In this document: positions 1 through 64,000 of the stretch, one piece after another
How positions within the stretch are numbered: the stretch's first letter is position 1
Layout: the number at the start of each line of letters is the position of its first letter
Assembly (NCBI GenBank): GCA_016840085.1
Contig: JAEOTA010000085.1
Span: 1 to 64,000 of the forward strand
DNA: 64,000 nt
Origin: Promethearchaeota archaeon
Lineage (GTDB): Archaea > Asgardarchaeota > Lokiarchaeia > Sigyniarchaeales > SOKP01
Reading direction: 5' to 3'
Program-made: the position numbers and the translations under genes
The notes under the pieces: generated by a model
The model's database searches: none
What the model was told of the DNA's origin: nothing
What the model saw: only the letters and a program-made list of their open reading frames with translations

Positions 1-164
1 CGATATATAATCTAATAATCAGAATTTATAAAAATGATACTTTAAAATATCAAATAAGATTTAAAAATGAATAGAATAATTCACAGCTCATTAGGATTCA
101 GACTTCAAAATCCTTTGATACTGTTATTATTTTTAAAAAATTGAGGAAAATAAAGAGGTTTTTT

Positions 165-947
165 TTATTGAGTTTGTACTTGCTCCTTTGCTATTAGAGC
201 AGCCCCTAAAGCCCCTATAATTTGTGGATCTACAGGTAACTTTTTTGTATGTATGCCCATTCTTTTCTCTAAATATGCTACTACTCCTACGTTTTTAGCT
301 ACTCCTCCCGTTATGGTTAAATCTTCTTCAAGACCAACTCTATACACCAGTGACATAATTCTAGAGGCAATAGCATCATGTATTCCGGCAACTATATCAG
401 GTACCTCTACTCCATCTGCCATAAGACTTACTACTTCAGTTTCAGCAAATACACTACATTGTGCAGTGATTTTAGCCTGATTTTTCGATTGTAAAGAGAT
501 AGGTCCAAGTTCTTCAAGTTTTAACTCAAGAGTTCTAGCCATAACTTCAAGAAATCTGCCTGTTCCTGCTGCACATTTATCATTCATAGCAAAATCAAGA
601 ATTTTTCCATTTTTATCTACTTTTATTACTTTGCAATCCTGCCCACCAACATCAATTATAGTTCTAATTGATGGAATAAATGAATGAGCTCCTTTTCCAT
701 GACAAGTTAGCTCAGAGGTTTCAGAATTCGCAAATGGGATTTTTACCCTACCATATCCAGTTCCAACAAGGTATTCAATATTATCTAAAGACAAATTTAC
801 TTTTTCAAGCGCCTCATTCATTGCATTTTGAGCAGTTCTTTCGGGTTTAGGTGTTGTCGGAACAATACTATAGGATAATATTTCACCATCTTTTAGAATC
901 ACAGCTTTGCCAGTAAGAGAGCCAACATCACATCCAGCTACTATCAT
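165..947 (-). CDS. 2-hydroxyacyl-CoA dehydratase activator ATPase (HgdC/FldI/BcrAD-type, ASKHA fold, 4Fe-4S)
   Basis: GxDxGS, GTGYGR, DVGGQD, MNDKCAAGTGRFLE, CSVFAETE and GGVAKN motifs; last gene of an operon with two dehydratase subunits. Confidence 0.93.
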   Translation of the reverse strand: MIVAGCDVGSLTGKAVILKDGEILSYSIVPTTPKPERTAQNAMNEALEKVNLSLDNIEYLVGTGYGRVKIPFANSETSELTCHGKGAHSFIPSIRTIIDVGGQDCKVIKVDKNGKILDFAMNDKCAAGTGRFLEVMARTLELKLEELGPISLQSKNQAKITAQCSVFAETEVVSLMADGVEVPDIVAGIHDAIASRIMSLVYRVGLEEDLTITGGVAKNVGVVAYLEKRMGIHTKKLPVDPQIIGALGAALIAKEQVQTQ

Positions 948-962
948 TTTTATGAACCTCCT

Positions 963-2288
963 TTATAAAACTACTTGAGTGAGAAAATCTGAAATCTTCC
1001 CCCTTATAGCTTCTGAAGTTACTTCTCGTGAATCGTAAGGATCGCAACCAAAAATAAAAACGGGAATTCCTGTTTCTTCTCGTACTGCTTCTGAGCTAAC
1101 TCTGGCCATTGCATAAGCATGCTTGCACGCAAACTGCATTGGCATAATCACACAGTCTATTTTGTAGTCTTTTACATAATTCAACAAAAATTCAATATAA
1201 TACTCGATCGGACCCCTACATGTTCCAATCATAGAAAAATCCAGAGTTCCTTTTGCTAAACTCTCAAAACTTTTTTCAATCGTTGAAACATCATGAGGTA
1301 GAACTTGATAAAATCCTAGTATATCCATAATAACTACTGCTTTATATGTCTCTTCTAACCAAGTTAATAAATCTCCATCAAAGAAAACGTGCGTATAAGG
1401 CCAAGCAATTCTAATATTCTCATCAGGAACACCTGCTATACCATTTTTAACATTTTCTGCTGCAGTATCACGTAACCATTTAGTAGATTTAACAGCATCA
1501 TCAGTTCCGCCACGTGTAACCATTGTTATAAAATTACCAAAACCACCTAAGCTATTGGCAGGACACGGAATATTTTTTAAAAGTTCATTAAATTCCAAAA
1601 TATATTCTCTTGCTTGATTTATTTTACCCATAGTTTCTTGTAATTTTTCAAAATTTAATTTCTGTTTTTTTTTTTGTTCTAACCAGGAGATCAAATCTTT
1701 TGTCTGATTTATCATATAATCTAGAACTTTGTCATCATAAAACTCTCCAGGTTTATCGTAAGACCAATATGGGACATCCATATTAAATGTAGGAATTTTA
1801 GCTAACTGTTCAAAAACTTGATAAGTCATAGCAAGGGAATTGCAAGGCGTTGAAAGAAAGAACAATAGATCAGGGATGGGGGCTACTCCTTGTATATAAG
1901 AACCAATTAATGGTCTTTGAGCATTGCATACCGTAGGGTTATCTCCATATCCTATTTTATTAGTAATATCAAGATAAGGCTCATTAAGATGTAAAGGTGC
2001 CAATCCAACACTATAGGTTTCTTGCATTAGAGGCACTAAATTCATTGCATAAAATATTTCAGGTCCGTAATTAAAAGGGTGCATAATAATAGTCCTTCCT
2101 TCCTTTCTTGCTTTAGGAATTTCAAGGAAATAATTTAGCAACATTTCAGTAATTGGGGTTGTTTCTTCGTCTTTCCTTAGATTTAATAATCCCATATACA
2201 TCATTTTCAACATAGAGAGATCTTTTCCCCAATTACCTCTCCCAAGTTTTTTATATTTTAGATATAGTTCGTTATCCAATTTTTTCAC
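963..2288 (-). CDS. 2-hydroxyacyl-CoA dehydratase family subunit (HgdA/FldB/BcrB-like)
   Basis: PEIFYAM, spaced Cys (VCN, TPCN, FACKH), DPYDSR C-terminal motif; GTG start overlaps upstream TGA (GTGA). Confidence 0.85.
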   Translation of the reverse strand: MKKLDNELYLKYKKLGRGNWGKDLSMLKMMYMGLLNLRKDEETTPITEMLLNYFLEIPKARKEGRTIIMHPFNYGPEIFYAMNLVPLMQETYSVGLAPLHLNEPYLDITNKIGYGDNPTVCNAQRPLIGSYIQGVAPIPDLLFFLSTPCNSLAMTYQVFEQLAKIPTFNMDVPYWSYDKPGEFYDDKVLDYMINQTKDLISWLEQKKKQKLNFEKLQETMGKINQAREYILEFNELLKNIPCPANSLGGFGNFITMVTRGGTDDAVKSTKWLRDTAAENVKNGIAGVPDENIRIAWPYTHVFFDGDLLTWLEETYKAVVIMDILGFYQVLPHDVSTIEKSFESLAKGTLDFSMIGTCRGPIEYYIEFLLNYVKDYKIDCVIMPMQFACKHAYAMARVSSEAVREETGIPVFIFGCDPYDSREVTSEAIRGKISDFLTQVVL

Positions 2289-3406
2289 CTCGATTTTAAT
2301 ATTTCCATAAAGGTTTGAACACGAGTTTTCATTGCTCCAGCACCACTTAATACGTATTCTCTTTCTAAATCGAGAAAAGGAATTCCATTTTCTTTTAATT
2401 TATTTCTAAGCAAAAAAATTTCAGGCCACCATAAAGCACAAAACTTCATTCTTTGAAGAATTACACCATCAACATTAAATTCTTTAATCATATTCATTAT
2501 AAACTCTACTCTTTTCAGATGTCCATCTGTCATGCGAGGACATGAGATTTTTGATAAATAACGTTTTGCGAGCGCCTCTAAAGGATCCAATGTTTCATCA
2601 ACAAAATCCCAAAAATATCTAGTTCCAATGCATAATGAATCTATTACCACTAATCCACCAAGGTTTTCTATAATTTCTATATATTCTGGTTCATCTAGCA
2701 TACTCCCAACTAACATTATTCTTGCGCTATAGTCAGAAATGCCTTCTTTTTCATCAATATGTTTAAGCTGCAATTCTAAAAGCTCATTAAATTGTTCTTT
2801 TGGAATAGATATCCCAGCTGATAGAATTTTCATTATCTCGGTTCCAGAAATTGGAGGATCATCTCGCTTTCTAAGCGTGTATAATTCTTTAAGGAGAGCA
2901 CGGGAGTGGTTATAAATTTTGATTACTTTTTTAAGTTCTTCTACATCTATATTGATTCTAAATTCATTTTCTAAATTCTTCTTAAATTTGATTAATTCAT
3001 GTTTGAACCAATCGAGGGTTACATCGCTTACATACCCAGGAATACCCATAATATAATGGTAGGAAAAAGGAGTCTTATATCTTATATTATCATAAAGACG
3101 GCGAACCTGATCGCAACAATTACATGAAACAATACCATCAAGAAAATCATATTCTTTTCTATTTGCTAACTCAAGACAACATCGTGTAAAACTACAGGTT
3201 GTAGAACTCATATAAGCATCACCCATTGGTGTATCTGCGCATCCTCTTGCTCTCATTCTGATTGGCAGAATATCCGCTACATAAATGATTTCTTCTGGAA
3301 TATACGAACAAAAATACCCTAGAACTTTTTTTCCTTCACTTTTCCAATTCTTTACCCAATCATTTAGAAGCGGAACTGCTTGCTCAATTTTTTCCAATAT
3401 AGACAT
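2285..3406 (-). CDS. 2-hydroxyacyl-CoA dehydratase family subunit (HgdB/FldC/BcrC-like)
   Basis: GYFCSYIPEEII, CSFTR, CCD, DSLCIGTRYF, KFC, LEREY...KTRVQTFME motifs. Confidence 0.9.
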   Translation of the reverse strand: MSILEKIEQAVPLLNDWVKNWKSEGKKVLGYFCSYIPEEIIYVADILPIRMRARGCADTPMGDAYMSSTTCSFTRCCLELANRKEYDFLDGIVSCNCCDQVRRLYDNIRYKTPFSYHYIMGIPGYVSDVTLDWFKHELIKFKKNLENEFRINIDVEELKKVIKIYNHSRALLKELYTLRKRDDPPISGTEIMKILSAGISIPKEQFNELLELQLKHIDEKEGISDYSARIMLVGSMLDEPEYIEIIENLGGLVVIDSLCIGTRYFWDFVDETLDPLEALAKRYLSKISCPRMTDGHLKRVEFIMNMIKEFNVDGVILQRMKFCALWWPEIFLLRNKLKENGIPFLDLEREYVLSGAGAMKTRVQTFMEILKSR

Positions 3407-3517
3407 AATTGTAGGATTTTTCTCAATTTTACAATTTATAATTATTTATGCTATAGATGTTTATATATGTATCTCTAAATTTATAAAAATGCTAAGGTTT
3501 ACAAAGAAAAAAAAAGA

Positions 3518-4567
3518 TTACATTTTCAAGGGTAATTTTGTCCCAGGAGGAATAGTATCTATGTATTTCTTTCTAAATTCTACATTTAACATTGGACATT
3601 CTTTTCTCGTCCATTCTTCTGAAAACATTCGATGACCCCACATTCTCTCTAAAATTGTTTTCAGAGGATCATCCCTAACGTTTCCAAAACTAAGTGGCAT
3701 AAAACAACAAGGCATAACATCTCCATAAGGGGATATATAAAAGTATACTCCATCTGCCACACCCCTACATTGACTTGAAGTTTGAGTTTGGAAATAGAAA
3801 TCTCGGCACACAAATGGAAATTTTGCTATTTTTCTAACTTCTTTCTCTTCTTCAGGAGTTAGTTTTACCTCTATATTATGCAACCATCGTCCAGTTGCTG
3901 TAGGTAGTAAGTATCTTACACCATTTGCACCTATATCTTTTGCTAATTTAATTACTCTTTCAAATTCACCATTAGCTAGAGTCTCTTTTGTTACATAGGT
4001 AGAAAGAGCACATTTTAGTTTCACATTAATTGCATTTTTTATGCCTTGCACCGCTTTTTCAAATAATCCTTTCATTCCTCGTAATTCATCATGTTTTTGT
4101 GGAATTGGTGAATCAATACTAACATAAAGAAGTTCTAAGCCGCTATCTTTTAATTGTTTTGCATAATCTTTCGTGATCTTTATCCCATTTGTATCAACGA
4201 ATACATACACTGATCGTCCTGAAGCATATTTTATTAAATCCATTAAATCTTGTCTCAAAGTTGGTTCACCACCAAAGAAATTAACCACAAAAGCTTTGTT
4301 TGATTGATCTAATACATCCTTGATTTCTGCATTAGTAAGTTCTCTTGGTGGTTCATTTTCATAATTACCTACACAACAATGGGGGCATCTAAGTTGACAG
4401 TTATAAGTTATACCAAACATAAGATAAAATACATCTGCTCTATTATTAATCCCTCCTCTTTCTTCAAGAAACCACTTTTGCATACTTTCCTGATTATAGG
4501 TTAATGGAATGCCGACCTCTTCCCATAAATTACCTTCTCCTGAAAATCTTTCATCTTCAGTTTCCAT
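3518..4567 (-). CDS. radical SAM protein with SPASM/twitch domain
   Basis: CQLRCPHC, GGEP, DTNG, VSID; C-terminal C...ISPYGDVMPC...GNV...CP. Confidence 0.9.
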   Translation of the reverse strand: METEDERFSGEGNLWEEVGIPLTYNQESMQKWFLEERGGINNRADVFYLMFGITYNCQLRCPHCCVGNYENEPPRELTNAEIKDVLDQSNKAFVVNFFGGEPTLRQDLMDLIKYASGRSVYVFVDTNGIKITKDYAKQLKDSGLELLYVSIDSPIPQKHDELRGMKGLFEKAVQGIKNAINVKLKCALSTYVTKETLANGEFERVIKLAKDIGANGVRYLLPTATGRWLHNIEVKLTPEEEKEVRKIAKFPFVCRDFYFQTQTSSQCRGVADGVYFYISPYGDVMPCCFMPLSFGNVRDDPLKTILERMWGHRMFSEEWTRKECPMLNVEFRKKYIDTIPPGTKLPLKM

Positions 4568-4824
4568 CTATATTTCCACCATTTTATTCAAAATAATTGG
4601 ATTATTGATTAATGATTAATTAGATTTTGAAGTATTTAAAAGTTCTTTGACTTCCCTTTTCCTTTAAAATTCGCAATAATACCATTTCTATTTTTGAATT
4701 CCCAATTTCTTCCAAAATTATTTTATTTCTAGAAATGAATATTACAGATTTTAAGATCCGAAAGGAGTTTATAAAGTTAATTTTTGTTATGTCTCTCTTT
4801 TTCTTTCACAGAGGAATTGATTGT

Positions 4825-6321
4825 TTATTTAATAATTTGTAGTCCTTTATTTTCTAACTCCTTAGGGAGTTGTATGATATTTTTATTGAGAGATATATTT
4901 AAGGTTTTAAGAGAATGAAGAGAGCTTATCGATTCAGGAAGGCATGATAATTTGTTTCCCCTCAAATTGAGTTCTTCTAAAGATGAAAGTGAACTAATCC
5001 ATTTAGGAAGATCTGTTATATTATTCCAACTTAGATCAAGCTTTTTAAGAGAAATTAAATTTTTAAATGATTCTGGAAGTATAGTTAGGTGGTTATTTGG
5101 TATTATTAACACTTCTAAAGAAACTAATAAACCAATGGAATCTGGTAATGCTTTAATGTCATCGTCATATAGATTTAATTCTATCAGCGGGGGCAAAAAA
5201 TCGATCCATTGGTCAATTTTGGATAAAGCTTTATTCCCCCCTAAGTTTAATTTTTTTAGAGAACTTAAATTCTTTATCCATTTTGGAACTCTCTTCAAAT
5301 TATTTAAACCTAAGTTTAATTTCTCAAGTGAATAAAGATCTTCTAATGTGGGTGGTAAAATATTTAATTGATTACCATGTAAATTTAAGATCTTAAGAGA
5401 AGTTAATTTCCCAAATGATGACGGAAGAGATGTTAATTTATTATGTTTTAAATTTAATTCCTTTAAGTTCATTAGTGAATCAATAGAATCAGGAATCATT
5501 ATTAAGTTATTATATTCTAAATTTAAATATTCTAAGGATTTTAGAGAATGTATCGCCTCAGGTAATTTATTTATACTATTATGGCTCAAATCCAAATATT
5601 TAAGAAAATTTAAAGAAAAAATAGATTCTGGAAATTTCCCAAGTTTGATACTTCTTAAATCTAACCTTTTAAGATGGTTTAAAACACTAAGAAATTTAGA
5701 TAGGTTTTTTAAAACTTTCCATCCAAAAGTATCATTACTAGTAAATGATAAATCTAACTCTGTTATTAAACCCCCTTCTATTTGATAATCGACTTTTTTT
5801 AATATATCTTCAAAATGTTTGATAACCAGATAGTTATTAATTATTTCAGCTAATTTATTGGTTCTAAAACTTTGAATTTCTTTAGTTTTAAAAATAGTCC
5901 TAAGACTCTTTTTGAATTTATAATTATCAAATTTATTTAGTTTATCAACTAAAACTGATTTAGCATCATGAGTGTTAATGTTATTTATAATTGAAACAAT
6001 TGACATTAAAAATTGCCACGAATTTTCATGTTCCAATGCCCATTTTAAAGGGGACAAGGCTTTCTCTTGGAATAATACTTTTAAACTCTTAGCTGCTAAT
6101 TCTTTTATCTCTTCGTTAGAATCAGATACTAATAAATCCTCCAAAATAGAAAAAACTTTCTTGTTCTTAGATCCAATTCTTTGTAGAGTTTTAATACTCT
6201 CTAGCCTAATTTCAATATTATCAGTATTTCCTATTAAAAAAATTAATAAATCTACGGCTGCTAATTTATCAATGACCTTCGTCTTAAAATCTTCATAGAT
6301 TTTTTTAGGAGTTAAAGCCAT
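4825..6321 (-). CDS. HEAT-repeat + leucine-rich-repeat protein (Asgard-type)
   Basis: N-terminal LEDLLVSDSNEEIKELAA HEAT-like segment, then about a dozen 23-aa LxxLxLxxNxLxxLPxxI repeats. Confidence 0.9.
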   Translation of the reverse strand: MALTPKKIYEDFKTKVIDKLAAVDLLIFLIGNTDNIEIRLESIKTLQRIGSKNKKVFSILEDLLVSDSNEEIKELAAKSLKVLFQEKALSPLKWALEHENSWQFLMSIVSIINNINTHDAKSVLVDKLNKFDNYKFKKSLRTIFKTKEIQSFRTNKLAEIINNYLVIKHFEDILKKVDYQIEGGLITELDLSFTSNDTFGWKVLKNLSKFLSVLNHLKRLDLRSIKLGKFPESIFSLNFLKYLDLSHNSINKLPEAIHSLKSLEYLNLEYNNLIMIPDSIDSLMNLKELNLKHNKLTSLPSSFGKLTSLKILNLHGNQLNILPPTLEDLYSLEKLNLGLNNLKRVPKWIKNLSSLKKLNLGGNKALSKIDQWIDFLPPLIELNLYDDDIKALPDSIGLLVSLEVLIIPNNHLTILPESFKNLISLKKLDLSWNNITDLPKWISSLSSLEELNLRGNKLSCLPESISSLHSLKTLNISLNKNIIQLPKELENKGLQIIK

Positions 6322-6467
6322 AACATCTTTTAATTTACTAATATCAAATAAAATTAATAATACTATAAGATATTAAATTCTTTCAATCAACAAACCACCA
6401 ATAATTGAGTAGATCTTATCGAATAATTAGAAATCAAAAAGTGAATAATAAGAAAAAAAAATTATAT

Positions 6468-7568
6468 CTATTTTAAGCTAGCAACTTCACTTATCGTATT
6501 AGCAATAGCTTTTGGTTCGATTTCTTCAATAAAATGTCCCGCATTTTCAAAAACTTTAACATGTCCTTCAAGCTGAGGAAGGCTTTCAATCCATTGTTGT
6601 ATGACCTCATCTTTAGCTGAAGGATCCCATTTTCCTAAAACAGCGCGTACACCAATATTTTGTCCGTTAGGTCCCCAGTAATTGCTAATATTATCTTGTA
6701 TAAAGCGGTAAAAGGTTGTTGTATCCCTTTCACCAAGGTTGGCTTCTTTATATGTATTTCCATGACCCCAAACTGGTGTTTGAAGCACTAAACGTTTTGA
6801 ACTCATCACATTTTTTTCCGATTGAAACTGCTCTCTAAAAAATTTTTGAGCAGGAGTTTCATTTTCCGAGAAACTACCCGTTTCTCTCGAGGTTGTAAGC
6901 AAATTAGGCAAAACAGATATTAATTCTTGCGGATCTTCGGGATTATAAAAAATTGCAAAGGAAGTAAATGCACCCCATAAATTGTTTGGAATAATATTTG
7001 GTGTATTAGCCCATGGGAACTGTTTTAATGGGTAATTTTCATATGTCATGCCTGATTTCGGAAACGGAAATACCGTACTATTTAAAATAACAAGATTAGA
7101 TATACGATCAGGAATTTTTAAGAAAGCTCCAATACCAATTGGACCCCCCCAATCATGTATTATAAGGGTCACCTTCCTCAAATCAAGATATTTTATAAGT
7201 TGGAATAAGTTATCGGCATGATCCATACAAACCATTTCAAATGAAGCTTGATCCGACAAGCCAAAACCAATATGATCTAGTGCTATAATTCTGAAAGGTT
7301 TCTTAGCAGATCTGATTAGATGTTCAATAACATTTCTATAAGTATAAGAGGATTCAGGATTCCCATGAATAAACACTATTGTTTCTTCAGGATTCCCAAC
7401 CCCATGACAGCTATCTCTAAAGAATAATTTTTTCCCCGCATCATTTCCATCAGGTAACTCATACCAGAATCCGCATCCTTCTGGATAATAGTCAGATGGG
7501 ACACTAGTAACTGGAGTATTACTTGGGATGGATTTTGAATTTGATTTTAATATCATTAAAATCGCCAA
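6468..7568 (-). CDS. alpha/beta hydrolase, haloalkane dehalogenase-like
   Basis: HGNP, DHIGFGLSD, HDWGG nucleophile motif, AGHFIEE. Confidence 0.85.
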   Translation of the reverse strand: MAILMILKSNSKSIPSNTPVTSVPSDYYPEGCGFWYELPDGNDAGKKLFFRDSCHGVGNPEETIVFIHGNPESSYTYRNVIEHLIRSAKKPFRIIALDHIGFGLSDQASFEMVCMDHADNLFQLIKYLDLRKVTLIIHDWGGPIGIGAFLKIPDRISNLVILNSTVFPFPKSGMTYENYPLKQFPWANTPNIIPNNLWGAFTSFAIFYNPEDPQELISVLPNLLTTSRETGSFSENETPAQKFFREQFQSEKNVMSSKRLVLQTPVWGHGNTYKEANLGERDTTTFYRFIQDNISNYWGPNGQNIGVRAVLGKWDPSAKDEVIQQWIESLPQLEGHVKVFENAGHFIEEIEPKAIANTISEVASLK

Positions 7569-7594
7569 CTAAAATTCATATTCTTTAAGGAATG

Positions 7595-9442
7595 CTAGAA
7601 TCCCCCGTAGCTTTGTCCTCTTATATTATTTAAAATAGTATCATCTAATTCGCTTAAACGCTTAGTGGATTTGACTCTATACTTAATACTCAAGAACTTG
7701 TTTATGAGTTTGTATTTAAAATTATTCCTCCTCATATCTCTTCGGACATTTCTTGGAATTTTATTAGGGTACTCAGTAATATATGGGATATCATCATCTT
7801 TTATGGATTTATCCTTATTATAAAGATATCGCTTAGCAGGTTCCTCTCTTGGTTTTCGATCATATGGATCAAATAGGTGTTTCATCTTGAATTTCACTGC
7901 ACTCTGTTCAACACTTCTACTAATCAATTCCATCATTGGAGTAGGTTCACCAATAAGATCCCTAAATCTTTCGTCTGCTTTCTGAACTCTCCTCCTCACA
8001 ACGCCATTAGGAGCAAAACGATCCATCGCTCCTAACATACTCCATGATACCACGGAACCCTTTTTGAATAATTGGGATCTATTCTCACGCATCAAAGGAT
8101 TATCAGAATTCATGCAGAATTCATAACCATTAAGTGTAACTTCAAGCCTTCTAAGAAGTGATGGTCCCCATGTTCGGTATAACAAATCGTACCCATATTC
8201 CGTTAGATTCAATGTTTCATGGGTTTCTAAAGAGATGTTTTTCTGAGCTCCACTCCAGAAATGTACATCTTCCCAAGGCACTTCCATTACTCTTCCTTGA
8301 TCCTTGAGCTTTCGCCATAATTCAGTTCCGGGGAATGGAGATAGGCGAGTTAATTGTTCATAAGTAGGTTTACAAGCAATAAAGTAGTTAAGATCCTCGT
8401 ACATGTTTGCGTGGCTATGATAATCCCAACCACATATCCATGCACCAAGTGTACGAATGCCCATTGAATGCAGCTTATGAAAAACTTCTCGGGCATCTGC
8501 CTCTTTAACTTTTCTGTAGCCATGTTCCCCTGCAAATTTAGATTCTACACCAATGAAGACCGCTCCTATTCCTGTTTCAGGAATGGCATCCCATCCATAA
8601 TTACTAGCGAAATGCCAGATAAAATCTACTGAACCAAAACCAGTCCAGTCAACGTTTTCCACGAGATCCATATTTTTTTCCCATTTTTCCTTGGTTTTCA
8701 CCAGCCATCGTGGGTGACGGAAATGGTCTTCCTCGATTACGAAGATTGAAGAAAGTTGTTTAAAGTGTTTACGGTAAAGTTCGACATGGTTAACAAAATC
8801 TTCTGGTGAAAGCAGTTCAATTCGCTTCTTACCAAACATTTCTGTTGTTGAACAAAAATCACATCCTCCAGGACATCCCAATCCTGTTACAAGAAATCCA
8901 ATACCACCTCTGGGATACTTATTAAGAAATGGTGGCGCTCCACCACACTTTGGCATTAATTTTTGCTGAATAGGACGATTTGTGTCCTCTCTTAGTAATT
9001 CACGAAGAAATTTTACACCCTCGCCTAGAACTACATGATCTACATATTTTTTTTTAGTTTCTTCATCATATTGTGCCGCAAAAGCCTGAGCTCCATAACT
9101 CCCTAAGAGAATTTTCGTTTCTGGAGATTTTTCTCGTATATATTTACACATTTTCATGACCATATCAAGATGTACAGGAAAAGCACTGATCCCAATAATG
9201 GCATACTCTTTATCTACTTCTTCAATGAAGTTATTCCAGCGCGGATACTCAAGTAAAATTGCTGGAATATTAACATTTTGTGCTAAAATATGATTTGCAT
9301 AACAATGAGTGTGAGAAACAAGTGTAAAGATATCATCTCCATGAGTAAATCGTTGACCAGTCGCATCTGTAAGTGAATCGTTCGCAGGTAATGAAGGGTA
9401 AGGGTAGCAAGGGGTTGTTAATAAAATTCGATCTGTAATCAT
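7595..9442 (-). CDS. cobalamin-binding radical SAM protein
   Basis: N-terminal B12-binding-like domain (IIGIS...LLGSYG...VVLGEG), GCPGGCDFC, IGVES, PFPGTEL. Confidence 0.85.
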   Translation of the reverse strand: MITDRILLTTPCYPYPSLPANDSLTDATGQRFTHGDDIFTLVSHTHCYANHILAQNVNIPAILLEYPRWNNFIEEVDKEYAIIGISAFPVHLDMVMKMCKYIREKSPETKILLGSYGAQAFAAQYDEETKKKYVDHVVLGEGVKFLRELLREDTNRPIQQKLMPKCGGAPPFLNKYPRGGIGFLVTGLGCPGGCDFCSTTEMFGKKRIELLSPEDFVNHVELYRKHFKQLSSIFVIEEDHFRHPRWLVKTKEKWEKNMDLVENVDWTGFGSVDFIWHFASNYGWDAIPETGIGAVFIGVESKFAGEHGYRKVKEADAREVFHKLHSMGIRTLGAWICGWDYHSHANMYEDLNYFIACKPTYEQLTRLSPFPGTELWRKLKDQGRVMEVPWEDVHFWSGAQKNISLETHETLNLTEYGYDLLYRTWGPSLLRRLEVTLNGYEFCMNSDNPLMRENRSQLFKKGSVVSWSMLGAMDRFAPNGVVRRRVQKADERFRDLIGEPTPMMELISRSVEQSAVKFKMKHLFDPYDRKPREEPAKRYLYNKDKSIKDDDIPYITEYPNKIPRNVRRDMRRNNFKYKLINKFLSIKYRVKSTKRLSELDDTILNNIRGQSYGGF

Positions 9443-9629
9443 AATTTAATCCTTTTTTTAATATGTTTTAGTATTATAATTCTTAATTGTACTTCTCTTG
9501 TTAATCACAATTTATCTAATTGTATATATAAATTTTGTCGAATTGAACCTTAACACTGAAATAATTTAAGCTCTTTTTGAGATTTAATTCTATAATTAAC
9601 TTTTTAATGTTTTTCGCTTTTTCTTTCAC

Positions 9630-11208
9630 ATGAAAGAGACAGAGCAAATAAGTATACCAAGACCAGAATATCCTAGACCCCAATTTGTAAGAGAAAATAA
9701 TTGGATAAATCTCAACGGAGAATAGAATTGGTTTTTCATTAGAGATCACAGATTACGTAGAGGAAAATAATGTTTTAGTTGTTAGAGTAGAAGATCCGAG
9801 TCAAGATCTAGAAATTCCGAGAGGTAAGCAATATTGGGAAAAGGATCTAGAAAGAATTTTTTATCCTAGAGTCTCTGGAATTTGGCAGACAGTCTGGTTA
9901 GAATTTGTTTCTTCAATCTTTTATTTAAAAAAGTTGAAATTTATTCCTGATATAGATAAATCTGAATTAATGGTTGAATTCAATATTCATGGAACCGAAT
10001 TCTCAGATTTATTTTTACTCGTAGAGACATTATTTAATGAACAGAGTATTGCCAAAGAGGAAATTAGTTTAGATTTTTTAGGGAAATTTGAACGAAGAAC
10101 TATTACTCAACTTGATGGAAAATTATTCCCAAAAACTCCTGATCGCTTCAAATTTAAAATTAAAATCCCTGAGAACATGTTATACCTTTGGGATGTTGAT
10201 AACCCGAATTTATATGATCTTCAGCTTTCGATTCATAATAAAAAAGCAGGAATAATCTATGATACAGTTAAAAGTTATTTTGGTATGAGGAAAATATCAA
10301 TATCGGATTTAAAATCATCTTGTAATAAACAAATTTTACTTAATAATAACCTAATTTATCAAAAATTATTCTTAGTACAAGGTTATTGGCCGGAAGGATT
10401 ATACACCGCTCCTTCTGAAGAAGATTTAATAAAAGATATACAATTTATCAAGGATTTTGGATTTAATGGGTTAAGAACGCATCAGAAAGCATTCGATCCT
10501 CGATTTTTATACTGGTGTGATAGAATGGGTGTTTTAGTATGGGGTGAGATTGGGAATTCTTTTGTATTTACTGTAGATTCACAATTAAGACTTCTAAATG
10601 AATTTATCACTGAAATTGAACGCGATTATAATCATCCCTCAATAATTATTTGGGTGCCTATAAATGAGTCTTGGGGCGTTCGATCCCGATCAAGGAGAGA
10701 TTCTAAAAGAGCATTTTACACACTTTCTCTCTATTACTTAATAAAATCCATTGATCCTACGAGGTTAGTCATTGATGATGATGGATGGTGGCATACAAAA
10801 ACAGATATTTGTACTCGTCATTTTTATTTTGATATAAAGCAATTACCGAAACTTTTTGAAGATGAATTAAAAAATCATAAACGAGCATTCCCAAAAGTAT
10901 ATTTAAAACCATTTAAATATAAAGACGAACCTATAATTTACAGCGAAATCGGTGGATTTGGTTATGAATTTGATGATAAAATCGGAAATAAATGGGGATA
11001 TGGAGATTTATTAGAGAGTGGAGAAGAATTATTCAATAAAATTATTAATCTATTTAAAGAATTTGAGAAAAGAAAAAGTTGGATTCAAGGATTTTGCTAT
11101 ACTGAACTTTATGATCAATTTCAAGAAGTAAATGGACTATTAACAATTAATAGAATGCCAAAGTTCCCACCTACTAAATTAAAAGAACAAATAGATAAGA
11201 TGTTCTAA
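9630..11208 (+). pseudogene. GH2 beta-galactosidase/beta-glucuronidase, disrupted near 5' end
   Basis: ATG 9630 encodes PRPEYPRPQFVRENNWINLNGE then TAG (9723-25). The frame of ORF 9934 resumes at ~9727 with GFSLEITDY...PRGKQ...SGIWQTVWLE. Catalytic NE (WVPINESW) and SEIGG intact. Confidence 0.8.
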
Positions 11209-11314
11209 ATCGATCCTAATTTTAATTTTTAGAGAAAATATTCAAATTTTAAGTGTATTATTATTTAAAATGGAAAAAATGTTATTTTTAAATCTTAATT
11301 AAAGTTTGAAGTAG

Positions 11315-11929
11315 TTATAAGTTCTTTGATTTTCCTTTTAAATCGAAATCAGCTATAACACCACTTCTATTTACAAATTCCCAAGTTTTGCCGAAGTCAC
11401 TATATTTCCAAAAGTGGGTATTACAGATTTTAAGATCTGAAAGGAACATACCAAAAAGAGAATTTTCAAGTCTTTGAGGATTTTTACCATCGAGTCCTTG
11501 AGTATAAGATAATTTCATTTCACCATAAGGCATTGTAATATGAAATGTATTTCCCTCTTGTTCTAAATTAATATCGACATATTTTATTCCCAAAACTTTT
11601 CTTAGAAGTATACTTCCAGGGATATTGTTAGCAAAATAAGGTTCTAAATATTTTCTCTGTTCTTCAGTAGTTTTATCACTTATATAGACCCCCCCTTCTC
11701 CGCCTTTAGTCATGACATCCATAGCTTTATTAGAATATAAATCAACTACGTTGATTGCCAGCACCCCGCTGATATCCACGTCCCCTATTTTCCCCTCATC
11801 GATTTGGAATAATTGAAATGATTTACAAGGTTCTTCTCGATCTCTTCCGAAATAAAATGAGCAATGACCCTCAGATGCGCATGCTTCATACCACACTCCC
11901 TTTGTACTCCAATTAATTCTTTCTGACAT
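11315..11929 (-). CDS. DUF1326-like protein
   Basis: W..KG.WYEAC....C N-terminus, IDEGKIGDVDISG, YISDKTTEEQR pattern. Confidence 0.7.
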   Translation of the reverse strand: MSERINWSTKGVWYEACASEGHCSFYFGRDREEPCKSFQLFQIDEGKIGDVDISGVLAINVVDLYSNKAMDVMTKGGEGGVYISDKTTEEQRKYLEPYFANNIPGSILLRKVLGIKYVDINLEQEGNTFHITMPYGEMKLSYTQGLDGKNPQRLENSLFGMFLSDLKICNTHFWKYSDFGKTWEFVNRSGVIADFDLKGKSKNL

Positions 11930-12145
11930 TAGTTTTCACCATTCTTTATTTTAAATTTTAATATTTATTTATCAATTTTGATAGCTTAGTATTTTAATTT
12001 TGTCATTCTTGTATTTAAAAAAATAATATCTTTCCACGAATTTTGATTCCAACGAAAAGAATCTGTAATGTTTATTAAGCGACAAAAAAGTCATAATAAC
12101 CCCTTAACAGTTTAATTTAAATAGATTTCCTTCAAATCATACATT

Positions 12146-12490
12146 GTTCATATCTTACGGTATGAACGTCGAGAAGAGGTATTGTTTACCTCATTGTATT
12201 ACAACCATCGGTTGATCAGCAACGATATGAAAAGAGGTTGTGTGTAAAAGCACAATTTGAACTAAAAAGTAAGCCATACGGTTTATATTCGGTGTTCAAT
12301 ACGGCTAATTCGCAAGAATTAGTGAGATTATCTTACGGTAATATATTCCATAGGATATAAATTTATTCAATGGATTATGATTCTTTTCACGACGTAGCTT
12401 GAATTAATACATTGAGTTTTCCTTGCTCCAAGTAAGGAAACGCAGTACCACGCAAGGAACACCTCTGGTATTCTTTGCATCTTCTCGTCC
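12146..12490 (+). ncRNA. putative large structured non-coding RNA (unassigned family)
   Basis: About ten consecutive hairpins with G-U pairs on the + strand, a GCAA GNRA tetraloop, long-range CGAGAAGA(12170-77)/TCTTCTCG(12480-87) pairing, TATA-like TTTAAATA at 12116-23, no ORF. Confidence 0.7.
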
Positions 12491-12525
12491 CTTCTTTATC
12501 TTTAAATAAATCATAAAGATTGAAT

Positions 12526-13413
12526 TCAAGTATTATTGAATTCATCACCTTTTACTCCCCAATTTCTAAGAATTTCCTCAGCATTTATAATAATATTCTG
12601 TATGAATTCTTTAATCGTAGTTTCCTCATTAACATGTCCAACTGCCATTGAACCAATAGCAGAATCTCTTAACTCAAGGTGGAAAATCTTTTTGTAAAAT
12701 TTTTCATCAAATATGTCTTGGTTCAATACTTGACTTTTCCATACTTCTGGAGCAGGACTTTCCTTCGTTGCCATTATCGCACTCCCAAAACATACGGCAT
12801 CAGCACCCATCGCTAACGCCGCAAGAAACCCTCTTGCATCACCAATCCCCCCTGCTGCGATAAGTGGCACCTTTAACAATTTTCTTGCCATAGTCATGTT
12901 GACAAGAGTGGTATTCTGATTCGGATTTTTAAATCCCGTTCCTTCAAGACCTACAATAGTCACTCCATCTGCACCGGCTTTTTCAGCAGATATTGCATGC
13001 TTTACTGTTGCACATTTATGAAACCATACACCTCCTGCATCATGTATTTTCCTTCCGAGTTCAGCTGCTTTGTAAGCTGATGTAGTATATACTTTAACAC
13101 CTGCATCGAGAGCAATATCTAAAAAATCAAAATAAGATTCTTCTGTTCTATCTCTACCAGTAGTGCTTCTCACTTGCGGAGGCCATACCGTGAAATTAAC
13201 TCCATAAGGTTTATTTGTTAGTTTTTTCATTTTTTCAATTTCTTTGTGAAATCCCTCAGAAGTCCCAAAATTTAAAGCAGTTACTATACCTAGCCCCCCT
13301 GCTTCTGAAAAGGCTGCAGCGAATTCAGCTCTCCCTATTATTGCAAAAGCTCCCATTATAATTGGGTATTGAAGACCATTTATCATTTCTGTTATTCTTG
13401 TTTTCCAAATCAT
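12526..13413 (-). CDS. nitronate monooxygenase / FabK-like flavoprotein
   Basis: YPIIMG, SEAGGLG, KPYGVN, PLIAAGGIGDARG, ALAMGADAV. Confidence 0.88.
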   Translation of the reverse strand: MIWKTRITEMINGLQYPIIMGAFAIIGRAEFAAAFSEAGGLGIVTALNFGTSEGFHKEIEKMKKLTNKPYGVNFTVWPPQVRSTTGRDRTEESYFDFLDIALDAGVKVYTTSAYKAAELGRKIHDAGGVWFHKCATVKHAISAEKAGADGVTIVGLEGTGFKNPNQNTTLVNMTMARKLLKVPLIAAGGIGDARGFLAALAMGADAVCFGSAIMATKESPAPEVWKSQVLNQDIFDEKFYKKIFHLELRDSAIGSMAVGHVNEETTIKEFIQNIIINAEEILRNWGVKGDEFNNT

Positions 13414-13448
13414 TTTTTTCTCACTTTCAATATAATATATTTAATATT

Positions 13449-14381
13449 TTACTGTCCTGAAATAGAATCAACATTCTTGAAAATCTCCTTGAGCTTAATA
13501 ATATCCTTCTGAGGAAGTGGTGGTCTTAAAATTGATTTGAGATTTTCTTTTAGATGTTCAAGATTTCCAGTTCCAGAAAGAATTACATGGGTTCCTGGTT
13601 CAGATCGACAGAATCGATATGCGGCATCTACTAAATTAATAGCGCCCCCTTTATGGATAAGAAATCCAAGAGGATTTGTCTTATTAATTTCGGAAGGATT
13701 AATCTGCTTGTTTTTAATTAAATCGTCGATACATTGTTTAAGTCTTTCAGATCTACTAAGAGCAAGTCGAACAGCAAACATTATTAAGATACCAATTTTT
13801 TTTTCTATTGCTTTTTTGAAAACACGTTCACGGGCAGATTGATTTAAGATATTAAAACCTACCATCATGACATCCCATATATCATCCTCTAATGCACGTT
13901 GTAACATGTTATGCTGAGGATCTGGATTGAATCGTTCAGTGATTCCTATGAAACGTATTTTTTCTTGATCTTGTAATTCTTGGAGTATTGGGACGATTTC
14001 TGCAACAAGATAGTCATAATCTTCTAAAATAACACCGTGTAGATGATAAATGTCTATATAATTAGTAGCAAGATTATTAAGACTTCTTTCAAAGCTACGT
14101 ATAACATCTTTAGGTTCAATATTTTTCCATGTCGATTTCTTAGTTGATAATACAAGACTATCACGATCAAAATCTTTAATCGCTTTTCCTACAATTTTTT
14201 CAGTTCTGTAAACCTCTGCTGTGTCTATAAAGTTAATACCCGAACTTACAGCATGTTTAACTATTTCAGTAGATATATCTTCACTTTTACCTGTTCTCAG
14301 TCCTATTCCACTAGGTCCATCACAACCCAATCCCATAATACTTACTTTTAATCCAGTTCGTCCAAGTGTAGAGTATTCCAT
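13449..14381 (-). CDS. aldo/keto reductase
   Basis: LGRTGLKVS..GLG, GINFIDTAEVY, STK, YIDIYHLH; start moved to ATG 14381 (MEYSTLG). Confidence 0.9.
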   Translation of the reverse strand: MEYSTLGRTGLKVSIMGLGCDGPSGIGLRTGKSEDISTEIVKHAVSSGINFIDTAEVYRTEKIVGKAIKDFDRDSLVLSTKKSTWKNIEPKDVIRSFERSLNNLATNYIDIYHLHGVILEDYDYLVAEIVPILQELQDQEKIRFIGITERFNPDPQHNMLQRALEDDIWDVMMVGFNILNQSARERVFKKAIEKKIGILIMFAVRLALSRSERLKQCIDDLIKNKQINPSEINKTNPLGFLIHKGGAINLVDAAYRFCRSEPGTHVILSGTGNLEHLKENLKSILRPPLPQKDIIKLKEIFKNVDSISGQ

Positions 14382-14530
14382 AATGCAATTCATATAAAAA
14401 ATAATTATTTTAGTTAAATTTGAATTAATTTTTATTCTTTTAGAAATTGCGTTAAATACCAACACATTAACTTAAATAAAAATATTTAATTTTAGACTTT
14501 AAAGATTAATCAAATTATCAAATGATTTAA

Positions 14531-15751
14531 ATGGTAGGACACGTTAATTTTGAAGATTTAGATTTCGAATATGGGTACTCATGTATGGCCGACAGACTAC
14601 ATTATTATAGTAAAGAAGAAAACGATTTTCGAATGGAAGTGCGTAAATGGTGTAAAGACAATATTGAACCTGTAGCTACCAAGATAGATCGGGAAAGAAA
14701 TAAGGTATTAGCGGTCGAAACATTAAAAAAAATGAAACCATATTTAAATATTGTAATTCCTGAGGAAGTAGGTGGTTTAGGAAAGGGGGTCCTATATCGT
14801 ACGATTTTTGGCGAGGAATTAACTGCTTTTAGTTATGCTATAGCTACAATATTTGGAGCATCCTCTTGCTTATTTGCAGCGCCTATTATTGAATATGGGT
14901 CAAGCGAACAAAAAAAGAAATATCTTTCAGGAATTGCGGACGGTACAAAAATAGGAGCAATAGGTATAACGGAACCAACTGGAGGATCTGATGCTATTGG
15001 TGGAATGAATTTAAGAGCAACAAAAGATGGAGATCATTATGTTTTAAATGGTGAAAAATGTTTTATAACTAATGGGAGCGTTGCGGATTATATCACCTTA
15101 TATGCGGTAACAAATGATCAAGTGAAAAGACGACAAGGAATATCAGCCTTTATTTTTGAAACAGACACCCCAGGGTTTGAGGTTGTGAAAGATTATACTT
15201 ATATGGGACGTCGAGGAATGCCTAATTCTCATCTCCGTTTTAAAAATTGTAAAGTCCCTGTAGAAAATTTACTCTATAAAGAAAACGAGGGAATTGAAGT
15301 TTTATTGTTTGGTCTCGATGGCGAAAGAACTTTCACAGCGTCTCAATATCTCGGATTAGCAAGAAGTGCGTTTGAAGTTGCATATAAATATGCTCACAGA
15401 CGTGAACAATTTAGAAAAACAATTTATTCTTTTGAAGGTATTTCTTTTAAGTTGAGTGAAATGTTTATGGATTTAGAGTTAAACAGAATTGCCATAGCGC
15501 AGATTGCTAAAATGCTTGATGAAGGACATTATTGTAGAGCATCAGTAGCTGCTATTAAAGCGCGAGTTTCAGATATGGCAGTTGAAATTACGAAAAATGC
15601 TGTACAAGTGATTGGCGGGTTGGGATATTCTGAAGAGTACCCCGTAGAAAGATTTTATCGAGATGCAAAAATAGGACAAATAAGTGCGGGATCAGCAGAA
15701 ATTATGAGATATTTAATTTCAAGAGAAATGATTAGAATGTGGGGTAAATAA
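14531..15751 (+). CDS. acyl-CoA dehydrogenase
   Basis: ITEPTGGSD, LNGEKCFITNG, REQF, AVQVIGGLGY, ERFYRDAKI. Confidence 0.95.
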   Translation: MVGHVNFEDLDFEYGYSCMADRLHYYSKEENDFRMEVRKWCKDNIEPVATKIDRERNKVLAVETLKKMKPYLNIVIPEEVGGLGKGVLYRTIFGEELTAFSYAIATIFGASSCLFAAPIIEYGSSEQKKKYLSGIADGTKIGAIGITEPTGGSDAIGGMNLRATKDGDHYVLNGEKCFITNGSVADYITLYAVTNDQVKRRQGISAFIFETDTPGFEVVKDYTYMGRRGMPNSHLRFKNCKVPVENLLYKENEGIEVLLFGLDGERTFTASQYLGLARSAFEVAYKYAHRREQFRKTIYSFEGISFKLSEMFMDLELNRIAIAQIAKMLDEGHYCRASVAAIKARVSDMAVEITKNAVQVIGGLGYSEEYPVERFYRDAKIGQISAGSAEIMRYLISREMIRMWGK

Positions 15752-15753
15752 CT

Positions 15754-16221
15754 ATGGTTCAATTAGAAGTTAGTCCATCTGATTGGAAAAATTATGTTGG
15801 AAAAGAGTTTGGAACTTCTGAATGGTATGAAGTGATCCAAGATGAAATAACTGAATATGGAAAGATCACGGGTGATATGCAATGGATTCATGTAGATCCT
15901 AAACGCGCTAAAAAAGAATCGCCTTATGGAACCACGGTTGCACACGGTAATTGGTTGCTTTCTATAGTTTATCCCAAATTATTCTCAAAAATGTATAAAT
16001 CAATTAATACGCGGATGACAATTAATTATGGCTGGAATAAGATTCGGTTCCCGGCACCTACACCAGTTGGTAAACGCATTAGACTAGTTGTTAACATAAT
16101 TAATGTTAAAGAAGCAGAAAATAATGCCTATGATGTTGAATTTGATTTTAAAATATATGTCGAAGGAGAAGTAAAGCCTTGTTGTGTGGCTTCAAAACTT
16201 TCAAGATTTTATTCTCTTTAA
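15754..16221 (+). CDS. MaoC-family (R)-hydratase
   Basis: TGDMQWIHVDP...SPYGTTVAHG hydratase motif; NYGWNKIRFPAP. Confidence 0.92.
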   Translation: MVQLEVSPSDWKNYVGKEFGTSEWYEVIQDEITEYGKITGDMQWIHVDPKRAKKESPYGTTVAHGNWLLSIVYPKLFSKMYKSINTRMTINYGWNKIRFPAPTPVGKRIRLVVNIINVKEAENNAYDVEFDFKIYVEGEVKPCCVASKLSRFYSL

Positions 16222-16261
16222 ATTAAAAAGATAAGATTTTTATTAAAAATTTTTTGCTTAT

Positions 16262-17050
16262 TTATTTCCCAATGAACTCAGGTTCTTTTTTTTCAATTAT
16301 AGCAAAAACACCTCTTTTATAATCTTCAGTTTCAGCTGATTTTATTTGCATTTGACGTTCATTCTCGAGGTGTTCTTTCAACGGAGTACTTAATGCTTCA
16401 AAGAATAATTGTTTAGTTCTTGCATATGCAAATGTTGGTCCCTTTGCTAGTTTTTCTGCCCATTGTAGAGTAACTTCTTTTAATTTTTCTGCTGGAACAA
16501 TTTCATTAACGAACCCAAGGTTTTTCATTTCTTCTGCAGAATAGGTATCTCCAAAAAAACTCATCTGTACTGCTTGTTGCCATGTGAGCTGCCGACTCAA
16601 TAGAATTGTCCCTGCAAAACCAGGAATTAACGCAAGGTTACAAAAAGATTGTCTAAATTTAGCTTTTTCCGAAGCAATAATAAAATCACATGAAAGCGCA
16701 AGATTCATACCCGCTCCGATAGCCCACCCATTAACGCCTGCTATGATTGGTTTTGGATAAAGGCGCAAAATTTTTGGAATCTTGTAAAGATCTTGTAATA
16801 AATCATCCATAGTTTGACCTGATGTACCATTTTCTATACTTGATTTGAATAATTTTATATCTCCACCAGCAGAAAAGGCGCGTCCTGAACCTGTAATTAT
16901 TATACATCTTACGTCAATATCATCTTTCAGCGATTCCAATGTTTCCAATAATTCTTTAGCAGTTTCCTTGTTTAAGGGGTTAAGGTTTTCAGCATCAATT
17001 AATTTAATTATCGCAATTTTGTCTTTTTTAACTATTTCAATTTTTTCCAT
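16262..17050 (-). CDS. enoyl-CoA hydratase/isomerase (PaaG-like)
   Basis: AFSAGGDI, PKPIIAGVNGWAIGAG, LALSCD. Confidence 0.92.
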   Translation of the reverse strand: MEKIEIVKKDKIAIIKLIDAENLNPLNKETAKELLETLESLKDDIDVRCIIITGSGRAFSAGGDIKLFKSSIENGTSGQTMDDLLQDLYKIPKILRLYPKPIIAGVNGWAIGAGMNLALSCDFIIASEKAKFRQSFCNLALIPGFAGTILLSRQLTWQQAVQMSFFGDTYSAEEMKNLGFVNEIVPAEKLKEVTLQWAEKLAKGPTFAYARTKQLFFEALSTPLKEHLENERQMQIKSAETEDYKRGVFAIIEKKEPEFIGK

Positions 17051-17165
17051 TTCTAATTCTTCTCAATTTTGATTTACTACTCATTTATAGTGTTTAATTA
17101 AATTAAACAATATTGAATGTCTTAAAAATATATTAAAAATAGAGTAAATTTTGAAGTAATATTAG

Positions 17166-17996
17166 TTACAGATAAGTAGTCCATTCAGGTTTTAATATAA
17201 AATATTGATCTATAGCATCTCTCATAGTTTGGCGGCATACTTCTATTTCTTTCAGAGTCGGTGGATCAATTTGTTTAATCTCTTTAGCAATCTTTAAATC
17301 CCAACCGGTGTTTTCTTTTACCTGTTCTATTGATATATTTGGATGTAGCGCGTCTAAATAGGCTTCCTTTGATTCAGGATCAAATTTCATAATACAGAAA
17401 GGTGTAACAATAGTTTCGGGGCCTGTATCAAGAGGATACCCTGCTTTTATTCTGCTATCATATCCCTCTAAATAACCAGGATCGGTAATAAAATCTAATT
17501 TTTCGGGTAGCTTACGCTTTATGTGTTCATCTATAAGCCATATTAATCTTTTTGCCATACCTGCAATTTCGGTTGCTCCTCCACCTCCCGGTAAACGATA
17601 AATAGGTTTTTCATACGGGCCGACTACAGTTGTATTACAGTTTCCATATTTATCAACCATGGAAGTACTTAATAATGCCACGGTTATTTCTCCTCTTTGG
17701 AGTATAGATAATGCATCGATAGAGTCCCCAACAAATAAAGAATTTGGTACTAAAACAGGATCACTAATCGAGTAAGGCATTTTAATTGGTCTGGGAAGTT
17801 CGTCTTGAAATAATCCAACTTCTAGCACAAAGAAAAGATCAGGACAATGGAGTAATTTTGCCATGTGGACCGCGAGAAAAGGCCAGTGAAAAGCATTAAA
17901 TACAATATCATCATTTTTAATCTGTCTGCACGCCGACACTAACATCATTTCAAAACCAGTATATTCTTTACAATACTCTCTCTCATTAGAACCCAT
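17166..17996 (-). CDS. family I CoA-transferase subunit B (GctB-like)
   Basis: VDKYGNCNTT, RLPGGGGA, LDFITDPG, ENTGWDL; AGGAG RBS before ATG 17996. Confidence 0.88.
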   Translation of the reverse strand: MGSNEREYCKEYTGFEMMLVSACRQIKNDDIVFNAFHWPFLAVHMAKLLHCPDLFFVLEVGLFQDELPRPIKMPYSISDPVLVPNSLFVGDSIDALSILQRGEITVALLSTSMVDKYGNCNTTVVGPYEKPIYRLPGGGGATEIAGMAKRLIWLIDEHIKRKLPEKLDFITDPGYLEGYDSRIKAGYPLDTGPETIVTPFCIMKFDPESKEAYLDALHPNISIEQVKENTGWDLKIAKEIKQIDPPTLKEIEVCRQTMRDAIDQYFILKPEWTTYL

Positions 17997-18921
17997 AATC
18001 AACAGCTCCTTGTATTATACTTTTAGCTTTTAGAAATTTTATTTTATCCTCTCCTAAAACCTTCAAATATTCCTGTCGATCTTCGACTCCAGTTATCCAT
18101 TTTTCAAGCCAATTTTCCCAATCTTCTATCGTTTTAGTTTCTTTAGCGTAATTAAATCTATATTCTAAGTCTGTATAGTAAAAACCCTGCACATTGCTAG
18201 GATGAGCACCCCAGGGTTCATGTACGACAGCATCAACCTTATGGGCTCCAACTATTGTACGTTCGGGTGATTCCATAATGACTTTTTTATCCACAATCTC
18301 TTCTGCTGCAACAATAATTCTTTTGCACGCATTGATTCCATATTTAGTATCTCCTATTAATCCCCACAGTTGGGCATTTCCTTCATTATCTGACCGTTGA
18401 ACCTGAATCACACCAACATCAGGATTTATTGCTGGAACAACACATATCTCTTCCCCGGTAAAAGGGCATTTCACTCTTGCAACCTTTAATCCAACTTCTT
18501 TTGGATGATCAAAAATGCCTGTGCCAATAATTGAACGAATTGGTACAAACGGGATGCCCATATAACCGGCAAAAAAGGACATATTTATCATAAATAGTGA
18601 TTGTTCATTATATATTATTTTTTGAGGTATTCCTTTTTCCATAGCTCTTTTGAGATTCCATGCCGGTTGTGGACCAGTACCATTCCAACAATGTGAAGTA
18701 ACGATGTGATTAGTAACTCCCGCACCTATTAATTGATCGAAGAGGATTCCTCCACCACACTTACACACTTTAAGATTTCTTATATCTTGTCTAATAATTT
18801 CATGAGCAGCAGAAAAGGTCATGCCATTCCCAAATCCACCAAAGAAAACAAAATTATCATTATGAACAAACTTACTTATCGCTTCTTTCATGTTCATTAA
18901 TTTATCGGAAATATTATTCAC
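17986..18921 (-). CDS. family I CoA-transferase subunit A (GctA-like)
   Basis: AHEIIRQ, DQLIGAG, CPFTGE..VVPAINPDV, PWGAHP; overlaps subunit B. Confidence 0.88.
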   Translation of the reverse strand: MNNISDKLMNMKEAISKFVHNDNFVFFGGFGNGMTFSAAHEIIRQDIRNLKVCKCGGGILFDQLIGAGVTNHIVTSHCWNGTGPQPAWNLKRAMEKGIPQKIIYNEQSLFMINMSFFAGYMGIPFVPIRSIIGTGIFDHPKEVGLKVARVKCPFTGEEICVVPAINPDVGVIQVQRSDNEGNAQLWGLIGDTKYGINACKRIIVAAEEIVDKKVIMESPERTIVGAHKVDAVVHEPWGAHPSNVQGFYYTDLEYRFNYAKETKTIEDWENWLEKWITGVEDRQEYLKVLGEDKIKFLKAKSIIQGAVDYGF

Positions 18922-18975
18922 CTTTACATAAATGTTTAGACCATATCATAATTCGATAATATGTAATTTACTTTT

Positions 18976-19014
18976 AGACCATTTAAAAATTTATACATTT
19001 AGCTTAAATGGTCT
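18976..19014. promoter_or_regulatory. perfect 11-bp inverted repeat, candidate operator
   Basis: AGACCATTTAA(18976-86)-N17-TTAAATGGTCT(19004-14); extra half-site TTTAGACCAT at 18935-44; upstream of the CoA-transferase operon. Confidence 0.5.
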
Positions 19015-19378
19015 TTAGGTGAACTAAATTAATAATGTAATAATTAAAGCACACTTTTTTAGAGAATTAATTATTCTTCTCTTATTTGAGGTGAATTTAT
19101 GAGTATGGAAAAATGATCAATTACACTTATGGAATATTTCATTAGATAATGAACGAAATGAAAAGCAAATGTTTAATGAAAATATATACAAAAAATTAAT
19201 GTGTAAATGAGATTAATCGAATTTGTTATTTTTTAATAAAGTTAAAGTTATAATTCGAATTGCTAGTAGAACTTTTTTTGTAATTCAATATTATCTATGA
19301 AAACTACCAATTAATTAAAATAAATTTAAATGAAAAAGTTAAAGTTAAAAAAAAACCATAATATAAATAGAAGAAACC

Positions 19379-20293
19379 ATGAATTATGTAGTTGGAAATT
19401 TGGAAGACCCCGTATTTAGACCTCCTTCTGAGTGGAATGCTTTATTGATTGCTGTAACCAATGGATGTACTCATAAATGCACATTCTGCTCTATGTATAG
19501 ATCAAAAACATTCTCTATTCGTAAAGATATCGAAGAAATTAAAAAAGATATTAAAAGAGCGGGTGCTATTTATGGAAATCGAGTACATAAAATATTTTTC
19601 GAAGATGGAAATGCTTTTGTTGTTAAACCTGAGATTCTTACTGAGTTAACCAAATATTGTTATAAAATTCATCCAAATCTCAAAAAAGTTAGTTCATATG
19701 CTCATGCCAAAGATATCATAAAAAAATCCGATGAGGATTTAAAAAGACTTGCAGAAAGCGGATTTACGATGGTTTACGTGGGCATTGAAAGTGGAGATGA
19801 TGAGGTTCTAAAAGCTTGTAAAAAAGGAGCTACACAAGATGAGTTTACTCTTGCGGCACAAAAATGCTATAAAGCAGGAATCTCTTGGTCGGGTATTTTT
19901 TTATTAGGACTCGCCGGAAATGATCCTGAAAAAAGCAGAAAACATGCAATTGAATCTGCTAAATTGATTAATAGAATGACTCCACCAACTCCGATTGATT
20001 GGTATATATCACCTTTAACATTAGGTATTACTCCCGGAACTGAGTTGTGGACACAAAAATCAACAGGAGAATTCCAACCGTGTTCTAGTACTCAAATTTT
20101 AGAAGAATTATATACAATGATAGAATACACATCTGATGATTTGCAGAAGTGTATATTTAACACAAACCACGCATCAAATTATTTAAGTTTGAAAGGAGAA
20201 CTAGCGAGAGATAAGGAAAAATTTCTTAAAATTATAGAAACAGGGATTAAAAACCCAAACATGCGTCGACCTGATTATCTTCGTAGCTTATAA
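19379..20293 (+). CDS. radical SAM protein (RPPSE-type)
   Basis: FRPPSE, GCTHKCTFCSMY, YVGIESG, NHASNYL. Confidence 0.9.
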   Translation: MNYVVGNLEDPVFRPPSEWNALLIAVTNGCTHKCTFCSMYRSKTFSIRKDIEEIKKDIKRAGAIYGNRVHKIFFEDGNAFVVKPEILTELTKYCYKIHPNLKKVSSYAHAKDIIKKSDEDLKRLAESGFTMVYVGIESGDDEVLKACKKGATQDEFTLAAQKCYKAGISWSGIFLLGLAGNDPEKSRKHAIESAKLINRMTPPTPIDWYISPLTLGITPGTELWTQKSTGEFQPCSSTQILEELYTMIEYTSDDLQKCIFNTNHASNYLSLKGELARDKEKFLKIIETGIKNPNMRRPDYLRSL

Positions 20294-20349
20294 AAATTCA
20301 TATTACTTATTCCTGAACCAGATATGGATTATTATTAATGAGGTAAATT

Positions 20350-20580
20350 ATGAACAATCCGAAATGTATAATGAAAGGTTGTAATAACAATAGCCGCCAT
20401 AAAGATAAATTCCTTTGTCAAAAACATTGGAAAAATCTAAGGAGAACTTCATGTAAGCAGATAAAAAATGTTATTACTTTTTTGAATGAACTCGAACTTG
20501 AACCAAATTCTCAGAAAGGAATTTTAAGAGAGAATTTGAAAAGTGAATTAAATTCAGTTTTAAAGAGAAGAAGACGGTAA
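20350..20580 (+). CDS. small putative Zn-finger protein
   Basis: GAGGT RBS; Cx4C...CxxH (CIMKGC...LCQKH). Confidence 0.55.
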   Translation: MNNPKCIMKGCNNNSRHKDKFLCQKHWKNLRRTSCKQIKNVITFLNELELEPNSQKGILRENLKSELNSVLKRRRR

Positions 20581-20804
20581 TTATTGAAGATTTAAAAATA
20601 AATTTTATAGGTTATAAAAAAAATCCTTAGAAGTGGGGATATACCATACTATTTGTTAAAAGAATATTCTGATGAAATAATAAAAAATAAAGAATTAATG
20701 ATCGAGCAATAGCTAAAGCCTTGGTCCGACGCTCTGAACTATTTTTCAAAAATTTAAAAAATAGAGAGGAATTAATAACAGTAATTTCAAAATTTTGTTA
20801 AAAT

Positions 20805-21827
20805 GTGATGTATATGACTGTAAATTTTTTAGATTTAATGCATATTGAGATTACGGTTCCTGATGCTGAAGAAGCTTATCGAATTCTTCATAATGTTTTT
20901 GGTGCGGAAAAAGTCCAAGAGGAATTCGCAGGTTTTTTGGATGGAGAATATAATAAAGTGATTCATGTTGGTCTTGGTGATGTAGTGCTGCAATTTATCG
21001 AACCCCTAGCAGAAGGAAGCTCTTGGGACATCCAACTGAAAACTAAAGGTCCTGGAGTTCATAATTTGACTTTTGGTGTAGAAAGTGCTGAAGAAACAGC
21101 GAATAAATTGGAAAAATTAGGAGGTATTAAGCCTCTATTTACATTTGATCTAGAATGGGATAAAATGATTCCTTCTCAATTCCTAAAACCTGGAGTTAAG
21201 AAAGTATTTATGATGGATTCCATGGAAAAAATTGGATTTCACTTAGAGTTCGGTGATAATCCTGTGAAAGAGGACATTAATGTATTTCCTCAAACTAAAT
21301 ACGTTACTGGGCATGACGAATTAATTGGGAACGTTTCACCAATGTTACACATTGAACTAGTAACCCCTGATTTAGAGAAAACATATGAGTTCTTACATAA
21401 AGTTTTTGGTTCAGAAAAAGTGGAAATCGAGTTTGCAAATTTTTTAGATACTCCATTTATGCGTATCATGCATGTGAATTTAAGTAATGTTGTATTGCAG
21501 TATTGTCAGCCTATGGTTAAAGTAAAAACAGAAATGGGAAGTTGGTATAACCTTTTAGAAAAAAACGGGGCATACGTACACAACATAACTTTTGTTGTAG
21601 ATGATCTTGATGATATTGTAGAAAAATTCAAAAAAGAGGGAATAAATCCTCTTTTCACGTTTGATCTACAATGGGAAAAGTTAAATGAGAATATTAAATC
21701 TAAGACAAAACCAGTACATATGATGAATACTCTTGAAAAGTTGGGTTTTCATATGGAACTTGGTGAAATAACAACAGACGAAGAACTTGAGGCTTTTTCA
21801 GAATTATTATACATAGATTTAAAGTAA
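20805..21827 (+). CDS. VOC/glyoxalase family protein (methylmalonyl-CoA epimerase-like), internally duplicated
   Basis: Two similar halves, each with MH/LHIE, VVLQ, VHN.TF.V and GFH.E. Confidence 0.8.
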   Translation: MMYMTVNFLDLMHIEITVPDAEEAYRILHNVFGAEKVQEEFAGFLDGEYNKVIHVGLGDVVLQFIEPLAEGSSWDIQLKTKGPGVHNLTFGVESAEETANKLEKLGGIKPLFTFDLEWDKMIPSQFLKPGVKKVFMMDSMEKIGFHLEFGDNPVKEDINVFPQTKYVTGHDELIGNVSPMLHIELVTPDLEKTYEFLHKVFGSEKVEIEFANFLDTPFMRIMHVNLSNVVLQYCQPMVKVKTEMGSWYNLLEKNGAYVHNITFVVDDLDDIVEKFKKEGINPLFTFDLQWEKLNENIKSKTKPVHMMNTLEKLGFHMELGEITTDEELEAFSELLYIDLK

Positions 21828-21883
21828 AAATAGTATATAATAGAGTAGAGCCGTAAACAAGGAGCTCTATTAAAATATAAAAA

Positions 21884-23056
21884 TTAATAACCAATTTTTT
21901 CTAACTTTCGAGCTGCTGCTTGAAGTGTTTCTTCTTTTTTACAAAAACAAAATCTAGTTTGAAATTGCCCGTCTTGAGGATTTGCATAAAAAGAGGAGCC
22001 GGGTACAGTAACTATCCCAATATCTTTTACTAAATGAATAGCTAAATCCATAGATGTTTTAAGATCTTGTCTCTTCATGTATTCTTTACAATTTGTCATC
22101 ATATAATATGCTCCCTTTGGTTTAATTGGTCTGAGATTTGTATTTTTCAAGGCATTAAAAAGAATATCTCTTGCCTTTTGATAGAAATCCTTTAATGATT
22201 GATAATATTCATCTTCTAAAGATAAAGCAAAAGCACCAGCTTCTTGAAGTGGAGCAGGTGCACCAACTGTCAAGAAATCGTGTACTTTTTTGATTTCATT
22301 TGTAATACGTTCACAAGCAATCGCCCATCCAACTCGCCACCCCGTTAAGGAATAGGTTTTAGAGATTGAATTGATAGTTATTGAGTTATCTTGCATCCCA
22401 GATAAAGACGCAATTGAGATATGTTTCTTATTATCATATAATATATGTTCATAAATTTCGTCTGTAATGGCGATTGCATTATAATCTAGACACAAATCTG
22501 CGATAAGTTTTAATTCTTCTTGATTATATACCTTACCAGTGGGATTATTTGGAGTATTTATAATTATTGCTTTTGTTTTTTTATTGAATAACATTTTTAA
22601 GCCTTCGGGTTCCAATGACCAACTGGGAGCTTGCAATTGAATATAACGAGGTTTCGCGCCAGAAAGGAGACAATCTGGTCCATAATTTTCATAAAAAGGC
22701 TCGAAAATGATAATTTCATCTCCTGGATTTATAATTGCTTTCATAGCGGAAATCATCGCTTCTGTTGAACCACATGTTACAGTAATATTTTTATTAGGAT
22801 CTACAAATTTAATTTTATTGTATTTTGAAATTTTATCTACAATAGCCTTTCTTAATGATAAAGCCCCCCATGTAATTGAGTATTGGTTGATATCATCTTT
22901 AATTGCATTTATTGCCGCATTTTTTATTGATTCTGGTGCTGGAAAATCTGGAAATCCTTGTGCTAGATTAATACTTCTAGGGTGTTGATGTGCTATGCGT
23001 GTCATTTCACGTATAACTGATTCAGTAAAAGATTCTGTAATTTTGGAAAGATCCAT
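21884..23056 (-). CDS. class I/II PLP aminotransferase (YbdL/methionine aminotransferase-like)
   Basis: INLAQGFPD, NTPNNPTG, TDEIYE, SISKTYSLTGWRVG. Confidence 0.93.
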   Translation of the reverse strand: MDLSKITESFTESVIREMTRIAHQHPRSINLAQGFPDFPAPESIKNAAINAIKDDINQYSITWGALSLRKAIVDKISKYNKIKFVDPNKNITVTCGSTEAMISAMKAIINPGDEIIIFEPFYENYGPDCLLSGAKPRYIQLQAPSWSLEPEGLKMLFNKKTKAIIINTPNNPTGKVYNQEELKLIADLCLDYNAIAITDEIYEHILYDNKKHISIASLSGMQDNSITINSISKTYSLTGWRVGWAIACERITNEIKKVHDFLTVGAPAPLQEAGAFALSLEDEYYQSLKDFYQKARDILFNALKNTNLRPIKPKGAYYMMTNCKEYMKRQDLKTSMDLAIHLVKDIGIVTVPGSSFYANPQDGQFQTRFCFCKKEETLQAAARKLEKIGY

Positions 23057-23249
23057 AAATGATAAAAAATGAAAAAGTATAAGAATTTGATTAAAAGGAT
23101 TTATCAGTAATAAGAAAAAAGAAAGTTAACTTATTCTTATTAATTTAAATCTCTTAGTATAATTTAATACAATATATTAAATATCAAGTCAATTTTGTAA
23201 TTTAGAATCAAAAATTATTCTAAAAACCATTTGAGTAAGCAAAAGTATT

Positions 23250-23702
23250 ATGCGAAGTGATTTAAAAAGAAAATTGGGAGGTATTTGCCTCATATGTGGG
23301 GGATTATTAATTATAATACCTCTAATAGTTATTATCAGCAATATAATAGTAAATCCGACTATCCCTTGGGCAGATTTAGCAATTACTATCAATCTTTGGT
23401 TTATATTTTTTTGTGTCTTAATATTTATTCTTCCCGCAATTTATTTAATATACACAAGTAGACCATCACCCACAGTAATATATAATGGGCCTGCTCTAGC
23501 TTGGTTCGTTACTATTATTATTTTGACATTAATTTGCATTGTAATTATTACCTTAGCAGGAGGAACAGTAGCTAGGTCTTCTCAGGGTATAGATTTTACA
23601 ACTTTTTTCTATGGAAATTTTGGATACTGCCTTGGATTAGGATTTATCTTTTGTTTTTTAGTTATTTGTTTTGGCTTAATTACTGCTAAGTTAAACCATT
23701 AA
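23250..23702 (+). CDS. hypothetical 4-TM membrane protein
   Basis: Four hydrophobic segments; co-oriented with the next two ORFs. Confidence 0.6.
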   Translation: MRSDLKRKLGGICLICGGLLIIIPLIVIISNIIVNPTIPWADLAITINLWFIFFCVLIFILPAIYLIYTSRPSPTVIYNGPALAWFVTIIILTLICIVIITLAGGTVARSSQGIDFTTFFYGNFGYCLGLGFIFCFLVICFGLITAKLNH

Positions 23703-23723
23703 TTATAATTTTAGAGATTAAAC

Positions 23724-24140
23724 ATGATAGTATTAGCAAGAAATAAAGAAGAAGTAGGAATATCTGCTATCGATTTCTTTAGTTGTACTCATATAGTTCT
23801 TGGATACTTAATACTTTTGACTAATTATACTATTTTAAATTTAAGTTTTGAAATTTCATTTGATTATTTTCTTTTATTGCTAAATATAATAGCATCATTA
23901 AGTTGGGAACTTTTAGAAAATTTTGTTCTTTACAAATTTAAAATAAAATATCGACATAGAAGGGACAGTAAAATAAATGTTTTTATGGATATGGTTTTTT
24001 TCTTTTTTGGGGGTTTGATTGGAATGTATATTATTCACCAAAATCTTACTTTCTTTATAATTTGCACATTTATAATTATTGGTGGTTTTCTTTTAATTAC
24101 GGATATTTATGCCTTTGTATTATTAAAAACCAAAAAGTAA
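23724..24140 (+). CDS. membrane protein, DUF2585-like
   Basis: D.FS.TH...G, WELLEN and DS.IN...D motifs in TM context. Confidence 0.6.
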   Translation: MIVLARNKEEVGISAIDFFSCTHIVLGYLILLTNYTILNLSFEISFDYFLLLLNIIASLSWELLENFVLYKFKIKYRHRRDSKINVFMDMVFFFFGGLIGMYIIHQNLTFFIICTFIIIGGFLLITDIYAFVLLKTKK

Positions 24141-24199
24141 AAAAATCATTGGAAGAATAGAAATCTTTTTTATTTGATTTTTAATTCACGTTAGTTATA

Positions 24200-24436
24200 A
24201 TGATTGATTCTGAAATTAAACACTTGAAAAGAAGAAAAATAAAAAGAATTTTATTATGGATTCTAGTCGGAGCAATCGTTGTAACATTTATAGTAGCAAT
24301 AGTATTAACGATTTTGAGTTTTGAAGTAGATACCCAGTGACCTTCAGCATGTATGATAACTGGTTCTTTATTACAAAAAGAAATATGCCCGTTCGAGAAT
24401 TTAAATTTTATAAAAAATATCATAAAAGGTACATAA
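24200..24436 (+). CDS. putative 78-aa single-pass membrane selenoprotein (UGA47=Sec)
   Basis: MIDSEIKHLKRRKIKRILLWILVGAIVVTFIVAIVLTILSFEVDTQ-TGA(24338-40)-PSACMITGSLLQKEICPFENLNFIKNIIKGT-TAA; SECIS-like hairpin begins 10 nt after the stop. Confidence 0.7.
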
Positions 24437-24445
24437 TTCGATTAT

Positions 24446-24514
24446 AACCGAATTGAATGACTTTTGCAAAGAAAAGATAGTTGTAAAAGGACTACCCCTG
24501 CAAGGGTTTCGGTT
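24446..24514 (+). promoter_or_regulatory. eukaryote-type SECIS element
   Basis: Helix I AACCGAA/TTCGGTT; AUGA(24457-60)...GA(24490-91) core; helix II CTTTTGCAA/TTGTAAAAG; apical AAAA 11 nt after AUGA. Confidence 0.75.
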
Positions 24515-24559
24515 TTTTATTTTAATTTATTTCAAAGAAGGAAAGTAATAGTTTTATTA

Positions 24560-25012
24560 TTAGAATCCCCAAGAGATTTTTTGTATTGGATTCATTTGCA
24601 TAATACGTCGTGTATTTGGATCTGTTGGGCTTAAATCTTCTTGTGCCCACGTTTTATATTGAGGATATTTTTCAATAAGTTGTTTCCACCCTTTCATGAA
24701 TCGTACTGAATGATCTTGGTAATTCAAAATAGAAATTGTCACATTGATAAGAATTCCTCGTAGCCTTAACCATTTTCCATTATTTTCAACATATTCATCA
24801 AATAACAATGAAACTCTACTTCCTTTATTAATATTTAGCAAGCGTTTGCTAGTGTTACGAAGTGTCGTAAAAAAAGTATTACCATCAAAACTATAGCAGA
24901 TTGGTATTATATGTGGAAAGCTATTAGTAGGATCTAGTGTTCAAATCCGTGCTACACGGGATCTGTTTAAAAATTCATTCTCTGATTTAGAGAGTAAAAA
25001 ATCATTTAACAC
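24560..25012 (-). pseudogene. PPOX-class (pyridoxamine 5'-phosphate oxidase family, F420-type) protein with one in-frame TGA; pseudogene or recoded
   Basis: Frame of ORF 24560-24841 extends upstream as FLNRSRVARI-TGA(24941-43)-TLDPTNSFPHIIPICY...SKRLLNI...RVSLLFDEY; start GTG 25012 or TTG 25024. Confidence 0.7.
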
Positions 25013-25163
25013 TGAATTAATCAACTCTTTATATGAAATTTTAAATTGTAAATAAAAATTGATTAAAGAGTTATACTCTTTCTTTTTTATTATTTGCTAT
25101 TTAGTTAATTATTTTCAAATTCTTATGAAAAATTTTAAAAAATCTGTAGACTTAGAGATAAAT

Positions 25164-25316
25164 ATGGTTAATGCTGACTTAATAGTTAATGAAAAAAAGA
25201 TCCCTTTAAAAGACTTTATGCAGGAATTGCTTACAAATATAATTCTAGGTTATGTAAATTCTACTAGAGGAGTACCTGAAAACATTGAAACTATAAATAT
25301 CGAAATTACTCTATAA
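25164..25316 (+). CDS. small protein resembling a stand-alone MobB C-terminal domain
   Basis: LIVNEKKIPLKDFMQELLTNIILGYVNSTRGV matches the L.VNG..IPL..FV......I.G.V.SL.G pattern. Confidence 0.55.
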   Translation: MVNADLIVNEKKIPLKDFMQELLTNIILGYVNSTRGVPENIETINIEITL

Positions 25317-25395
25317 ATTTCTTACTTTTTATTTTTATTTTATTTTAAAACATTAAAGTGAAAAAAAAGGAATATATTTAAAAATATTTATTTAA

Positions 25396-26721
25396 TTATC
25401 TGAGTTCTTGAATTGCTTTTTCTTTTGCTGTTCGCTCTTCTTCTGTTAGTTCTGCTTCTCCTTTTTTTACGAAAAACATGAATATCAAGGCAATAATGAA
25501 GAAAAATGAGCTTACTAAAAATAATGTATAATTACCGAGTAAATCTATTAATGAGCCCACCAAAAATGGTCCTAATATTGCTGCCATAAAACTAAAGAAA
25601 TAATATACACCTGTATACGTTCCTATTTTTTTGCTTGTAGGAGCCATTTCCCATACTATTACTATTGAATTGATATTAATAAATCCCCATCCAACACCAG
25701 CGACAAATAAAATTATTGTAATCACAGTGACTGTTTGGATTAAAAAACCAATAATTAGAGCACCAATAAAAAGGATTAATCCAATTTTTATTGTCAATCT
25801 TCTACCTATTTTTGAACCTAATATACCTGCTGGAACTGCTGATAGAAGAAAAGCAACTGCTACATACAATAACATAAAACCAGCATCCCCTCGTTCTAGA
25901 CCTAAAACATCCATCCCATAAACTGTGTAAAGAGCTTCTAATGCTTGATATCCTACGAACCATGCAAAAATTGCTAGTAAAATAAATAATGTAGACTTAT
26001 CTTCTTCTGCCAGAATATCCTTAAAACTTTCTACTAAATTGGGTCTTTCTTTTTTATCTTTTATTTTAAGTCCTTCTTGTTCTTCCCTTTCTAAAATTAG
26101 TTTGTAACTATAAGAATCCTTCTCTCTTATTGTTAATAGTAAGATAATTAAAGACACAACCATAATTATCGCAACTGCTAAAAATGCTAAAAATAAACTA
26201 ATTGGAACGAGAAATTTATTAAAAATATAAGCAATCAAGGCTCCAACTCCACCCATAAAGTTAATAGTTGCATTTCCTTTGCTTCTATTAACGGGTTCTA
26301 CAAAATCTGGCATAAGAGCAACAGCTTGCGATCTATAAGAAGCCATGCTTACATTAAAGAAGAACATCCACAAAAGTAAAAGCCATAGAGGATCCTGGGA
26401 TGAATTTATAGTTGAAATCATAACAAAAAATATCGCCGCAAGAGGTATCCCAATAATTAAATAGGGCATTCGCCGACCGAGCCTAGTTCGCGTATTATCT
26501 GAGACTGTACCCATAATGGGTTGGATACAAACTCCAATGATATTATCCATTGCCATCCATGCTCCTACAAGAGCATAAGAGCCTAAATACTCAAATAGTG
26601 TAATATTAACTTGAGTATTGAACATTGACCAAGCTATACCAGTCGTAAAGAACGCTAACCCAATTAAAGTTGTTTGTGATAAATTAAATTTTTGTTTAGA
26701 TTCTGACATAATTTTAACCAA
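25396..26721 (-). CDS. MFS sugar transporter (MalA/SLC45-like)
   Basis: 12 TMs; QPIMG..SDNTRTRLGRRMPY; GTYTGVYY. Confidence 0.9.
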   Translation of the reverse strand: MVKIMSESKQKFNLSQTTLIGLAFFTTGIAWSMFNTQVNITLFEYLGSYALVGAWMAMDNIIGVCIQPIMGTVSDNTRTRLGRRMPYLIIGIPLAAIFFVMISTINSSQDPLWLLLLWMFFFNVSMASYRSQAVALMPDFVEPVNRSKGNATINFMGGVGALIAYIFNKFLVPISLFLAFLAVAIIMVVSLIILLLTIREKDSYSYKLILEREEQEGLKIKDKKERPNLVESFKDILAEEDKSTLFILLAIFAWFVGYQALEALYTVYGMDVLGLERGDAGFMLLYVAVAFLLSAVPAGILGSKIGRRLTIKIGLILFIGALIIGFLIQTVTVITIILFVAGVGWGFININSIVIVWEMAPTSKKIGTYTGVYYFFSFMAAILGPFLVGSLIDLLGNYTLFLVSSFFFIIALIFMFFVKKGEAELTEEERTAKEKAIQELR

Positions 26722-26907
26722 TTTTTTATAAATAATTGATTATTTATTAAATCTTTAAATATTTAAAAGATCTTTCCAAAATAATTTTTATTTGCATCAA
26801 AAAAAGATTGAAACTAAGGAATGGTTAAAAATTTTTTTACTTATATATTTGTAAGAAATTAATAGAATTCAATATTTACCTATCTAAAATTATGTTTTTT
26901 CAATATC

Positions 26908-27792
26908 ATGAAATTAGAACCTGAATGCATAGGATGTTTGTTTGATCAAATTTTAAATGCATTGAAATTACTTAAACCAGATATCTCTCGCGAAAACGTT
27001 ATATTTGCCCAAAAAAAGTTCATAAATTCTTTAATGGATATAGACATAGAAAATAAAGCTGCTCCAATTTTAGGAAAAGTTGTTTATTCTATAGTAGCAG
27101 ATGTATTAGGGGAACAAGATCCATATCATTCTTTAAAACAAAAATACAATCGTCTTGCATTGCAATATTATGATGATGTCATGAAAATTATTGAGAGTTC
27201 AGAAGATCCATTGTTTGAAGCGATATTCGTGGCAGCTCTTGGAAATACTATTGATTTTGCTAGCCAACACGAAATAAATCTTATATCTGATATTAAAAAC
27301 TTTAAAAAAGAAGATTTATTCATCAATGATTATACTAAATTCAAGCAATCCCTTGATAAAACTAATCATCTTTTGATAATTGGAGATAATTCTGGAGAAA
27401 TCGTATTTGATAAATTATTAATTACAACTATTAAGAAATTTTATCCAAAATTGCAAATAATATATTCAGTTAGAGGGGCACCAGTCGTAAATGATGCAAC
27501 AATAGAAGATGCAAGATATATTGGTTTAACAGATTTAGTTCAAGTTGTAGAATCAGGTCCTATTCCGGGAGTAGATATAACAACATCTCCAAAAGAATTC
27601 AAAAAGCATTTTTATCAAAAAGGAGGTATTATTTTATCAAAAGGACAGGGAAATTTTGAATGTCTTTATGGAATGGAAATTCCAGATAAAGATTTATATT
27701 ATTTATTAAAAGTAAAATGTAAATTAATGGAACGAATTTTTAATGCCAAGATTGGTGATTTAATTTTTAAAAAGAAAGTTAAGAATTTTTGA
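26908..27792 (+). CDS. ARMT1/DUF89 damage-control phosphatase
   Basis: ECIGC, DPY..LK, GNTIDF, DNSGEIVFD, NDAT..DA, SKGQGNFE. Confidence 0.9.
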   Translation: MKLEPECIGCLFDQILNALKLLKPDISRENVIFAQKKFINSLMDIDIENKAAPILGKVVYSIVADVLGEQDPYHSLKQKYNRLALQYYDDVMKIIESSEDPLFEAIFVAALGNTIDFASQHEINLISDIKNFKKEDLFINDYTKFKQSLDKTNHLLIIGDNSGEIVFDKLLITTIKKFYPKLQIIYSVRGAPVVNDATIEDARYIGLTDLVQVVESGPIPGVDITTSPKEFKKHFYQKGGIILSKGQGNFECLYGMEIPDKDLYYLLKVKCKLMERIFNAKIGDLIFKKKVKNF

Positions 27793-28647
27793 TTATGATT
27801 TTTCTAATATTTCTCTTATTTTTTTAACTGTTTCTTTGAATGCCTTAGCAGATTTACTTTCAGGGTACTTTAAAATAAAAGGTAAGCCTTGATCCCCTTG
27901 CTGACTCACTTCCGTTTCAAAGGGAATTTTGCCTAACAATTGAACCTTGAAATCAGTTGCTGCTTTCTCTGCTCCACCAGGGGGATATAAATCGATATAC
28001 TCTCCACAATGCGGACAATTAAAGCCTGACATATTTTCAATTATACCAAGAACTTTCCTTTCCATTACCATTGCCATTTTTATTGTCTTTCGGGCATCCA
28101 TTAAGGCTACTTCTTGTGGAGTAGTTATAACAACGACATTCTCATCAGGTATAAGTTGTAAAATATCTAAGGTCTCATCAGAAGTTCCTGGAGGTAAATC
28201 ACATATCAAATAATCAAGTTCACCCCAAATTGCATCGCCAAGAAACTGTCTTACTGCACTCATCTTCATAGGTCCTCTCCAAATCACGGGATCATCTGAA
28301 GAAAGGGTTAAAAAAGCCATACTCATTACTTTTAGTCTCAAAGGACCATCAATAGGATAAAACCTTTTAGCTTCAGCATCAACTTTTGGTTTTAATTCAG
28401 GATCAACTCCTAGCATTTTAATAACATTGGGTCCGGTAATATCAACATCAAGAATTCCTACCCTTAGTCCTATACTTGCTAAACTCATAGCTAAGTTAAC
28501 TGCTACAGTTGTTTTTCCAACTCCTCCTTTTCCTGAAATTATTACTATTTTATGTTTTATCTGCTCCATATTTTTTTTTATGTTCTTTTCTCTCTCATCT
28601 ACCATCATTTCTTTTAAGTTGATATCTGGTACGTTTTCTTCTGACAT
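27793..28647 (-). CDS. Mrp/NBP35 Fe-S cluster carrier ATPase
   Basis: SGKGGVGKT, WRGP, DLPPGTSD, TTPQ, ENMS..CPHC. Confidence 0.95.
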   Translation of the reverse strand: MSEENVPDINLKEMMVDEREKNIKKNMEQIKHKIVIISGKGGVGKTTVAVNLAMSLASIGLRVGILDVDITGPNVIKMLGVDPELKPKVDAEAKRFYPIDGPLRLKVMSMAFLTLSSDDPVIWRGPMKMSAVRQFLGDAIWGELDYLICDLPPGTSDETLDILQLIPDENVVVITTPQEVALMDARKTIKMAMVMERKVLGIIENMSGFNCPHCGEYIDLYPPGGAEKAATDFKVQLLGKIPFETEVSQQGDQGLPFILKYPESKSAKAFKETVKKIREILEKS

Positions 28648-28888
28648 CTTTCTAACTCACATTTTTTGAATTTTATAGGTTTTTTCAATACTTCTTATTT
28701 AAGATATCATACTTATGATTTGTAATAATTCTTATGATAATATTTTATGAAAATTTCCCTAATTTCAGTTATATTATAATTCTTATCATTAGAAATTTAT
28801 TTTAAATAAACTAAAGAAATTAATAAATTCTATAATTATTATTCAATACTGAAAAGAGAAGAAAAATTAATTTTCAAGGTGTAAGTGA

Positions 28889-29374
28889 ATTCCCGTTAGT
28901 AACTTCATGGAGCTTTACAAGTTTTTACCTAAAACAAATTGCAAGGAATGTGGAAAACCCACATGTATGGCATTTGCATTAGATTTACTACAAGGTAAAG
29001 TAAAGATTGATGATTGTCCTCCACTTTTAGAACCAAAATATAAGAAATATTATGATACCTTAAAAGAAATGCTAGGTGCTGAGGAGGGTAAAGAAAAAGA
29101 ATTAAGAATAGATGTAGATACTGATTTATGCGATGGATGCGGAATCTGTGTTACAGTTTGTCCTGTGAATGCAAGATATTGTCCTCCCACTCTAAGTGGA
29201 AAGGCACCAGATTATCCTCCTGAAAAACATCAATTATTTCAGATCAAAGAAGGTAAATGCGAATTATTAAGTATAGAACATTGTAGGAGAATAGAAGCAG
29301 AAGGAAGAGAAAGAGAGTGTCGTGTATGTGAAACGTATTGTCCTCGGGATGCTGTAAAAATTGATTATGTATAA
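28889..29374 (+). CDS. Fe-S protein: CdhE-like N-terminal Fe-S domain + 2x[4Fe-4S] ferredoxin (Fwd-associated)
   Basis: LPKTNCKECG.PTCMAFA...CP; CDGCGICVTVCP and C..CETYCP; start is ATT 28889 after AAGGTG, or ATG 28907. Confidence 0.8.
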   Translation: MPVSNFMELYKFLPKTNCKECGKPTCMAFALDLLQGKVKIDDCPPLLEPKYKKYYDTLKEMLGAEEGKEKELRIDVDTDLCDGCGICVTVCPVNARYCPPTLSGKAPDYPPEKHQLFQIKEGKCELLSIEHCRRIEAEGRERECRVCETYCPRDAVKIDYV

Positions 29375-29416
29375 AAATAATTTAGAAATTTAATTTTTAA
29401 GTTAGAGGTAAAATTT

Positions 29417-30715
29417 ATGAAAAGAATACCTTGTTCAGGCTGCTCTTTATTATGCGACGATATAATTATTAAAAGCGATGGAATTTTTATTGATGAGGTT
29501 GTAGGGGCATGTTTAAAAGGGAAAGAAAGGTTTGACCAAGTCACCGCAAAAAATCGTATTTTATCGCCTATGATTCGTAAAAATGGGAAATTAGTAAAGA
29601 GTTCTTGGGATGATGCAATCAGTAAAACAGTTGAAATTATTAGTCAGTCATCCAATCCTTTATTGTATGGTTTTTCAACAAGTAGTTGTGAGGCACAATT
29701 TAAAGGAATTAAGTTGGCAAAGCTAATAAATGGCTTTATAGATTCAAATTCTACTATATGTCAAGGAAAAGTATTAAATACTTCAAAACAAACAGGGATT
29801 ACATTAACAACAATTACCGAAGTCATAAATAAAGCGGATTTATTAATATTATGGGGAGCAAATGCAGCAGCATCTATTCCTCGCTTATTAAATAAGGTTC
29901 TTTTTTCAAGGGGAAAATTTAGGATGACGGGGCGTGAAATAAAAACGTTAATAGTATTGGATCCAATGAAAACGGCTTCTTTTGGAGTTATGGGTGTCAG
30001 GGATATTGCTTTAAATATCGAACCAGAAAAAGATATTGAACTAATTCAGGCTTTAAAGGAAGAATGTTGCACTGAAAAAAGTATTCCTGAAAGTGGGATA
30101 GCAGGTATAGATGCTAATGATTTAAAAAGATTATTACTTCATTTAACTGGAACTGAATATGGAGTTATTTTTATAGGGCAAGGTTTATTAAAACCTCAAT
30201 CAGGTTCTAATGTTATACAGGAATTATTAGAACTGGTTCAAATGATAAATGAAAAACAACAAAAAGGTCGTATTTCAGTCATATTGGTTGGAGGGCACTA
30301 TAATATGATAGGATTTGAACACGTTGCATTATCAAGTTATGGGAAAAATAGTAGTTTGCAATTTGTTAATAATCAACTAGCAGAAACCACCGATACTATT
30401 GTATTAAAAGTTGATAATGAAGATTTTGACAGTTCTTTAATTGTAGGAACTGATCCTATTTCACACTTGCCAATTCAATTAAGTAAAAAATTAGCCGCAA
30501 AACCTTTAATATTGATTGATAATAAAAAATCGGCTACTTCTCAAATAGCTGATGTAATATTACCTTCAGCAATTACGGGTATAGAATGTGCGGGATTAGC
30601 TTATAGATTAGATCATGTTCCAATTGAATTACAAAAAATAATAAATCCACCAAGCAGTGTCAAGACTGACGAAGAGATATTGGACCTGCTATTAGAAAAA
30701 CTAAAAAACTCATAA
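29417..30715 (+). CDS. fwdB: formylmethanofuran dehydrogenase subunit B-like (divergent)
   Basis: CSGCSLLCDD...C..G, GHYN, GIE..G.AYRLD.VP. Confidence 0.85.
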   Translation: MKRIPCSGCSLLCDDIIIKSDGIFIDEVVGACLKGKERFDQVTAKNRILSPMIRKNGKLVKSSWDDAISKTVEIISQSSNPLLYGFSTSSCEAQFKGIKLAKLINGFIDSNSTICQGKVLNTSKQTGITLTTITEVINKADLLILWGANAAASIPRLLNKVLFSRGKFRMTGREIKTLIVLDPMKTASFGVMGVRDIALNIEPEKDIELIQALKEECCTEKSIPESGIAGIDANDLKRLLLHLTGTEYGVIFIGQGLLKPQSGSNVIQELLELVQMINEKQQKGRISVILVGGHYNMIGFEHVALSSYGKNSSLQFVNNQLAETTDTIVLKVDNEDFDSSLIVGTDPISHLPIQLSKKLAAKPLILIDNKKSATSQIADVILPSAITGIECAGLAYRLDHVPIELQKIINPPSSVKTDEEILDLLLEKLKNS

Positions 30716-30736
30716 GAGGCGGATATTTAGAAGAAA

Positions 30737-31105
30737 ATGTTGGTAAACACAGTAAGAATGGTTGATTATGATCAATTAAAGGAATTTACGATAGGAGATA
30801 ATAACTCACTTAAAGAAAATTTGGCAATAGGCTTCTTTAATCCAGAAGATATGAAAAAACTAAAATTAACAGAGAAATCAAGAGCAAAATTGAGTAGCAA
30901 ATTTGGTAATGTTATAGTAAATGTTAAACAAGAAAAAGATGTCCCTAAAGGGTTAATTCTAATACCTGTATCAATTTGGGCTAATCAAATAACTGGTGTA
31001 GAAAATGAAGAACTAATTTATAAGAATATTGAAGTAAACGTGGTATCAACCCAAGAACCTGTATTAAGTTTTGAAGATATTATTATTTCAATTAAAGGAA
31101 ATTAA
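30737..31105 (+). CDS. fwdD: formylmethanofuran dehydrogenase subunit D-like
   Basis: NPEDM..L...SKFGNVIV...PKG.I.IP..IWAN molybdopterin-dinucleotide-binding fold; operon position. Confidence 0.8.
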   Translation: MLVNTVRMVDYDQLKEFTIGDNNSLKENLAIGFFNPEDMKKLKLTEKSRAKLSSKFGNVIVNVKQEKDVPKGLILIPVSIWANQITGVENEELIYKNIEVNVVSTQEPVLSFEDIIISIKGN

Positions 31106-31122
31106 ATATACTAAGATTAGAA

Positions 31123-32793
31123 ATGGTTAAATTAATTATTAAGAATGGATTGATTTTTGATCCCCTCAATAATATTGAAGGTGAGAAGAAGGATATCTTA
31201 ATTGAGGACGAATTTATTGTAGAAAAATTTTCTAAAGAAAGTGATATAAAGGAAATTGATGCTAAGGGAAAAACTGTTATTCCTGCTGCCTTGGATATTC
31301 ATACTCATTTTGCATCTCAACAAGTAAATTGGGCACGATTACTTGGTACAGAAAATTCAACTTTCAAAAAAATATGGCAAGGTTTAACACTTGAAAAAAT
31401 AGCTCAAGATTATATTAATAATGGCTATACTTTCATTCTTGAAGCGAACGTCTTCCCATCCTTATCAAAACAAACAATATTTGATTTTAATCATTTACCG
31501 GTTCTTGATAAGGGAATGTTATTAAATGTCAGTAATTTATGGGCTTTAGAGTTAGAGTTTCAGAGAAGTAAAATAGATAACTTAAGTGTATTTTTATCCG
31601 ATTTATTGCAAAAAACCAAAGCTTTTGGCATTAAAGTCTATAATCCTTTTGAAGCTGAAGAATGGAATTTTAAAGAGATAAGAGAAGATGTTAAAAAATT
31701 AGGAAGACTCTATAATTTCTCAGCTTTAGATGTTTATGAGAACTTAACAAAAGCTAATGAGCGGTTAGGATTACCGCATTCAGTTCATGCCCATATTGAA
31801 GGCTATGAGACTAAATATGCAAAAGATAATTATGCAATCATATTAGAAAGGATAAATTCTTTAGATATAGTCCCTAAATTAAAAAATAACTCTCAAACTT
31901 CGAGATCCCAAATTTTTCATCTTGCTCACGCTTCTGCTTATAATATCGATGGAGATAATACTAAATTAATTGATATTATCAATCAATCTAATAAAATAGA
32001 CATTGATATTGGATTTCTTACATTTAACAAAATCAATCCATTAATCACTTCTGATAGAAAGTTAATTGAAAATGAAATAAAAATTGAAAATCAAAATAAT
32101 ATATTAATTAGATCCGCTGTAGAATTTGAAGGAGATTTATTTGTAAAATTTAGAAATTTTGATAAGAATAATAAAGATCATTGCATATTGTGGGCAAATG
32201 GAATCAACCTCGCTCTAAATATTAAAAATAAGTGGAAAATTCAACTTTCTCTTAACTATCCAAATTATGGTAATATAAACGATCTTGCTGAAGTTGCTAC
32301 ATGGCTATTAAGTAATGATGCAAGAATTAAATTTATGGAGAATATGACAAAAAATTTTATACCAGATGAATTTTTAACAGAGCCAGATAACAATTTATCA
32401 TTTTATGAGTATATTATTTTAAGTCGAGCAAGTCCAGCTAAATCTCTTGGATTGGGACAAATTAAAGGAAATTTGGGAATTGGTGCTGATGGAGACGTTA
32501 ATATTTTAGATATTGATCTACATAACATCGATACAGTTAAAGATTATGATGTAATCAAGAAATCGTTAAGTAATATTGAATATGTTATAAAATCTGGTGA
32601 AATTATAAAATATGGGGATAATTTAGATTTGTCACATCAAGGTAAGATTTTTTGGACAAGGGGCACTATAGAAAAAGAGGATAGATCAATTATTTTGAAA
32701 CAAAAAAAGGATTTTTATCAAAAATATTATTCAATTTTCTATGATTCTCTAATAACTTCAATTAATAATAAATTTTTAAGGTTAGTTGATTAG
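31123..32793 (+). CDS. fwdA: formylmethanofuran dehydrogenase subunit A-like amidohydrolase (divergent)
   Basis: IKNG.IFDPLN, DIHTH, GIKVYNP, LGLPHSVHAH, SRASPAKSLGL...KGNLGIGADGD. Confidence 0.85.
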   Translation: MVKLIIKNGLIFDPLNNIEGEKKDILIEDEFIVEKFSKESDIKEIDAKGKTVIPAALDIHTHFASQQVNWARLLGTENSTFKKIWQGLTLEKIAQDYINNGYTFILEANVFPSLSKQTIFDFNHLPVLDKGMLLNVSNLWALELEFQRSKIDNLSVFLSDLLQKTKAFGIKVYNPFEAEEWNFKEIREDVKKLGRLYNFSALDVYENLTKANERLGLPHSVHAHIEGYETKYAKDNYAIILERINSLDIVPKLKNNSQTSRSQIFHLAHASAYNIDGDNTKLIDIINQSNKIDIDIGFLTFNKINPLITSDRKLIENEIKIENQNNILIRSAVEFEGDLFVKFRNFDKNNKDHCILWANGINLALNIKNKWKIQLSLNYPNYGNINDLAEVATWLLSNDARIKFMENMTKNFIPDEFLTEPDNNLSFYEYIILSRASPAKSLGLGQIKGNLGIGADGDVNILDIDLHNIDTVKDYDVIKKSLSNIEYVIKSGEIIKYGDNLDLSHQGKIFWTRGTIEKEDRSIILKQKKDFYQKYYSIFYDSLITSINNKFLRLVD

Positions 32794-32902
32794 AATATAA
32801 AATTTGAAGTTATTATTCAAACCAATGATTTTTAATAGCATGAAATTAAAAAAATTCAATGAAAAAAAAATCTGTTAAGAGAATTTTTAATCTTTCTTAT
32901 TT

Positions 32903-34414
32903 CTAACCTATAGCGTGGTAGTGAAGCATAGAATGATGATAATACCTTGGTGCTATAATATACGCTAAAGGTCTTCTCCTTATGTAAGTTTCTAAATCTT
33001 GTTCGAAAAAAGAGTATATGCTAAGATGTATCAAAGGATTTATTAAATATTTCCATTTATCCAGTTGCTCTTGTGAGATATTATTTTCAATCAATAATAC
33101 ATTGGGATTTAAACACATTAGAATAGCATATTCCATTAATTCTGGAATAAATTTTGCACTTTGGGCTTTTAATATGTTTGATTGTGCTCGCAATAATACT
33201 CTCCACGTCTCTTCAGGGTCCCATGGAAATAATGAGGAGATTGCTGAAAAGAATTTCGTACCTTCAGGTATATCTTCAATAATTTCATAAAAATAATTAT
33301 AAGAGTCTAATTTAGTGGAAAATGCTAAAATTAACAATACGAATATCATTTCTTCATCAATATTTTGCTTTAAATGTTGATAAAGAATTGTCTTCTTTCC
33401 GATCATTGGTAAATCTCTTTGAAAGTCTATGAAAATTCTAAGATTTTCATAATATTGCATAATTATATTTCTATTTACCTCATTTTTTGAACCCCATATT
33501 GTAAAAAATTTACCCAATAACGAGATCGCTGTTCTGATTTTATGAGTTGATATATTAGCATTATTAAGGATTTCATGAAATATTCTTTTATATTCATTTT
33601 CGGGATATTTATATTTAAATTCATTCTCAGTAATCTTTGCTTCATGATTATTCTTTGGAATCATATTTTCTGGATGGTTCATGAGATAAAATGATAAATT
33701 CATCATTCTTTTTTGTGCGTTATTGTAATTACGTTCACGTAGCGTAATAATATTCATAATTTTAGATAGATTTAGCATATTTGTATTAAGAAAGTATAAA
33801 GCCCATACCGGTGAGAACTTATTTGTTCTCATAATATTTCCAATACTGTCGATAAGCATGGTGAATGTGTCATCTAAATTCTTTAACACAATAATTAGCT
33901 CTTTTAATTCTCGAGAATAGAATCTCCTCCGAGCTTTTATTTCATCAATAATTGTTTCACCTATGGGGGTAAGAAAAACTCTAATACCATTAACCTTAAC
34001 GGCTCTTTCATAAGATTCAATTTCTCTATTAAGTTTTAACAAATCGTTCTTCAATATTTTCAGATTAATTTCGTTATTTTCAATGAATTGACATAAATCA
34101 GATATGTCCTTTTTTAATGTTGCACCTCTTCCAATTTTTAAATAAGCAAAAAAGCGGGATATCGTTGATACATGATTATAATCACCCTCTAATGATACTA
34201 AATTTTGATAAGCTTGTCTTATATCATTAGATAACTTCACATACTTTCTTTTTAGACTTGTTATGTCTTTTTCTCTTGACGTCTTGGGGATTTTAGATTT
34301 GAATTCTGAAATAAGATGATTTTCTTTTAATTCAGAGATCTCTTCATATGATGTCAATATATCTTTTTTATCTTTTATAGAACTTAATATCTCTAACGCT
34401 CTCTCACATCTCAA
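32903..34414 (-). CDS. hypothetical alpha-helical/coiled-coil protein
   Basis: 503-aa ORF; TTG start overlaps the upstream TGA stop. Confidence 0.75.
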   Translation of the reverse strand: MRCERALEILSSIKDKKDILTSYEEISELKENHLISEFKSKIPKTSREKDITSLKRKYVKLSNDIRQAYQNLVSLEGDYNHVSTISRFFAYLKIGRGATLKKDISDLCQFIENNEINLKILKNDLLKLNREIESYERAVKVNGIRVFLTPIGETIIDEIKARRRFYSRELKELIIVLKNLDDTFTMLIDSIGNIMRTNKFSPVWALYFLNTNMLNLSKIMNIITLRERNYNNAQKRMMNLSFYLMNHPENMIPKNNHEAKITENEFKYKYPENEYKRIFHEILNNANISTHKIRTAISLLGKFFTIWGSKNEVNRNIIMQYYENLRIFIDFQRDLPMIGKKTILYQHLKQNIDEEMIFVLLILAFSTKLDSYNYFYEIIEDIPEGTKFFSAISSLFPWDPEETWRVLLRAQSNILKAQSAKFIPELMEYAILMCLNPNVLLIENNISQEQLDKWKYLINPLIHLSIYSFFEQDLETYIRRRPLAYIIAPRYYHHSMLHYHAIG

Positions 34415-35613
34415 ACTTGATTCACCTTTTCTAAAATTGGTATTTCAACCGAGGGTAAATCCTTACCCTCTACTATAATTGTTAAATTTTCATTTATATT
34501 TTCTACATAAGTAAAAAAATCTTTATTTAAAGCTTCATAAATAAGTAATGCTAGTTCTTCTCTTTGTTTTTGCCAAGAAATTTGACGTTCTTCCAATAAA
34601 TGGCGATAAGAGTCGAGTTGAACTAAAGCATAGAGAAACTCATACACTAATTTCTGCCACTCTTTTTTCTGAGTCTCTTTATATTCATCCATAGGCACTT
34701 TTTTCCAAATAAATCCTTCAATATCTGCAAAATGTATTGTTCCATTCGGTGCTACTACACAATCCTTATCTAACCATACATCTTGATAAAATATACCTTT
34801 AATTTCGTTTCCTTCAATTATTGCTGATCGTGTATAAAGAGTTAAAAGCGCTATTCCACTTTTAATAAAATTCAATTCAAAATTCTCTGCCCTTTCTATG
34901 TTATCAATCTCAAATAACTGGAAAACTGAACTTGGATTAGCAATGACATGAGATGATTCAAAATACAAACGTACATTTGAAGGGAGTAGGCGTAGAACTT
35001 GATAAAAATGATCTTTATATGTTCTAAACCAAAAGAATTTCTTGGCCACTTCTTCGATTTCTTTTGGTAACTTAATAACTGCTACTGAGGGGCATATGTA
35101 AGCTCCATTAATAGAATCCAATTTAGCGATTCTAGAAAATTTCAGTTCATCAAATCCATTTATAAAACCTTGAGCGCCATATGGACTTTCACCCATCCAA
35201 GATTCCCCCATTATGAATCCTAAACCAGTGGATAATGTTTCAATTTTACTTAGATGTTTTATATCTCGACATGCGTTTTTTATTTTACTCGGGTTCAATT
35301 TTCCTCCAAAAAACATATCCTCATAAGCACCACACCCTTTTACTGATAAATATACAATTTTTCCTCCAATTTCAATAAAGTTTTCTGGAATCATTGCGTT
35401 TCTATTTTCATCTCTAACCGCTGGCTGTGATTTATGATTTAACCCATGAAACTCAGCAGTGGCTGGCCCTAAATAGGCAGAATACCATTCTTCCGGTAAT
35501 TTAAATTGCTTATTAATTTCAATAGCCTCAGGTTCAATCTTGAATAAATTAAAATTAACAGAATTTAGTAATTTTTGATGATAAAGTGTATTGTAAGTTA
35601 AATTTTCATTCAG
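34411..35613 (-). CDS. protein kinase-like / SelO-like fold protein (~400 aa, CTG start)
   Basis: Open frame extends 73 codons upstream of ATG 35394 to CTG 35613 with GGTGA RBS; LSVKGCG, YQDVWLDKD and HFADIEG motifs. Confidence 0.6.
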   Translation of the reverse strand: MNENLTYNTLYHQKLLNSVNFNLFKIEPEAIEINKQFKLPEEWYSAYLGPATAEFHGLNHKSQPAVRDENRNAMIPENFIEIGGKIVYLSVKGCGAYEDMFFGGKLNPSKIKNACRDIKHLSKIETLSTGLGFIMGESWMGESPYGAQGFINGFDELKFSRIAKLDSINGAYICPSVAVIKLPKEIEEVAKKFFWFRTYKDHFYQVLRLLPSNVRLYFESSHVIANPSSVFQLFEIDNIERAENFELNFIKSGIALLTLYTRSAIIEGNEIKGIFYQDVWLDKDCVVAPNGTIHFADIEGFIWKKVPMDEYKETQKKEWQKLVYEFLYALVQLDSYRHLLEERQISWQKQREELALLIYEALNKDFFTYVENINENLTIIVEGKDLPSVEIPILEKVNQV

Positions 35614-37289
35614 TAGCGTCTCACCTTAACTTTAGGCATCTTTTTACCTAAAAGGTATATTGTACCTACTATTTGAGCATTATAATCATCATATATGTTT
35701 TTAGCGGGACTATTCCATTCAGCAATTTCCGTAATTGCTCGTGTACATCCTATTTCCTTGAGCGCTGAAAGTCGAGCTAATACAAGCATTCTTCCGATTC
35801 CATGATTTCTAAAAGCAGGATGGACGTAAAGACCATATAACCATCCAGTTTCTTCTCCGGGAGTAGCAAAACCTACACCTAATATTATTTCATTAGCTAT
35901 AGATTCTGGTTTAGGATAATTACTTTGAAATAAATCTGACATTATTGATTGAATCCAAGTTTCTGTTCTTAATGCAGTAGCTCCAACCGCTATATCATCC
36001 TCATAAGATTTAGTAACCCATTTTGCATATTTCTTGCTTTTTTTACCCCTATCTTCATTTGCGATCATTTTCATGATAGCATCTAAATGTTTCTCCTCAA
36101 CAGGTTTTATATGAGCAGTATCAAAACTTAAATCTCTTTGCTGGAGATTATTAATTTCAAAGATATTATATTTCTCAATTGTGCGAAAACCCTTTAATCC
36201 TCTTCCACTTTCAGTAAATGCATATTTAACTTTAGTATAATTTACCATATCCCATATGTGATTACCATAAAAGGTACCAACTTTCCCTTTTTGTTCAATA
36301 AATCCTATTCCTTCTACTACTCCATTACTATGAGCGCTGATGATTTTTTTTTCATGAGATCTCGCTCTAACTAAATAGGAGGGTATCATTTCTGAATAAG
36401 CAGATTGTATTTCAAATTTAACAAAGTTAGGTAGATTTCTTTCAACGATAATTTCTATATCTCCTTTCGGAATTATCCTTGATTTCCAACGGAGGTTTTC
36501 ATATATTACATAAAATAGAATCATAAAAAATAATATAGGACCCCAGTAAGCTAAAAAGTACATTCCAAAATTAAAAGGTCTTAGATAACTAGAAGATGTA
36601 ATGAAGACATAGGAATTTATTCTAAATTTTGACCAATGCCCTGTTTCTCCATCATATCCATCATCTACTTCTGTATAAATCTCTCCAATCAAATAACCAT
36701 CTTTCGTAAAGAAATTATCTACTTCATATTTAGCATCAAATTCTCCATACACATCATCTCGAGAATAGTAGCCCTCACTATGAAGTTTTTTTCCACTAAA
36801 AGGCATTAGATTTCCAACCCAAATAAGGTGTTCTCCACTGATTACATCATATGAAGTATCGAGAATATCATATTGAGACGCTTTAATCCCTCCAGGAATA
36901 TGAAACCAAACATTCATATCAGTAGTATTAAGGACATCTTGGTCAGTGCCCCATACATAAGCTCCATTAACTAGTGAATATGAAAACTCATAATTATCTA
37001 CGCTTTTTTGGGAAGAACCATAGTAGTTTTCAGAAAATCTCCATGAAATCCGAGCGGTCACATTTGCATAATTTCCATTAAAATCAACAAGATAATGCCC
37101 TTTTGCTCTAAAAGTTTCTGTATATCCATCATACCAACCTCCTGTTCCTACCAAATCCCAATTATAGACATATTCGAATTCTAGGTCATGAGATGTAAAT
37201 TTAATACCTAAATATGGCATCCCGAATAATTGAACAATAACAGAAGTTATCACAAATATTACAATTAAAATTGTTCTCTTTCTTATAAT
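35610..37289 (-). CDS. membrane-anchored GNAT acetyltransferase with extracellular N-terminal domain
   Basis: Signal-like IRKRTILIVIFVITS after AGGAG, aromatic-rich domain, TM (FGMYFLAYWGPILFFMILFYVIY), C-terminal LYVHPAFRNHGIGRML acetyl-CoA motif. Confidence 0.75.
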   Translation of the reverse strand: MIRKRTILIVIFVITSVIVQLFGMPYLGIKFTSHDLEFEYVYNWDLVGTGGWYDGYTETFRAKGHYLVDFNGNYANVTARISWRFSENYYGSSQKSVDNYEFSYSLVNGAYVWGTDQDVLNTTDMNVWFHIPGGIKASQYDILDTSYDVISGEHLIWVGNLMPFSGKKLHSEGYYSRDDVYGEFDAKYEVDNFFTKDGYLIGEIYTEVDDGYDGETGHWSKFRINSYVFITSSSYLRPFNFGMYFLAYWGPILFFMILFYVIYENLRWKSRIIPKGDIEIIVERNLPNFVKFEIQSAYSEMIPSYLVRARSHEKKIISAHSNGVVEGIGFIEQKGKVGTFYGNHIWDMVNYTKVKYAFTESGRGLKGFRTIEKYNIFEINNLQQRDLSFDTAHIKPVEEKHLDAIMKMIANEDRGKKSKKYAKWVTKSYEDDIAVGATALRTETWIQSIMSDLFQSNYPKPESIANEIILGVGFATPGEETGWLYGLYVHPAFRNHGIGRMLVLARLSALKEIGCTRAITEIAEWNSPAKNIYDDYNAQIVGTIYLLGKKMPKVKVRRY

Positions 37290-37641
37290 TTTAAAACAAC
37301 TCCTAAGGATATTAGATTACTTTTTGTAATATATTTAATGCATATCTTAATTTAAAATATGTTAATATTGAATTTCTTTTGAATTTAAATATAAAAATAA
37401 GCCTTTAAATATTCATATTAGATCAGGGGATTTTTATACATTTACTATATTTATTTGTAATATTTTTAAGTAAAAAATCCTCTAATTTATGAATATTTCA
37501 TACTAAATAAAAGAAAACTAACTAAATGTTTATTTTGAAGTTATAAATAAAGTTGATTGATTAAAAATTAGTTTAGGTAAATATTTTTTATTTTATATGA
37601 TAAAATTTAATCGATAAAAAAGGAATTAAATTAGAAAAGGA

Positions 37642-39192
37642 TTAAGAATTGAATATTTTACCAGTTTTAGCTTCTTCTTCTTCACGGAGTGGTTGTTTCA
37701 TAATCTTACCTGTAGGAGTCTTAAGTAGATCATCTCTGAATTCCACATATTTTGGAATTTTGAAATTAGCAAGATTCTTTTTGCAATGTTCAATTATTTC
37801 TTCGGCAGTTGTAGTTTTTCCTTCTTTCAATACTACAAAAGCTTTAGGAAGTTCTCCATAGATATTATCTCGCACTCCAATAACAGTTGCTAATGAAACA
37901 TCAGGATGAGCATATAGCACCTCCTCTATTTCTCTAGGATATATATTTTCTCCACCTCGAATGATCATATCTTTTTTACGATCTGTAATATAGAAAAAGC
38001 CATCTTCATCCATATATCCAATATCACCTGTATATAACCAACCCTCTTTGAGAGTTTCAGCATTTGCTTCCGGATTTTTAAAATATTCTTTCATAATATT
38101 ATCCCCTATAATCACGATTTCTCCTTTAGTGTTAGGGGGAACATCATTACCCTTATCATCTACAATTTTCATTTCATTCCCTGGTAGGGGTAGACCAATA
38201 CTGCCTACTTTTCGCTTATCTTCAGTCTCAGACGGCATGGGATTAACTGAAGAAGCACAAGTACCCTCCGTAAGACCATAACCTTCTATAATTTTACATT
38301 TAAATGTTTTTTCAAATTCTCTAAATACTTCTACAGGTAAAGGAGCAGCTCCACAAATAATAAATTCTAATGAAGAAAGATCCAGATTTTCATGGGGCAT
38401 TCTGAGCAAGACAGAAAGCACTGTTGGCACGGAACTAAAAGTAGATGCTTTATATTTTGCTACAGTTTCCCAATGTGTTTGAGCTGAGAATCCAGGAGTT
38501 AAAATACAACTAGCGCCAATAGTGAAAGGTGCCATGACAGTTACTATCTGAGCATTAACATGGAATAGTGGTAAAATTAACATGAATCGAAAATCTTCCC
38601 TAGCTTTTAAAAACTCTTGAATCATTTCTCCATTTCTCCTGATATTAAAATGGGTTTGTAAAACACCTTTTGGAAATCCTGTGGTTCCTGATGTATAGAG
38701 AATTGCCGCAGGATCCTCTTTTTCATCAATAGAAACTATAGGAGGAGCATCTGAAGATGTTTTGTCCATCAATTCCCAAAAATTTAAAGTACCTTCGACA
38801 GGTTCTCCAATTACTAGTATATGTTCCAAATTGGGGAGATCGTCTTTGATTTCATTAACCAATTCCATAAATTTTGGGATCGTAACTATAGCTTTAGCTT
38901 CTGAATGCCCTACTACAAATTTAACTTCTCGAGTCTTAAATAATGCATTTACTGGACCAGTAATCGCGCCGATTTTTGGAATACCTAAGTATACATATAC
39001 ATATTCAGGCATATTTGGAAGGTAAACACTTACTTTTTCTCCTTTTCTTATTCCTAAATTATATAATAAATTAGCCACTTTATTCGTAAGCTCATTCAAT
39101 TGAGAATAAGAAACGGTAATATCCTCCCAATATAAAAAAACCTTATCCTTATACTTTTCTGCCTGAGTTTCTACTAATTCTCTTAGATTCAT
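37642..39192 (-). CDS. fadD: long-chain fatty-acid-CoA ligase
   Basis: YTSGTTGFPKG, EGYGLTE, YTGDIG, DRKKDMIIRGGENIYP. Confidence 0.93.
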   Translation of the reverse strand: MNLRELVETQAEKYKDKVFLYWEDITVSYSQLNELTNKVANLLYNLGIRKGEKVSVYLPNMPEYVYVYLGIPKIGAITGPVNALFKTREVKFVVGHSEAKAIVTIPKFMELVNEIKDDLPNLEHILVIGEPVEGTLNFWELMDKTSSDAPPIVSIDEKEDPAAILYTSGTTGFPKGVLQTHFNIRRNGEMIQEFLKAREDFRFMLILPLFHVNAQIVTVMAPFTIGASCILTPGFSAQTHWETVAKYKASTFSSVPTVLSVLLRMPHENLDLSSLEFIICGAAPLPVEVFREFEKTFKCKIIEGYGLTEGTCASSVNPMPSETEDKRKVGSIGLPLPGNEMKIVDDKGNDVPPNTKGEIVIIGDNIMKEYFKNPEANAETLKEGWLYTGDIGYMDEDGFFYITDRKKDMIIRGGENIYPREIEEVLYAHPDVSLATVIGVRDNIYGELPKAFVVLKEGKTTTAEEIIEHCKKNLANFKIPKYVEFRDDLLKTPTGKIMKQPLREEEEAKTGKIFNS

Positions 39193-39400
39193 ATAAATTT
39201 CCTCATATTTTTAAAATTATCAATTATGATTTTAAACAAGCAAAAATATGTTCTCTCTTATATAAAGTTTATAATCCTAATATTAAAGTTAATTTTATCC
39301 ACCTTAATAGTAGAGAGATTTAAAAATAAAACTATTATAATATTTACATAATTATTTTATATTTTGAATGATAAAAATAAATGATTAAGATTTGATATTT

Positions 39401-39643
39401 ATGGAATTTAAAGAATTTTTTAGCGATTTTGCGGTTTTCCTAAAGACAGGTCTTAAAAAATTAATACTTGTTAGTATCCTCGTTTTCTATTTTTCATTTT
39501 TGGGTTTTTATAATGCTTTTAGGATGAATTTAGATTATTCAGTAGAATTTAGTTGGATATATGGTATAATCTCTAGCCTAATATTCACTATAATTTTCGT
39601 TTTACTTGTAGAGATATTCCTCTTTTATCTCAAGAAACGATAG
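39401..39643 (+). CDS. small 2-TM protein (paralog of 46441-46698)
   Basis: MEFKEF...VFYF.FL..YN..R.NL.YS.E.SW shared with the paralog. Confidence 0.75.
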   Translation: MEFKEFFSDFAVFLKTGLKKLILVSILVFYFSFLGFYNAFRMNLDYSVEFSWIYGIISSLIFTIIFVLLVEIFLFYLKKR

Positions 39644-39711
39644 TAAATTTTTATTATCAGTAAACAAAAATGTATTATAATAATAAGTATCTTTATTAGA
39701 GGGTGGATTAA

Positions 39712-40935
39712 TTAAGGATTTGACAAATTTTTGAATAGATCTAAATACTTTTCTACGTGAGTTATCAAAAGAAATTCATTTTTAACTTTCTCGCGGCCTT
39801 TTTCGCCCATTTTTTTAGCAATTTTTGGATTCTTTAAAAGATAAATTACTTTTTCAGCAGTCTCATCAATTGTATCAACTAAAAAACCATTAATTCCATT
39901 TTCAATTTGTAATTTAATACCTCCAACATTTCCACCGATAACGGGAGTTTTTTTCCATAGTGCTTCGGTGACAGTGAGACCAAAACCTTCTCTAATTGAT
40001 TTTTGGAGAATAATTTCAGAAACTTGTTGGAACGCATTTACTTCTAAATCTGCAACTCCATCTAAATTTGATAAGATATGAATGCTTGGATCATCTCCAG
40101 CATAATTTTTTACTTTTTCTAACCATTTAACACCTTCCGGATCATCATGAGCAAGACTTCCTATTAAAACTAAACGGATAGGAATTTCTTCATTAACTTT
40201 TCTATAAACATCAATTACACCCAATGGATCCTTCCAGGGATCAAATCGGGAAACTTGTGTAATAAGGGGTAAATCTAATGGAACAAATTTTTCGACAATC
40301 TCTTTGGCAATATTTTCATCTAGTTGTTTATTCTTCTCTGAAAATGGATCAATTGAAGGTGTTATTTGAAATATAGGTGTTGTAATATCTTCTTTGGCAA
40401 ATTCTCTCTTAGTAAAAATGAGGGCATTATATAAAGGAAGATATTCCGAAATCAAATCCCATGCGTGAGGATTTGGATTAGAAGTATCAATATGACACCG
40501 CCAAATCCATTTACCTTTCTTCTCTTCAGCAAATTTGATAATAGGACATGGTTGAGGATCATGAATTATTATGAAATCACCATCAGGTCGAATTTGTTCA
40601 TATGACGATTTTGCTTGCAAAATATATGAGGAAATTTCGTCATCAGAGAATTTGATATCCATATTCCCCTGTAATGCATTATGCATTTTCTTGGATATTT
40701 TAAAAAATTTTTCAGGAGCTGTAAAAACTTTCCAATCCACGTTAATTTTTAATTCTTGCATTAACGGAATCATATTATGTAAGATTTCAGCAACCCCTCC
40801 ACCAAATTTAGTAGCGTTTATATGTAAAATATTATAATTCTCAAACTCTTTTGCTTTTTTTTGGACTCTTTTTATTACTTTATTCCCTAATAATTTAGAA
40901 TATTGTTTTAATAGATTATCAGATTCAGTATCCAT
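39712..40935 (-). CDS. treT: trehalose synthase, GT4 glycosyltransferase
   Basis: HINATKFGGGVAEIL, HNALQG, HDPQP, WRCHID, SRFDPWKDP, EGFGLTVTEALWK. Confidence 0.92.
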   Translation of the reverse strand: MDTESDNLLKQYSKLLGNKVIKRVQKKAKEFENYNILHINATKFGGGVAEILHNMIPLMQELKINVDWKVFTAPEKFFKISKKMHNALQGNMDIKFSDDEISSYILQAKSSYEQIRPDGDFIIIHDPQPCPIIKFAEEKKGKWIWRCHIDTSNPNPHAWDLISEYLPLYNALIFTKREFAKEDITTPIFQITPSIDPFSEKNKQLDENIAKEIVEKFVPLDLPLITQVSRFDPWKDPLGVIDVYRKVNEEIPIRLVLIGSLAHDDPEGVKWLEKVKNYAGDDPSIHILSNLDGVADLEVNAFQQVSEIILQKSIREGFGLTVTEALWKKTPVIGGNVGGIKLQIENGINGFLVDTIDETAEKVIYLLKNPKIAKKMGEKGREKVKNEFLLITHVEKYLDLFKNLSNP

Positions 40936-41183
40936 TTCTTTAATTCCACTATCTTTTTTTACAATTACTATAATTACTATAAATCTAGTTGGTTCGAATT
41001 CATAACTTATTATTTTTTATTCATTTTACGCATATAAAATTGATTTGTTTATTTATCAAAACAGTAACATTTATAAACATTACTATCGTATTTTCTTTTT
41101 GATTTTTTCCCTCTTCATTCTCATTAAAAAGGGAAAAAATGAAAATTTAACAAAAATCAAAAAATTTGGGTCGAAATTAAAAA

Positions 41184-42638
41184 ATGAGAAAAAAAATTAA
41201 TTATAAAGCATCAACCATTTTGATTAGTCTTTTATTGTTAATTTCCGCTTCAGTAATTGTTATTCCCGTTAACGCCGGTCCAAAAATCTCACAAGTAACC
41301 TTAAATATTGTAGTTACTAGTGAACAAATAGAGTCAATCGAAGGTGTAATAGACGATTTTCTTGCCACAGATGAAGCAGAAGGAATAGATGATGTGAATG
41401 TTATTTCTTCAGGAGATACAGCTGATGATCAGCTAACATATATACAAACGCGTATGGCAACAAAAGATACAACTTTGGACGTTGTAGGAATGGATGTTAT
41501 TTGGACAGCTCTTTTTGCTGAGAATGGATGGATTATAAATTTAGATACACATTTAGAAACCAAAGAAATGGATGATTATGTTGGTGGTATGGTCGATTCA
41601 GGTGAATATCAAGGTAGCCAGTGGGCATTTCCTTATTTCTTTAACTTAGGAGTTCTTTTCTATCGTAAAGATCTATTAACAAAATATGGATATAATGAAA
41701 CAGATTTTGATACTTGGGCTGAATTAAATGCAACAACAAATGATATTTTAGAAAAAGAAGATAATTCTAAACTAGTTGGATACGTAGCACAATTTGATAA
41801 TTATGAAGGAGGAACAGTTAATTTTCAAGAATGGATAGGAAGTATGGGTGTTACAGCAATATTTGATGCAGAAGGTACTCCAGATGTTACTGATGTAAAA
41901 ATTGTAGCCGCCTTGACATTTTTAAAAGGATTAATAGCTCCTGATGATGATACTGATTTAAGAGATACTGATTATATTATTCCCCGTGATGCATTGGAAA
42001 TGAATGAAGGTACATCAGAGGCAAAATGGACAGTTGGGGAAGCAATATTCTGTCGACAATGGCCATACGTTTATGGTATAACTATATTAAATGATAAATT
42101 GAATGCTAGCACTGGTGGAGTATACACTCAATTTGGAGTAGCACCTATACCAACTTTTACTGGTGCAGCAGGTGAGAAATCTTCTTGTGTAGGTGGTGCA
42201 ATTTTAGGAATTTCAGCATATAGTGAACACACAGATGAAGCTATTGCCCTTGCTAGATACTTATGTCAAAATCATTCCCAGTATTATGCGTTAGAGAAAT
42301 ATGGCCATTTTCCTGCATTGAAAGCAACATATACAAAACTACCTCCAAAATATGAATATGTCGATGACTTTTATAAAGCAGCAGGTGTAACTCTAGCTAG
42401 ACCAAAACATAAAGAATATCCAAAAATTAGTGATGCTATATCAGATCGATTTACAGAAATAATTAGTTGTCAAAGTACTCCTACAGATGGAATGGATGAT
42501 TTACAGAAAGATATTGAAGATATTATTACTCCAGCAGAAGAGATTATCCCAGGTTTTGAATTACCGATTGTGCTTTTAACCATAGCTTCAATGATGTCAA
42601 TGATATTCATTTTAATAAGAAAAAAAATTCTTCATTAA
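41184..42638 (+). CDS. sugar (trehalose/maltose-type) ABC substrate-binding protein with IPGF C-terminal sorting/anchor segment
   Basis: Signal peptide; DVIWTA.FAENGW, LFYRKDLL, YEG, RQWPY; IIPGF-TM-RKK C-terminus. Confidence 0.9.
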   Translation: MRKKINYKASTILISLLLLISASVIVIPVNAGPKISQVTLNIVVTSEQIESIEGVIDDFLATDEAEGIDDVNVISSGDTADDQLTYIQTRMATKDTTLDVVGMDVIWTALFAENGWIINLDTHLETKEMDDYVGGMVDSGEYQGSQWAFPYFFNLGVLFYRKDLLTKYGYNETDFDTWAELNATTNDILEKEDNSKLVGYVAQFDNYEGGTVNFQEWIGSMGVTAIFDAEGTPDVTDVKIVAALTFLKGLIAPDDDTDLRDTDYIIPRDALEMNEGTSEAKWTVGEAIFCRQWPYVYGITILNDKLNASTGGVYTQFGVAPIPTFTGAAGEKSSCVGGAILGISAYSEHTDEAIALARYLCQNHSQYYALEKYGHFPALKATYTKLPPKYEYVDDFYKAAGVTLARPKHKEYPKISDAISDRFTEIISCQSTPTDGMDDLQKDIEDIITPAEEIIPGFELPIVLLTIASMMSMIFILIRKKILH

Positions 42639-42709
42639 AATTCTAAAATTTAAAAATTACTTTTTTTTTTTATTTATGTTGCAATAATATTTTTCAAAAG
42701 TGAATAAAA

Positions 42710-44743
42710 ATGATAAATAGTTTAACTCAAAAAGCTGAAGTTATCGAATTCCCTGATAAAAAATTTGATAAACCCCCTTCTGATACAAAATTTGTTATTT
42801 CACTACTAACTCCCGCAATAACCCTTTTTTTAATTGCTATTTTTATTCCAATAGTAATTGGTATTTTTATTAGCTTTACTAATAGCAGTGCACAAACTGG
42901 CTATTTAGGGAATAGATTAGTTCTTACTAATTTTTTTGATTTGTTATTCTATGGAAGAAGAAATTCTACTATCTTTTGGCAATATACATATCAGACGATT
43001 TTTTTTTCAGTTGTCGCCTTAATCCTCGAATTTGTATTAGGATTGGTTTTTGCCTTAATATTAAATAAAGAATTTAGAGGTCGTGGATTAGCGAGAGCAA
43101 CATTACTTATTCCGTGGGCAATTCCAACAGTTGCCTCAGCAACTATATTTAGATATGAAATATTTTCACCTGCTAGCCAATTTGGACTTATAAATAGTTT
43201 ATTTTCTCTTGTAAATTTTCAAACAATAAATTTTTATGGAGTAGATGCAGACACACTTTTTAATTTACCTGTTTTTGTTCCATATGATCCTTTTATAACC
43301 GAAATCCCAATAAAAATGACTATGGTAACTGTTATAATAATTGATGTATGGAAAACAACACCTTTTATTACATTATTAATTTTAGCTGCTTTGCAAATTG
43401 TACCTGAAGATTTATATAAAGCAGGAGATATTGCTGGCGCAAATGGTTGGCAGAAATTTAGATATATTGCGTGGCCAATGATAAAACCTGGTGTTGGAGT
43501 TGCCTTGATATTTCGCATGATGCAAGCACTTAGAGTTTATGACGCAGTTGTAGTTTTTAATGATAACAGTGTTAATTCTATGACCTCACAATCAGTAAGT
43601 TTATGGATTAGTGGAGACTTTGGTATCGCTTCAACTGTTGCATTCTTATTATTTGTGCTAATCATCATTTTTGCAATATTAATTTTATTTTTAACAAGGA
43701 GTAAAGAAACTGTTAAATTAGGAAAAGGTGAAGATGTTGAAATAGTCTATAAAGAGAAAGAAGAAAAATACGGTGTTGATCAGTTTCTTGCTGCTACGGG
43801 GGGTCAGTTTAAAAGTAGAGTTGAAAGCCCTTCTAAAAGAAGAATCAATTGGTATAAAAGGAAGCGGATTATCAAGAAAATTGTCTTTTATCTTATGGCT
43901 GTTTTTATGTGTCTTTTTTGCGCATTGCCTTTTATTTGGATTGTTTTGAGGTCTTTTAGATATCCATATTTAGATGAGCAACAAACATATTTTGAAATAA
44001 TACCTAGAGTTTTCTCCATTGAACCATATAAGATAATTTTTGAAAATTCGCGATTTACTGGGGTTTCGTTTGATAAAGCTCTTCTTAATAGTGTCATTCT
44101 TGCTGGTTTGACGGTTTTAGTTGTAATCATTTTAGGATCTTTCATTGCTTATGCCATAGCGAAATTTAAATTTCGAGGAAAACGGGTTTTAAATTCCTTC
44201 ATTTTTTCTATGAATAGCTTACCACCATTAGTTATTATTATTCCATTCTTCATTCAAATATCATTATTTATGGATTTACTCCCAATTTTACAATTAAAAG
44301 ATAATATTTATACATTAATTTTACCATATGCTGCAGTTAATTTACCGTTAGCTGTTTTTGTTTTAACAGCATTTTTTAATGAAATCCCTGAAGAACTATG
44401 GAGTGCAGCAAAAGTTGATGGCGCATCGAATTTTCAAATATTTAGAAAAATAATCTTCCCTTTAACAATTCCAGGTGTTTTTACATGTGCTATTTTAGTA
44501 TTTATTGCAGCCTGGAATGAATTACTGTTTGCTCAGATTTTTTTAACGTCTGATCGTAACCATACTGTTCCACGAGCGATATTGAGATTTGTATTTAATG
44601 AATTAAGTTTACAAGCTCCATGGGACACAGGTATCGCATTATTGGCAGCAACATCATTAGCCACAGTTCCATTAGTTGTTGTTGTGTTAATTTTCCAGAA
44701 AAAAATTATAGGTGGTTTAACTAGAGGTGCTGTTAAAGGATAA
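42710..44743 (+). CDS. sugar ABC permease, fused MalF+MalG-type
   Basis: Two EAA-type loops (IVPEDLYKAGDIAGA; IPEELWSAAKVDGAS); ends GLTRGAVKG. Confidence 0.9.
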   Translation: MINSLTQKAEVIEFPDKKFDKPPSDTKFVISLLTPAITLFLIAIFIPIVIGIFISFTNSSAQTGYLGNRLVLTNFFDLLFYGRRNSTIFWQYTYQTIFFSVVALILEFVLGLVFALILNKEFRGRGLARATLLIPWAIPTVASATIFRYEIFSPASQFGLINSLFSLVNFQTINFYGVDADTLFNLPVFVPYDPFITEIPIKMTMVTVIIIDVWKTTPFITLLILAALQIVPEDLYKAGDIAGANGWQKFRYIAWPMIKPGVGVALIFRMMQALRVYDAVVVFNDNSVNSMTSQSVSLWISGDFGIASTVAFLLFVLIIIFAILILFLTRSKETVKLGKGEDVEIVYKEKEEKYGVDQFLAATGGQFKSRVESPSKRRINWYKRKRIIKKIVFYLMAVFMCLFCALPFIWIVLRSFRYPYLDEQQTYFEIIPRVFSIEPYKIIFENSRFTGVSFDKALLNSVILAGLTVLVVIILGSFIAYAIAKFKFRGKRVLNSFIFSMNSLPPLVIIIPFFIQISLFMDLLPILQLKDNIYTLILPYAAVNLPLAVFVLTAFFNEIPEELWSAAKVDGASNFQIFRKIIFPLTIPGVFTCAILVFIAAWNELLFAQIFLTSDRNHTVPRAILRFVFNELSLQAPWDTGIALLAATSLATVPLVVVVLIFQKKIIGGLTRGAVKG

Positions 44744-44774
44744 TTTAAATTCAAGAAAAAGAAGGTAAAAAAAA

Positions 44775-45866
44775 ATGGTACATATAAAGTTAAAAAATGT
44801 TAACAAAATTTTTCAACCAGATGTACAAGTTTTAAATGATATTAATCTTGAAATTAAGGATAAGGAATTTATGGTTCTCGTAGGTCCTTCAGGATGTGGT
44901 AAATCCACTTGTTTAAACATCATCGCAGGTTTAGAATATGTTACAGATGGAAAAGTCTTTTTTGATGATGCAGATGTTACTTATCTTCCACCCAAAGAAA
45001 GAAAAGTAGCAATGGTATTTCAAAGTTATGCTTTATATCCTCACATGAATGTTAGAGAAAATATGGGATTTGCTTTAAAATTATCAAAAATAGATAAGAA
45101 GGAAATTAATAGAAGAGTTGAGGAGGCAGCAAAACTTTTGGGGATTTCAGAGTTATTAGATAGAAAACCCGGTGAATTAAGTGGGGGACAACGCCAAAGG
45201 GTAGCATTAGGAAGGTCAATTGTTAGAAATCCCACAGTATTTCTTTTTGATGAACCATTAAGTAATTTAGATGCGAAATTACGTATTCAAATGCGAGGTG
45301 AAATTATTAAATTACAAAGAAAACTTCAAATTACTCAAGTTTATGTGACACATGATCAAGTGGAAGCAATGTCTATGGCAGATCGTATATCTATCTTATT
45401 TGAGGGTAAATTTCAACAAATTGGAACGCCTAGCGAAGTATATAATAAACCAGCTAATAAATTTGTTGCGGGGTTTATTGGATCACCTTCTATGAATTTT
45501 TGGGATGCTAGTTTTAATGCAACCAAAATAATTTTTGGTGTACAAGAATATCAATTACCTTCAGAGCTCGCACAGAAACTTGATGATGAGAGAGTAGAAG
45601 AAATGATTTTAGGAATACGCCCAGAACATATTAAAATAACTCCTACTGCTCATGACAATTCTTATGAAGTTGAACTAACAGTAGTGGAGTTCTTAGGAGC
45701 AGAAACAATTGTTACTTTTGAGTTTCCAGATGGTATTAGTGGCATGATATCTGCACCTGGTTTTTATGAATCAAAAATGGGGGATAAATCATATATTTCA
45801 TTTCCTTCTGAAAAAATTCATATATTTAATAAGGAAACGGAAATAAATCTCATCCATAAATATTAA
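44775..45866 (+). CDS. malK: sugar ABC ATP-binding protein (MalK/UgpC)
   Basis: GPSGCGKS, LSGGQRQR, DEPLSNLDAKLR, TOBE domain. Confidence 0.93.
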   Translation: MVHIKLKNVNKIFQPDVQVLNDINLEIKDKEFMVLVGPSGCGKSTCLNIIAGLEYVTDGKVFFDDADVTYLPPKERKVAMVFQSYALYPHMNVRENMGFALKLSKIDKKEINRRVEEAAKLLGISELLDRKPGELSGGQRQRVALGRSIVRNPTVFLFDEPLSNLDAKLRIQMRGEIIKLQRKLQITQVYVTHDQVEAMSMADRISILFEGKFQQIGTPSEVYNKPANKFVAGFIGSPSMNFWDASFNATKIIFGVQEYQLPSELAQKLDDERVEEMILGIRPEHIKITPTAHDNSYEVELTVVEFLGAETIVTFEFPDGISGMISAPGFYESKMGDKSYISFPSEKIHIFNKETEINLIHKY

Positions 45867-45892
45867 CAACCACATAAATTCTATATTAAAAC

Positions 45893-46372
45893 TTGGTGAA
45901 TTATATCCCTTTCATTGCTAATTTATATCAAAATGCTAAAGAAAAGAACATCCTTGCTGGAGTAGTTATTATCGACTTAATTTCCTTTATTTCATATATT
46001 ATTTTTTCAGCAGGTTTTTTCTATTTAGGAGATCTCCAAATGGTTATTGGATGTATTGTAGGAACTTATTTTTCTCTTAAAAACATTAAATCTAATCAAT
46101 CTTTTATAAAACATGGTATAATGGTTAGCTTAGGTGGAACTATTTTATCAGCAATTTCAATGAGTTTTTTTGACTGGATTATATTTTGGCAAATAACAGG
46201 ATTTTCTCTATTTTCATTTCTAGTGATTTTTGGCCTATTTTCAATTGAAGCATTGATCATAGGATTAATCATTGGAGGGATTCTTGGAGGTTATTACCAT
46301 CATACAAACAAGAAAGGAATTGAAACATCCCCTAAAGAAGATGAATTTTATGAAAGTTTAATAGAAAAGTAA
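45893..46372 (+). CDS. hypothetical membrane protein
   Basis: Four TM segments; DEFYESL C-terminus. Confidence 0.6.
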   Translation: MVNYIPFIANLYQNAKEKNILAGVVIIDLISFISYIIFSAGFFYLGDLQMVIGCIVGTYFSLKNIKSNQSFIKHGIMVSLGGTILSAISMSFFDWIIFWQITGFSLFSFLVIFGLFSIEALIIGLIIGGILGGYYHHTNKKGIETSPKEDEFYESLIEK

Positions 46373-46440
46373 ATTTTTAGAATATAAAATTTAGTTAAAT
46401 ATATGCCAATTCAAAAATTAAGTAAATAAGTATTGATAAA

Positions 46441-46698
46441 ATGGAATTTAAAGAATTTCTAACCAAATTTATTAGCTATAATAAAAGAATTATAAGAAAG
46501 TTAATAGTAATCACTTTTATTGTCTTTTATTTTGCTTTTTTAATTTTGTACAATCTTTTAAGAATAAATTTACAATATTCCATAGAATCAAGTTGGTCAT
46601 TAGGATTAATTTATGCGCTAATATCCGCTCTTATTCTAGTCTTGATTGTAGATTTATTGCGTTTCATCTACATAATTAAATCGGGAAAAGAATTATAA
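46441..46698 (+). CDS. small 2-TM protein (paralog of 39401-39643)
   Basis: Roughly 45% identity to 39401-39643 by manual alignment. Confidence 0.75.
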   Translation: MEFKEFLTKFISYNKRIIRKLIVITFIVFYFAFLILYNLLRINLQYSIESSWSLGLIYALISALILVLIVDLLRFIYIIKSGKEL

Positions 46699-46800
46699 GA
46701 GAACTCTTAGTTTTTTAAGATTTAAGAAAAATAATAATTACTAGTTTTCAAAATGAGTATATAAAGCTATATTAGTTTCTTAAACCTACTCTGAAAAATT

Positions 46801-47970
46801 TTATAGTTTTAATGGATATTTACGATATTTCTCTATAGCTGCTCTGAATGCTAAAATGTTTTCCCATGGCACATTTAAGATATTATGACTTGGTCCTGCA
46901 AAATAACCTCCACCATAAGCAGCTGCCTTGATACATCTTTTTACTTCTTGCTCAACTTCTTTAGCAGTTGCAAAACTTAATATTCTAGTAGCATCCATTC
47001 CACCCATAAAACTCAATCGATCTCCTAAAGTTTCCTTTAAGTGTGCCAAATCAACACCCGCAGCAGGTTCCAGTGCTTGAATGCAATCTAATCCTGCATC
47101 AACCATGTCTGGGAGTAATTTATCAATATATCCACATGAATGCTGAACAATAAATATTCCGTGTTTTTTGCATTCTTGATACATCTTCTTGTAGTAGGGT
47201 AGCATAAACTTACGAAAATTCTCAAGGGAAAACATCGAACGCCCTTTATACCCTAGATCATCGTAATAAAATACAACATCTATTCCTGCTTCAGCATAAC
47301 GTTTAATAAATTCTAAATTTGTTTTAGTATATTCCTCCATAACTTCATGGATAAATTGTGGGTTTTTTCGCATATGATAAGTAACCCTACTTACGGTCAT
47401 TCCTTCGAATAGAGCTTCATTCATGGCAATCATTAATCTAGCCATTGGATATAAGTATGGAGAGAGACTGTCTACAAACTCTTCCCAGATTTTGGGGGAA
47501 TAATTAACCTCATCATTAATACATTCAGAAGGTTTTCCATATTCATCCCAATAAGAGTGTAAAATTTCAGGTGTTCTGAAATAGCCATCTAGATACCATG
47601 CATAAGTTAAGCCCGTCTTAATTTGTTCCACTCGCTTAAATATTCTCCCAGCTGTTGGGACTATGTAACTTCCAGGATATTCAGGTGGACCTTCAGCAAT
47701 AACTGTTTTCATTCTATGCCTCCATGGATCAATTACATGGCAATCAACATTCCAGAATCGCAGTTCTGTGATATCTCCCGCCCATCGATATTCTTCTTTT
47801 GAATAGTTATTTTTAATATAAGTGTGATTTTCTTTATATTCATCTGATTCCAGATATTGTTGATAAGCAGTACCAGTTCTTTCGAAACCGAGAGTATGGA
47901 TAGGTACCATATCTGGCTCCTCATCACATTCTAAGGCTCGAATAACTCGTTCTCGTTTTGATAAAACCAT
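46801..47970 (-). CDS. uroporphyrinogen decarboxylase-fold corrinoid methyltransferase (MT2/MtaA-CmuA family)
   Basis: DDLG, HSCG, GGMD, GPSHNI; divergent from a corrinoid protein. Confidence 0.85.
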   Translation of the reverse strand: MVLSKRERVIRALECDEEPDMVPIHTLGFERTGTAYQQYLESDEYKENHTYIKNNYSKEEYRWAGDITELRFWNVDCHVIDPWRHRMKTVIAEGPPEYPGSYIVPTAGRIFKRVEQIKTGLTYAWYLDGYFRTPEILHSYWDEYGKPSECINDEVNYSPKIWEEFVDSLSPYLYPMARLMIAMNEALFEGMTVSRVTYHMRKNPQFIHEVMEEYTKTNLEFIKRYAEAGIDVVFYYDDLGYKGRSMFSLENFRKFMLPYYKKMYQECKKHGIFIVQHSCGYIDKLLPDMVDAGLDCIQALEPAAGVDLAHLKETLGDRLSFMGGMDATRILSFATAKEVEQEVKRCIKAAAYGGGYFAGPSHNILNVPWENILAFRAAIEKYRKYPLKL

Positions 47971-48093
47971 AATAAGAAATTAATTTTGGTTATTTAAAAA
48001 AATTTTTAATACAAATATAGTTGTAATAATTATTATAAACTAAAATGGAATTGGGGAATATTAAACTACTTATTCAAAAATTGGCCTTATATT

Positions 48094-48729
48094 ATGGATT
48101 TTGAAGAATTAACTGAACTTGTTGTTGAATTGGAATTAGATGATATAGCTGACGCTGTAAAGATTGCACTAAAGGAAGATGGAAAAGATCCATTTGAAAT
48201 TTTAACAGCTTTAACAAAAGGTATGGACGAAGTAAGTCGACGTTATGAGGAATTTGAATATTTTTTAGGTGAATTAGTATTAGCAGGAGATACTATGAAA
48301 GCCGGTCTTGAGGTTTTAAAACCAGCTTTAGCAGTTTCAGATGGTACTAAAGAAAAAACAAAAGTTATAATTGCAACTGTTAAAGGAGATCAACATGATC
48401 TTGGGAAAAACCTACTAGGAACATTACTGCTAAGTGCTAATTTTGAAGTATACGATCTAGGCAGAAATGTGGATGCAGAAACAATAGTAGAAAAGGTTAA
48501 AGAAACTGGAGCATCAGTTGTAGCTTTAAGTTCTTTATTATCTATGACGGTAGATCAAATTGGGGTTGTTCACAAAGCACTGGAAGAAGCAGGATTACGA
48601 GATAAAGTAAAATTGATCGTGGGAGGTGCCCCTTTAAATATGGAGCTTGCAAAGCAATTTGGTGCCGATGATTATGCTGATGATGCTATATATGGGGTTG
48701 ATCACATAAAGAAATTAGCTGAGAATTAA
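48094..48729 (+). CDS. corrinoid protein (MtaC/MttC-like)
   Basis: GDQHDLGKN, SSLL, VGGAP B12-binding motifs plus cap domain. Confidence 0.92.
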   Translation: MDFEELTELVVELELDDIADAVKIALKEDGKDPFEILTALTKGMDEVSRRYEEFEYFLGELVLAGDTMKAGLEVLKPALAVSDGTKEKTKVIIATVKGDQHDLGKNLLGTLLLSANFEVYDLGRNVDAETIVEKVKETGASVVALSSLLSMTVDQIGVVHKALEEAGLRDKVKLIVGGAPLNMELAKQFGADDYADDAIYGVDHIKKLAEN

Positions 48730-48753
48730 TGTAATATTAGTATTCTCATGATT

Positions 48754-49389
48754 TTATTGATAAATAATTGAAAAATAACATATATAATACCCAATCACAC
48801 TAATAGTGTTAATCAAAATTATCCAATCTCTTTTATTTTTTCTATTATAATCTTTTCTAATTTGTTCTCTTTTTAATTCAGCTTCGAGGGCTTGTTGTTG
48901 GTAACTTTTTACAATGTCAGGATCAGTCAATACGTAATGAATAGATGGATCATATTGAGCCCTACCGCTTCTGGCAGCATCTCCAACGTAAGTTAGTCTG
49001 CTTAAATTTTCTAATAAGGGGGAATCTTTAGTTCAAATAACTATGTAGAAAATTTCAGAAATAGAAATGCCAAATATAATATAATCCAAAAATCCATAAC
49101 TGAAATTCATAAGTGGAATCATAAAAAGTCCAGGTATGGCGTAGAAAGAACCACAAATTAAAGCTCCGAACACGAAATATGAATTAAAAGGATTCTTTAC
49201 TTTAAAAGTAAAAATAATTCCAATTGTTATTATTGCTATAAAAATAAAAGCAAGAATTACTAAGATTAAATTATTCGGAATTAACAAGATCATAAAGCTC
49301 ATTATAAAACAATTGAACAAACCAAAAAAAATATCATAATATTGAATTGTCTCTCTCTTGTCTGAAGTGCTATTTATTTCTTTATCCAT
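48754..49389 (-). pseudogene. 211-aa multi-TM membrane protein interrupted by one in-frame TGA (codon 119)
   Basis: After TGA at 49033-35 the frame stays open for 92 codons (TKDSPLLENL...WIILINTISVIGYYICYFSIIYQ) to TAA 48754-56. Confidence 0.6.
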
Positions 49390-49627
49390 AAAATATCTTG
49401 ATTCATTATTGTTTTGTATTCTAGGAAGTAATATTATAAATTAAAGGATTTTAATTTGAATTGAAATGTTAACTAAATGATTCGTGTCCTCTTTAAACGC
49501 AATTAGCCTATAGTTAATTAGAAAGTAGCTTTAGATGGAATTAAACAGATTATAAAACTGAAAATCAGAATATGCAATATTTCTAAAATACTAATAATTA
49601 AGTTATACCTTAATTGAACTCTAAGAT

Positions 49628-51133
49628 TTACTCGATTTCAGGGATTAAAAAAATGAACTTAGCACCTTTAGTGTAATCCCCTTTCACCCTATCTTCAACC
49701 CAAATTTTGCCACCATAACTTTCTAATATTTTCTTTACAAGTGTTAATCCAAATCCCATTCCTTTTGAACCTTTTTCTTTGATAAACCTTTCTTGGAAAA
49801 TTACTTTTTTCTTTTCTTCAGAAATCCCAATGCCATTATCTATGAATTCAAATTTAATGAACCTAATATTTTTTTGTAATTCTTTAGAAACTCTTACGAG
49901 AATCTCCACTTTGGATTTATCATTATAATTTAAAGCATTAATTAATAAATTTTCAAAAATATCGATTAAGAGATCATTAGCTTGGATGAAGATTTTATCT
50001 TGAAATGAATCTAATGAAATATCAATATCTCTTATTCTTTTGTTAGCCCTAATACAATTAATCGCGTCTTTTAATACTTTAATTGCATCAATAACTTTAA
50101 TTGATTTTTCTGAAACATCTAAAGAAGATAATTTTTGGACATTTGCAACTAACTTTTTACCTCTGGCAAATTGTTTTTTAATTAAGTCATAAAGTTCTTC
50201 AATATCACTTTCTCTCTCTGGTTCATTTAGATATTTCTCACTAAGTTCAATTGAAATACCAATATTAGTAAGTATGTTATTAATATCATGATAGAATAAA
50301 TCTTTATAAAGTTCAGCTCGATTATATGCTTCTCGAAATTGCTTCTCTGATTGTTTTAATTTCTTTTCAGCTTCTTTTTTCTCAGTAATATCTCGAGTAA
50401 AACCATAAAAACCAACTTTTCTTCCACTAGAGTCGTATCTTAAATAAAAAGATCCTTCAAAAGTACGCTTTTCGCCATCACTTCTTATAACTTGACTTTC
50501 AAAAGTCCCTTTTGGAAGTTCATTCTTATATAAATTATTAAAGATATTAAATACTTCTTCTATTGTTTTTTTATCCACTTGAGTAGTGTAACTTTTTCCT
50601 AATAGTTTTTTTTTCGGAATCCCTACGTATCTACTAATATAATCATTTACATAAGTATAATTTCCTCGTAGATCTACTTCAAAGTATCCATCCTCAATAT
50701 TCTCGATTATTTCTCTATACTTTTTATCAGATTCCAATAATTTTTGTTGAGTTTCTTTTATTTGTGTTATATTTCTTAACAATAACACGATTTTACCATG
50801 ATTATTATCATCAACCAACTGGCCTTTTGCGGAAAATTGAATATAATTTCCTTTTTTGTGCTGTACTTTTAGTTCAGCAGATATAGCGTCATTTGTTTTT
50901 ATTGCGTTATTAAGTATCTCCTTTATTCTTAACCTATCATCAGGATGTATAAGATGAATAAATCTTTGTCCTATAAATTCTTTAGATGAATAACCAAGTA
51001 GGCCATTAACTTGAGGATTAATATATGTAATAGCTAAATCTAAATTTATTTCAACTAGTATATCTAAAATGCTGTTTATAAGATTAAGATATCTCGTTTC
51101 AGATTCTTTTAATTCATTTTTAAACTTACTCAT
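49628..51133 (-). CDS. PAS-PAS sensor histidine kinase
   Basis: Two PAS domains, HDINNIL H-box, NLLINA, DNGIGI, GMGFGL. Confidence 0.92.
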   Translation of the reverse strand: MSKFKNELKESETRYLNLINSILDILVEINLDLAITYINPQVNGLLGYSSKEFIGQRFIHLIHPDDRLRIKEILNNAIKTNDAISAELKVQHKKGNYIQFSAKGQLVDDNNHGKIVLLLRNITQIKETQQKLLESDKKYREIIENIEDGYFEVDLRGNYTYVNDYISRYVGIPKKKLLGKSYTTQVDKKTIEEVFNIFNNLYKNELPKGTFESQVIRSDGEKRTFEGSFYLRYDSSGRKVGFYGFTRDITEKKEAEKKLKQSEKQFREAYNRAELYKDLFYHDINNILTNIGISIELSEKYLNEPERESDIEELYDLIKKQFARGKKLVANVQKLSSLDVSEKSIKVIDAIKVLKDAINCIRANKRIRDIDISLDSFQDKIFIQANDLLIDIFENLLINALNYNDKSKVEILVRVSKELQKNIRFIKFEFIDNGIGISEEKKKVIFQERFIKEKGSKGMGFGLTLVKKILESYGGKIWVEDRVKGDYTKGAKFIFLIPEIE

Positions 51134-51459
51134 AACTTAAGCTCCTTTTTAAATACATTTTATCTAAAAACATTACAATTGGCAGGCTAGGTCTTTTCAT
51201 AAAATTGGATTAAATCTATTATTATAAGTTTTTAAATTTGATTAAAATTCAATAGATATTACTATGAAGATAAGTAAGAAATTTAATTTTTTCTTATAGA
51301 TTTAATTTACGTTACAATAGTTAGAATAAAGAGGGAAAAAGAAAAAGAATTGAATTATTTAGGATAATTTATTTTGACTCCTCTTTTTAATAATCTCCCC
51401 AAAATAAAAAAATTTAAGTAAGGTTTATGAATTCAAGGATTTGCACAATTTCTTGTATA

Positions 51460-52884
51460 CTAAAAGTTTAATCCCTTAAAGTAATTTACTGTTGTATAAA
51501 TATCTTTACCACCTTTTCTAAGATAATCCATAGCTTCTTCGATACCTTCAATTGTTAAGTCAAACATAGGAATTATGCTAGAGATGATCTTTCTAGTCCA
51601 TGGTGACCATTCAGGTCTTATAAGTTCAGGATTTAACCATACGATTCCATTTTTAAAATGATCCCCGAGCTCCTTGATATAATAGATTCCTGGTAATTCA
51701 TTTCTATGATAATAATATATCGAACCATATTTTTCAGTTAATTCCCAAGACGCCATTGCAGCGTCGCCCACTATGACAACTCTATATTTATTATCATATT
51801 TTCTTAGAAAATCGTTGAATTCAATAGCTTCATCAGGATTGCGTTTTGCATTGAAATAAATTGTTTCATAGATGCAATTATGGAAATAATAATGTTTAAA
51901 ATCTTTCCAATGAGACATATTATTTGCTGCTGAGAAAAGTAAATTAACGAGATGGGCATAAGGAGTCATACTACCTCCAACGTCCATTAAAAGGAGGAGT
52001 TTTACATCATTTTTTCTACGTTTATCAAATACTATTTCAATATCTCCACAGTTTTTAGCAGTTTTATCAATAGTTTCATCTAAATTTAACTCGTCTCTTT
52101 TTCCAATTTCTTCAAGCTTCTTGAGTTTTTTCAGAGCAACTTTGATTTGTCGTGTATCTAAAACGATATCTTTGCGATAATCTTTAAAAATTCTTTTTTC
52201 TGCTATTTGAACTGCTGTCCGCATACCTGAAGAACCACCAATTCTCATTCCCATAGGATTTTCTCCAGAATGCCCAAAAGGAGATGTGCCCTGCGTGCCA
52301 ATCCAATGATCTCCAAAATTATGTTCTTCATCTTGTCTTTGCATTAAATCTTCGAATTGTTTTTGCATTTCTTCGAGATTAAAAAATTGGTTTAACATTT
52401 CTTGGGATATCCCATCAATTTCAGCAATACCAAGGTTTTTCTGCAACCATTTCAATATTTCCTCCTTAATATCCTCTGGTGCGTTTATTAAAAGCTTACC
52501 TTCAAGTTTATCTCTGTATTTCTCTAACAGTTCTTGAAGTAATTCTTGTATATCTACAACGTTGAGGTATTGTTGATATTCTCTTAATAATAATTGCAAT
52601 CCTTCAATTAATTCTGGGAAAGTAATATCTTTCTCTAACCAATCCCAAATCTCGTGTTTAAGATCATCAGGGAATCTTATCATAGCATTTTTAAAGAAAT
52701 TAGCAAAAGAAATGTCATAGATGTCAAAATGATGTTCATTTTTGCATAAAATAGATCTTGAAGTATAATAAAACTCGACCATGTTATGGATAAGCCCTTT
52801 ATTTAACGCCTCTAATAGGGTAATATACTCTGTTATTGATACAGGAAGTCTTTCTTTAAGGTAATAAAAAAATTCGATAAACAT
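51460..52884 (-). CDS. VWA (CoxE-like) protein, MoxR partner
   Basis: WIGTQGTSPFGHSG, MDVGGSM MIDAS, YYFHNCIYE, VGDAAM, VWLNP. Confidence 0.9.
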   Translation of the reverse strand: MFIEFFYYLKERLPVSITEYITLLEALNKGLIHNMVEFYYTSRSILCKNEHHFDIYDISFANFFKNAMIRFPDDLKHEIWDWLEKDITFPELIEGLQLLLREYQQYLNVVDIQELLQELLEKYRDKLEGKLLINAPEDIKEEILKWLQKNLGIAEIDGISQEMLNQFFNLEEMQKQFEDLMQRQDEEHNFGDHWIGTQGTSPFGHSGENPMGMRIGGSSGMRTAVQIAEKRIFKDYRKDIVLDTRQIKVALKKLKKLEEIGKRDELNLDETIDKTAKNCGDIEIVFDKRRKNDVKLLLLMDVGGSMTPYAHLVNLLFSAANNMSHWKDFKHYYFHNCIYETIYFNAKRNPDEAIEFNDFLRKYDNKYRVVIVGDAAMASWELTEKYGSIYYYHRNELPGIYYIKELGDHFKNGIVWLNPELIRPEWSPWTRKIISSIIPMFDLTIEGIEEAMDYLRKGGKDIYTTVNYFKGLNF

Positions 52885-53112
52885 TTAATTAAATCTTAAT
52901 ATCTTCAATGGTCGTTATTTAAATAGAGTTAACCATATAATATTAGTTTTTGGTCAATATCAATACTTCTTTAATCTTCTTATAAAATAATTTGGTCTTA
53001 TAGTAATAAACTAAGTATAAGAAAAAATTATTTATAAACTTGAAAACCCAAAAACTCATTGATATTATCTGGATATTTATTATTTTGAATTATTATTAAT
53101 GGACGCATCGCT

Positions 53113-54210
53113 ATGAGAAAGATTTCATATCAAAATTGTAAAGAATTGGCAAAGCTAAGAGGGCTTGAATTAGTAATTTCTGAAAAAGAGTTTAATAAAC
53201 TAATAAATAGAAAAAAATCAGCTCTAAGCAAAATTAAAATTAAATGGAAATGTGACAAGGGACATCAATGGACTGCAACATATAACAATATAAAACAACA
53301 TGAATCTGGTTGTCCTTATTGTTATGGTAATGTTGCAATATCCTATCAGGTCTGTAAGGATTTAGGAAAACTAAAGGGATTTGAGTTAATAACCTCTGTA
53401 AATGAATTTAATATATTAATGAAAAATAGAACCAATGTTCCTAGTAAAGTTAAATTAAGATGGAGTTGTTTTTTAGGACATAAATGGAATGCAGCATATA
53501 ACAATATAAAGCATACAGATACGGGATGTCCTTATTGTTATGGTAATCTACCATTATCATATCAAAATTGCATAGAATTAGCAAAACTGAGAGGATTTGA
53601 AATATTAATATCTGAAAAGGAGTTTATAGGTTTAATGAAACAGAGAACTACAGTTCCAAGTAAAGTAAAATTAAGATGGAAATGCGAAAAGTGTCATGAA
53701 TGGTGTGCGATATATAATGATATACAACAAGGTAAGGGATGCCCAGAATGTGCTGAAGGTAAATATGAGGAAAGCTGTCGTTGGTATTTTGAAAAAATTT
53801 TCAAAGAAAAATTTAATAAAATCAAACTATCCAAATTAATACCTTATTATAATGGTCAGATGCATTTAGATGGATTTGCTTTAGTAATGATTGCTGAAAA
53901 TCAAATTAAGTTAGCTTTTGAATTTAATGGTATACAACATGATGAATTCCCTAATTTCTTTCATAAAACATATCAAGACTTTTTAGAACAACAACGATAT
54001 GATAATGAAAAGAAAGAATTATGTGAAAATAATGGAATAATTCTTATTGTTTTTCCCCAGAAAATTGATTTAAAAATGAATCATCCTGAAATAATTCAAA
54101 AATTCATTATAGACGAATTAGAAAGAAAAACTGGTTTTAGATTATCAAACATTCAACAATATAATCATCTGGTTGAATGGGCTAGTTGGAGAAGTTTAGA
54201 TAATTTTTAG
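53113..54210 (+). CDS. putative endonuclease: three Zn-ribbon repeats + PD-(D/E)XK/Vsr-like nuclease domain
   Basis: Three ~72-aa repeats (SYQ.C..L..L.G...W.C..GH.W.A.YN.I....GCP.C); C-terminal LDGF...LAFEFNGIQH...D.EKKELCENNGIILI. Confidence 0.75.
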   Translation: MRKISYQNCKELAKLRGLELVISEKEFNKLINRKKSALSKIKIKWKCDKGHQWTATYNNIKQHESGCPYCYGNVAISYQVCKDLGKLKGFELITSVNEFNILMKNRTNVPSKVKLRWSCFLGHKWNAAYNNIKHTDTGCPYCYGNLPLSYQNCIELAKLRGFEILISEKEFIGLMKQRTTVPSKVKLRWKCEKCHEWCAIYNDIQQGKGCPECAEGKYEESCRWYFEKIFKEKFNKIKLSKLIPYYNGQMHLDGFALVMIAENQIKLAFEFNGIQHDEFPNFFHKTYQDFLEQQRYDNEKKELCENNGIILIVFPQKIDLKMNHPEIIQKFIIDELERKTGFRLSNIQQYNHLVEWASWRSLDNF

Positions 54211-54215
54211 TAAAT

Positions 54216-54287
54216 TTATTCTATCACATATTCTGTAATACTAACCAGTAATCTTTCTTTTAAGTAATAATAAAATTCGATAAACAT
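54216..54287 (-). repeat. orphan duplicate of the VWA gene 5' end (23 codons)
   Basis: MFIEFYYYLKERLLVSITEYVIE* versus MFIEFFYYLKERLPVSITEYITL (start 52884); 18/20 aa and 47/60 nt identical. Confidence 0.85.
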
Positions 54288-54302
54288 TCTTAAAAATCAA
54301 AA

Positions 54303-55154
54303 TTAGGTAGGGAATTTTATTTTATCAACAACTATTTCAAAATCTTTCTCTTTCTTTATCAAAACGCCAAGAAATGGAATTCCTTTCTTTAATTCATCTA
54401 TTGTAATCCCGCTTTTTAGCAAAACTCCAATCCAATCAAGAAGTTCCGAAGTTGATGGCATTTTTCTTAATTTAGTAATCGCTCTTAAGGCATAAAAATG
54501 TTTTAAACATTGTTCTAATAAGTTCTGCTTTAGATTCGGATAGTGTAATCTGCAAATTTCTGCCATGAAGCTTTTAGAGGGAAATTCAATCCAGTGGAAT
54601 ACACATCTTCTTAAAAATGCATCTGGGAGTTCTTTTTCATTGTTAGATGTAATAATTACAATTGGTCTGTTTTTAGCTTTCACAAATTCTTTTGTTTCTT
54701 TTATATAAAATTCCATAACATCCAATTCCTGTAAAAGATCATTAGGAAATTCAATATCAGCCTTATCAATTTCATCAATTAATAAAACTACCTGTTCATC
54801 AGAAACAAAAGATTCGCCTAATGGGCCCAGCATTATATAATCGTGAATATTATCTACATCTCGATCATCACAGCCAAATCTACTATCATTTAATCTTTGA
54901 ACTGTGTCATACATATAGCACCCATCAATACCCTCACTCGTGCTTTTAATATTCCAGATAATTAATTTTTTACCTAAACTTTCAGCTATTGCATGCGCGA
55001 GCATTGTTTTCCCTGTTCCTGGCTCTCCTTTAACTAATAAGGGTCTTGCTAATGCTATTGATACGTTAACTATGTTCCTTAGTTGAGGATCAGCAAGATA
55101 TTTAACCCTATCAGTTTTTACGTCTCCTTGGAATTTATTAAATGTAGCATCCAT
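54303..55154 (-). CDS. MoxR-family AAA+ ATPase
   Basis: GEPGTGKT, LLIDEIDKAD, TSNNEKELPDAFLRRC. Confidence 0.93.
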   Translation of the reverse strand: MDATFNKFQGDVKTDRVKYLADPQLRNIVNVSIALARPLLVKGEPGTGKTMLAHAIAESLGKKLIIWNIKSTSEGIDGCYMYDTVQRLNDSRFGCDDRDVDNIHDYIMLGPLGESFVSDEQVVLLIDEIDKADIEFPNDLLQELDVMEFYIKETKEFVKAKNRPIVIITSNNEKELPDAFLRRCVFHWIEFPSKSFMAEICRLHYPNLKQNLLEQCLKHFYALRAITKLRKMPSTSELLDWIGVLLKSGITIDELKKGIPFLGVLIKKEKDFEIVVDKIKFPT

Positions 55155-55330
55155 AGTTACTCAAAATTAATGTAAAATTATATAATTTTTGAATATATTT
55201 CAATAGTTTTTTGTTTACAATTTATAAAAAATTCAAAAAAATTTTAAATAGTTAAGAATAGTACAAGAAATTACTCAATTTTAATATAGAGAATAGTAAG
55301 AGTCAATTTAAAATAACAAAATGATTAATC

Positions 55331-55735
55331 ATGTCAAAAGAAGAAGAGGTTCTAGAAGAATTAAAAAAAATTCGTGAGTTGCTTTCTCCACCTCCGCCAC
55401 CACCAAAACCTAAAAATTTATTTGAGGAATTCAAGCAATTTTTAGAGAAATATAAAGTTGTAGGGATTGCTGTTGCTTTTATTATGGCAATTTATCTTGG
55501 CGCATTAATTCAGTCTCTTGTCAACAATCTAGTAATGCCAATAATAGAGCTTTTCTTACCTGGTGTTGATTGGGAGTCAGTAAAAGCAGGTCCTTTTAGA
55601 GTTGGAGCATTTATAGGAGATCTGATAACATTCGTTATTGTTGCTTTCGTAATTTTTATGTTAGTTAAACTAACTACTCAATTTGGAGAATACAGTAAAA
55701 AAATACAAGAAAAAGTAGGTCAAGTAATAGATTAA
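55331..55735 (+). CDS. mscL: large-conductance mechanosensitive channel
   Basis: EEFKQFL, VVGIAVAFIM, SLVNNLVMPII, GAFIGDLITFVIVAFVIF. Confidence 0.9.
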   Translation: MSKEEEVLEELKKIRELLSPPPPPPKPKNLFEEFKQFLEKYKVVGIAVAFIMAIYLGALIQSLVNNLVMPIIELFLPGVDWESVKAGPFRVGAFIGDLITFVIVAFVIFMLVKLTTQFGEYSKKIQEKVGQVID

Positions 55736-55781
55736 ATTTTTTTTTTATTTTTTATAAATTAGCTTAAAAAGTGATAATTTT

Positions 55782-56957
55782 TTAGTCTCTTTGACTTAAC
55801 ACTGTAACAGAACAAACACTAAACGCACCACCAAGATTGTGGGCTAATCCCGTTTTAGCGTCCGGAACTTGTCTTCCTTCTGCTCGTCCTTGAAGCTGTC
55901 TAGTAATCTCTTGGAGCATTCTACAACCAGTTGATCCTATAGGATGTCCAAATGATTTTAAACCACCTGATGGATTTACTGCTGTTTCCCCATCCCAATT
56001 AAACGTACCATTCTTTAATTCTTCGGCAGCCATTCCACGATCACAGAATTGTAAATCCTGACAATTTAATAATTCTGTAATGGTAAAACAATCATGAACC
56101 TCAGCAGCATCAATTTCTTTTCGTGGATCAGTTATATCTGCTTCTTTATACGCCATCTCAGCTGCTTTAACAGTGGCAGGGGCATGAGTAAAATCAAAAT
56201 TAGGCCAATACCATGGAATGCTTGTATACACGGCAATTGAGTTTGCTTTTACAACTACATAATCGTCTGCATGAGCATAACTTTCTGCAAGTTCTGGGCT
56301 TGTTAAAATAAGTGCTGCTGCACCATCACTCATTGCACAACAATCATAGCGACCAAGGGGATCTGCAATCATTGGAGCATTCAATGCTTGTTCAATTGAA
56401 ATTTTCATTCTGAAATGAGCTTTTGGATGATAATATCCATTATCATGATTCTTAACAGCAACTCGCGCTAAATCTTCTTTTGTCCATCCATATTCCTGAA
56501 AACTACGGGTAGCAAGTAAACAAAACATTGCAGGAGCTGATGGGCGGGGATATACAGGATGACCAAAATATTTTGCGCTAGGAAGTCCTCTACCACCTTC
56601 ATCCATTAGTTTTTCTACACCACAGGCCATAACAACATCATACGCACCGGAAGCAACACCAAAACAAGCATTGCGGAAGGCATCCATACCTGAAGCACAA
56701 TAATTCTCACATCTAGTAATTGGTTTTCCACCTAATCTTAATGTATCTTCTAAAGTGGCGCCAGAAACACCTGTGAAGAAATAATAAACACCTAACCATG
56801 CTGCATCAATTTCATCTTTACTTACCCCTGCATCTTTGAAAGCACCATGGCATGCCTCACTTAAAAGGTCATACTGATTTTTATCCCAGAGTTCCCCATA
56901 TTTCGTCGCGTCACATCCTATTATCGCAACCTGATCTTTTATTCCATGTTTAACCAT
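55782..56957 (-). CDS. thiolase, SCP-x/archaeal type (paralog 2)
   Basis: ENYCASG, EVHDCFT, NPSGGLKSFGHPIG, HNLGG. Confidence 0.92.
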   Translation of the reverse strand: MVKHGIKDQVAIIGCDATKYGELWDKNQYDLLSEACHGAFKDAGVSKDEIDAAWLGVYYFFTGVSGATLEDTLRLGGKPITRCENYCASGMDAFRNACFGVASGAYDVVMACGVEKLMDEGGRGLPSAKYFGHPVYPRPSAPAMFCLLATRSFQEYGWTKEDLARVAVKNHDNGYYHPKAHFRMKISIEQALNAPMIADPLGRYDCCAMSDGAAALILTSPELAESYAHADDYVVVKANSIAVYTSIPWYWPNFDFTHAPATVKAAEMAYKEADITDPRKEIDAAEVHDCFTITELLNCQDLQFCDRGMAAEELKNGTFNWDGETAVNPSGGLKSFGHPIGSTGCRMLQEITRQLQGRAEGRQVPDAKTGLAHNLGGAFSVCSVTVLSQRD

Positions 56958-57112
56958 AATACACAATCCAATAGTAATTTCTACTAAAATAATTAAGTTT
57001 TCTATTAAAAATTAATTGATTATATTAGTAAGAGTTTTTTAAATTTCCTAATATTTACACACAGTCTTAAAAAAAAGAAAAAGAAAAAAATAAGGATTTT
57101 TGTTATAAAATC

Positions 57113-58300
57113 TTAATCTCTTTGACCTAAAATAGTTACAGAGCACACACTATATGCTCCACCGAGATTGTGGCATAAACCTAATTTAGCGTCTGGAACT
57201 TGTCTTCCTTCTGCACGTCCTTGAAGTTGTTTAGTAATTTCTGTTAACATTCGACAACCTGTAGATCCTATTGGATGACCAAATGATTTCAGACCACCTG
57301 ATGGATTTGTTGCTGTTTCACTATCCCAATTGAAGGTTCCATTCTTTAATTCCTCGGCAGCCATTCCACGATCACAGAATTTCAAATCCTGACAATTAAT
57401 TAATTCTGTAATTGTAAAACAGTCATGAATCTCAGCACAATCAATTTCTTTTCGTGGATCAGTTATATCTGCTTCTTTATACGCCATCTCAGCTGCTTTA
57501 ACAGTAGCAGGAAAGCTTGTAAAGTCAGCTCCAGGCCCATTAGAAGGCACATACCATGGGGTATTAGTTCTGCATGAAAGAGCATTTGCTTTTACTAATA
57601 TATAATCATCAGCATGAGCATAACTCTCTGCAAGTTCTGGTGTAGTCAATATTAGAGCTGCAGCGCCATCTGACATGGCACAGCAATCAAATCGTCCAAG
57701 AGGATCAGCAATCATAGGTGCATTCATTGCTTGTTCAATTGATATTTTTCTTCTAAAGTGAGCTTTTGGATGATAAGAACCGTTATCATGATTTTTCACT
57801 GCAACTCGAGCCAGATCTTCTTTTGTCCACCCAAATTCATGAAAACTGCGGGTAGCAGCCATAGAGAACATTGCAGGAGCGGATGGGAGAGGTAATACAG
57901 GATGTCCGAAAATTTTGAATCCTGGAAGTCCACTTGACCCTTCATCCATTAGTTTTTCTACACCACAGGCCATAACAACATCATACACACCCGAAGCAAT
58001 AGCAAAACAAGCATTTCGAAAGGCATCCATTCCTGAAGCACAATAATTTTCTGTTCTCGTAATTGGTATTCCATCTAATCTTAACATATCCTCAATTGTA
58101 GCACCAGACATTCCTGTGAAATAATAATATATCCCCGCCCATGCTGCTTCAATCTCATCTTTTTTAATGCCAGCATCTTTGTAAGCATCTCGAGCTGCTT
58201 CAAAAAGTAAATCATACTGACTTTTATCCCAGAGTTCTCCATATTTTGTCATATCACAACCAATTATAGCAACTCTATCTCTTATCCCTTTAGTTACCAT
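57113..58300 (-). CDS. thiolase, SCP-x/archaeal type (paralog 1)
   Basis: Same motifs; tandem paralog of 55782-56957. Confidence 0.92.
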   Translation of the reverse strand: MVTKGIRDRVAIIGCDMTKYGELWDKSQYDLLFEAARDAYKDAGIKKDEIEAAWAGIYYYFTGMSGATIEDMLRLDGIPITRTENYCASGMDAFRNACFAIASGVYDVVMACGVEKLMDEGSSGLPGFKIFGHPVLPLPSAPAMFSMAATRSFHEFGWTKEDLARVAVKNHDNGSYHPKAHFRRKISIEQAMNAPMIADPLGRFDCCAMSDGAAALILTTPELAESYAHADDYILVKANALSCRTNTPWYVPSNGPGADFTSFPATVKAAEMAYKEADITDPRKEIDCAEIHDCFTITELINCQDLKFCDRGMAAEELKNGTFNWDSETATNPSGGLKSFGHPIGSTGCRMLTEITKQLQGRAEGRQVPDAKLGLCHNLGGAYSVCSVTILGQRD

Positions 58301-58316
58301 TTTTTATCTACCTCCT

Positions 58317-59756
58317 TTACGGTCTCCCTCTTTCAGGGCGACATTTCCAATAATAATTTAAAAATTCAGCTCCTTCATGTTCTTTTCTAAACGTCAATTC
58401 AACTCTCATACCTATATGAACTTTTTCCTCAGGTTTGTCTATTTCTGTCATATTTAATAGAACTCTTCCACCACCATCTAAATCAATCACACATCGAGGT
58501 ACAGGTGTGGCAAAATAATTACCACCCACGAGATGATCTAAGGTAAATGTAAAGATGGTTCCTTTTAACTCGAGTTTTACCGGTTCTAACTGATCATCTG
58601 CTCTACACACATAACAAGAACGTAAAAAGTCTGGATATTGAATTGTTCCGCAATTTTTACATTTAACTCCATACCACTTATATACTGATGCTGCATCACG
58701 CCATAGCGTTACAGCAGAGCTTTTTCTTTTATATCTATCTTTTTCAAGAACCTCCTTAAAATCAATAAATTTACTGTAATCTTTTAAGGTTGCCATAGAT
58801 TTTTGATGTCCGACGACACCCATTCGAGTTTTTCCAAGATCTCTTAGAGCATTTCTGTCTCGAACTTGCATTAAAATTGCGTCTGCTCCATCTCCAAATC
58901 CTGCCATAATTATCTTTGCATCAGGTTTAGGTCTTCTTAAAGCGGAAATTAAAAGTATAAATGGCATTGGAGTTCCTAAATCACCAACTTGAAAAAATAC
59001 ACTGTTTTGAGCAACCCCTTGTGAAAATTTCATCATCTTAGCTACTCTACCGTGCATTCTAGGATTATTATAATAATAAGCAGCAGCACCAATATCCTCA
59101 GGTTTTAAATTATTTCTTTTTAAAATTTCTGACATTGTTTTAGTTATATTCTCAAGATAAAACCTAGCATCCATCTTTGCTTCAAATGTCCTTATAAATT
59201 TATCTTTATCAGCTCTTTTCCATGGTCCAGTAACATTAGCAGCAACTGAATAATAATCATCAATTGATAAAGCTAGATTATCATCTTCTGATATAAGTAA
59301 AGCAGCTGCCCCATCAGCAAATCCATATTCCCACATCGTTGATGGTTCTGGCACACGTGTATCTGCAGCAATTACAAGAATGTTTCTAATATCTTTATTT
59401 GCTTTAATAGTATCAACAGCTCGAGCAACTGCACTTGTTCCTGCTTTCAAAGAATCTGTAAAATCAGCAGTAATTATATCCTCTCTCATATCTAATATAG
59501 TGGCGAGTAAGGATGCTGAATCCTTTTCTGTATAGACTTGAGTTGTTGATGCAAAATATAATCCATCAATTGTTTTTGGATCAATTCCCATTAGGCAATC
59601 TAAACCGGCTTCAACTGACATAGTAATACTATCTTCATCTGCCATCGCAACAGCTTTAGTACCAGGAACGACAGGGAAATCCCATGCTTTCCCGATTAAC
59701 TCTCTTGGTAATAGATATTTTGGCAAATAAGCTCCATATGATTTAATTCCAATCAA
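58317..59756 (-). CDS. HMG-CoA synthase-like (KAS III fold) + DUF35 Zn-ribbon/OB-fold fusion
   Basis: GIKSYGAYLP, DEDSITM, DGAAA; C-terminal CKNCG...CYVC, GTIFTFT.D, GMRVELTFR, YYWKC; TTG start after AGGAG. Confidence 0.85.
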   Translation of the reverse strand: MIGIKSYGAYLPKYLLPRELIGKAWDFPVVPGTKAVAMADEDSITMSVEAGLDCLMGIDPKTIDGLYFASTTQVYTEKDSASLLATILDMREDIITADFTDSLKAGTSAVARAVDTIKANKDIRNILVIAADTRVPEPSTMWEYGFADGAAALLISEDDNLALSIDDYYSVAANVTGPWKRADKDKFIRTFEAKMDARFYLENITKTMSEILKRNNLKPEDIGAAAYYYNNPRMHGRVAKMMKFSQGVAQNSVFFQVGDLGTPMPFILLISALRRPKPDAKIIMAGFGDGADAILMQVRDRNALRDLGKTRMGVVGHQKSMATLKDYSKFIDFKEVLEKDRYKRKSSAVTLWRDAASVYKWYGVKCKNCGTIQYPDFLRSCYVCRADDQLEPVKLELKGTIFTFTLDHLVGGNYFATPVPRCVIDLDGGGRVLLNMTEIDKPEEKVHIGMRVELTFRKEHEGAEFLNYYWKCRPERGRP

Positions 59757-60089
59757 TTTTAATTTTCTCCTTTTTTTGATTTTAGTATTTTGTTTTAAAT
59801 TTATTATATATATGAATTTGAATGTAATAAGATAAAAATATTTCTGCAAATTAGAATGAAAAAGTAACACAAAAAAAATATTTTTTGCAGAGTTGTATCC
59901 TTTATTGCTTTTATTTTTTTAAGGATTTAATTTAATCCTTACAAGTAAATACTTAAATCTATCAATTCTACGAATTTATAAGAGACTCCTTTATAATGGG
60001 AATAATATGGGAGGATATCTACGAAATCTTTTTCAAATCATTATTCTTAATTCACCTATAATTAGAATTTATATAAACAGATGGTTTAA

Positions 60090-61487
60090 ATGAATGGACC
60101 CCCCGAACCTTTTAAAATTAAGATGATTGAACATGTTGGAATGCCAGATCAAATAAGAAGAAGTGAAGCAATTAGAGAAGCTGGTTATAATACATTTCTA
60201 TTAAGATCCGAGGATGTTTACATTGATCTCCTAACCGATTCTGGTACATCCGCCATGTCAGATTATCAATGGAGTGGTCTTCTTTTAGGTGATGAAGCCT
60301 ATGCTGGAGCCCGAAATTTTTATAATCTCGAAAAAGCAATACAGGATGTACTTGGTTATAAATATATCGTTCCAACTCACCAGGGTCGTGGTGCTGAGCA
60401 TCTTATGTATAGTTACCTCGTAAAATCAGGTCAGCTTGTTCCAAGAAATATGTATTTTACTACTTCAAAACTCCATGTTGAGCTTCCTGGTGGAAAAATG
60501 GTTGATGTCATCATTGATGAGGCACATGATCCAGAAAATTTACATCTATTTAAGGGTAATATAGATTTCAAAAAATTACAAGCATTTATTGATGAATATG
60601 GAGTAGAAAAAATCGCTTTTGTGAATGTTGAAATGGACGTGAATATGGCAGGAGGGCAACCTGTATCTATGCAAAATCTTCGTGATTTACGAGAATTTTG
60701 CAACGATTATAATTTGAAAATAATATATGATGCTACAAGATCGAGTGAAAATGCATATTTTATTCGAGAACGTGAAAGAGGTTATGAAAATACACCAATT
60801 ATAGATATTTTGAGAGAAATGATGAGTTATTCTGATGGATGTATTTATAGTTCAAAAAAGGACTGTCTAGTAAATATTGGTGGTTTTCTTGCCACAAGTG
60901 ATAAGGATATTTTTGAACATTGCCGTAATATGGTTGTTGTTTATGAGGGATTGCATACTTATGGAGGTATGGCGGGTCGAGATATGGAAGCTGTAGCAAG
61001 AGGATTAAAAGAAAGCACATCATATGAATATTTAAAGTATAGGATAAATCAAGTTCGCTATCTGGGCGATTTATTGATGAAAGCAGGAGTTCCTATCGTA
61101 AAACCTACAGGTGGGCACGGTGTATTTATAAATGCATTAAAATTTTTACCCCATCTTGAAAGAAAACAATGGCCCGCCCAAACCCTTGCTGCAGCCATTT
61201 ATGAAGACTCGGGCGTCAGAAGTATGGAACGAGGTGCAGTATCAAAAGGACGAGATAAAGAAACAGGGGAAAACATCTTTCCAGCATTAGAGCTCGTGAG
61301 ACTCACAATTCCTCGAAGAGTTTACACAAACACACATATGGAGTATACAGCGGAGTCAGTAATTCGCCTATATGAAAAGCGAGACTCTATCAGAGGTTTA
61401 AAGATGGTATATGAACCAGAATATCTCCGTTTTTTTCAATCTCGTTTTGAAGTCCTAGAGTCATCAAAGTCATACTTAGAGACATAA
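60090..61487 (+). CDS. tpl: tyrosine phenol-lyase
   Basis: EPFKIKM, DLLTDSGT, THQGRGAE, KKDCLVNIGG, EGLHTYGGMAGRD, RSMERG, RLTIPRRVYT. Confidence 0.93.
   Translation: MNGPPEPFKIKMIEHVGMPDQIRRSEAIREAGYNTFLLRSEDVYIDLLTDSGTSAMSDYQWSGLLLGDEAYAGARNFYNLEKAIQDVLGYKYIVPTHQGRGAEHLMYSYLVKSGQLVPRNMYFTTSKLHVELPGGKMVDVIIDEAHDPENLHLFKGNIDFKKLQAFIDEYGVEKIAFVNVEMDVNMAGGQPVSMQNLRDLREFCNDYNLKIIYDATRSSENAYFIRERERGYENTPIIDILREMMSYSDGCIYSSKKDCLVNIGGFLATSDKDIFEHCRNMVVVYEGLHTYGGMAGRDMEAVARGLKESTSYEYLKYRINQVRYLGDLLMKAGVPIVKPTGGHGVFINALKFLPHLERKQWPAQTLAAAIYEDSGVRSMERGAVSKGRDKETGENIFPALELVRLTIPRRVYTNTHMEYTAESVIRLYEKRDSIRGLKMVYEPEYLRFFQSRFEVLESSKSYLET
61281..61451 (+). repeat. direct repeat copy 1 (3' end of tpl)
   Basis: 57 codons align to 63053-63223 with 26 nt differences (~85% identity) and 5 aa changes. 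Confidence 0.9.
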
Positions 61488-61648
61488 CAATTGCGACTAT
61501 CAAACACAAATTTAGTAATTTTCTATATTTTTTCATACATTTACTCACTTTTGATTTCTTTAATTTTCGATTATTTTCAAAATGTTTATGATTAAAAAAA
61601 AAAAAATCACCTCTAATATTTAACATTTTTCTTAAGAGGGAAAATTAG

Positions 61649-62729
61649 ATGCAGGAAATTAAGAAAATAAGCAAGAAAATGACTAAGATTTTATAATTTT
61701 AAGCTCTTTTAATTTATTGTTTATTGGAAATTTGTCGGGGTCCTGACTATTAATTTTCCGTGCAATTATCAGTGTAGTGAGAAGTCAAAAAGATACAGGG
61801 ATATACAACGTGGCTTTGGAATTGTGTTAGAGGGTATTGGAGAGAGACATAGTAATTATAACCAAATCTTATATAATGAATTATATTATGGGGATGTGGG
61901 GATTTATTTAGATAATTCAAATTATAATACCATTAAATATAATACTTTTTTTAAAAATCGAGTATTTATACAAGAAGAAAATAATTGTATAGGAAATATT
62001 ATTGAAGACAATTATTACGTAAAAAGAGCTTATTTTAATTGGTCTATTATAATTATAGCAGTAATAGTCTTAATAATCATATCTGTGTGTATTTTTTTAT
62101 ATTATAAATTAAAGAAGAAGAAAGCCTCTATGAAATCAGAAACTGAAGATGAAATAGCGGAGTCAGTCACTATCCAAAGTGAAACATTGATTTCTGAAGA
62201 AGAGCAGACTCCAAAGATATTTCCACATGAAATTGAACAAAAAGAGTCTCAAACTTCTATGGTTGAATCCATCTCTGTTGAAGATGATGTACCACCCCTT
62301 ATAGAGCAACTTCCTGAAATCAGTCCTGTAGATAAATTTAACATTTTTTTAAGCTATTCTACTTTAGATTCGCAGTATTTCCAAATAGAAAAGATTGTGG
62401 AGCTTCTGGAGCAATATCCCGAAATTGGTAAGATATATTATTGGGAAGCGGACAGTAAAGAAAATATCGTTGAATTTATGAATGAGACCTTAAAAAAAAT
62501 TAATGTATTTATTCTCCTCTGCAGTGAGAATTCACTCAAATCTAAAGCTGTGAATGACGAATGGCAAGCAGCGTTTCAGATGCGAAAAGAAGGATTATTA
62601 AAAATTATCCCTGTATATGAACAACAAGACCATATACCAAATATCTTATGGCATTTACTTAATGTAAAGTATACCAAAGACGACTTTAAAGGCTTTCTTG
62701 AGAACTTGCATCGTGAAATTTTGAGATAA
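61649..62729 (+). CDS. beta-helix (NosD-like) fragment - TM - TIR domain protein; 5' part degraded
   Basis: GIYLDNSNYNTIKYNTF repeats, TM + KKKK, TIR (IFLSYS...FILLCSENS..S.AVNDEW...IIPVY); frameshifted signal-like segment from ATG 61649; intact frame 61824-62729. Confidence 0.75.
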
Positions 62730-62911
62730 TAGAGAGAAATATAAATAACAGATTCAACATACTCTTTCTATTTTTTTTTTAAATATGTACCTATTACTTT
62801 AGAGTAATAGAAAGAGCAGTAGTGAGAGCGAAGACAAATAGACGAAAATGTGTCTTACCTTATGATATTTGAAATATATGAAAAAAAGAAAATAAAGACA
62901 TAAGAATAATT

Positions 62912-63232
62912 ATGGGAGTAATTGATAATTATCTTAAATCAAAAGAAAAGAAGAAATACTATTGCTTAAGCTGTTTCCTGTATACCAAGAAAAGATATGT
63001 TCTCCATGTTCTTGAAGATGAGACAGGAAAGGTATATAAATGTCCAAATTGTCCACCATTAGAGCTCGTTAGACTCACAATTCCTCGAAGGGTCTATACT
63101 AACACACATTTGGAATATACGGCGGAATCAGTGATTCGCCTATATGAAAAACGGGACACTATTAGAGGGTTAAAAATGGTATATGAGCCCCAATATCTAC
63201 GGTTTTTTCAGGCGCGATTTGAAAAATTATAA
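62912..63232 (+). CDS. chimeric ORF: CxxC...CxxC Zn-ribbon fused in frame to tpl C-terminal fragment
   Basis: YYCLSC...YKCPNC then LELVRLTIPRRVYT...LRFFQARFEKL. Confidence 0.6.
   Translation: MGVIDNYLKSKEKKKYYCLSCFLYTKKRYVLHVLEDETGKVYKCPNCPPLELVRLTIPRRVYTNTHLEYTAESVIRLYEKRDTIRGLKMVYEPQYLRFFQARFEKL
63053..63223 (+). repeat. direct repeat copy 2 (displaced tpl 3' end)
   Basis: See 61281-61451. Confidence 0.9.
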
Positions 63233-63401
63233 AAAAGATAATTTTTAGAATAAATATCAGCCAAAAATAAAAAAGTTAGGGAAAGAGAATGGATGTTCCT
63301 GTTTTTTTCTTAGCAATCCATTGCCGCATTTCCTCATAACATTCCACGCAGTACTATGCGCCATCGCGTAGGTTGTACGTCATGTCTTGGTCTGATCTTG
63401 C

Positions 63402-64000
63402 TTATTCTCTAACCTTTTCTATGGATAAAATAACTCTTTTTAATTCCCAATTAGGATCTCTCTTACCAGGAAATTCCAAAATCTCCTTACATTGTAAACC
63501 CAAATTTTCTAAAAGTCCATTCCATTCTTGTACTGTTAAAACTTTTGAACTTTTTTCACCTTTATATTTCCTTCTGATTATTTTTTGAAAAATAAATCCG
63601 ATAATTTTTCCTATTTTTGTGCGCCATTTATCTGGGGCACATATATCTGCTATTACTAATCTTCCATTATTTTTTATGACTCTTTTAAACTCATTTAATG
63701 CTTTTTCAACCTTCATATGACGGATAGCAAAAGAGCTTATTATCAAATCAAATGAACTATCACTAAAAGGAATATTTTCTCCATTTCCCTTTTCTGTAAT
63801 AATAAAGTTTTCAAAACCTTGCTCTTTTATATTTTTTTTAGCAATCGCAATCATTTCATCCACGGGTTCAAGAGCAATTATCTTAAAGTTATTAGATATC
63901 TTTTTTGCAAGAGCTAAAGAAGTGAGTCCTGTTCCTGCTCCTACATCTAATATTCTAATATCGGGTTTTAATTCACATAATTTTATAAAAGATTTCATAA
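63402..64000 (-). CDS. class I SAM-dependent methyltransferase (UbiE-like), probably truncated by the window edge
   Basis: ILDVGAGTG, IPFSDSSFDLI, EFKRVIKNNGRLVIAD. Confidence 0.88.
   Translation of the reverse strand, partial: MKSFIKLCELKPDIRILDVGAGTGLTSLALAKKISNNFKIIALEPVDEMIAIAKKNIKEQGFENFIITEKGNGENIPFSDSSFDLIISSFAIRHMKVEKALNEFKRVIKNNGRLVIADICAPDKWRTKIGKIIGFIFQKIIRRKYKGEKSSKVLTVQEWNGLLENLGLQCKEILEFPGKRDPNWELKRVILSIEKVRE

Follow-up and report, generated by a model that had tools for sequence, protein, structure and literature searches.

A large orphan structured RNA with a dedicated promoter and variable apical domains in one family of Promethearchaeia

To our knowledge, large structured RNAs without a known job are rare, and those that have been described are mostly bacterial. 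The raiA motif RNA, whose function is unknown, contains two core pseudoknots, and its subtypes differ in the number and make-up of their peripheral stems while the closing stem P1 is strongly conserved (PMC12968392). ROOL, GOLLD and OLE measure ~600–800 nt. Pseudoknots and kissing loops are features of both ROOL and GOLLD; ROOL, which is often borne by phages near tRNA islands, can equal 16S rRNA in abundance and was non-essential in one strain (PMC12286853). The bacterial Y RNAs (YrlA/Yrn1) carry the motif GNCGAAN0-1G in their 5′ stem (PMC4201824). Here we compare these systems with an RNA element of ~345 nt in a 64,000-nt stretch of Promethearchaeota DNA (the window), for which an earlier note, made from the letters of this DNA, had proposed an independently transcribed RNA of many hairpins.

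The element occupies a gap of ~600 bp without genes, as that note had it; the gap lies between a DUF1326 gene (11315–11929, minus strand), from which it is divergent, and a nitronate-monooxygenase-like (NMO) gene (12526–13413, minus strand), with which it is convergent. It is present as a single copy in its own genome, and its G+C content is 36% vs 29.5% for the genome. The plus strand of 12116–12490 folds with a predicted energy of −120.3 kcal/mol and a z score of −9.36, vs −4.17 for the minus strand, in agreement with the fold and the strand that had been claimed, and the plus strand also gave the stronger z score in all eight homologues tested (230–350-nt classes; plus-strand z of −5.6 to −12.5). 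We regard it as almost certain that a structured RNA gene resides here. (A 17-nt direct repeat, 11939–11955 and 12489–12505, 82% alike, flanks the entire intergenic unit; it could not be made out in L011, the nearest relative, and is therefore probably terminator-like sequence.)

The RNA has a promoter of its own, all parts of which lie on the plus strand. The TATA-like box pointed out previously, TTTAAATA, is at 12116–12123, 22 nt 5′ of the 5′ hairpin, and its spacing to P1, the helix that closes the core RNA, is conserved, being 52 nt in nearly all members of the family, 73–74 nt in those with an extra leader hairpin, and 31 nt in those that have no leader. In 67 family promoters this TATA box is preceded, at fixed spacing, by two CGACWWAAA boxes ~30 bp apart and two TAATA boxes. 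In the window, box 1 (12049–12059; consensus CCGACWWAAAA, here a CAAC variant) is ~65 nt 5′ of the TATA box and marks the 5′ limit of the conserved unit, with a core that is 81–96% conserved per position across the 67 promoters; box 2, CGACAAAAAA (12080–12089), is a direct repeat of box 1 positioned ~30 bp, or three turns, downstream; and the two TAATA-type boxes (12094–12110), ~11 bp or about one helical turn apart, lie directly 5′ of the TATA box. The first TAATA box is 96–99% conserved in the 67 promoters, which were selected partly by means of the second. This composite promoter, with ~75 bp conserved, is unique in the genome (38.1 bits with a position weight matrix vs 16.8 for the next match), and a search of this genome for a promoter-sharing regulon gave no convincing second site. 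From the TATA spacing we infer that transcription starts at G12146. At the other end, the pyrimidine tract that had been seen to follow the element is present at 12489–12500; this tail is C/T-rich in 67 of 67 members and is a probable archaeal terminator.

A structure of 108 base pairs, derived from 32 related window-type sequences, is 92.3% paired over those same sequences, and 42 of its 108 pairs show compensatory change, figures that lean high because the structure and the test share one set of sequences and because these are related, so that the number of independent events is overstated. None of 500 shuffles matched the real pairing, and slid controls reached 36–45%. The covariation bears out the earlier suggestion that selection acts on the RNA. 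Starting from the 5′ end of the plus-strand transcript, a leader hairpin, P0 (12146–12167; 93% paired, three compensatory pairs), precedes the core RNA (12168–12489), which is closed by P1 (12168–12176 with 12481–12489; 98% paired), a helix whose letters, GAGAAG/CUUCUC, are invariant. P1 leads to a junction with P2 and P12, and a second junction joins P3 and P11. The 5′ strands of the long-range helices P2 and P3 are in 12178–12201, with partners at ~12443–12449 for P2 (96% paired, four compensatory pairs) and 12405–12416 for P3 (93%, three); both have a pair probability of 1.0 and show clear G-C/A-U swaps. Above them, the apical ‘Y’ domain (12202–12395) is made up of the P4 hairpin, P5 (12222–12235 with 12382–12395) and a multiway junction with P6–P10, its helices being 89–99% paired each. 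The P11 side hairpin (12418–12440) sits at the P2/P3 junction, and P12, the 3′ hairpin (12452–12478), is at the P1/P2 junction and present in every size class of the family; invariant letters concentrate in P1/P2 and in this 3′ hairpin throughout the size classes. P0 is missing in L014 and L029 and larger in the class with 73-nt spacing, and in a natural 304-nt variant (L052:1588-1891) P11 is absent and P2 is rearranged.

The loops are of kinds that recur among relatives. GNRA loops are kept at P4 (25 of 32 sequences), P8 (24 of 32) and P10 (26 of 32), and at P0 and P9 there are conserved tetraloops that end in AC and are closed by a C-G pair. Neither a pseudoknot nor a kissing loop emerged when the 32 related sequences were scanned for mutual information, a signal that relatedness dominates; the scan left one pair, 12302–12379, 97% canonical, unexplained. 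We rejected a pseudoknot of the P0 loop, all six pairs of which were found in only 11 of 44 cases (four of six in the window), and which would disrupt P0 and P2.

Most of the helices drawn in the earlier note persist in homologues. The 5′ hairpin, the closing helix, GTTGTGT/GCACAAT, TTGAAC/GTTCAA with its inner hairpin, the hairpin with a GCAA loop and ATTATC/GGTAAT are 91–99% paired, and the hairpin with a CCA loop is 74% paired, in a register that varies. Other proposed helices have a probability of 0.0 in the full RNA: ATCG.GTTG/CAAC.GAT (47% paired), where the true hairpin is CAACC/GGTTG at 12202–12214; TCAATG/CATTGA (70% paired), the arms of which are 37 nt apart and not 17, and of which CATTGA actually pairs long-range with 12190–12201; and TACCA/TGGTA (76% paired). 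GAGGTA/TACCTC is likewise displaced by P2 and P3 in the full RNA (0.0), but is predicted to form in transcripts that end before ~12420 (0.93–1.0), so that this hairpin would be at most a folding intermediate.

To determine the range of the RNA we used BLAST together with two covariance models, one of the short-type structure (R1) and one of the promoter and leader (R2). BLAST recovered full-length homologues of 72–91% identity in the same genus. Within one family of Promethearchaeia (Lokiarchaeia), the promoter-and-leader model matched 57 of 134 other genomes, with carriers making up 36 of 53, 20 of 42 and one of six genomes in three genera and none in ten other genera, and it matched 0 of 125 Asgard genomes sampled outside the family; the model of the short-form structure gave an agreeing distribution. 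A metagenome scan added ~25 more loci, and the records in which homologues occur are titled as Promethearchaeota or Promethearchaeia MAGs. Among the genomes searched, the RNA appears to be restricted to this one family. (Loci L102, L104, L120, L125–L127 and L129 carry the RNA in records titled Hodarchaeota, Hermodarchaeota or Thorarchaeota; these are probably mislabelled, as at least two match genomes that GTDB puts in the genus of the window.)

The members of the family differ greatly in what they carry on a common base. By core length the members form classes of 209, 230–246, 283 to ~350, 633–638 and 704–714 nt, and the promoter, P1, P2, P3 and P12 are common to all. In short forms, Y is replaced by an ‘X’ domain that has three or four hairpins and UUCG caps and shows no detectable sequence similarity to Y; the ~635-nt forms hold X and Y nested inside one frame; and the ~710-nt forms consist of three diverged tandem units, each preceded by a P0-like hairpin. 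The X and Y types are each present in both main genera. None of the examined carriers had both an intact short X gene and an intact Y gene, and in G099 X is intact and Y decayed. Since no genome searched keeps both short types intact, X and Y are probably functional substitutes. Two further observations concern duplication. Over 18 nt, the 5′ strands of P1/P2 (12171–12188) and P5/P6 (12229–12246) agree at 78%, a likeness that may be due to chance or may mean that the Y domain arose as a nested copy of the base. At L043:989-1857 (G025:C76) there are two complete, diverged short-form copies in tandem, each with a promoter.

The gene occurs in at least six different neighbourhoods, where the downstream genes are mostly convergent and no neighbour gene is conserved. 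The X and triple types mostly sit behind a family B DNA polymerase gene (polB); a functional link to polB was rejected, polB sites being empty in this and other genomes. Five genomes that are 95–100% complete gave no credible match with either model, and in four of these the usual loci are intact yet empty. Clean empty sites are found at polB and at the c1–c3 locus, and decayed copies in G109, G099, G026 and L120. Empty sites and decayed copies together indicate, at the level of the genomes compared, that the gene can be dispensed with and undergoes birth and death. The changing neighbourhoods, the patchy presence, the empty sites, the relics and the tandem duplicates in G025 could also be taken as marks of a non-autonomous selfish or mobile DNA cassette, that is, a promoter and a structured transcript that hop between intergenic sites and whose fold aids their own persistence. 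We consider this improbable, however, because nearly all carriers have one copy, and two loci at most; because no transposase, reverse transcriptase or integrase was present among the recurrent neighbours tested; and because there are neither terminal inverted repeats nor an evident target duplication, features whose lack, along with the single copy, also led us to reject a MITE. No copy of the cassette was found in the collections of phages, plasmids and viruses that we searched (BLAST of phages and plasmids gave no match, and of four pattern matches in viral contigs none was homologous). Moreover, the conserved unit includes ~95 bp upstream that are not transcribed, so any movement would have been at the DNA level and not as a retroposed copy.

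The RNA also occurs in RNA libraries. Sixteen runs recorded as RNA contain small parts of the window stretch, and contigs from four metatranscriptome studies together cover 12163–12487. One 339-nt RNA contig spans 12173–12487 at ~95% identity, one mangrove contig runs on across the long-form junction into the sequence of a 635-nt form, and in one wetland run the summed word depth is several thousand per bin. These contigs are assembled and belong to relatives; strand, ends and level cannot be read from them, and DNA may be included. (That contigs do not cover the flanking genes was left out of the evidence, since relatives have other neighbours.) Together with the conserved promoter spacing and the names of the Promethearchaeota records, the contigs support the earlier proposal of an independently transcribed, uncatalogued Asgard RNA. 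No RNA contig extends into 12146–12162, and seven end at 12163–12173, near the P0/P1 border; the leader may be removed at this border, although assembly breaks can produce the same ends.

Cutting at such hairpins is the premise of a second alternative, namely a decoy or antitoxin-type RNA, units of which would be cut from a precursor at P0-type hairpins and would each neutralise a host nuclease or toxin. The ~710-nt forms, with a P0-like hairpin before each unit, are consistent with this idea, as are the optional nature of P0 and a promoter that looks inducible. But no conserved toxin or nuclease gene lies alongside, and neither a bulge-helix-bulge nor a tRNA-like motif for processing was found conserved in the 67 members (a bulge-helix-bulge at the ends had its best position in five of 67 only), and we think a decoy very doubtful.

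Comparison with known RNAs yielded no relative. Rfam gave no match for the window or for eight loci of several size classes, from the gathering score to E ≤ 10, and the covariance models of Rfam 15, those of raiA, ROOL, GOLLD and OLE included, gave none either. There is no conserved ORF, the longest ORFs ranging from 13 to 80 codons across 67 members, and a literature search that covered few subscription journals retrieved no description of this RNA family. We regard the family as uncatalogued and its kind as that of a large orphan structured RNA. As had been claimed, signatures of RNase P RNA, SRP RNA, tRNA and group I/II introns were not matched. RNase P RNA nevertheless deserves a closer look as the source of a degenerate paralogue (some other ribozyme being included in this alternative): the size, the paired ends and the order P1-P2-[domain]-hairpin-P2′-hairpin-P1′ are loosely like it, and the genome already has tandem RNase P RNA copies. 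By contrast, every catalytic-core feature tested is absent from the window family. The archaeal model (RF00373) does not match, nor does any Rfam model at E ≤ 10; the CR-I pattern is found in 0 of 67 members; there is no P4 pseudoknot and no P3-type hairpin; and the genome's own RNase P RNA is on another contig, with 130 bits, all of which makes such a paralogue highly unlikely. (The tandem copies, at L036:1501-2157, that is, G000:C66:15325-15981 on the minus strand, score 130 and 90.8 bits, both over the Rfam cut-off, and the upstream copy appears degenerate at its 3′ end.)

Other housekeeping and regulatory RNAs were rejected on similar grounds. For archaeal SRP RNA (RF01857) there was no model match, and the SRP54-binding motif of helix 8 occurs in 0 of 67 members; for tRNA and tmRNA, ARAGORN found none in the element, which has no 3′ CCA. 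Bacterial Y RNAs also have paired 5′ and 3′ ends, and the 5′ strand in the window starts GUCGA, near their motif; the tRNA-like domain, however, is absent from the window family, the motif itself is present in one of 67 members, and Ro60 (TROVE) was found in 0 of 135 genomes of the family, with positive controls. Two observations on the genome itself may be added. L038 (G000:C88:61763-61874, minus strand) matches SRP RNA with 35.6 bits vs a Rfam cut-off of 96.5, over the S domain only, and appears to be a divergent SRP RNA; and ARAGORN found only 13 tRNA candidates in this 98.8% complete genome, in which the missing tRNAs may be unassembled or have unusual introns.

The earlier note had favoured a protein-titrating or scaffold RNA on account of repeated C(U/A)UACG loops. 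This genome does contain an exact 12-mer repeat, TATCTTACGGTA being present in two copies (12151 and 12329), where 0.01 would be expected. TACGG does occur four times in the element (12156, 12277, 12300 and 12334), but the copy at 12300 is in a linker and not in a loop. Among 67 members only one, that of the window, has at least two C(U/A)UACG motifs, and loops vary freely: in 32 same-type homologues one of the three loops is mostly UAAC (22 of 32), another most often AAAC (14 of 32), and the third takes 17 different sequences, UUAC being found in just four of 32 and one of 32, and X types are capped by UUCG. The loop repeat thus appears to be a peculiarity of this genome. No short loop motif is both repeated and conserved across homologues, as in a CsrB-type protein sponge, and despite the tendency of the P0 and P9 loops to end in AC, a sponge that titrates protein through repeated loops is largely refuted and has, in our view, next to no chance of being right. 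The other half of the suggestion, a scaffold RNA, is still plausible, its basis being not the loops but the fixed base, the swappable periphery and the conserved GNRA loops. We hold it equally far-fetched that the element is a base-pairing guide or antisense RNA, or a leader or trailer that regulates a neighbour gene in cis, for although its tail is 37 nt from the stop of the convergent NMO gene, nearly all of it is paired and no unpaired stretch longer than ~11 nt is conserved, box C (as for a box C/D guide RNA) is present in one of 67 members, and neighbours and orientation vary.

The reading we prefer, which we would expect to prove right about half the time, is that of a non-essential RNA, regulated and abundant, which serves as a scaffold or packs with itself and is recognised through its base. 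Action by shape is suggested by an invariant base, a top that is replaceable yet tightly folded, and loops of a tertiary type, and by the lack of any conserved single-stranded guide, ORF, or catalytic or guide motif. According to this model, an activator bound to the two CGAC and two TAATA boxes would, under some condition, turn on strong transcription from G12146. The transient 5′ hairpin would form first, and the RNA would then fold into a rod. The base of the rod, with its P1/P2/P12 and P2/P3/P11 three-way junctions, would serve as the conserved element for recognition and stability, and would most likely dock a protein (our search for a partner protein of the RNA found none). The apical domain, Y in the window and X, X+X′+Y or three tandem units in relatives, would form a compact body with GNRA or UUCG caps, in which shape and bulk count above sequence, as in a scaffold or self-associating RNA. 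A bolder and unlikely version is a plug-in RNA, in which unrelated folded domains are swapped, nested or arrayed on a fixed base that docks a protein or the RNA itself, the leader is cut off, and the product is assembled into a higher-order particle. If true, the particle would represent the Asgard equivalent of the RNA nanocages of bacteria, or else a ribonucleoprotein of a new class.

These results suggest that the non-coding RNA genes of Asgard archaea are not all housekeeping genes but include regulated ones. The natural variants, among them a minimal core of 209 nt, forms with one or the other of two interchangeable domains, nested and triple forms, and genomes whose sites are empty, amount to deletion and swap tests already performed by nature, and should be useful for asking what large RNAs do and how RNA domains evolve. 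Because the gene is confined to a few genera and is dispensable, it would have little bearing on the origin of eukaryotes unless a conserved partner turns up.

Returning to the described systems, the window RNA resembles raiA in being a stand-alone structured RNA of similar size with variable peripheral stems and a conserved P1; it differs in that there is no sequence or Rfam similarity, and in that the window family belongs to archaea and has apical domains that are exchanged as wholes, or units arrayed in tandem. With ROOL, GOLLD and OLE it shares its large size, its multiple junctions and its patchy distribution, and possibly an RNA-only packing through A-minor contacts, whereas the window family measures 230–730 nt, was not found on viral contigs, and has no homology to these RNAs and no detected kissing loop. 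Judged by analogy, the window RNA most likely works in the manner of raiA and of ROOL, GOLLD and OLE, though unrelated to them.

Follow-up and report, generated by a model that had tools for sequence, protein, structure and literature searches.

A predicted single-helix membrane selenoprotein family with its own lokiSECIS in Lokiarchaeia

Does a short reading frame that gene callers cut at a UGA codon in a Lokiarchaeia genome encode a membrane selenoprotein, and if so, does it belong to a recognizable family? We addressed this question with a window of 64,000 nt (positions 1 to 64,000 of contig JAEOTA010000085.1, assembly GCA_016840085.1), in which a sequence-only reading had proposed a single-pass membrane selenoprotein followed by a eukaryote-type SECIS. 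The ORF runs on the forward strand from the ATG at 24200 to the TAA at 24434-24436 and comprises 78 codons, with a single in-frame TGA at codon 47 (24338-24340). A basic segment, KRRKIKR (residues 10-16, 24227-24247), predicted to be cytoplasmic, is followed by an uncharged stretch of ~24 residues (residues ~17-40, 24248-24319; best 21-residue Kyte-Doolittle mean 2.97, family median of the best window 2.99), which we predict to be a transmembrane (TM) helix. After a 7-residue linker the frame reads DTQ-U-PSAC, with the putative partner thiol Cys51 at 24350-24352 and a later Cys63 within a 31-residue tail (24341-24433).

Ten bases after the stop codon begins a hairpin (24446-24514, forward strand) whose minimum free energy fold (-16.3 kcal/mol) is the one drawn in the sequence-only reading. 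Helix I is formed by 24446-24452 and 24508-24514, AUGA lies at 24457-24460, the 9-bp helix II at 24461-24469/24481-24489 encloses an 11-nt A-rich loop with AAAA at 24472-24475 and ending in AG, and GA is found at 24490-24491. A 3'-side mini-hairpin with a GCA-type loop (24494-24497/24504-24507) makes a three-way junction. All the elements by which the lokiSECIS was described, namely AUGA, a 9-bp stem, an 11-nt loop starting with adenines and ending in G, and GA (PMC4989117), are present. Considered alone, however, the hairpin is not unusual, as its stability is ordinary against shuffled sequences (z -1.2 to -1.5) and an Rfam scan of the locus gave no SECIS family match. The case therefore rests on comparison. 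Only 9 elements with AUGA, a perfect 9-bp stem, GA and 27-31 nt spacing occur in the 4.68-Mb genome. We next built a covariance model only from 20 SECIS elements behind mvhD and prx genes. This model returned 8 hits under E 0.05 in the genome: its five training elements, vhuU, the present hairpin and one element behind a paralog of this gene. The present hairpin ranked fourth at 55.2 bits (E 2.2e-8; E-values are rough), within the range of the training elements. A reciprocal model built from the family's own elements recovered the genome's known type I elements. Across 43 distinct family elements, 90% of pair cells were standard pairs and 14 of 19 pairs showed two-sided changes, above all slid registers and with 0/500 shuffles as high, although relatedness was not controlled and inflates this result. 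The mini-hairpin, which the sequence-only reading had noted as an extra, is not special to this gene: it is shared with hdrA-mvhD, prx, vhuU and selD SECIS elements, sometimes with the stem flipped. It is thus a feature of this lineage and may be an under-described three-way junction; we found no mention of it in what we read of the two SECIS papers.

We then asked whether the genome carries the machinery for selenocysteine (Sec) incorporation. SepSecS scored over its cut-off, an EFSec-like factor scored 235.6 bits, just under the cut-off of 242, and a full-length PSTK-like kinase was found at E 5.5e-40, also under cut-off. Two SelD genes, a Prx-like gene, four hdrA-mvhD pairs and vhuU contain in-frame UGA. 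A tRNA-Sec with a UCA anticodon, a G discriminator and two insertions (D-arm and T-loop regions) lies between EFSec and SepSecS on contig C32 of this genome (C32:24374-24530; ~7875-8031 of the extracted locus L280); it was missed by ARAGORN and scored 25.9 bits, below Rfam gathering. The reciprocal model also detected a SECIS (45.6 bits) at 107582-107654 of contig C19, behind an ORF with S-G-C-U-U, that is, two adjacent UGAs, which is not on the published Asgard list; a similar G-C-U-U ORF (locus L211) was seen in genome G050. SECIS-model hits in genomes G044, G050 and G060 (loci L209, L210, L214, L217 and L218) lie behind UGA ORFs with G-U-C-G, G-U-G-G and similar motifs that look HesB-like, a family not among the seven Asgard families of PMC11227280.

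To determine whether the UGA is conserved, we searched for homologs. A search of representatives gave only one 46-aa fragment, and databases hold relatives as fragments ending at the UGA. A profile found matches in 42 of 54 genomes of the genus and further ones across the class, whereas weak phylum-wide hits were mostly N-terminal TM helices of long ORFs and were rejected. On inspection, 89 loci, this one included, in 9 genera and 2 families have a TGA shortly after the TM helix and a lokiSECIS 34-122 nt downstream; one more (in G045) has the TGA but no SECIS by our scan. The inspected hits without a TGA were generic TM matches, two Gly-tailed peptides without U or SECIS, one duplication-disrupted copy and a set of Cys-rich proteins considered below. 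Short TM peptides with a poly-Gly tail and no U, Cys or SECIS (loci L169 and L238, genomes G119 and G121), in genomes that also have a TGA-containing family hit, are possible Sec-less paralogs. The family was not found with our profiles in five Sec-machinery genomes of family f2 and genus g18, three of them single-contig, although a diverged copy could be missed; it is probably not essential to the class.

An alternative is that the UGA is an ordinary stop of a 46-aa membrane peptide and the hairpin an orphan or a stability element. The ordinary stability of the hairpin, the poorly conserved tail, the annotated 46-aa products and the absence of RNA or protein evidence are in line with this view, but the comparative data make it very unlikely. 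TGA is kept in 89 loci at about 20-30% protein identity, although it is 13.6% of long-ORF stops in this genome and TAA is 71%, and U is the only invariant column in alignments of 42 and 50 members. The frame after the UGA stays open for 24 codons in 33/40 members, against 2 and 15 in the other frames (13% expected). Over 19 disjoint close pairs, dN/dS was 0.35 before the UGA and 0.48 after it, against 0.67 and 1.33 in the other frames, indicating weak purifying selection, although kin are not independent. Each of the other strong SECIS hits in the genome lies behind a UGA-containing ORF. The tail is thus translated but loosely constrained: it varies from 1 to 61 residues, is 1-2 residues long in 8/79 members, and 10 of 43 tails are amphipathic at p<=0.05. 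These results indicate, with a probability of about 93% and in the absence of experimental data, that this is a protein-coding gene whose UGA47 is a Sec codon served by its own 3'-UTR lokiSECIS, 116 nt downstream.

The homologs also corrected some details of the sequence-only reading, which had drawn attention to UxxxC and a further Cys. UxxxC is a minority form (6/79), U-x-C is found in 46/79, and the later Cys is not conserved, so that these are features of this subclade and not of the family. A Cys lies within 5 residues of U in 70/79 members (+2 in 46, -2 in 10, +4 in 6), Gly precedes U in 53/79 and Gly-Gly in 38/79. Two subfamilies exist, a Gly-rich one with U-x-C and an acidic one with C-x(1-3)-U. 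The latter includes the paralog on contig C85 (locus L040, from 105436 onward), which has C-K-I-U, a SECIS at 105696-105771 that is one base short in helix II, and a long read-through tail. The present gene is an atypical member, with no Gly linker and with U-x-x-x-C.

We further examined gene context, since co-transcription with the two upstream membrane genes had been suggested. This is not a family feature: the upstream neighbour seen here occurs in 4 of 44 loci, those of the 4 closest genomes, while 23 loci have another membrane gene upstream and at least 9 have a divergent gene. Downstream genes vary and are often convergent. The gene behaves as a stand-alone unit in a loosely kept neighbourhood of MFS, DUF89-like and PPOX-class genes (named by inspection), not as an operon subunit or leader peptide. 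The convergent PPOX-class (pyridoxamine-oxidase-like) gene at 24560-~25000 on the reverse strand has an in-frame TGA (24941-24943) where homologs have Ala or Ser, probably a nonsense mutation. A sigma-70 promoter scan is uninformative for an archaeon.

More Lys/Arg before than after the helix were found in 80/80 sequences, in agreement with the positive-inside argument of the sequence-only reading. We strongly infer, although from charge counts only, that the helix inserts N-in/C-out, so that Sec sits 5-31 residues (median 11; 7 here) beyond the outer membrane face on a flexible, usually Gly-rich or acidic linker. With less certainty, we infer that Sec and the nearby Cys form a reversible selenenyl-sulfide. 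As the protein has no folded catalytic domain, the best mechanism, at about 45%, is a membrane-tethered redox arm that is oxidised by outer-face disulfides, polysulfide or peroxide and re-reduced by an unidentified membrane partner, the tail being a dispensable surface-lying helix that also keeps the UGA far enough from the SECIS. Flexible Sec arms with a Cys partner are known in SelS (PMC3628699), and most selenoprotein motifs are redox motifs (PMC13188914). On the other hand, 9/79 members lack any nearby Cys, a Cys spacing from -4 to +4 is loose for a catalytic dithiol, and no conserved partner gene lies next to it. Nor was a clean Cys-for-Sec orthologue, the usual sign of a catalytic Sec, found among the candidates inspected: one (L198) is disrupted by an internal duplication, and an apparent Trp variant (P0014) is a TGA read as W.

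The dominance of U-x-C and C-x-U spacings also allows a different, though unlikely, reading in which Sec and Cys are a soft-metal ligand (Cu, Hg, Zn, As) at the cell surface, serving as a scavenger or hand-off site for a transporter. U-x-C occurs in the SO_0444 Cu/Zn efflux selenoprotein (PMC13188914), and the acidic paralog subfamily has Asp-rich linkers. In another family of the phylum (f18; loci L223-L228), tandem pairs of small single-pass proteins with a basic N-flank, a Cys/Ser-rich outer segment and an amphipathic end lie upstream of a gene that looks like a HerA-type ATPase and share this layout. Their homology is unproven, however, because of a low-complexity profile and different gene context. 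No metal transporter was found among conserved neighbours, and one or two ligands per chain is weak unless the protein oligomerises.

The Gly-Gly preceding U in many members raises two other possibilities. The gene could be a selenium gauge or buffer, in which readthrough gives a Sec form, termination gives a short form ending mostly in Gly-Gly, and the ratio controls stability or a membrane partner; it may also titrate tRNA-Sec/EFSec. Tail sequence and length barely matter, and truncated and full forms of SelS are discussed as a switch (PMC3628699). However, the present member ends in DTQ before the UGA, the predicted C-out topology hides the end from cytosolic ligases, and no co-oriented downstream gene is conserved, making this reading improbable. 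Still less likely is a cleavable leader releasing a selenopeptide, as in bacterial selenobacteriocin, which is suggested by the basic N-region plus hydrophobic H-region, the Gly-Gly and the SGUG motif of selenobacteriocin (PMC13188914). No radical SAM, peptidase or exporter is conserved nearby, no conserved signal-peptidase site is visible in the alignments, and some members would release only 2-3 residues after Gly-Gly. Small bacterial selenopeptides (KCU-star NF033934, selenobacteriocin TIGR04081, SaoC; PMC13188914) are likewise tiny, carry CU or GUG motifs and are truncated by gene callers. They use a bacterial in-frame SECIS, no dedicated neighbour gene is found here, and none was among the best NCBIfam matches for 50 members.

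We finally compared the family with known selenoproteins. It shares the recoding signal, close to the stop codon, and the machinery with lokiarchaeal HdrA-VhuD/FrhD, VhuU/FrhA and PrxL (PMC4989117, PMC11227280), but the protein has no relation to those soluble oxidoreductases. Pfam and NCBIfam gave only sub-cut-off hydrophobic matches, and the family matched none of SelD, FrhA/VhuU, HdrA, FrhD, Prx-like, AhpF-N, DsbA-like, HesB-like, FdhA or FmdB. It is missing from the published archaeal lists we could read, namely the seven Asgard families of PMC11227280, a 2024 survey that searched only previously known families and could not find this one, and the eleven archaeal families of a 2026 review (PMC13188914). 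The link to eukaryotic SELENOK/SELENOS raised in the sequence-only reading is architectural only. These are also small and single-pass, with Sec on a flexible Gly-containing C-terminal segment without a thioredoxin fold, and some family members end U-G-stop or U-x-G-stop. Nevertheless, PF10961 and PF06936 hit no family locus in 54 genomes of the genus. In SELENOK/SELENOS, Sec lies at position 2-3 from the C-terminus, in the cytosol after a long Gly/Pro-rich disordered domain (PMC9344019, PMC3628699), whereas here 31 residues follow Sec (usually 15-40 in the family), the predicted topology is opposite, and there is no p97-binding or coiled-coil region. That the family is an archaeal forerunner or deep relative of SELENOK/SELENOS, too diverged and low in complexity for profiles to link, with the Gly-Gly end exposed when Sec insertion fails, is not excluded but very unlikely.

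Taken together, this is a selenoprotein family, undescribed in the lists we could read, with a new architecture for archaea that uses a known recoding system, and it shows that SECIS-first searching uncovers families that homology searching misses. The short gene, with natural UGA-to-AUGA distances of 34-122 nt and tails of 1-61 residues, is a compact reporter for the question of how the lokiSECIS works without SBP2, including the role of the 3' mini-hairpin. The archaeal families listed in the 2026 review are named for soluble-type oxidoreductase or Sec-pathway domains, and the Asgard survey found no eukaryote-type family because it searched known families only. The present family adds a widespread, domain-less, membrane-anchored selenoprotein, with Sec predicted outside the cell, in the archaeal group closest to eukaryotes.

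Follow-up and report, generated by a model that had tools for sequence, protein, structure and literature searches.

A probable intron-less homing element at the 5' end of a VWA gene in Loki-type Asgard archaea

Organization of the interrupted MoxR-VWA locus

The locus described here lies in a stretch of 64,000 nucleotides (the window; GCA_016840085.1, JAEOTA010000085.1:1-64000) from a Promethearchaeota archaeon, the genome of which is a metagenome-assembled genome (MAG) with 7.6% contamination and is labelled G000 below. The stop codon of a MoxR gene on the minus strand is located 15 nt upstream of an ATG at 54287, which opens 23 codons that end in TAA and represent a stranded VWA start. An ORF on the plus strand separates this fragment from a complete VWA_CoxE gene. 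The features are as follows, with positions counted from the first letter of the window.

54303-55154, minus strand: MoxR-type AAA+ ATPase, the upstream host gene, 283 aa (Pfam AAA/AAA_5; orthologues 85-98% identical in 43 of 54 genus genomes)
54216-54287, minus strand: stranded original VWA start, 23 codons plus TAA, presumed to be a sensitive host allele and the left homology arm (VWA homology to about 54224, codon 21)
53113-54210, plus strand: free-standing endonuclease gene, 365 aa (ORF, Pfam, homologue conservation and structure; dN/dS 0.19-0.27 among four carriers)
53125-53730, plus strand: three zinc-binding repeats of 72 aa each (DUF4379, treble-clef type), presumed to form the DNA-recognition arm (216-nt spacing; PF14311, three stretches, E 2e-22)
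53755-54147, plus strand: Vsr/EDxHD-like catalytic domain, aa 215-345 (E219, D253, E270, Q275, H276 and D297 invariant or nearly so in 27 homologues; structural matches)
52885-53112, no strand: 228-bp spacer between the divergent genes, which travels with the cassette and presumably holds promoters for both, this function being inferred (77-92% identical among six carriers)
52916-52923, minus strand: TATA-like box (TTTAAATA), 32-39 nt upstream of the functional ATG, function inferred (read directly from the sequence)
52795-52884, minus strand: replacement VWA start supplied by the cassette, codons 1-30 (identity among carriers 0.90-0.99 here and about 0.76-0.80 in the gene bodies)
52804-52848, minus strand: diagnostic codons 13-27 at the junction, presumed cleavage-resistant site (Ser16 TCA, Ile21 ATT, Leu24 TTA)
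51460-52884, minus strand: complete chimeric VWA_CoxE gene, 474 aa, cassette head plus host body (Pfam, identity profiles, trees and dS)

Over the first 20 codons, the stranded and functional VWA starts encode peptides that are identical at 18 of 20 positions (the differences are F6/Y6 and P14/L14), while 13 of the 60 nucleotides differ and Ser16 is encoded by TCA in the functional copy and by AGT in the dead one. This likeness is not due to chance, since elsewhere in the 4.68-Mb genome the same 60 nt find no ungapped match with fewer than 22 mismatches. Neither an integrase nor a transposase ORF was found beside the cassette in G000 among the neighbouring ORFs or with Pfam, no terminal inverted repeats bounding the insert were found in the G000 locus sequence, and an Rfam search of the locus returned no match. 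An assembly chimera can be excluded, because contigs from run X1 (possibly the source sample) span both junctions with zero mismatches (52821-53137 and 53901-55142, at an even depth of 21-27) and because an identical layout is recovered in independently assembled genomes. In another run, X4, a joint from 52803 to 54256 has only 33 nt on its short side and is too weak to serve as evidence; it possibly reflects an uninterrupted related allele in the same sediment.

Several of these features had been described in an initial annotation made from the sequence alone. The dead 23-codon VWA start 15 nt past the MoxR stop, the opposite-strand nuclease and the complete VWA gene all held, as did the 18/20 peptide match, the 13/60 nucleotide differences, the serine TCA/AGT swap and the lack of transposase, integrase, terminal inverted repeats or intron structure, within the limits of the locus ORFs and the repeat and Rfam searches. 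The strain-chimeric assembly that had been offered as a possible refutation failed, given the contigs and the independent carriers. The initial annotation called the protein a Zn-ribbon-repeat endonuclease; the repeats belong to the treble-clef DUF4379 type, and the catalytic part is Vsr-like.

Apart from the three DUF4379 repeats, Pfam identifies no domain in the 365-aa protein. The AlphaFold model of the protein has a pLDDT of 86; a single-sequence model of the catalytic domain is poor (pLDDT 58), and a Foldseek search with the whole model returns only weak matches (best E 7e-4). When the C-terminal domain is compared using VIA-align, the matches include Vsr (1cw0, Z 9.6, rmsd 2.8, 111 aligned) and I-Bth0305I (3r3p, Z 9.3, rmsd 3.2, 98 aligned), the latter with a sequence identity of only 13%. 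A RAP domain (9gek, Z 10.0) is tied with these two, and all three score above unrelated structures. Among 27 homologues, E219, D253, E270, G273 and D297 are invariant and Q275 and H276 are nearly so; E219, D253, H276 and D297 follow the residue order of the EDxHD family, although only the order was compared, without residue-level superposition.

The catalytic residues are intact in all five carriers, and the dN/dS values show that the nuclease is conserved under purifying selection. Taken together, the fold matches, the residues in EDxHD order and the low dN/dS make it very likely that the protein is an active Vsr-like nuclease, with activity and specificity inferred in the absence of cleavage data. 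The 72-aa zinc-repeat arm is modular, and its copy number varies (2, 3 or more). One zinc repeat is deleted in the carrier G076, where the catalytic domain is intact; a frameshifted nuclease was considered for this genome and rejected, the loss of the repeat being in frame. Two further paralogues of the nuclease occur in G000 (C35 and C60), and no adjacent stub was found for either.

Carriers, empty sites and the ancestry of the two VWA starts

The cassette is found in four of the 54 genus genomes (G000, G076, G019 and G012) and in the ENA contigs L145/L146; in the JGI contig L144 it is present as far as the contig reaches. Its size and content are constant in five carriers, and it occurs as a single copy in all carriers. 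The mobile unit is likely to be about 1.4 kb long and to span the nuclease gene and the 228-bp spacer as well as the first ~30 codons of a divergent VWA allele, with shared cassette sequence extending to about codon 60 of VWA in some carriers. Relatives of the VWA gene at 77-96% identity are mostly labelled Promethearchaeota or Promethearchaeia, i.e. Loki-type Asgard archaea.

An empty site is present in G029, in which MoxR lies directly upstream of an uninterrupted VWA gene. In most other members of the genus, MoxR and VWA are about 1 to 57 kb apart or on different contigs, and a VWA gene uncoupled from MoxR has its own upstream region. The dead start in G019 and L145 is likewise preceded by the native VWA upstream region and not by MoxR. 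Since these two carriers are not MoxR-coupled and most genus members are uncoupled, the target is best described as the 5' end of VWA, with operon splitting as a side effect. The splitting of a MoxR-VWA operon, which the initial annotation had emphasized, is thus real in G000 but incidental.

In G012, G076 and L145 the junction is identical: host sequence continues to the second base of codon 24 (..YTA AT), and a stop codon follows within 4 nt. Part of this junction has been lost in G000 and G019 through separate short deletions. The insertion had been placed near codon 20-21 in G000 because a short deletion eroded the codon-24 junction there, and on the evidence of the three intact carriers it is corrected to the inside of codon 24. 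The cassette occupies this one junction in four host lineages.

Three codons near the junction, Ser16 TCA, Ile21 ATT and Leu24 TTA, are each present in 6/6 carriers and in 0/28 other alleles. Between nt 25 and 84, the carried allele has an identity of 0.68 to the others, compared to 0.80 among the others, and the flanking windows are normal. The divergence of the carried allele is highest around the junction, where windows in G000 deviate from the genus mean by z of -3.8 to -5.4. However, z values near -4 to -5 also occur for single alleles in other windows, because the VWA gene is mosaic elsewhere too, and the serine class switch is not unique to Ser16, as Ser379 and Ser388 switch in a few alleles.

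An AT-rich, TATA-like sequence is found at the same offset before stand-alone VWA alleles and is absent in the MoxR-coupled G029, from which it is inferred that the promoter was borrowed rather than new. The earlier claim of a recoded start with a new promoter is amended; the promoter and start are more likely to be a captured divergent native allele than a de novo recoding, an inference that extends to promoter function.

Separate trees of the body and the head of the VWA gene support different histories. In the body tree (VWA nt 181-1131), the carriers fall into four supported clades, each with nuclease-free sisters, and monophyly of the carriers' bodies is rejected (p-AU 8.4e-68). In the head tree (codons 1-31, 93 columns), all carried starts form a single clade with support of 96/98, albeit from a short alignment for which the bootstrap has not converged, and the dead starts group with host sisters and not with the carried starts. 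The same pattern is visible in direct comparisons. The G012 stub has 1/69 mismatches to the nuclease-free G063 and 2/69 to G029, compared to 16/69 to its own gene; the L145 stub has 5/69 to G001 and 18/69 to its own gene; and the G000 stub has 6/60 to each of G024 (the nuclease-free sister with which it groups), G029 and G063, compared to 13/60 to its own functional copy. The host's own allele survives as the stranded start, and the functional VWA gene is a chimera. The initial annotation had proposed examining empty-site alleles in relatives, and these behave as predicted, with the dead start matching nuclease-free sisters and the functional start travelling with the nuclease.

The boundary of the carried tract is sharp: identity between G012 and G063 is 0.70-0.73 at nt 31-90 and rises to 0.97 at nt 91-120. 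For G000 and L145, a head identity of 0.98 contrasts with a body identity of about 0.76. Between carriers, dS is 0.27-0.61 for the nuclease and 0.91-2.02 for the VWA bodies; the nuclease moved more recently than the host gene diverged. Even the close hosts G000 and G076, with VWA genes 95% identical, have catalytic domains that are only 90% alike, and the G076 domain is nearer to that of G012 (95%) than to that of G000, which suggests repeated replacement.

Two additional arrangements may represent other states of the system. In L147/L148, a 576-aa nuclease (61% identical) lies head-to-head with a VWA gene carrying TCA16, Leu24 and TTA27, and no stub is detectable at this nuclease-VWA locus; it could plausibly be a donor-type arrangement. 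G031 and G068 lack the nuclease and combine host upstream sequence and host codons 1-8 with carried codons 9-30, which is the product expected from recombination between the two starts. Another allele, in Loki_b32 (L272), resembles an older case of the same type.

Gene-end duplicates at related nucleases and elsewhere

Loci of the wider nuclease family were picked by HMM rank, and 57 were testable in an anchored search, which misses stubs that are shorter than about 12 codons or more than 450 nt away. An adjacent gene-end duplicate was detected at 5/57 family loci, compared to 6/673 background genes (Fisher p 8e-4, or 5e-3 when two ribD loci are counted once), an approximately tenfold enrichment of adjacent stubs at nuclease genes. 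The flanking of homologous nucleases by such duplicates had been predicted and is confirmed as an enrichment, though at only these five loci; no adjacent duplicate was found by the anchored test at the other 52/57, and a strict tblastn test identified straddling duplicates at only 4/60. The duplicated targets are ribD, a Zn-dehydrogenase, an acyl-CoA ligase and an AIR-synthase-like gene, and also ClpB; an SMC gene-end duplicate lies at a distance from its family nuclease.

Similar arrangements also involve other genes. LAGLIDADG genes in G063 and G068 and an HNH gene in L255 have the same layout at the 3' end of MoxR. G000 itself holds about 30 inserts bracketed by gene-end duplicates, with non-nuclease genes in 7/9 annotated cases, and at one locus (C73) there is tandem accretion of 3-4 gene-end copies. 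Two inserts lie between duplicates of the VWA start (codons 1-14): a NosD/beta-helix cargo gene in L280 and, in G063, ~1 kb of non-coding DNA. In several genomes, VWA 3' stubs flank unrelated cargo. G019 and G068, which belong to different clades, share a nucleotidyltransferase cassette at the VWA 3' end, and non-nuclease cargo therefore also moves between lineages. Given that most family loci are stubless, that ordinary cargo is often bracketed and that the NosD-like case exists, the layout alone is not diagnostic in the Loki-type lineage.

A proposed homing cycle, its rivals and its parallels

The cassette is likely to be an intron-less homing element of the gene-end-replacement type that acts on the 5' end of its target, and a probability of about 0.74 is assigned to this reading. 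The case rests on four points: the cassette has spread across lineages while its junction stayed constant, the carried tract is short, divergence centres on the junction, and the enzyme is conserved. The low prevalence, four of 54 genomes, weighs against it. An intron-less selfish element that keeps its host gene functional had been suggested at the outset, and comparative genomics supports it; cleavage and homing are inferred.

In this model, a chromosome segment from a carrier would meet an empty allele, and the nuclease, binding via its zinc repeats, would make its cut near codon 24 of the uninterrupted AGY-Ser16/Met21/Met24 allele. The left broken end would pair with the donor's stranded start (or with MoxR) and the right broken end with the donor VWA gene just beyond the junction, and repair would copy the cassette in. 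Codons 1-23 of the recipient would become the new dead stub, while the carried allele, which differs from the target on both sides of the junction, would escape recutting. The element may be lost when the two starts recombine, or conversion may proceed without insertion; either would leave an allele of the G031/G068 type with host promoter, host codons 1-8 and resistant codons 9-30. The element may have originated from an arrangement like that of L147 (TCA allele, no stub), with a nuclease gene and a stand-alone VWA gene placed head-to-head, when the nuclease gene captured the promoter and start of its VWA neighbour.

The main rival is a passenger reading, in which one end of incoming DNA is taken up by homologous recombination within a conserved gene while the other end is joined illegitimately, leaving a stub, after which the cassette spreads by two-sided allelic recombination; the nuclease would be mere cargo (for defence or repair) and the 'recoded' start simply the donor allele. 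It is favoured by the ~30 gene-end duplicates in G000 that mostly surround non-nuclease genes, by the NosD-like cargo with its stub of VWA codons 1-14 in L280, by the VWA 3' stubs around unrelated cargo, and by the lack of a stub at most family nucleases; the cargo duplicates and the 52/57 loci without a duplicate keep it open. Nevertheless, it is considered unlikely. It does not predict a carried tract that is short (~90 nt) and gives way directly to host sequence in four lineages, fixed differences clustered on both sides of the junction, or resistant codons that persist alone in the nuclease-free G031 and G068, and the roughly tenfold enrichment of adjacent stubs at nuclease genes and a fold shared with a known homing family also speak against it. 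The passenger and homing readings are compatible, and general capture may have made the first copy of a cassette that homing then spread. A bolder version of the homing reading, for which confidence is low, posits a genome-wide economy of gene-end replacement, in which several unrelated free-standing nucleases (Vsr/EDxHD-DUF4379, LAGLIDADG and HNH) home into conserved gene ends and breaks in cis or trans also drive the capture and spread of non-nuclease cargo between gene-end duplicates (~30 per genome). If true, homing would be one of the main forces behind gene flow and the break-up of operons in the Loki-type lineage.

The remnant of a site-specific integrative element, with an att site in the VWA 5' end, a restored gene, and either a single cargo gene left or an integrase acting in trans, is much less probable than homing. 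SXT/R391 elements integrate at prfC and restore the gene in this manner, a direct repeat of the gene start does flank the insert, and tandem accretion of gene-end copies exists elsewhere in G000 (C73). However, no integrase was found in the cassettes of the five carriers (an in-trans integrase is left aside), and cassette size and content are constant. The repeats are only 78% alike. The longest stretch that they share is 16 nt at codons 1-5, well away from the junction, and it is around the junction that they diverge most, contrary to what an att core would show. Finally, an artefact, whether a two-strain assembly chimera or a decayed local duplication, is all but ruled out. Contamination in the MAG leaves some room for a chimera, but perfect contigs span both junctions at even depth and the layout is repeated in four other independent assemblies, and local duplication is excluded because the dead copy resembles a sister species more than its own gene.

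The strategy had been described as known mainly from phages, and this needs amending: it is best documented in yeast and in fungal mitochondria, and the closest parallels to the cassette are the WHO elements and the mORFs found there. In Torulaspora and Lachancea, WHO elements target FBA1: they replace its 3' end, strand the recipient's old end as a fragment and leave the gene chimeric (Coughlan et al. 2020, PMC7282813). Both systems place a free-standing, unspliced nuclease gene (sometimes in opposite orientation in WHO) between a full-length chimeric gene and a stranded recipient end, and in both the two parts of the host gene have discordant trees, resistance lies in allelic difference (inferred for the cassette) and the nuclease has a zinc-finger part. 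Unlike WHO, the Asgard cassette replaces a 5' end, and must therefore also carry a promoter, on an archaeal chromosome without meiosis. The WHO nuclease is an intein-derived LAGLIDADG enzyme related to HO/VDE, whereas the Asgard nuclease combines a Vsr/EDxHD fold with DUF4379 repeats, and in contrast to the tandem clusters of WHO, none are seen at the Asgard VWA site, where the cassette is single-copy in all carriers and the stub is 24 codons. The cassette meets the structural definition of the WHO/mORF class, with a nuclease outside any intron or intein, a recipient-derived stub and discordant end and body trees; allele-specific cleavage is inferred, indirectly, from the fixed differences around the junction. 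It is not a member of the WHO family, as nuclease, gene end and target all differ.

The mORFs are found in hybrid genes of fungal mitochondria, namely atp6 of Allomyces macrogynus and atp6, atp9, cox2 and nad3 of Glomus (PMC3630166). There too an endonuclease ORF brings a foreign gene terminus, and the displaced native terminus better matches a close relative. Unlike the cassette, however, mORFs are organellar, replace C-termini, encode LAGLIDADG or GIY-YIG enzymes, and sit on the host strand, often in frame and co-transcribed. On the enzyme side, EDxHD homing endonucleases comprise I-Bth0305I and Vsr-like nucleases of fractured genes (Taylor et al. 2011, PMC3239194), with which the Asgard nuclease shares the Vsr-like C-terminal fold, the E-D-x-H-D order and repeated N-terminal DNA-binding modules. 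It differs from I-Bth0305I in having DUF4379 zinc repeats instead of NUMOD2 motifs and in lacking any association with an intron or split intein. Phages also contain free-standing endonucleases capable of intronless homing, such as SegF at gene 56 of T4 and F-CphI at psbA of S-PM2. These resemble the proposed element in that a cognate gene is cut (inferred for the cassette) and a resistant allele is co-converted without an intron, but they lie between genes and neither interrupt nor duplicate their target, whereas the Asgard cassette inserts into its target and rebuilds it. No paper on archaeal elements of such design was found in the literature searched, mostly without subscription journals, and the layout is not described in two papers on Asgard mobile elements (PMC11529989 and PMC8813620, searched by term).

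If the homing reading is correct, homing elements of a third structural class, based on neither introns nor inteins, reach archaeal chromosomes, and do so in the lineage closest to eukaryotes; the same class was the source of the domesticated yeast HO. The class would be extended to 5' ends, where the element supplies the promoter and so would control the host gene. The nuclease can be tested, with a predicted target at codons 13-27 and natural alleles that are presumed to be sensitive or resistant. The spread of the cassette implies frequent allele-to-allele contact among Lokiarchaeia whose gene bodies are saturated at silent sites, and it serves as a warning that gene termini in Loki-type genomes are not vertically inherited.

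Nucleases and gene-end duplicates in the MoxR-VWA operon

Other nuclease families (LAGLIDADG and HNH) occupy the same MoxR-VWA operon as the DUF4379 nuclease, and the 3′ end of MoxR, an AAA+ ATPase gene, is duplicated around them on the following contigs:

L119:1600-3593 and L120:2473-3668, around LAGLIDADG genes (genomes G063 and G068)
L255:4216-5916, around an HNH gene

Three genomes of the genus (G019, G067 and G077) also have a MoxR that is broken in the vicinity of codon 139-140, and in L277 the gene is split as well (L116:3-736, L117:8114-8997, L118:796-1679 and L277:6028-6909). In G019 and G067, the broken MoxR is followed by a long DUF4379 nuclease on the opposite strand. The break may represent recoding, a shared lesion or a nuclease scar.

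In many relatives, VWA 3′ ends (30-86 codons) are repeated downstream of small cargo genes, an arrangement around small cargo that is also seen in another family. A nucleotidyltransferase cassette at the VWA 3′ end is common to G019 and G068.

VWA 3′-end duplicates:
L033:5290-5514
L032:2997-3191
L120:10514-10708
L034:9295-9381
L035:3214-3471
L036:649-860
L037:2169-2384

In some genus members (L084, L097, L101 and L103), the next gene after MoxR is a 412-aa VWA paralogue (~50-60% identical), and the 474-aa VWA form lies 25-57 kb away. The two ENA contigs carrying the VWA cassette, L145 and L146, encode identical nuclease proteins. On L146 the restored VWA gene is itself truncated, since its ORF comprises only 59 codons and has a DUF362 gene behind it.

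DUF4379-family nucleases at other genes

Long DUF4379-family nucleases are located directly behind the SMC gene, in convergent orientation, in several genomes (L131, L217, L221, L222 and L228), and a dead SMC 3′ copy is found 6.5-9 kb away in two of these. On L150 (963-3646), a ClpB-type gene and a repeat of its 3′ end flank a 386-aa homologue; this second copy covers the last ~150-184 codons and is 64% identical.

Gene-end duplicates in the window and across its genome

Besides the VWA start, the window contains another gene-end duplicate, at a tryptophanase-like locus:

60090-61487, tryptophanase-like gene (465 aa)
61824-62729, membrane/TIR-like gene, bracketed by the tryptophanase-like gene and its C-terminal copy
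62912-63232, downstream 106-aa ORF repeating the tryptophanase-like C-terminal ~55 residues

A genome-wide scan of G000, the genome containing the window, detected ~30 duplicated gene 5′ or 3′ ends (e.g. L124-L143), short, diverged and on the same strand as the parent gene, at distances of 0.6-12 kb, with inserts bracketed between. The inserts include radical SAM, URO-D, peptidase C25, RibD-like, glycerophosphotransferase, Ras-like GTPase and LRR proteins, along with two nucleases, one LAGLIDADG and one DUF4379 (at the SMC 3′ end); no integrase was seen among those annotated. At L135 (G000:C73:507-5088), the 3′ end of one small gene is present in three to four tandem copies, and the cargo between them differs from copy to copy, an array that resembles successive accretion at one site.
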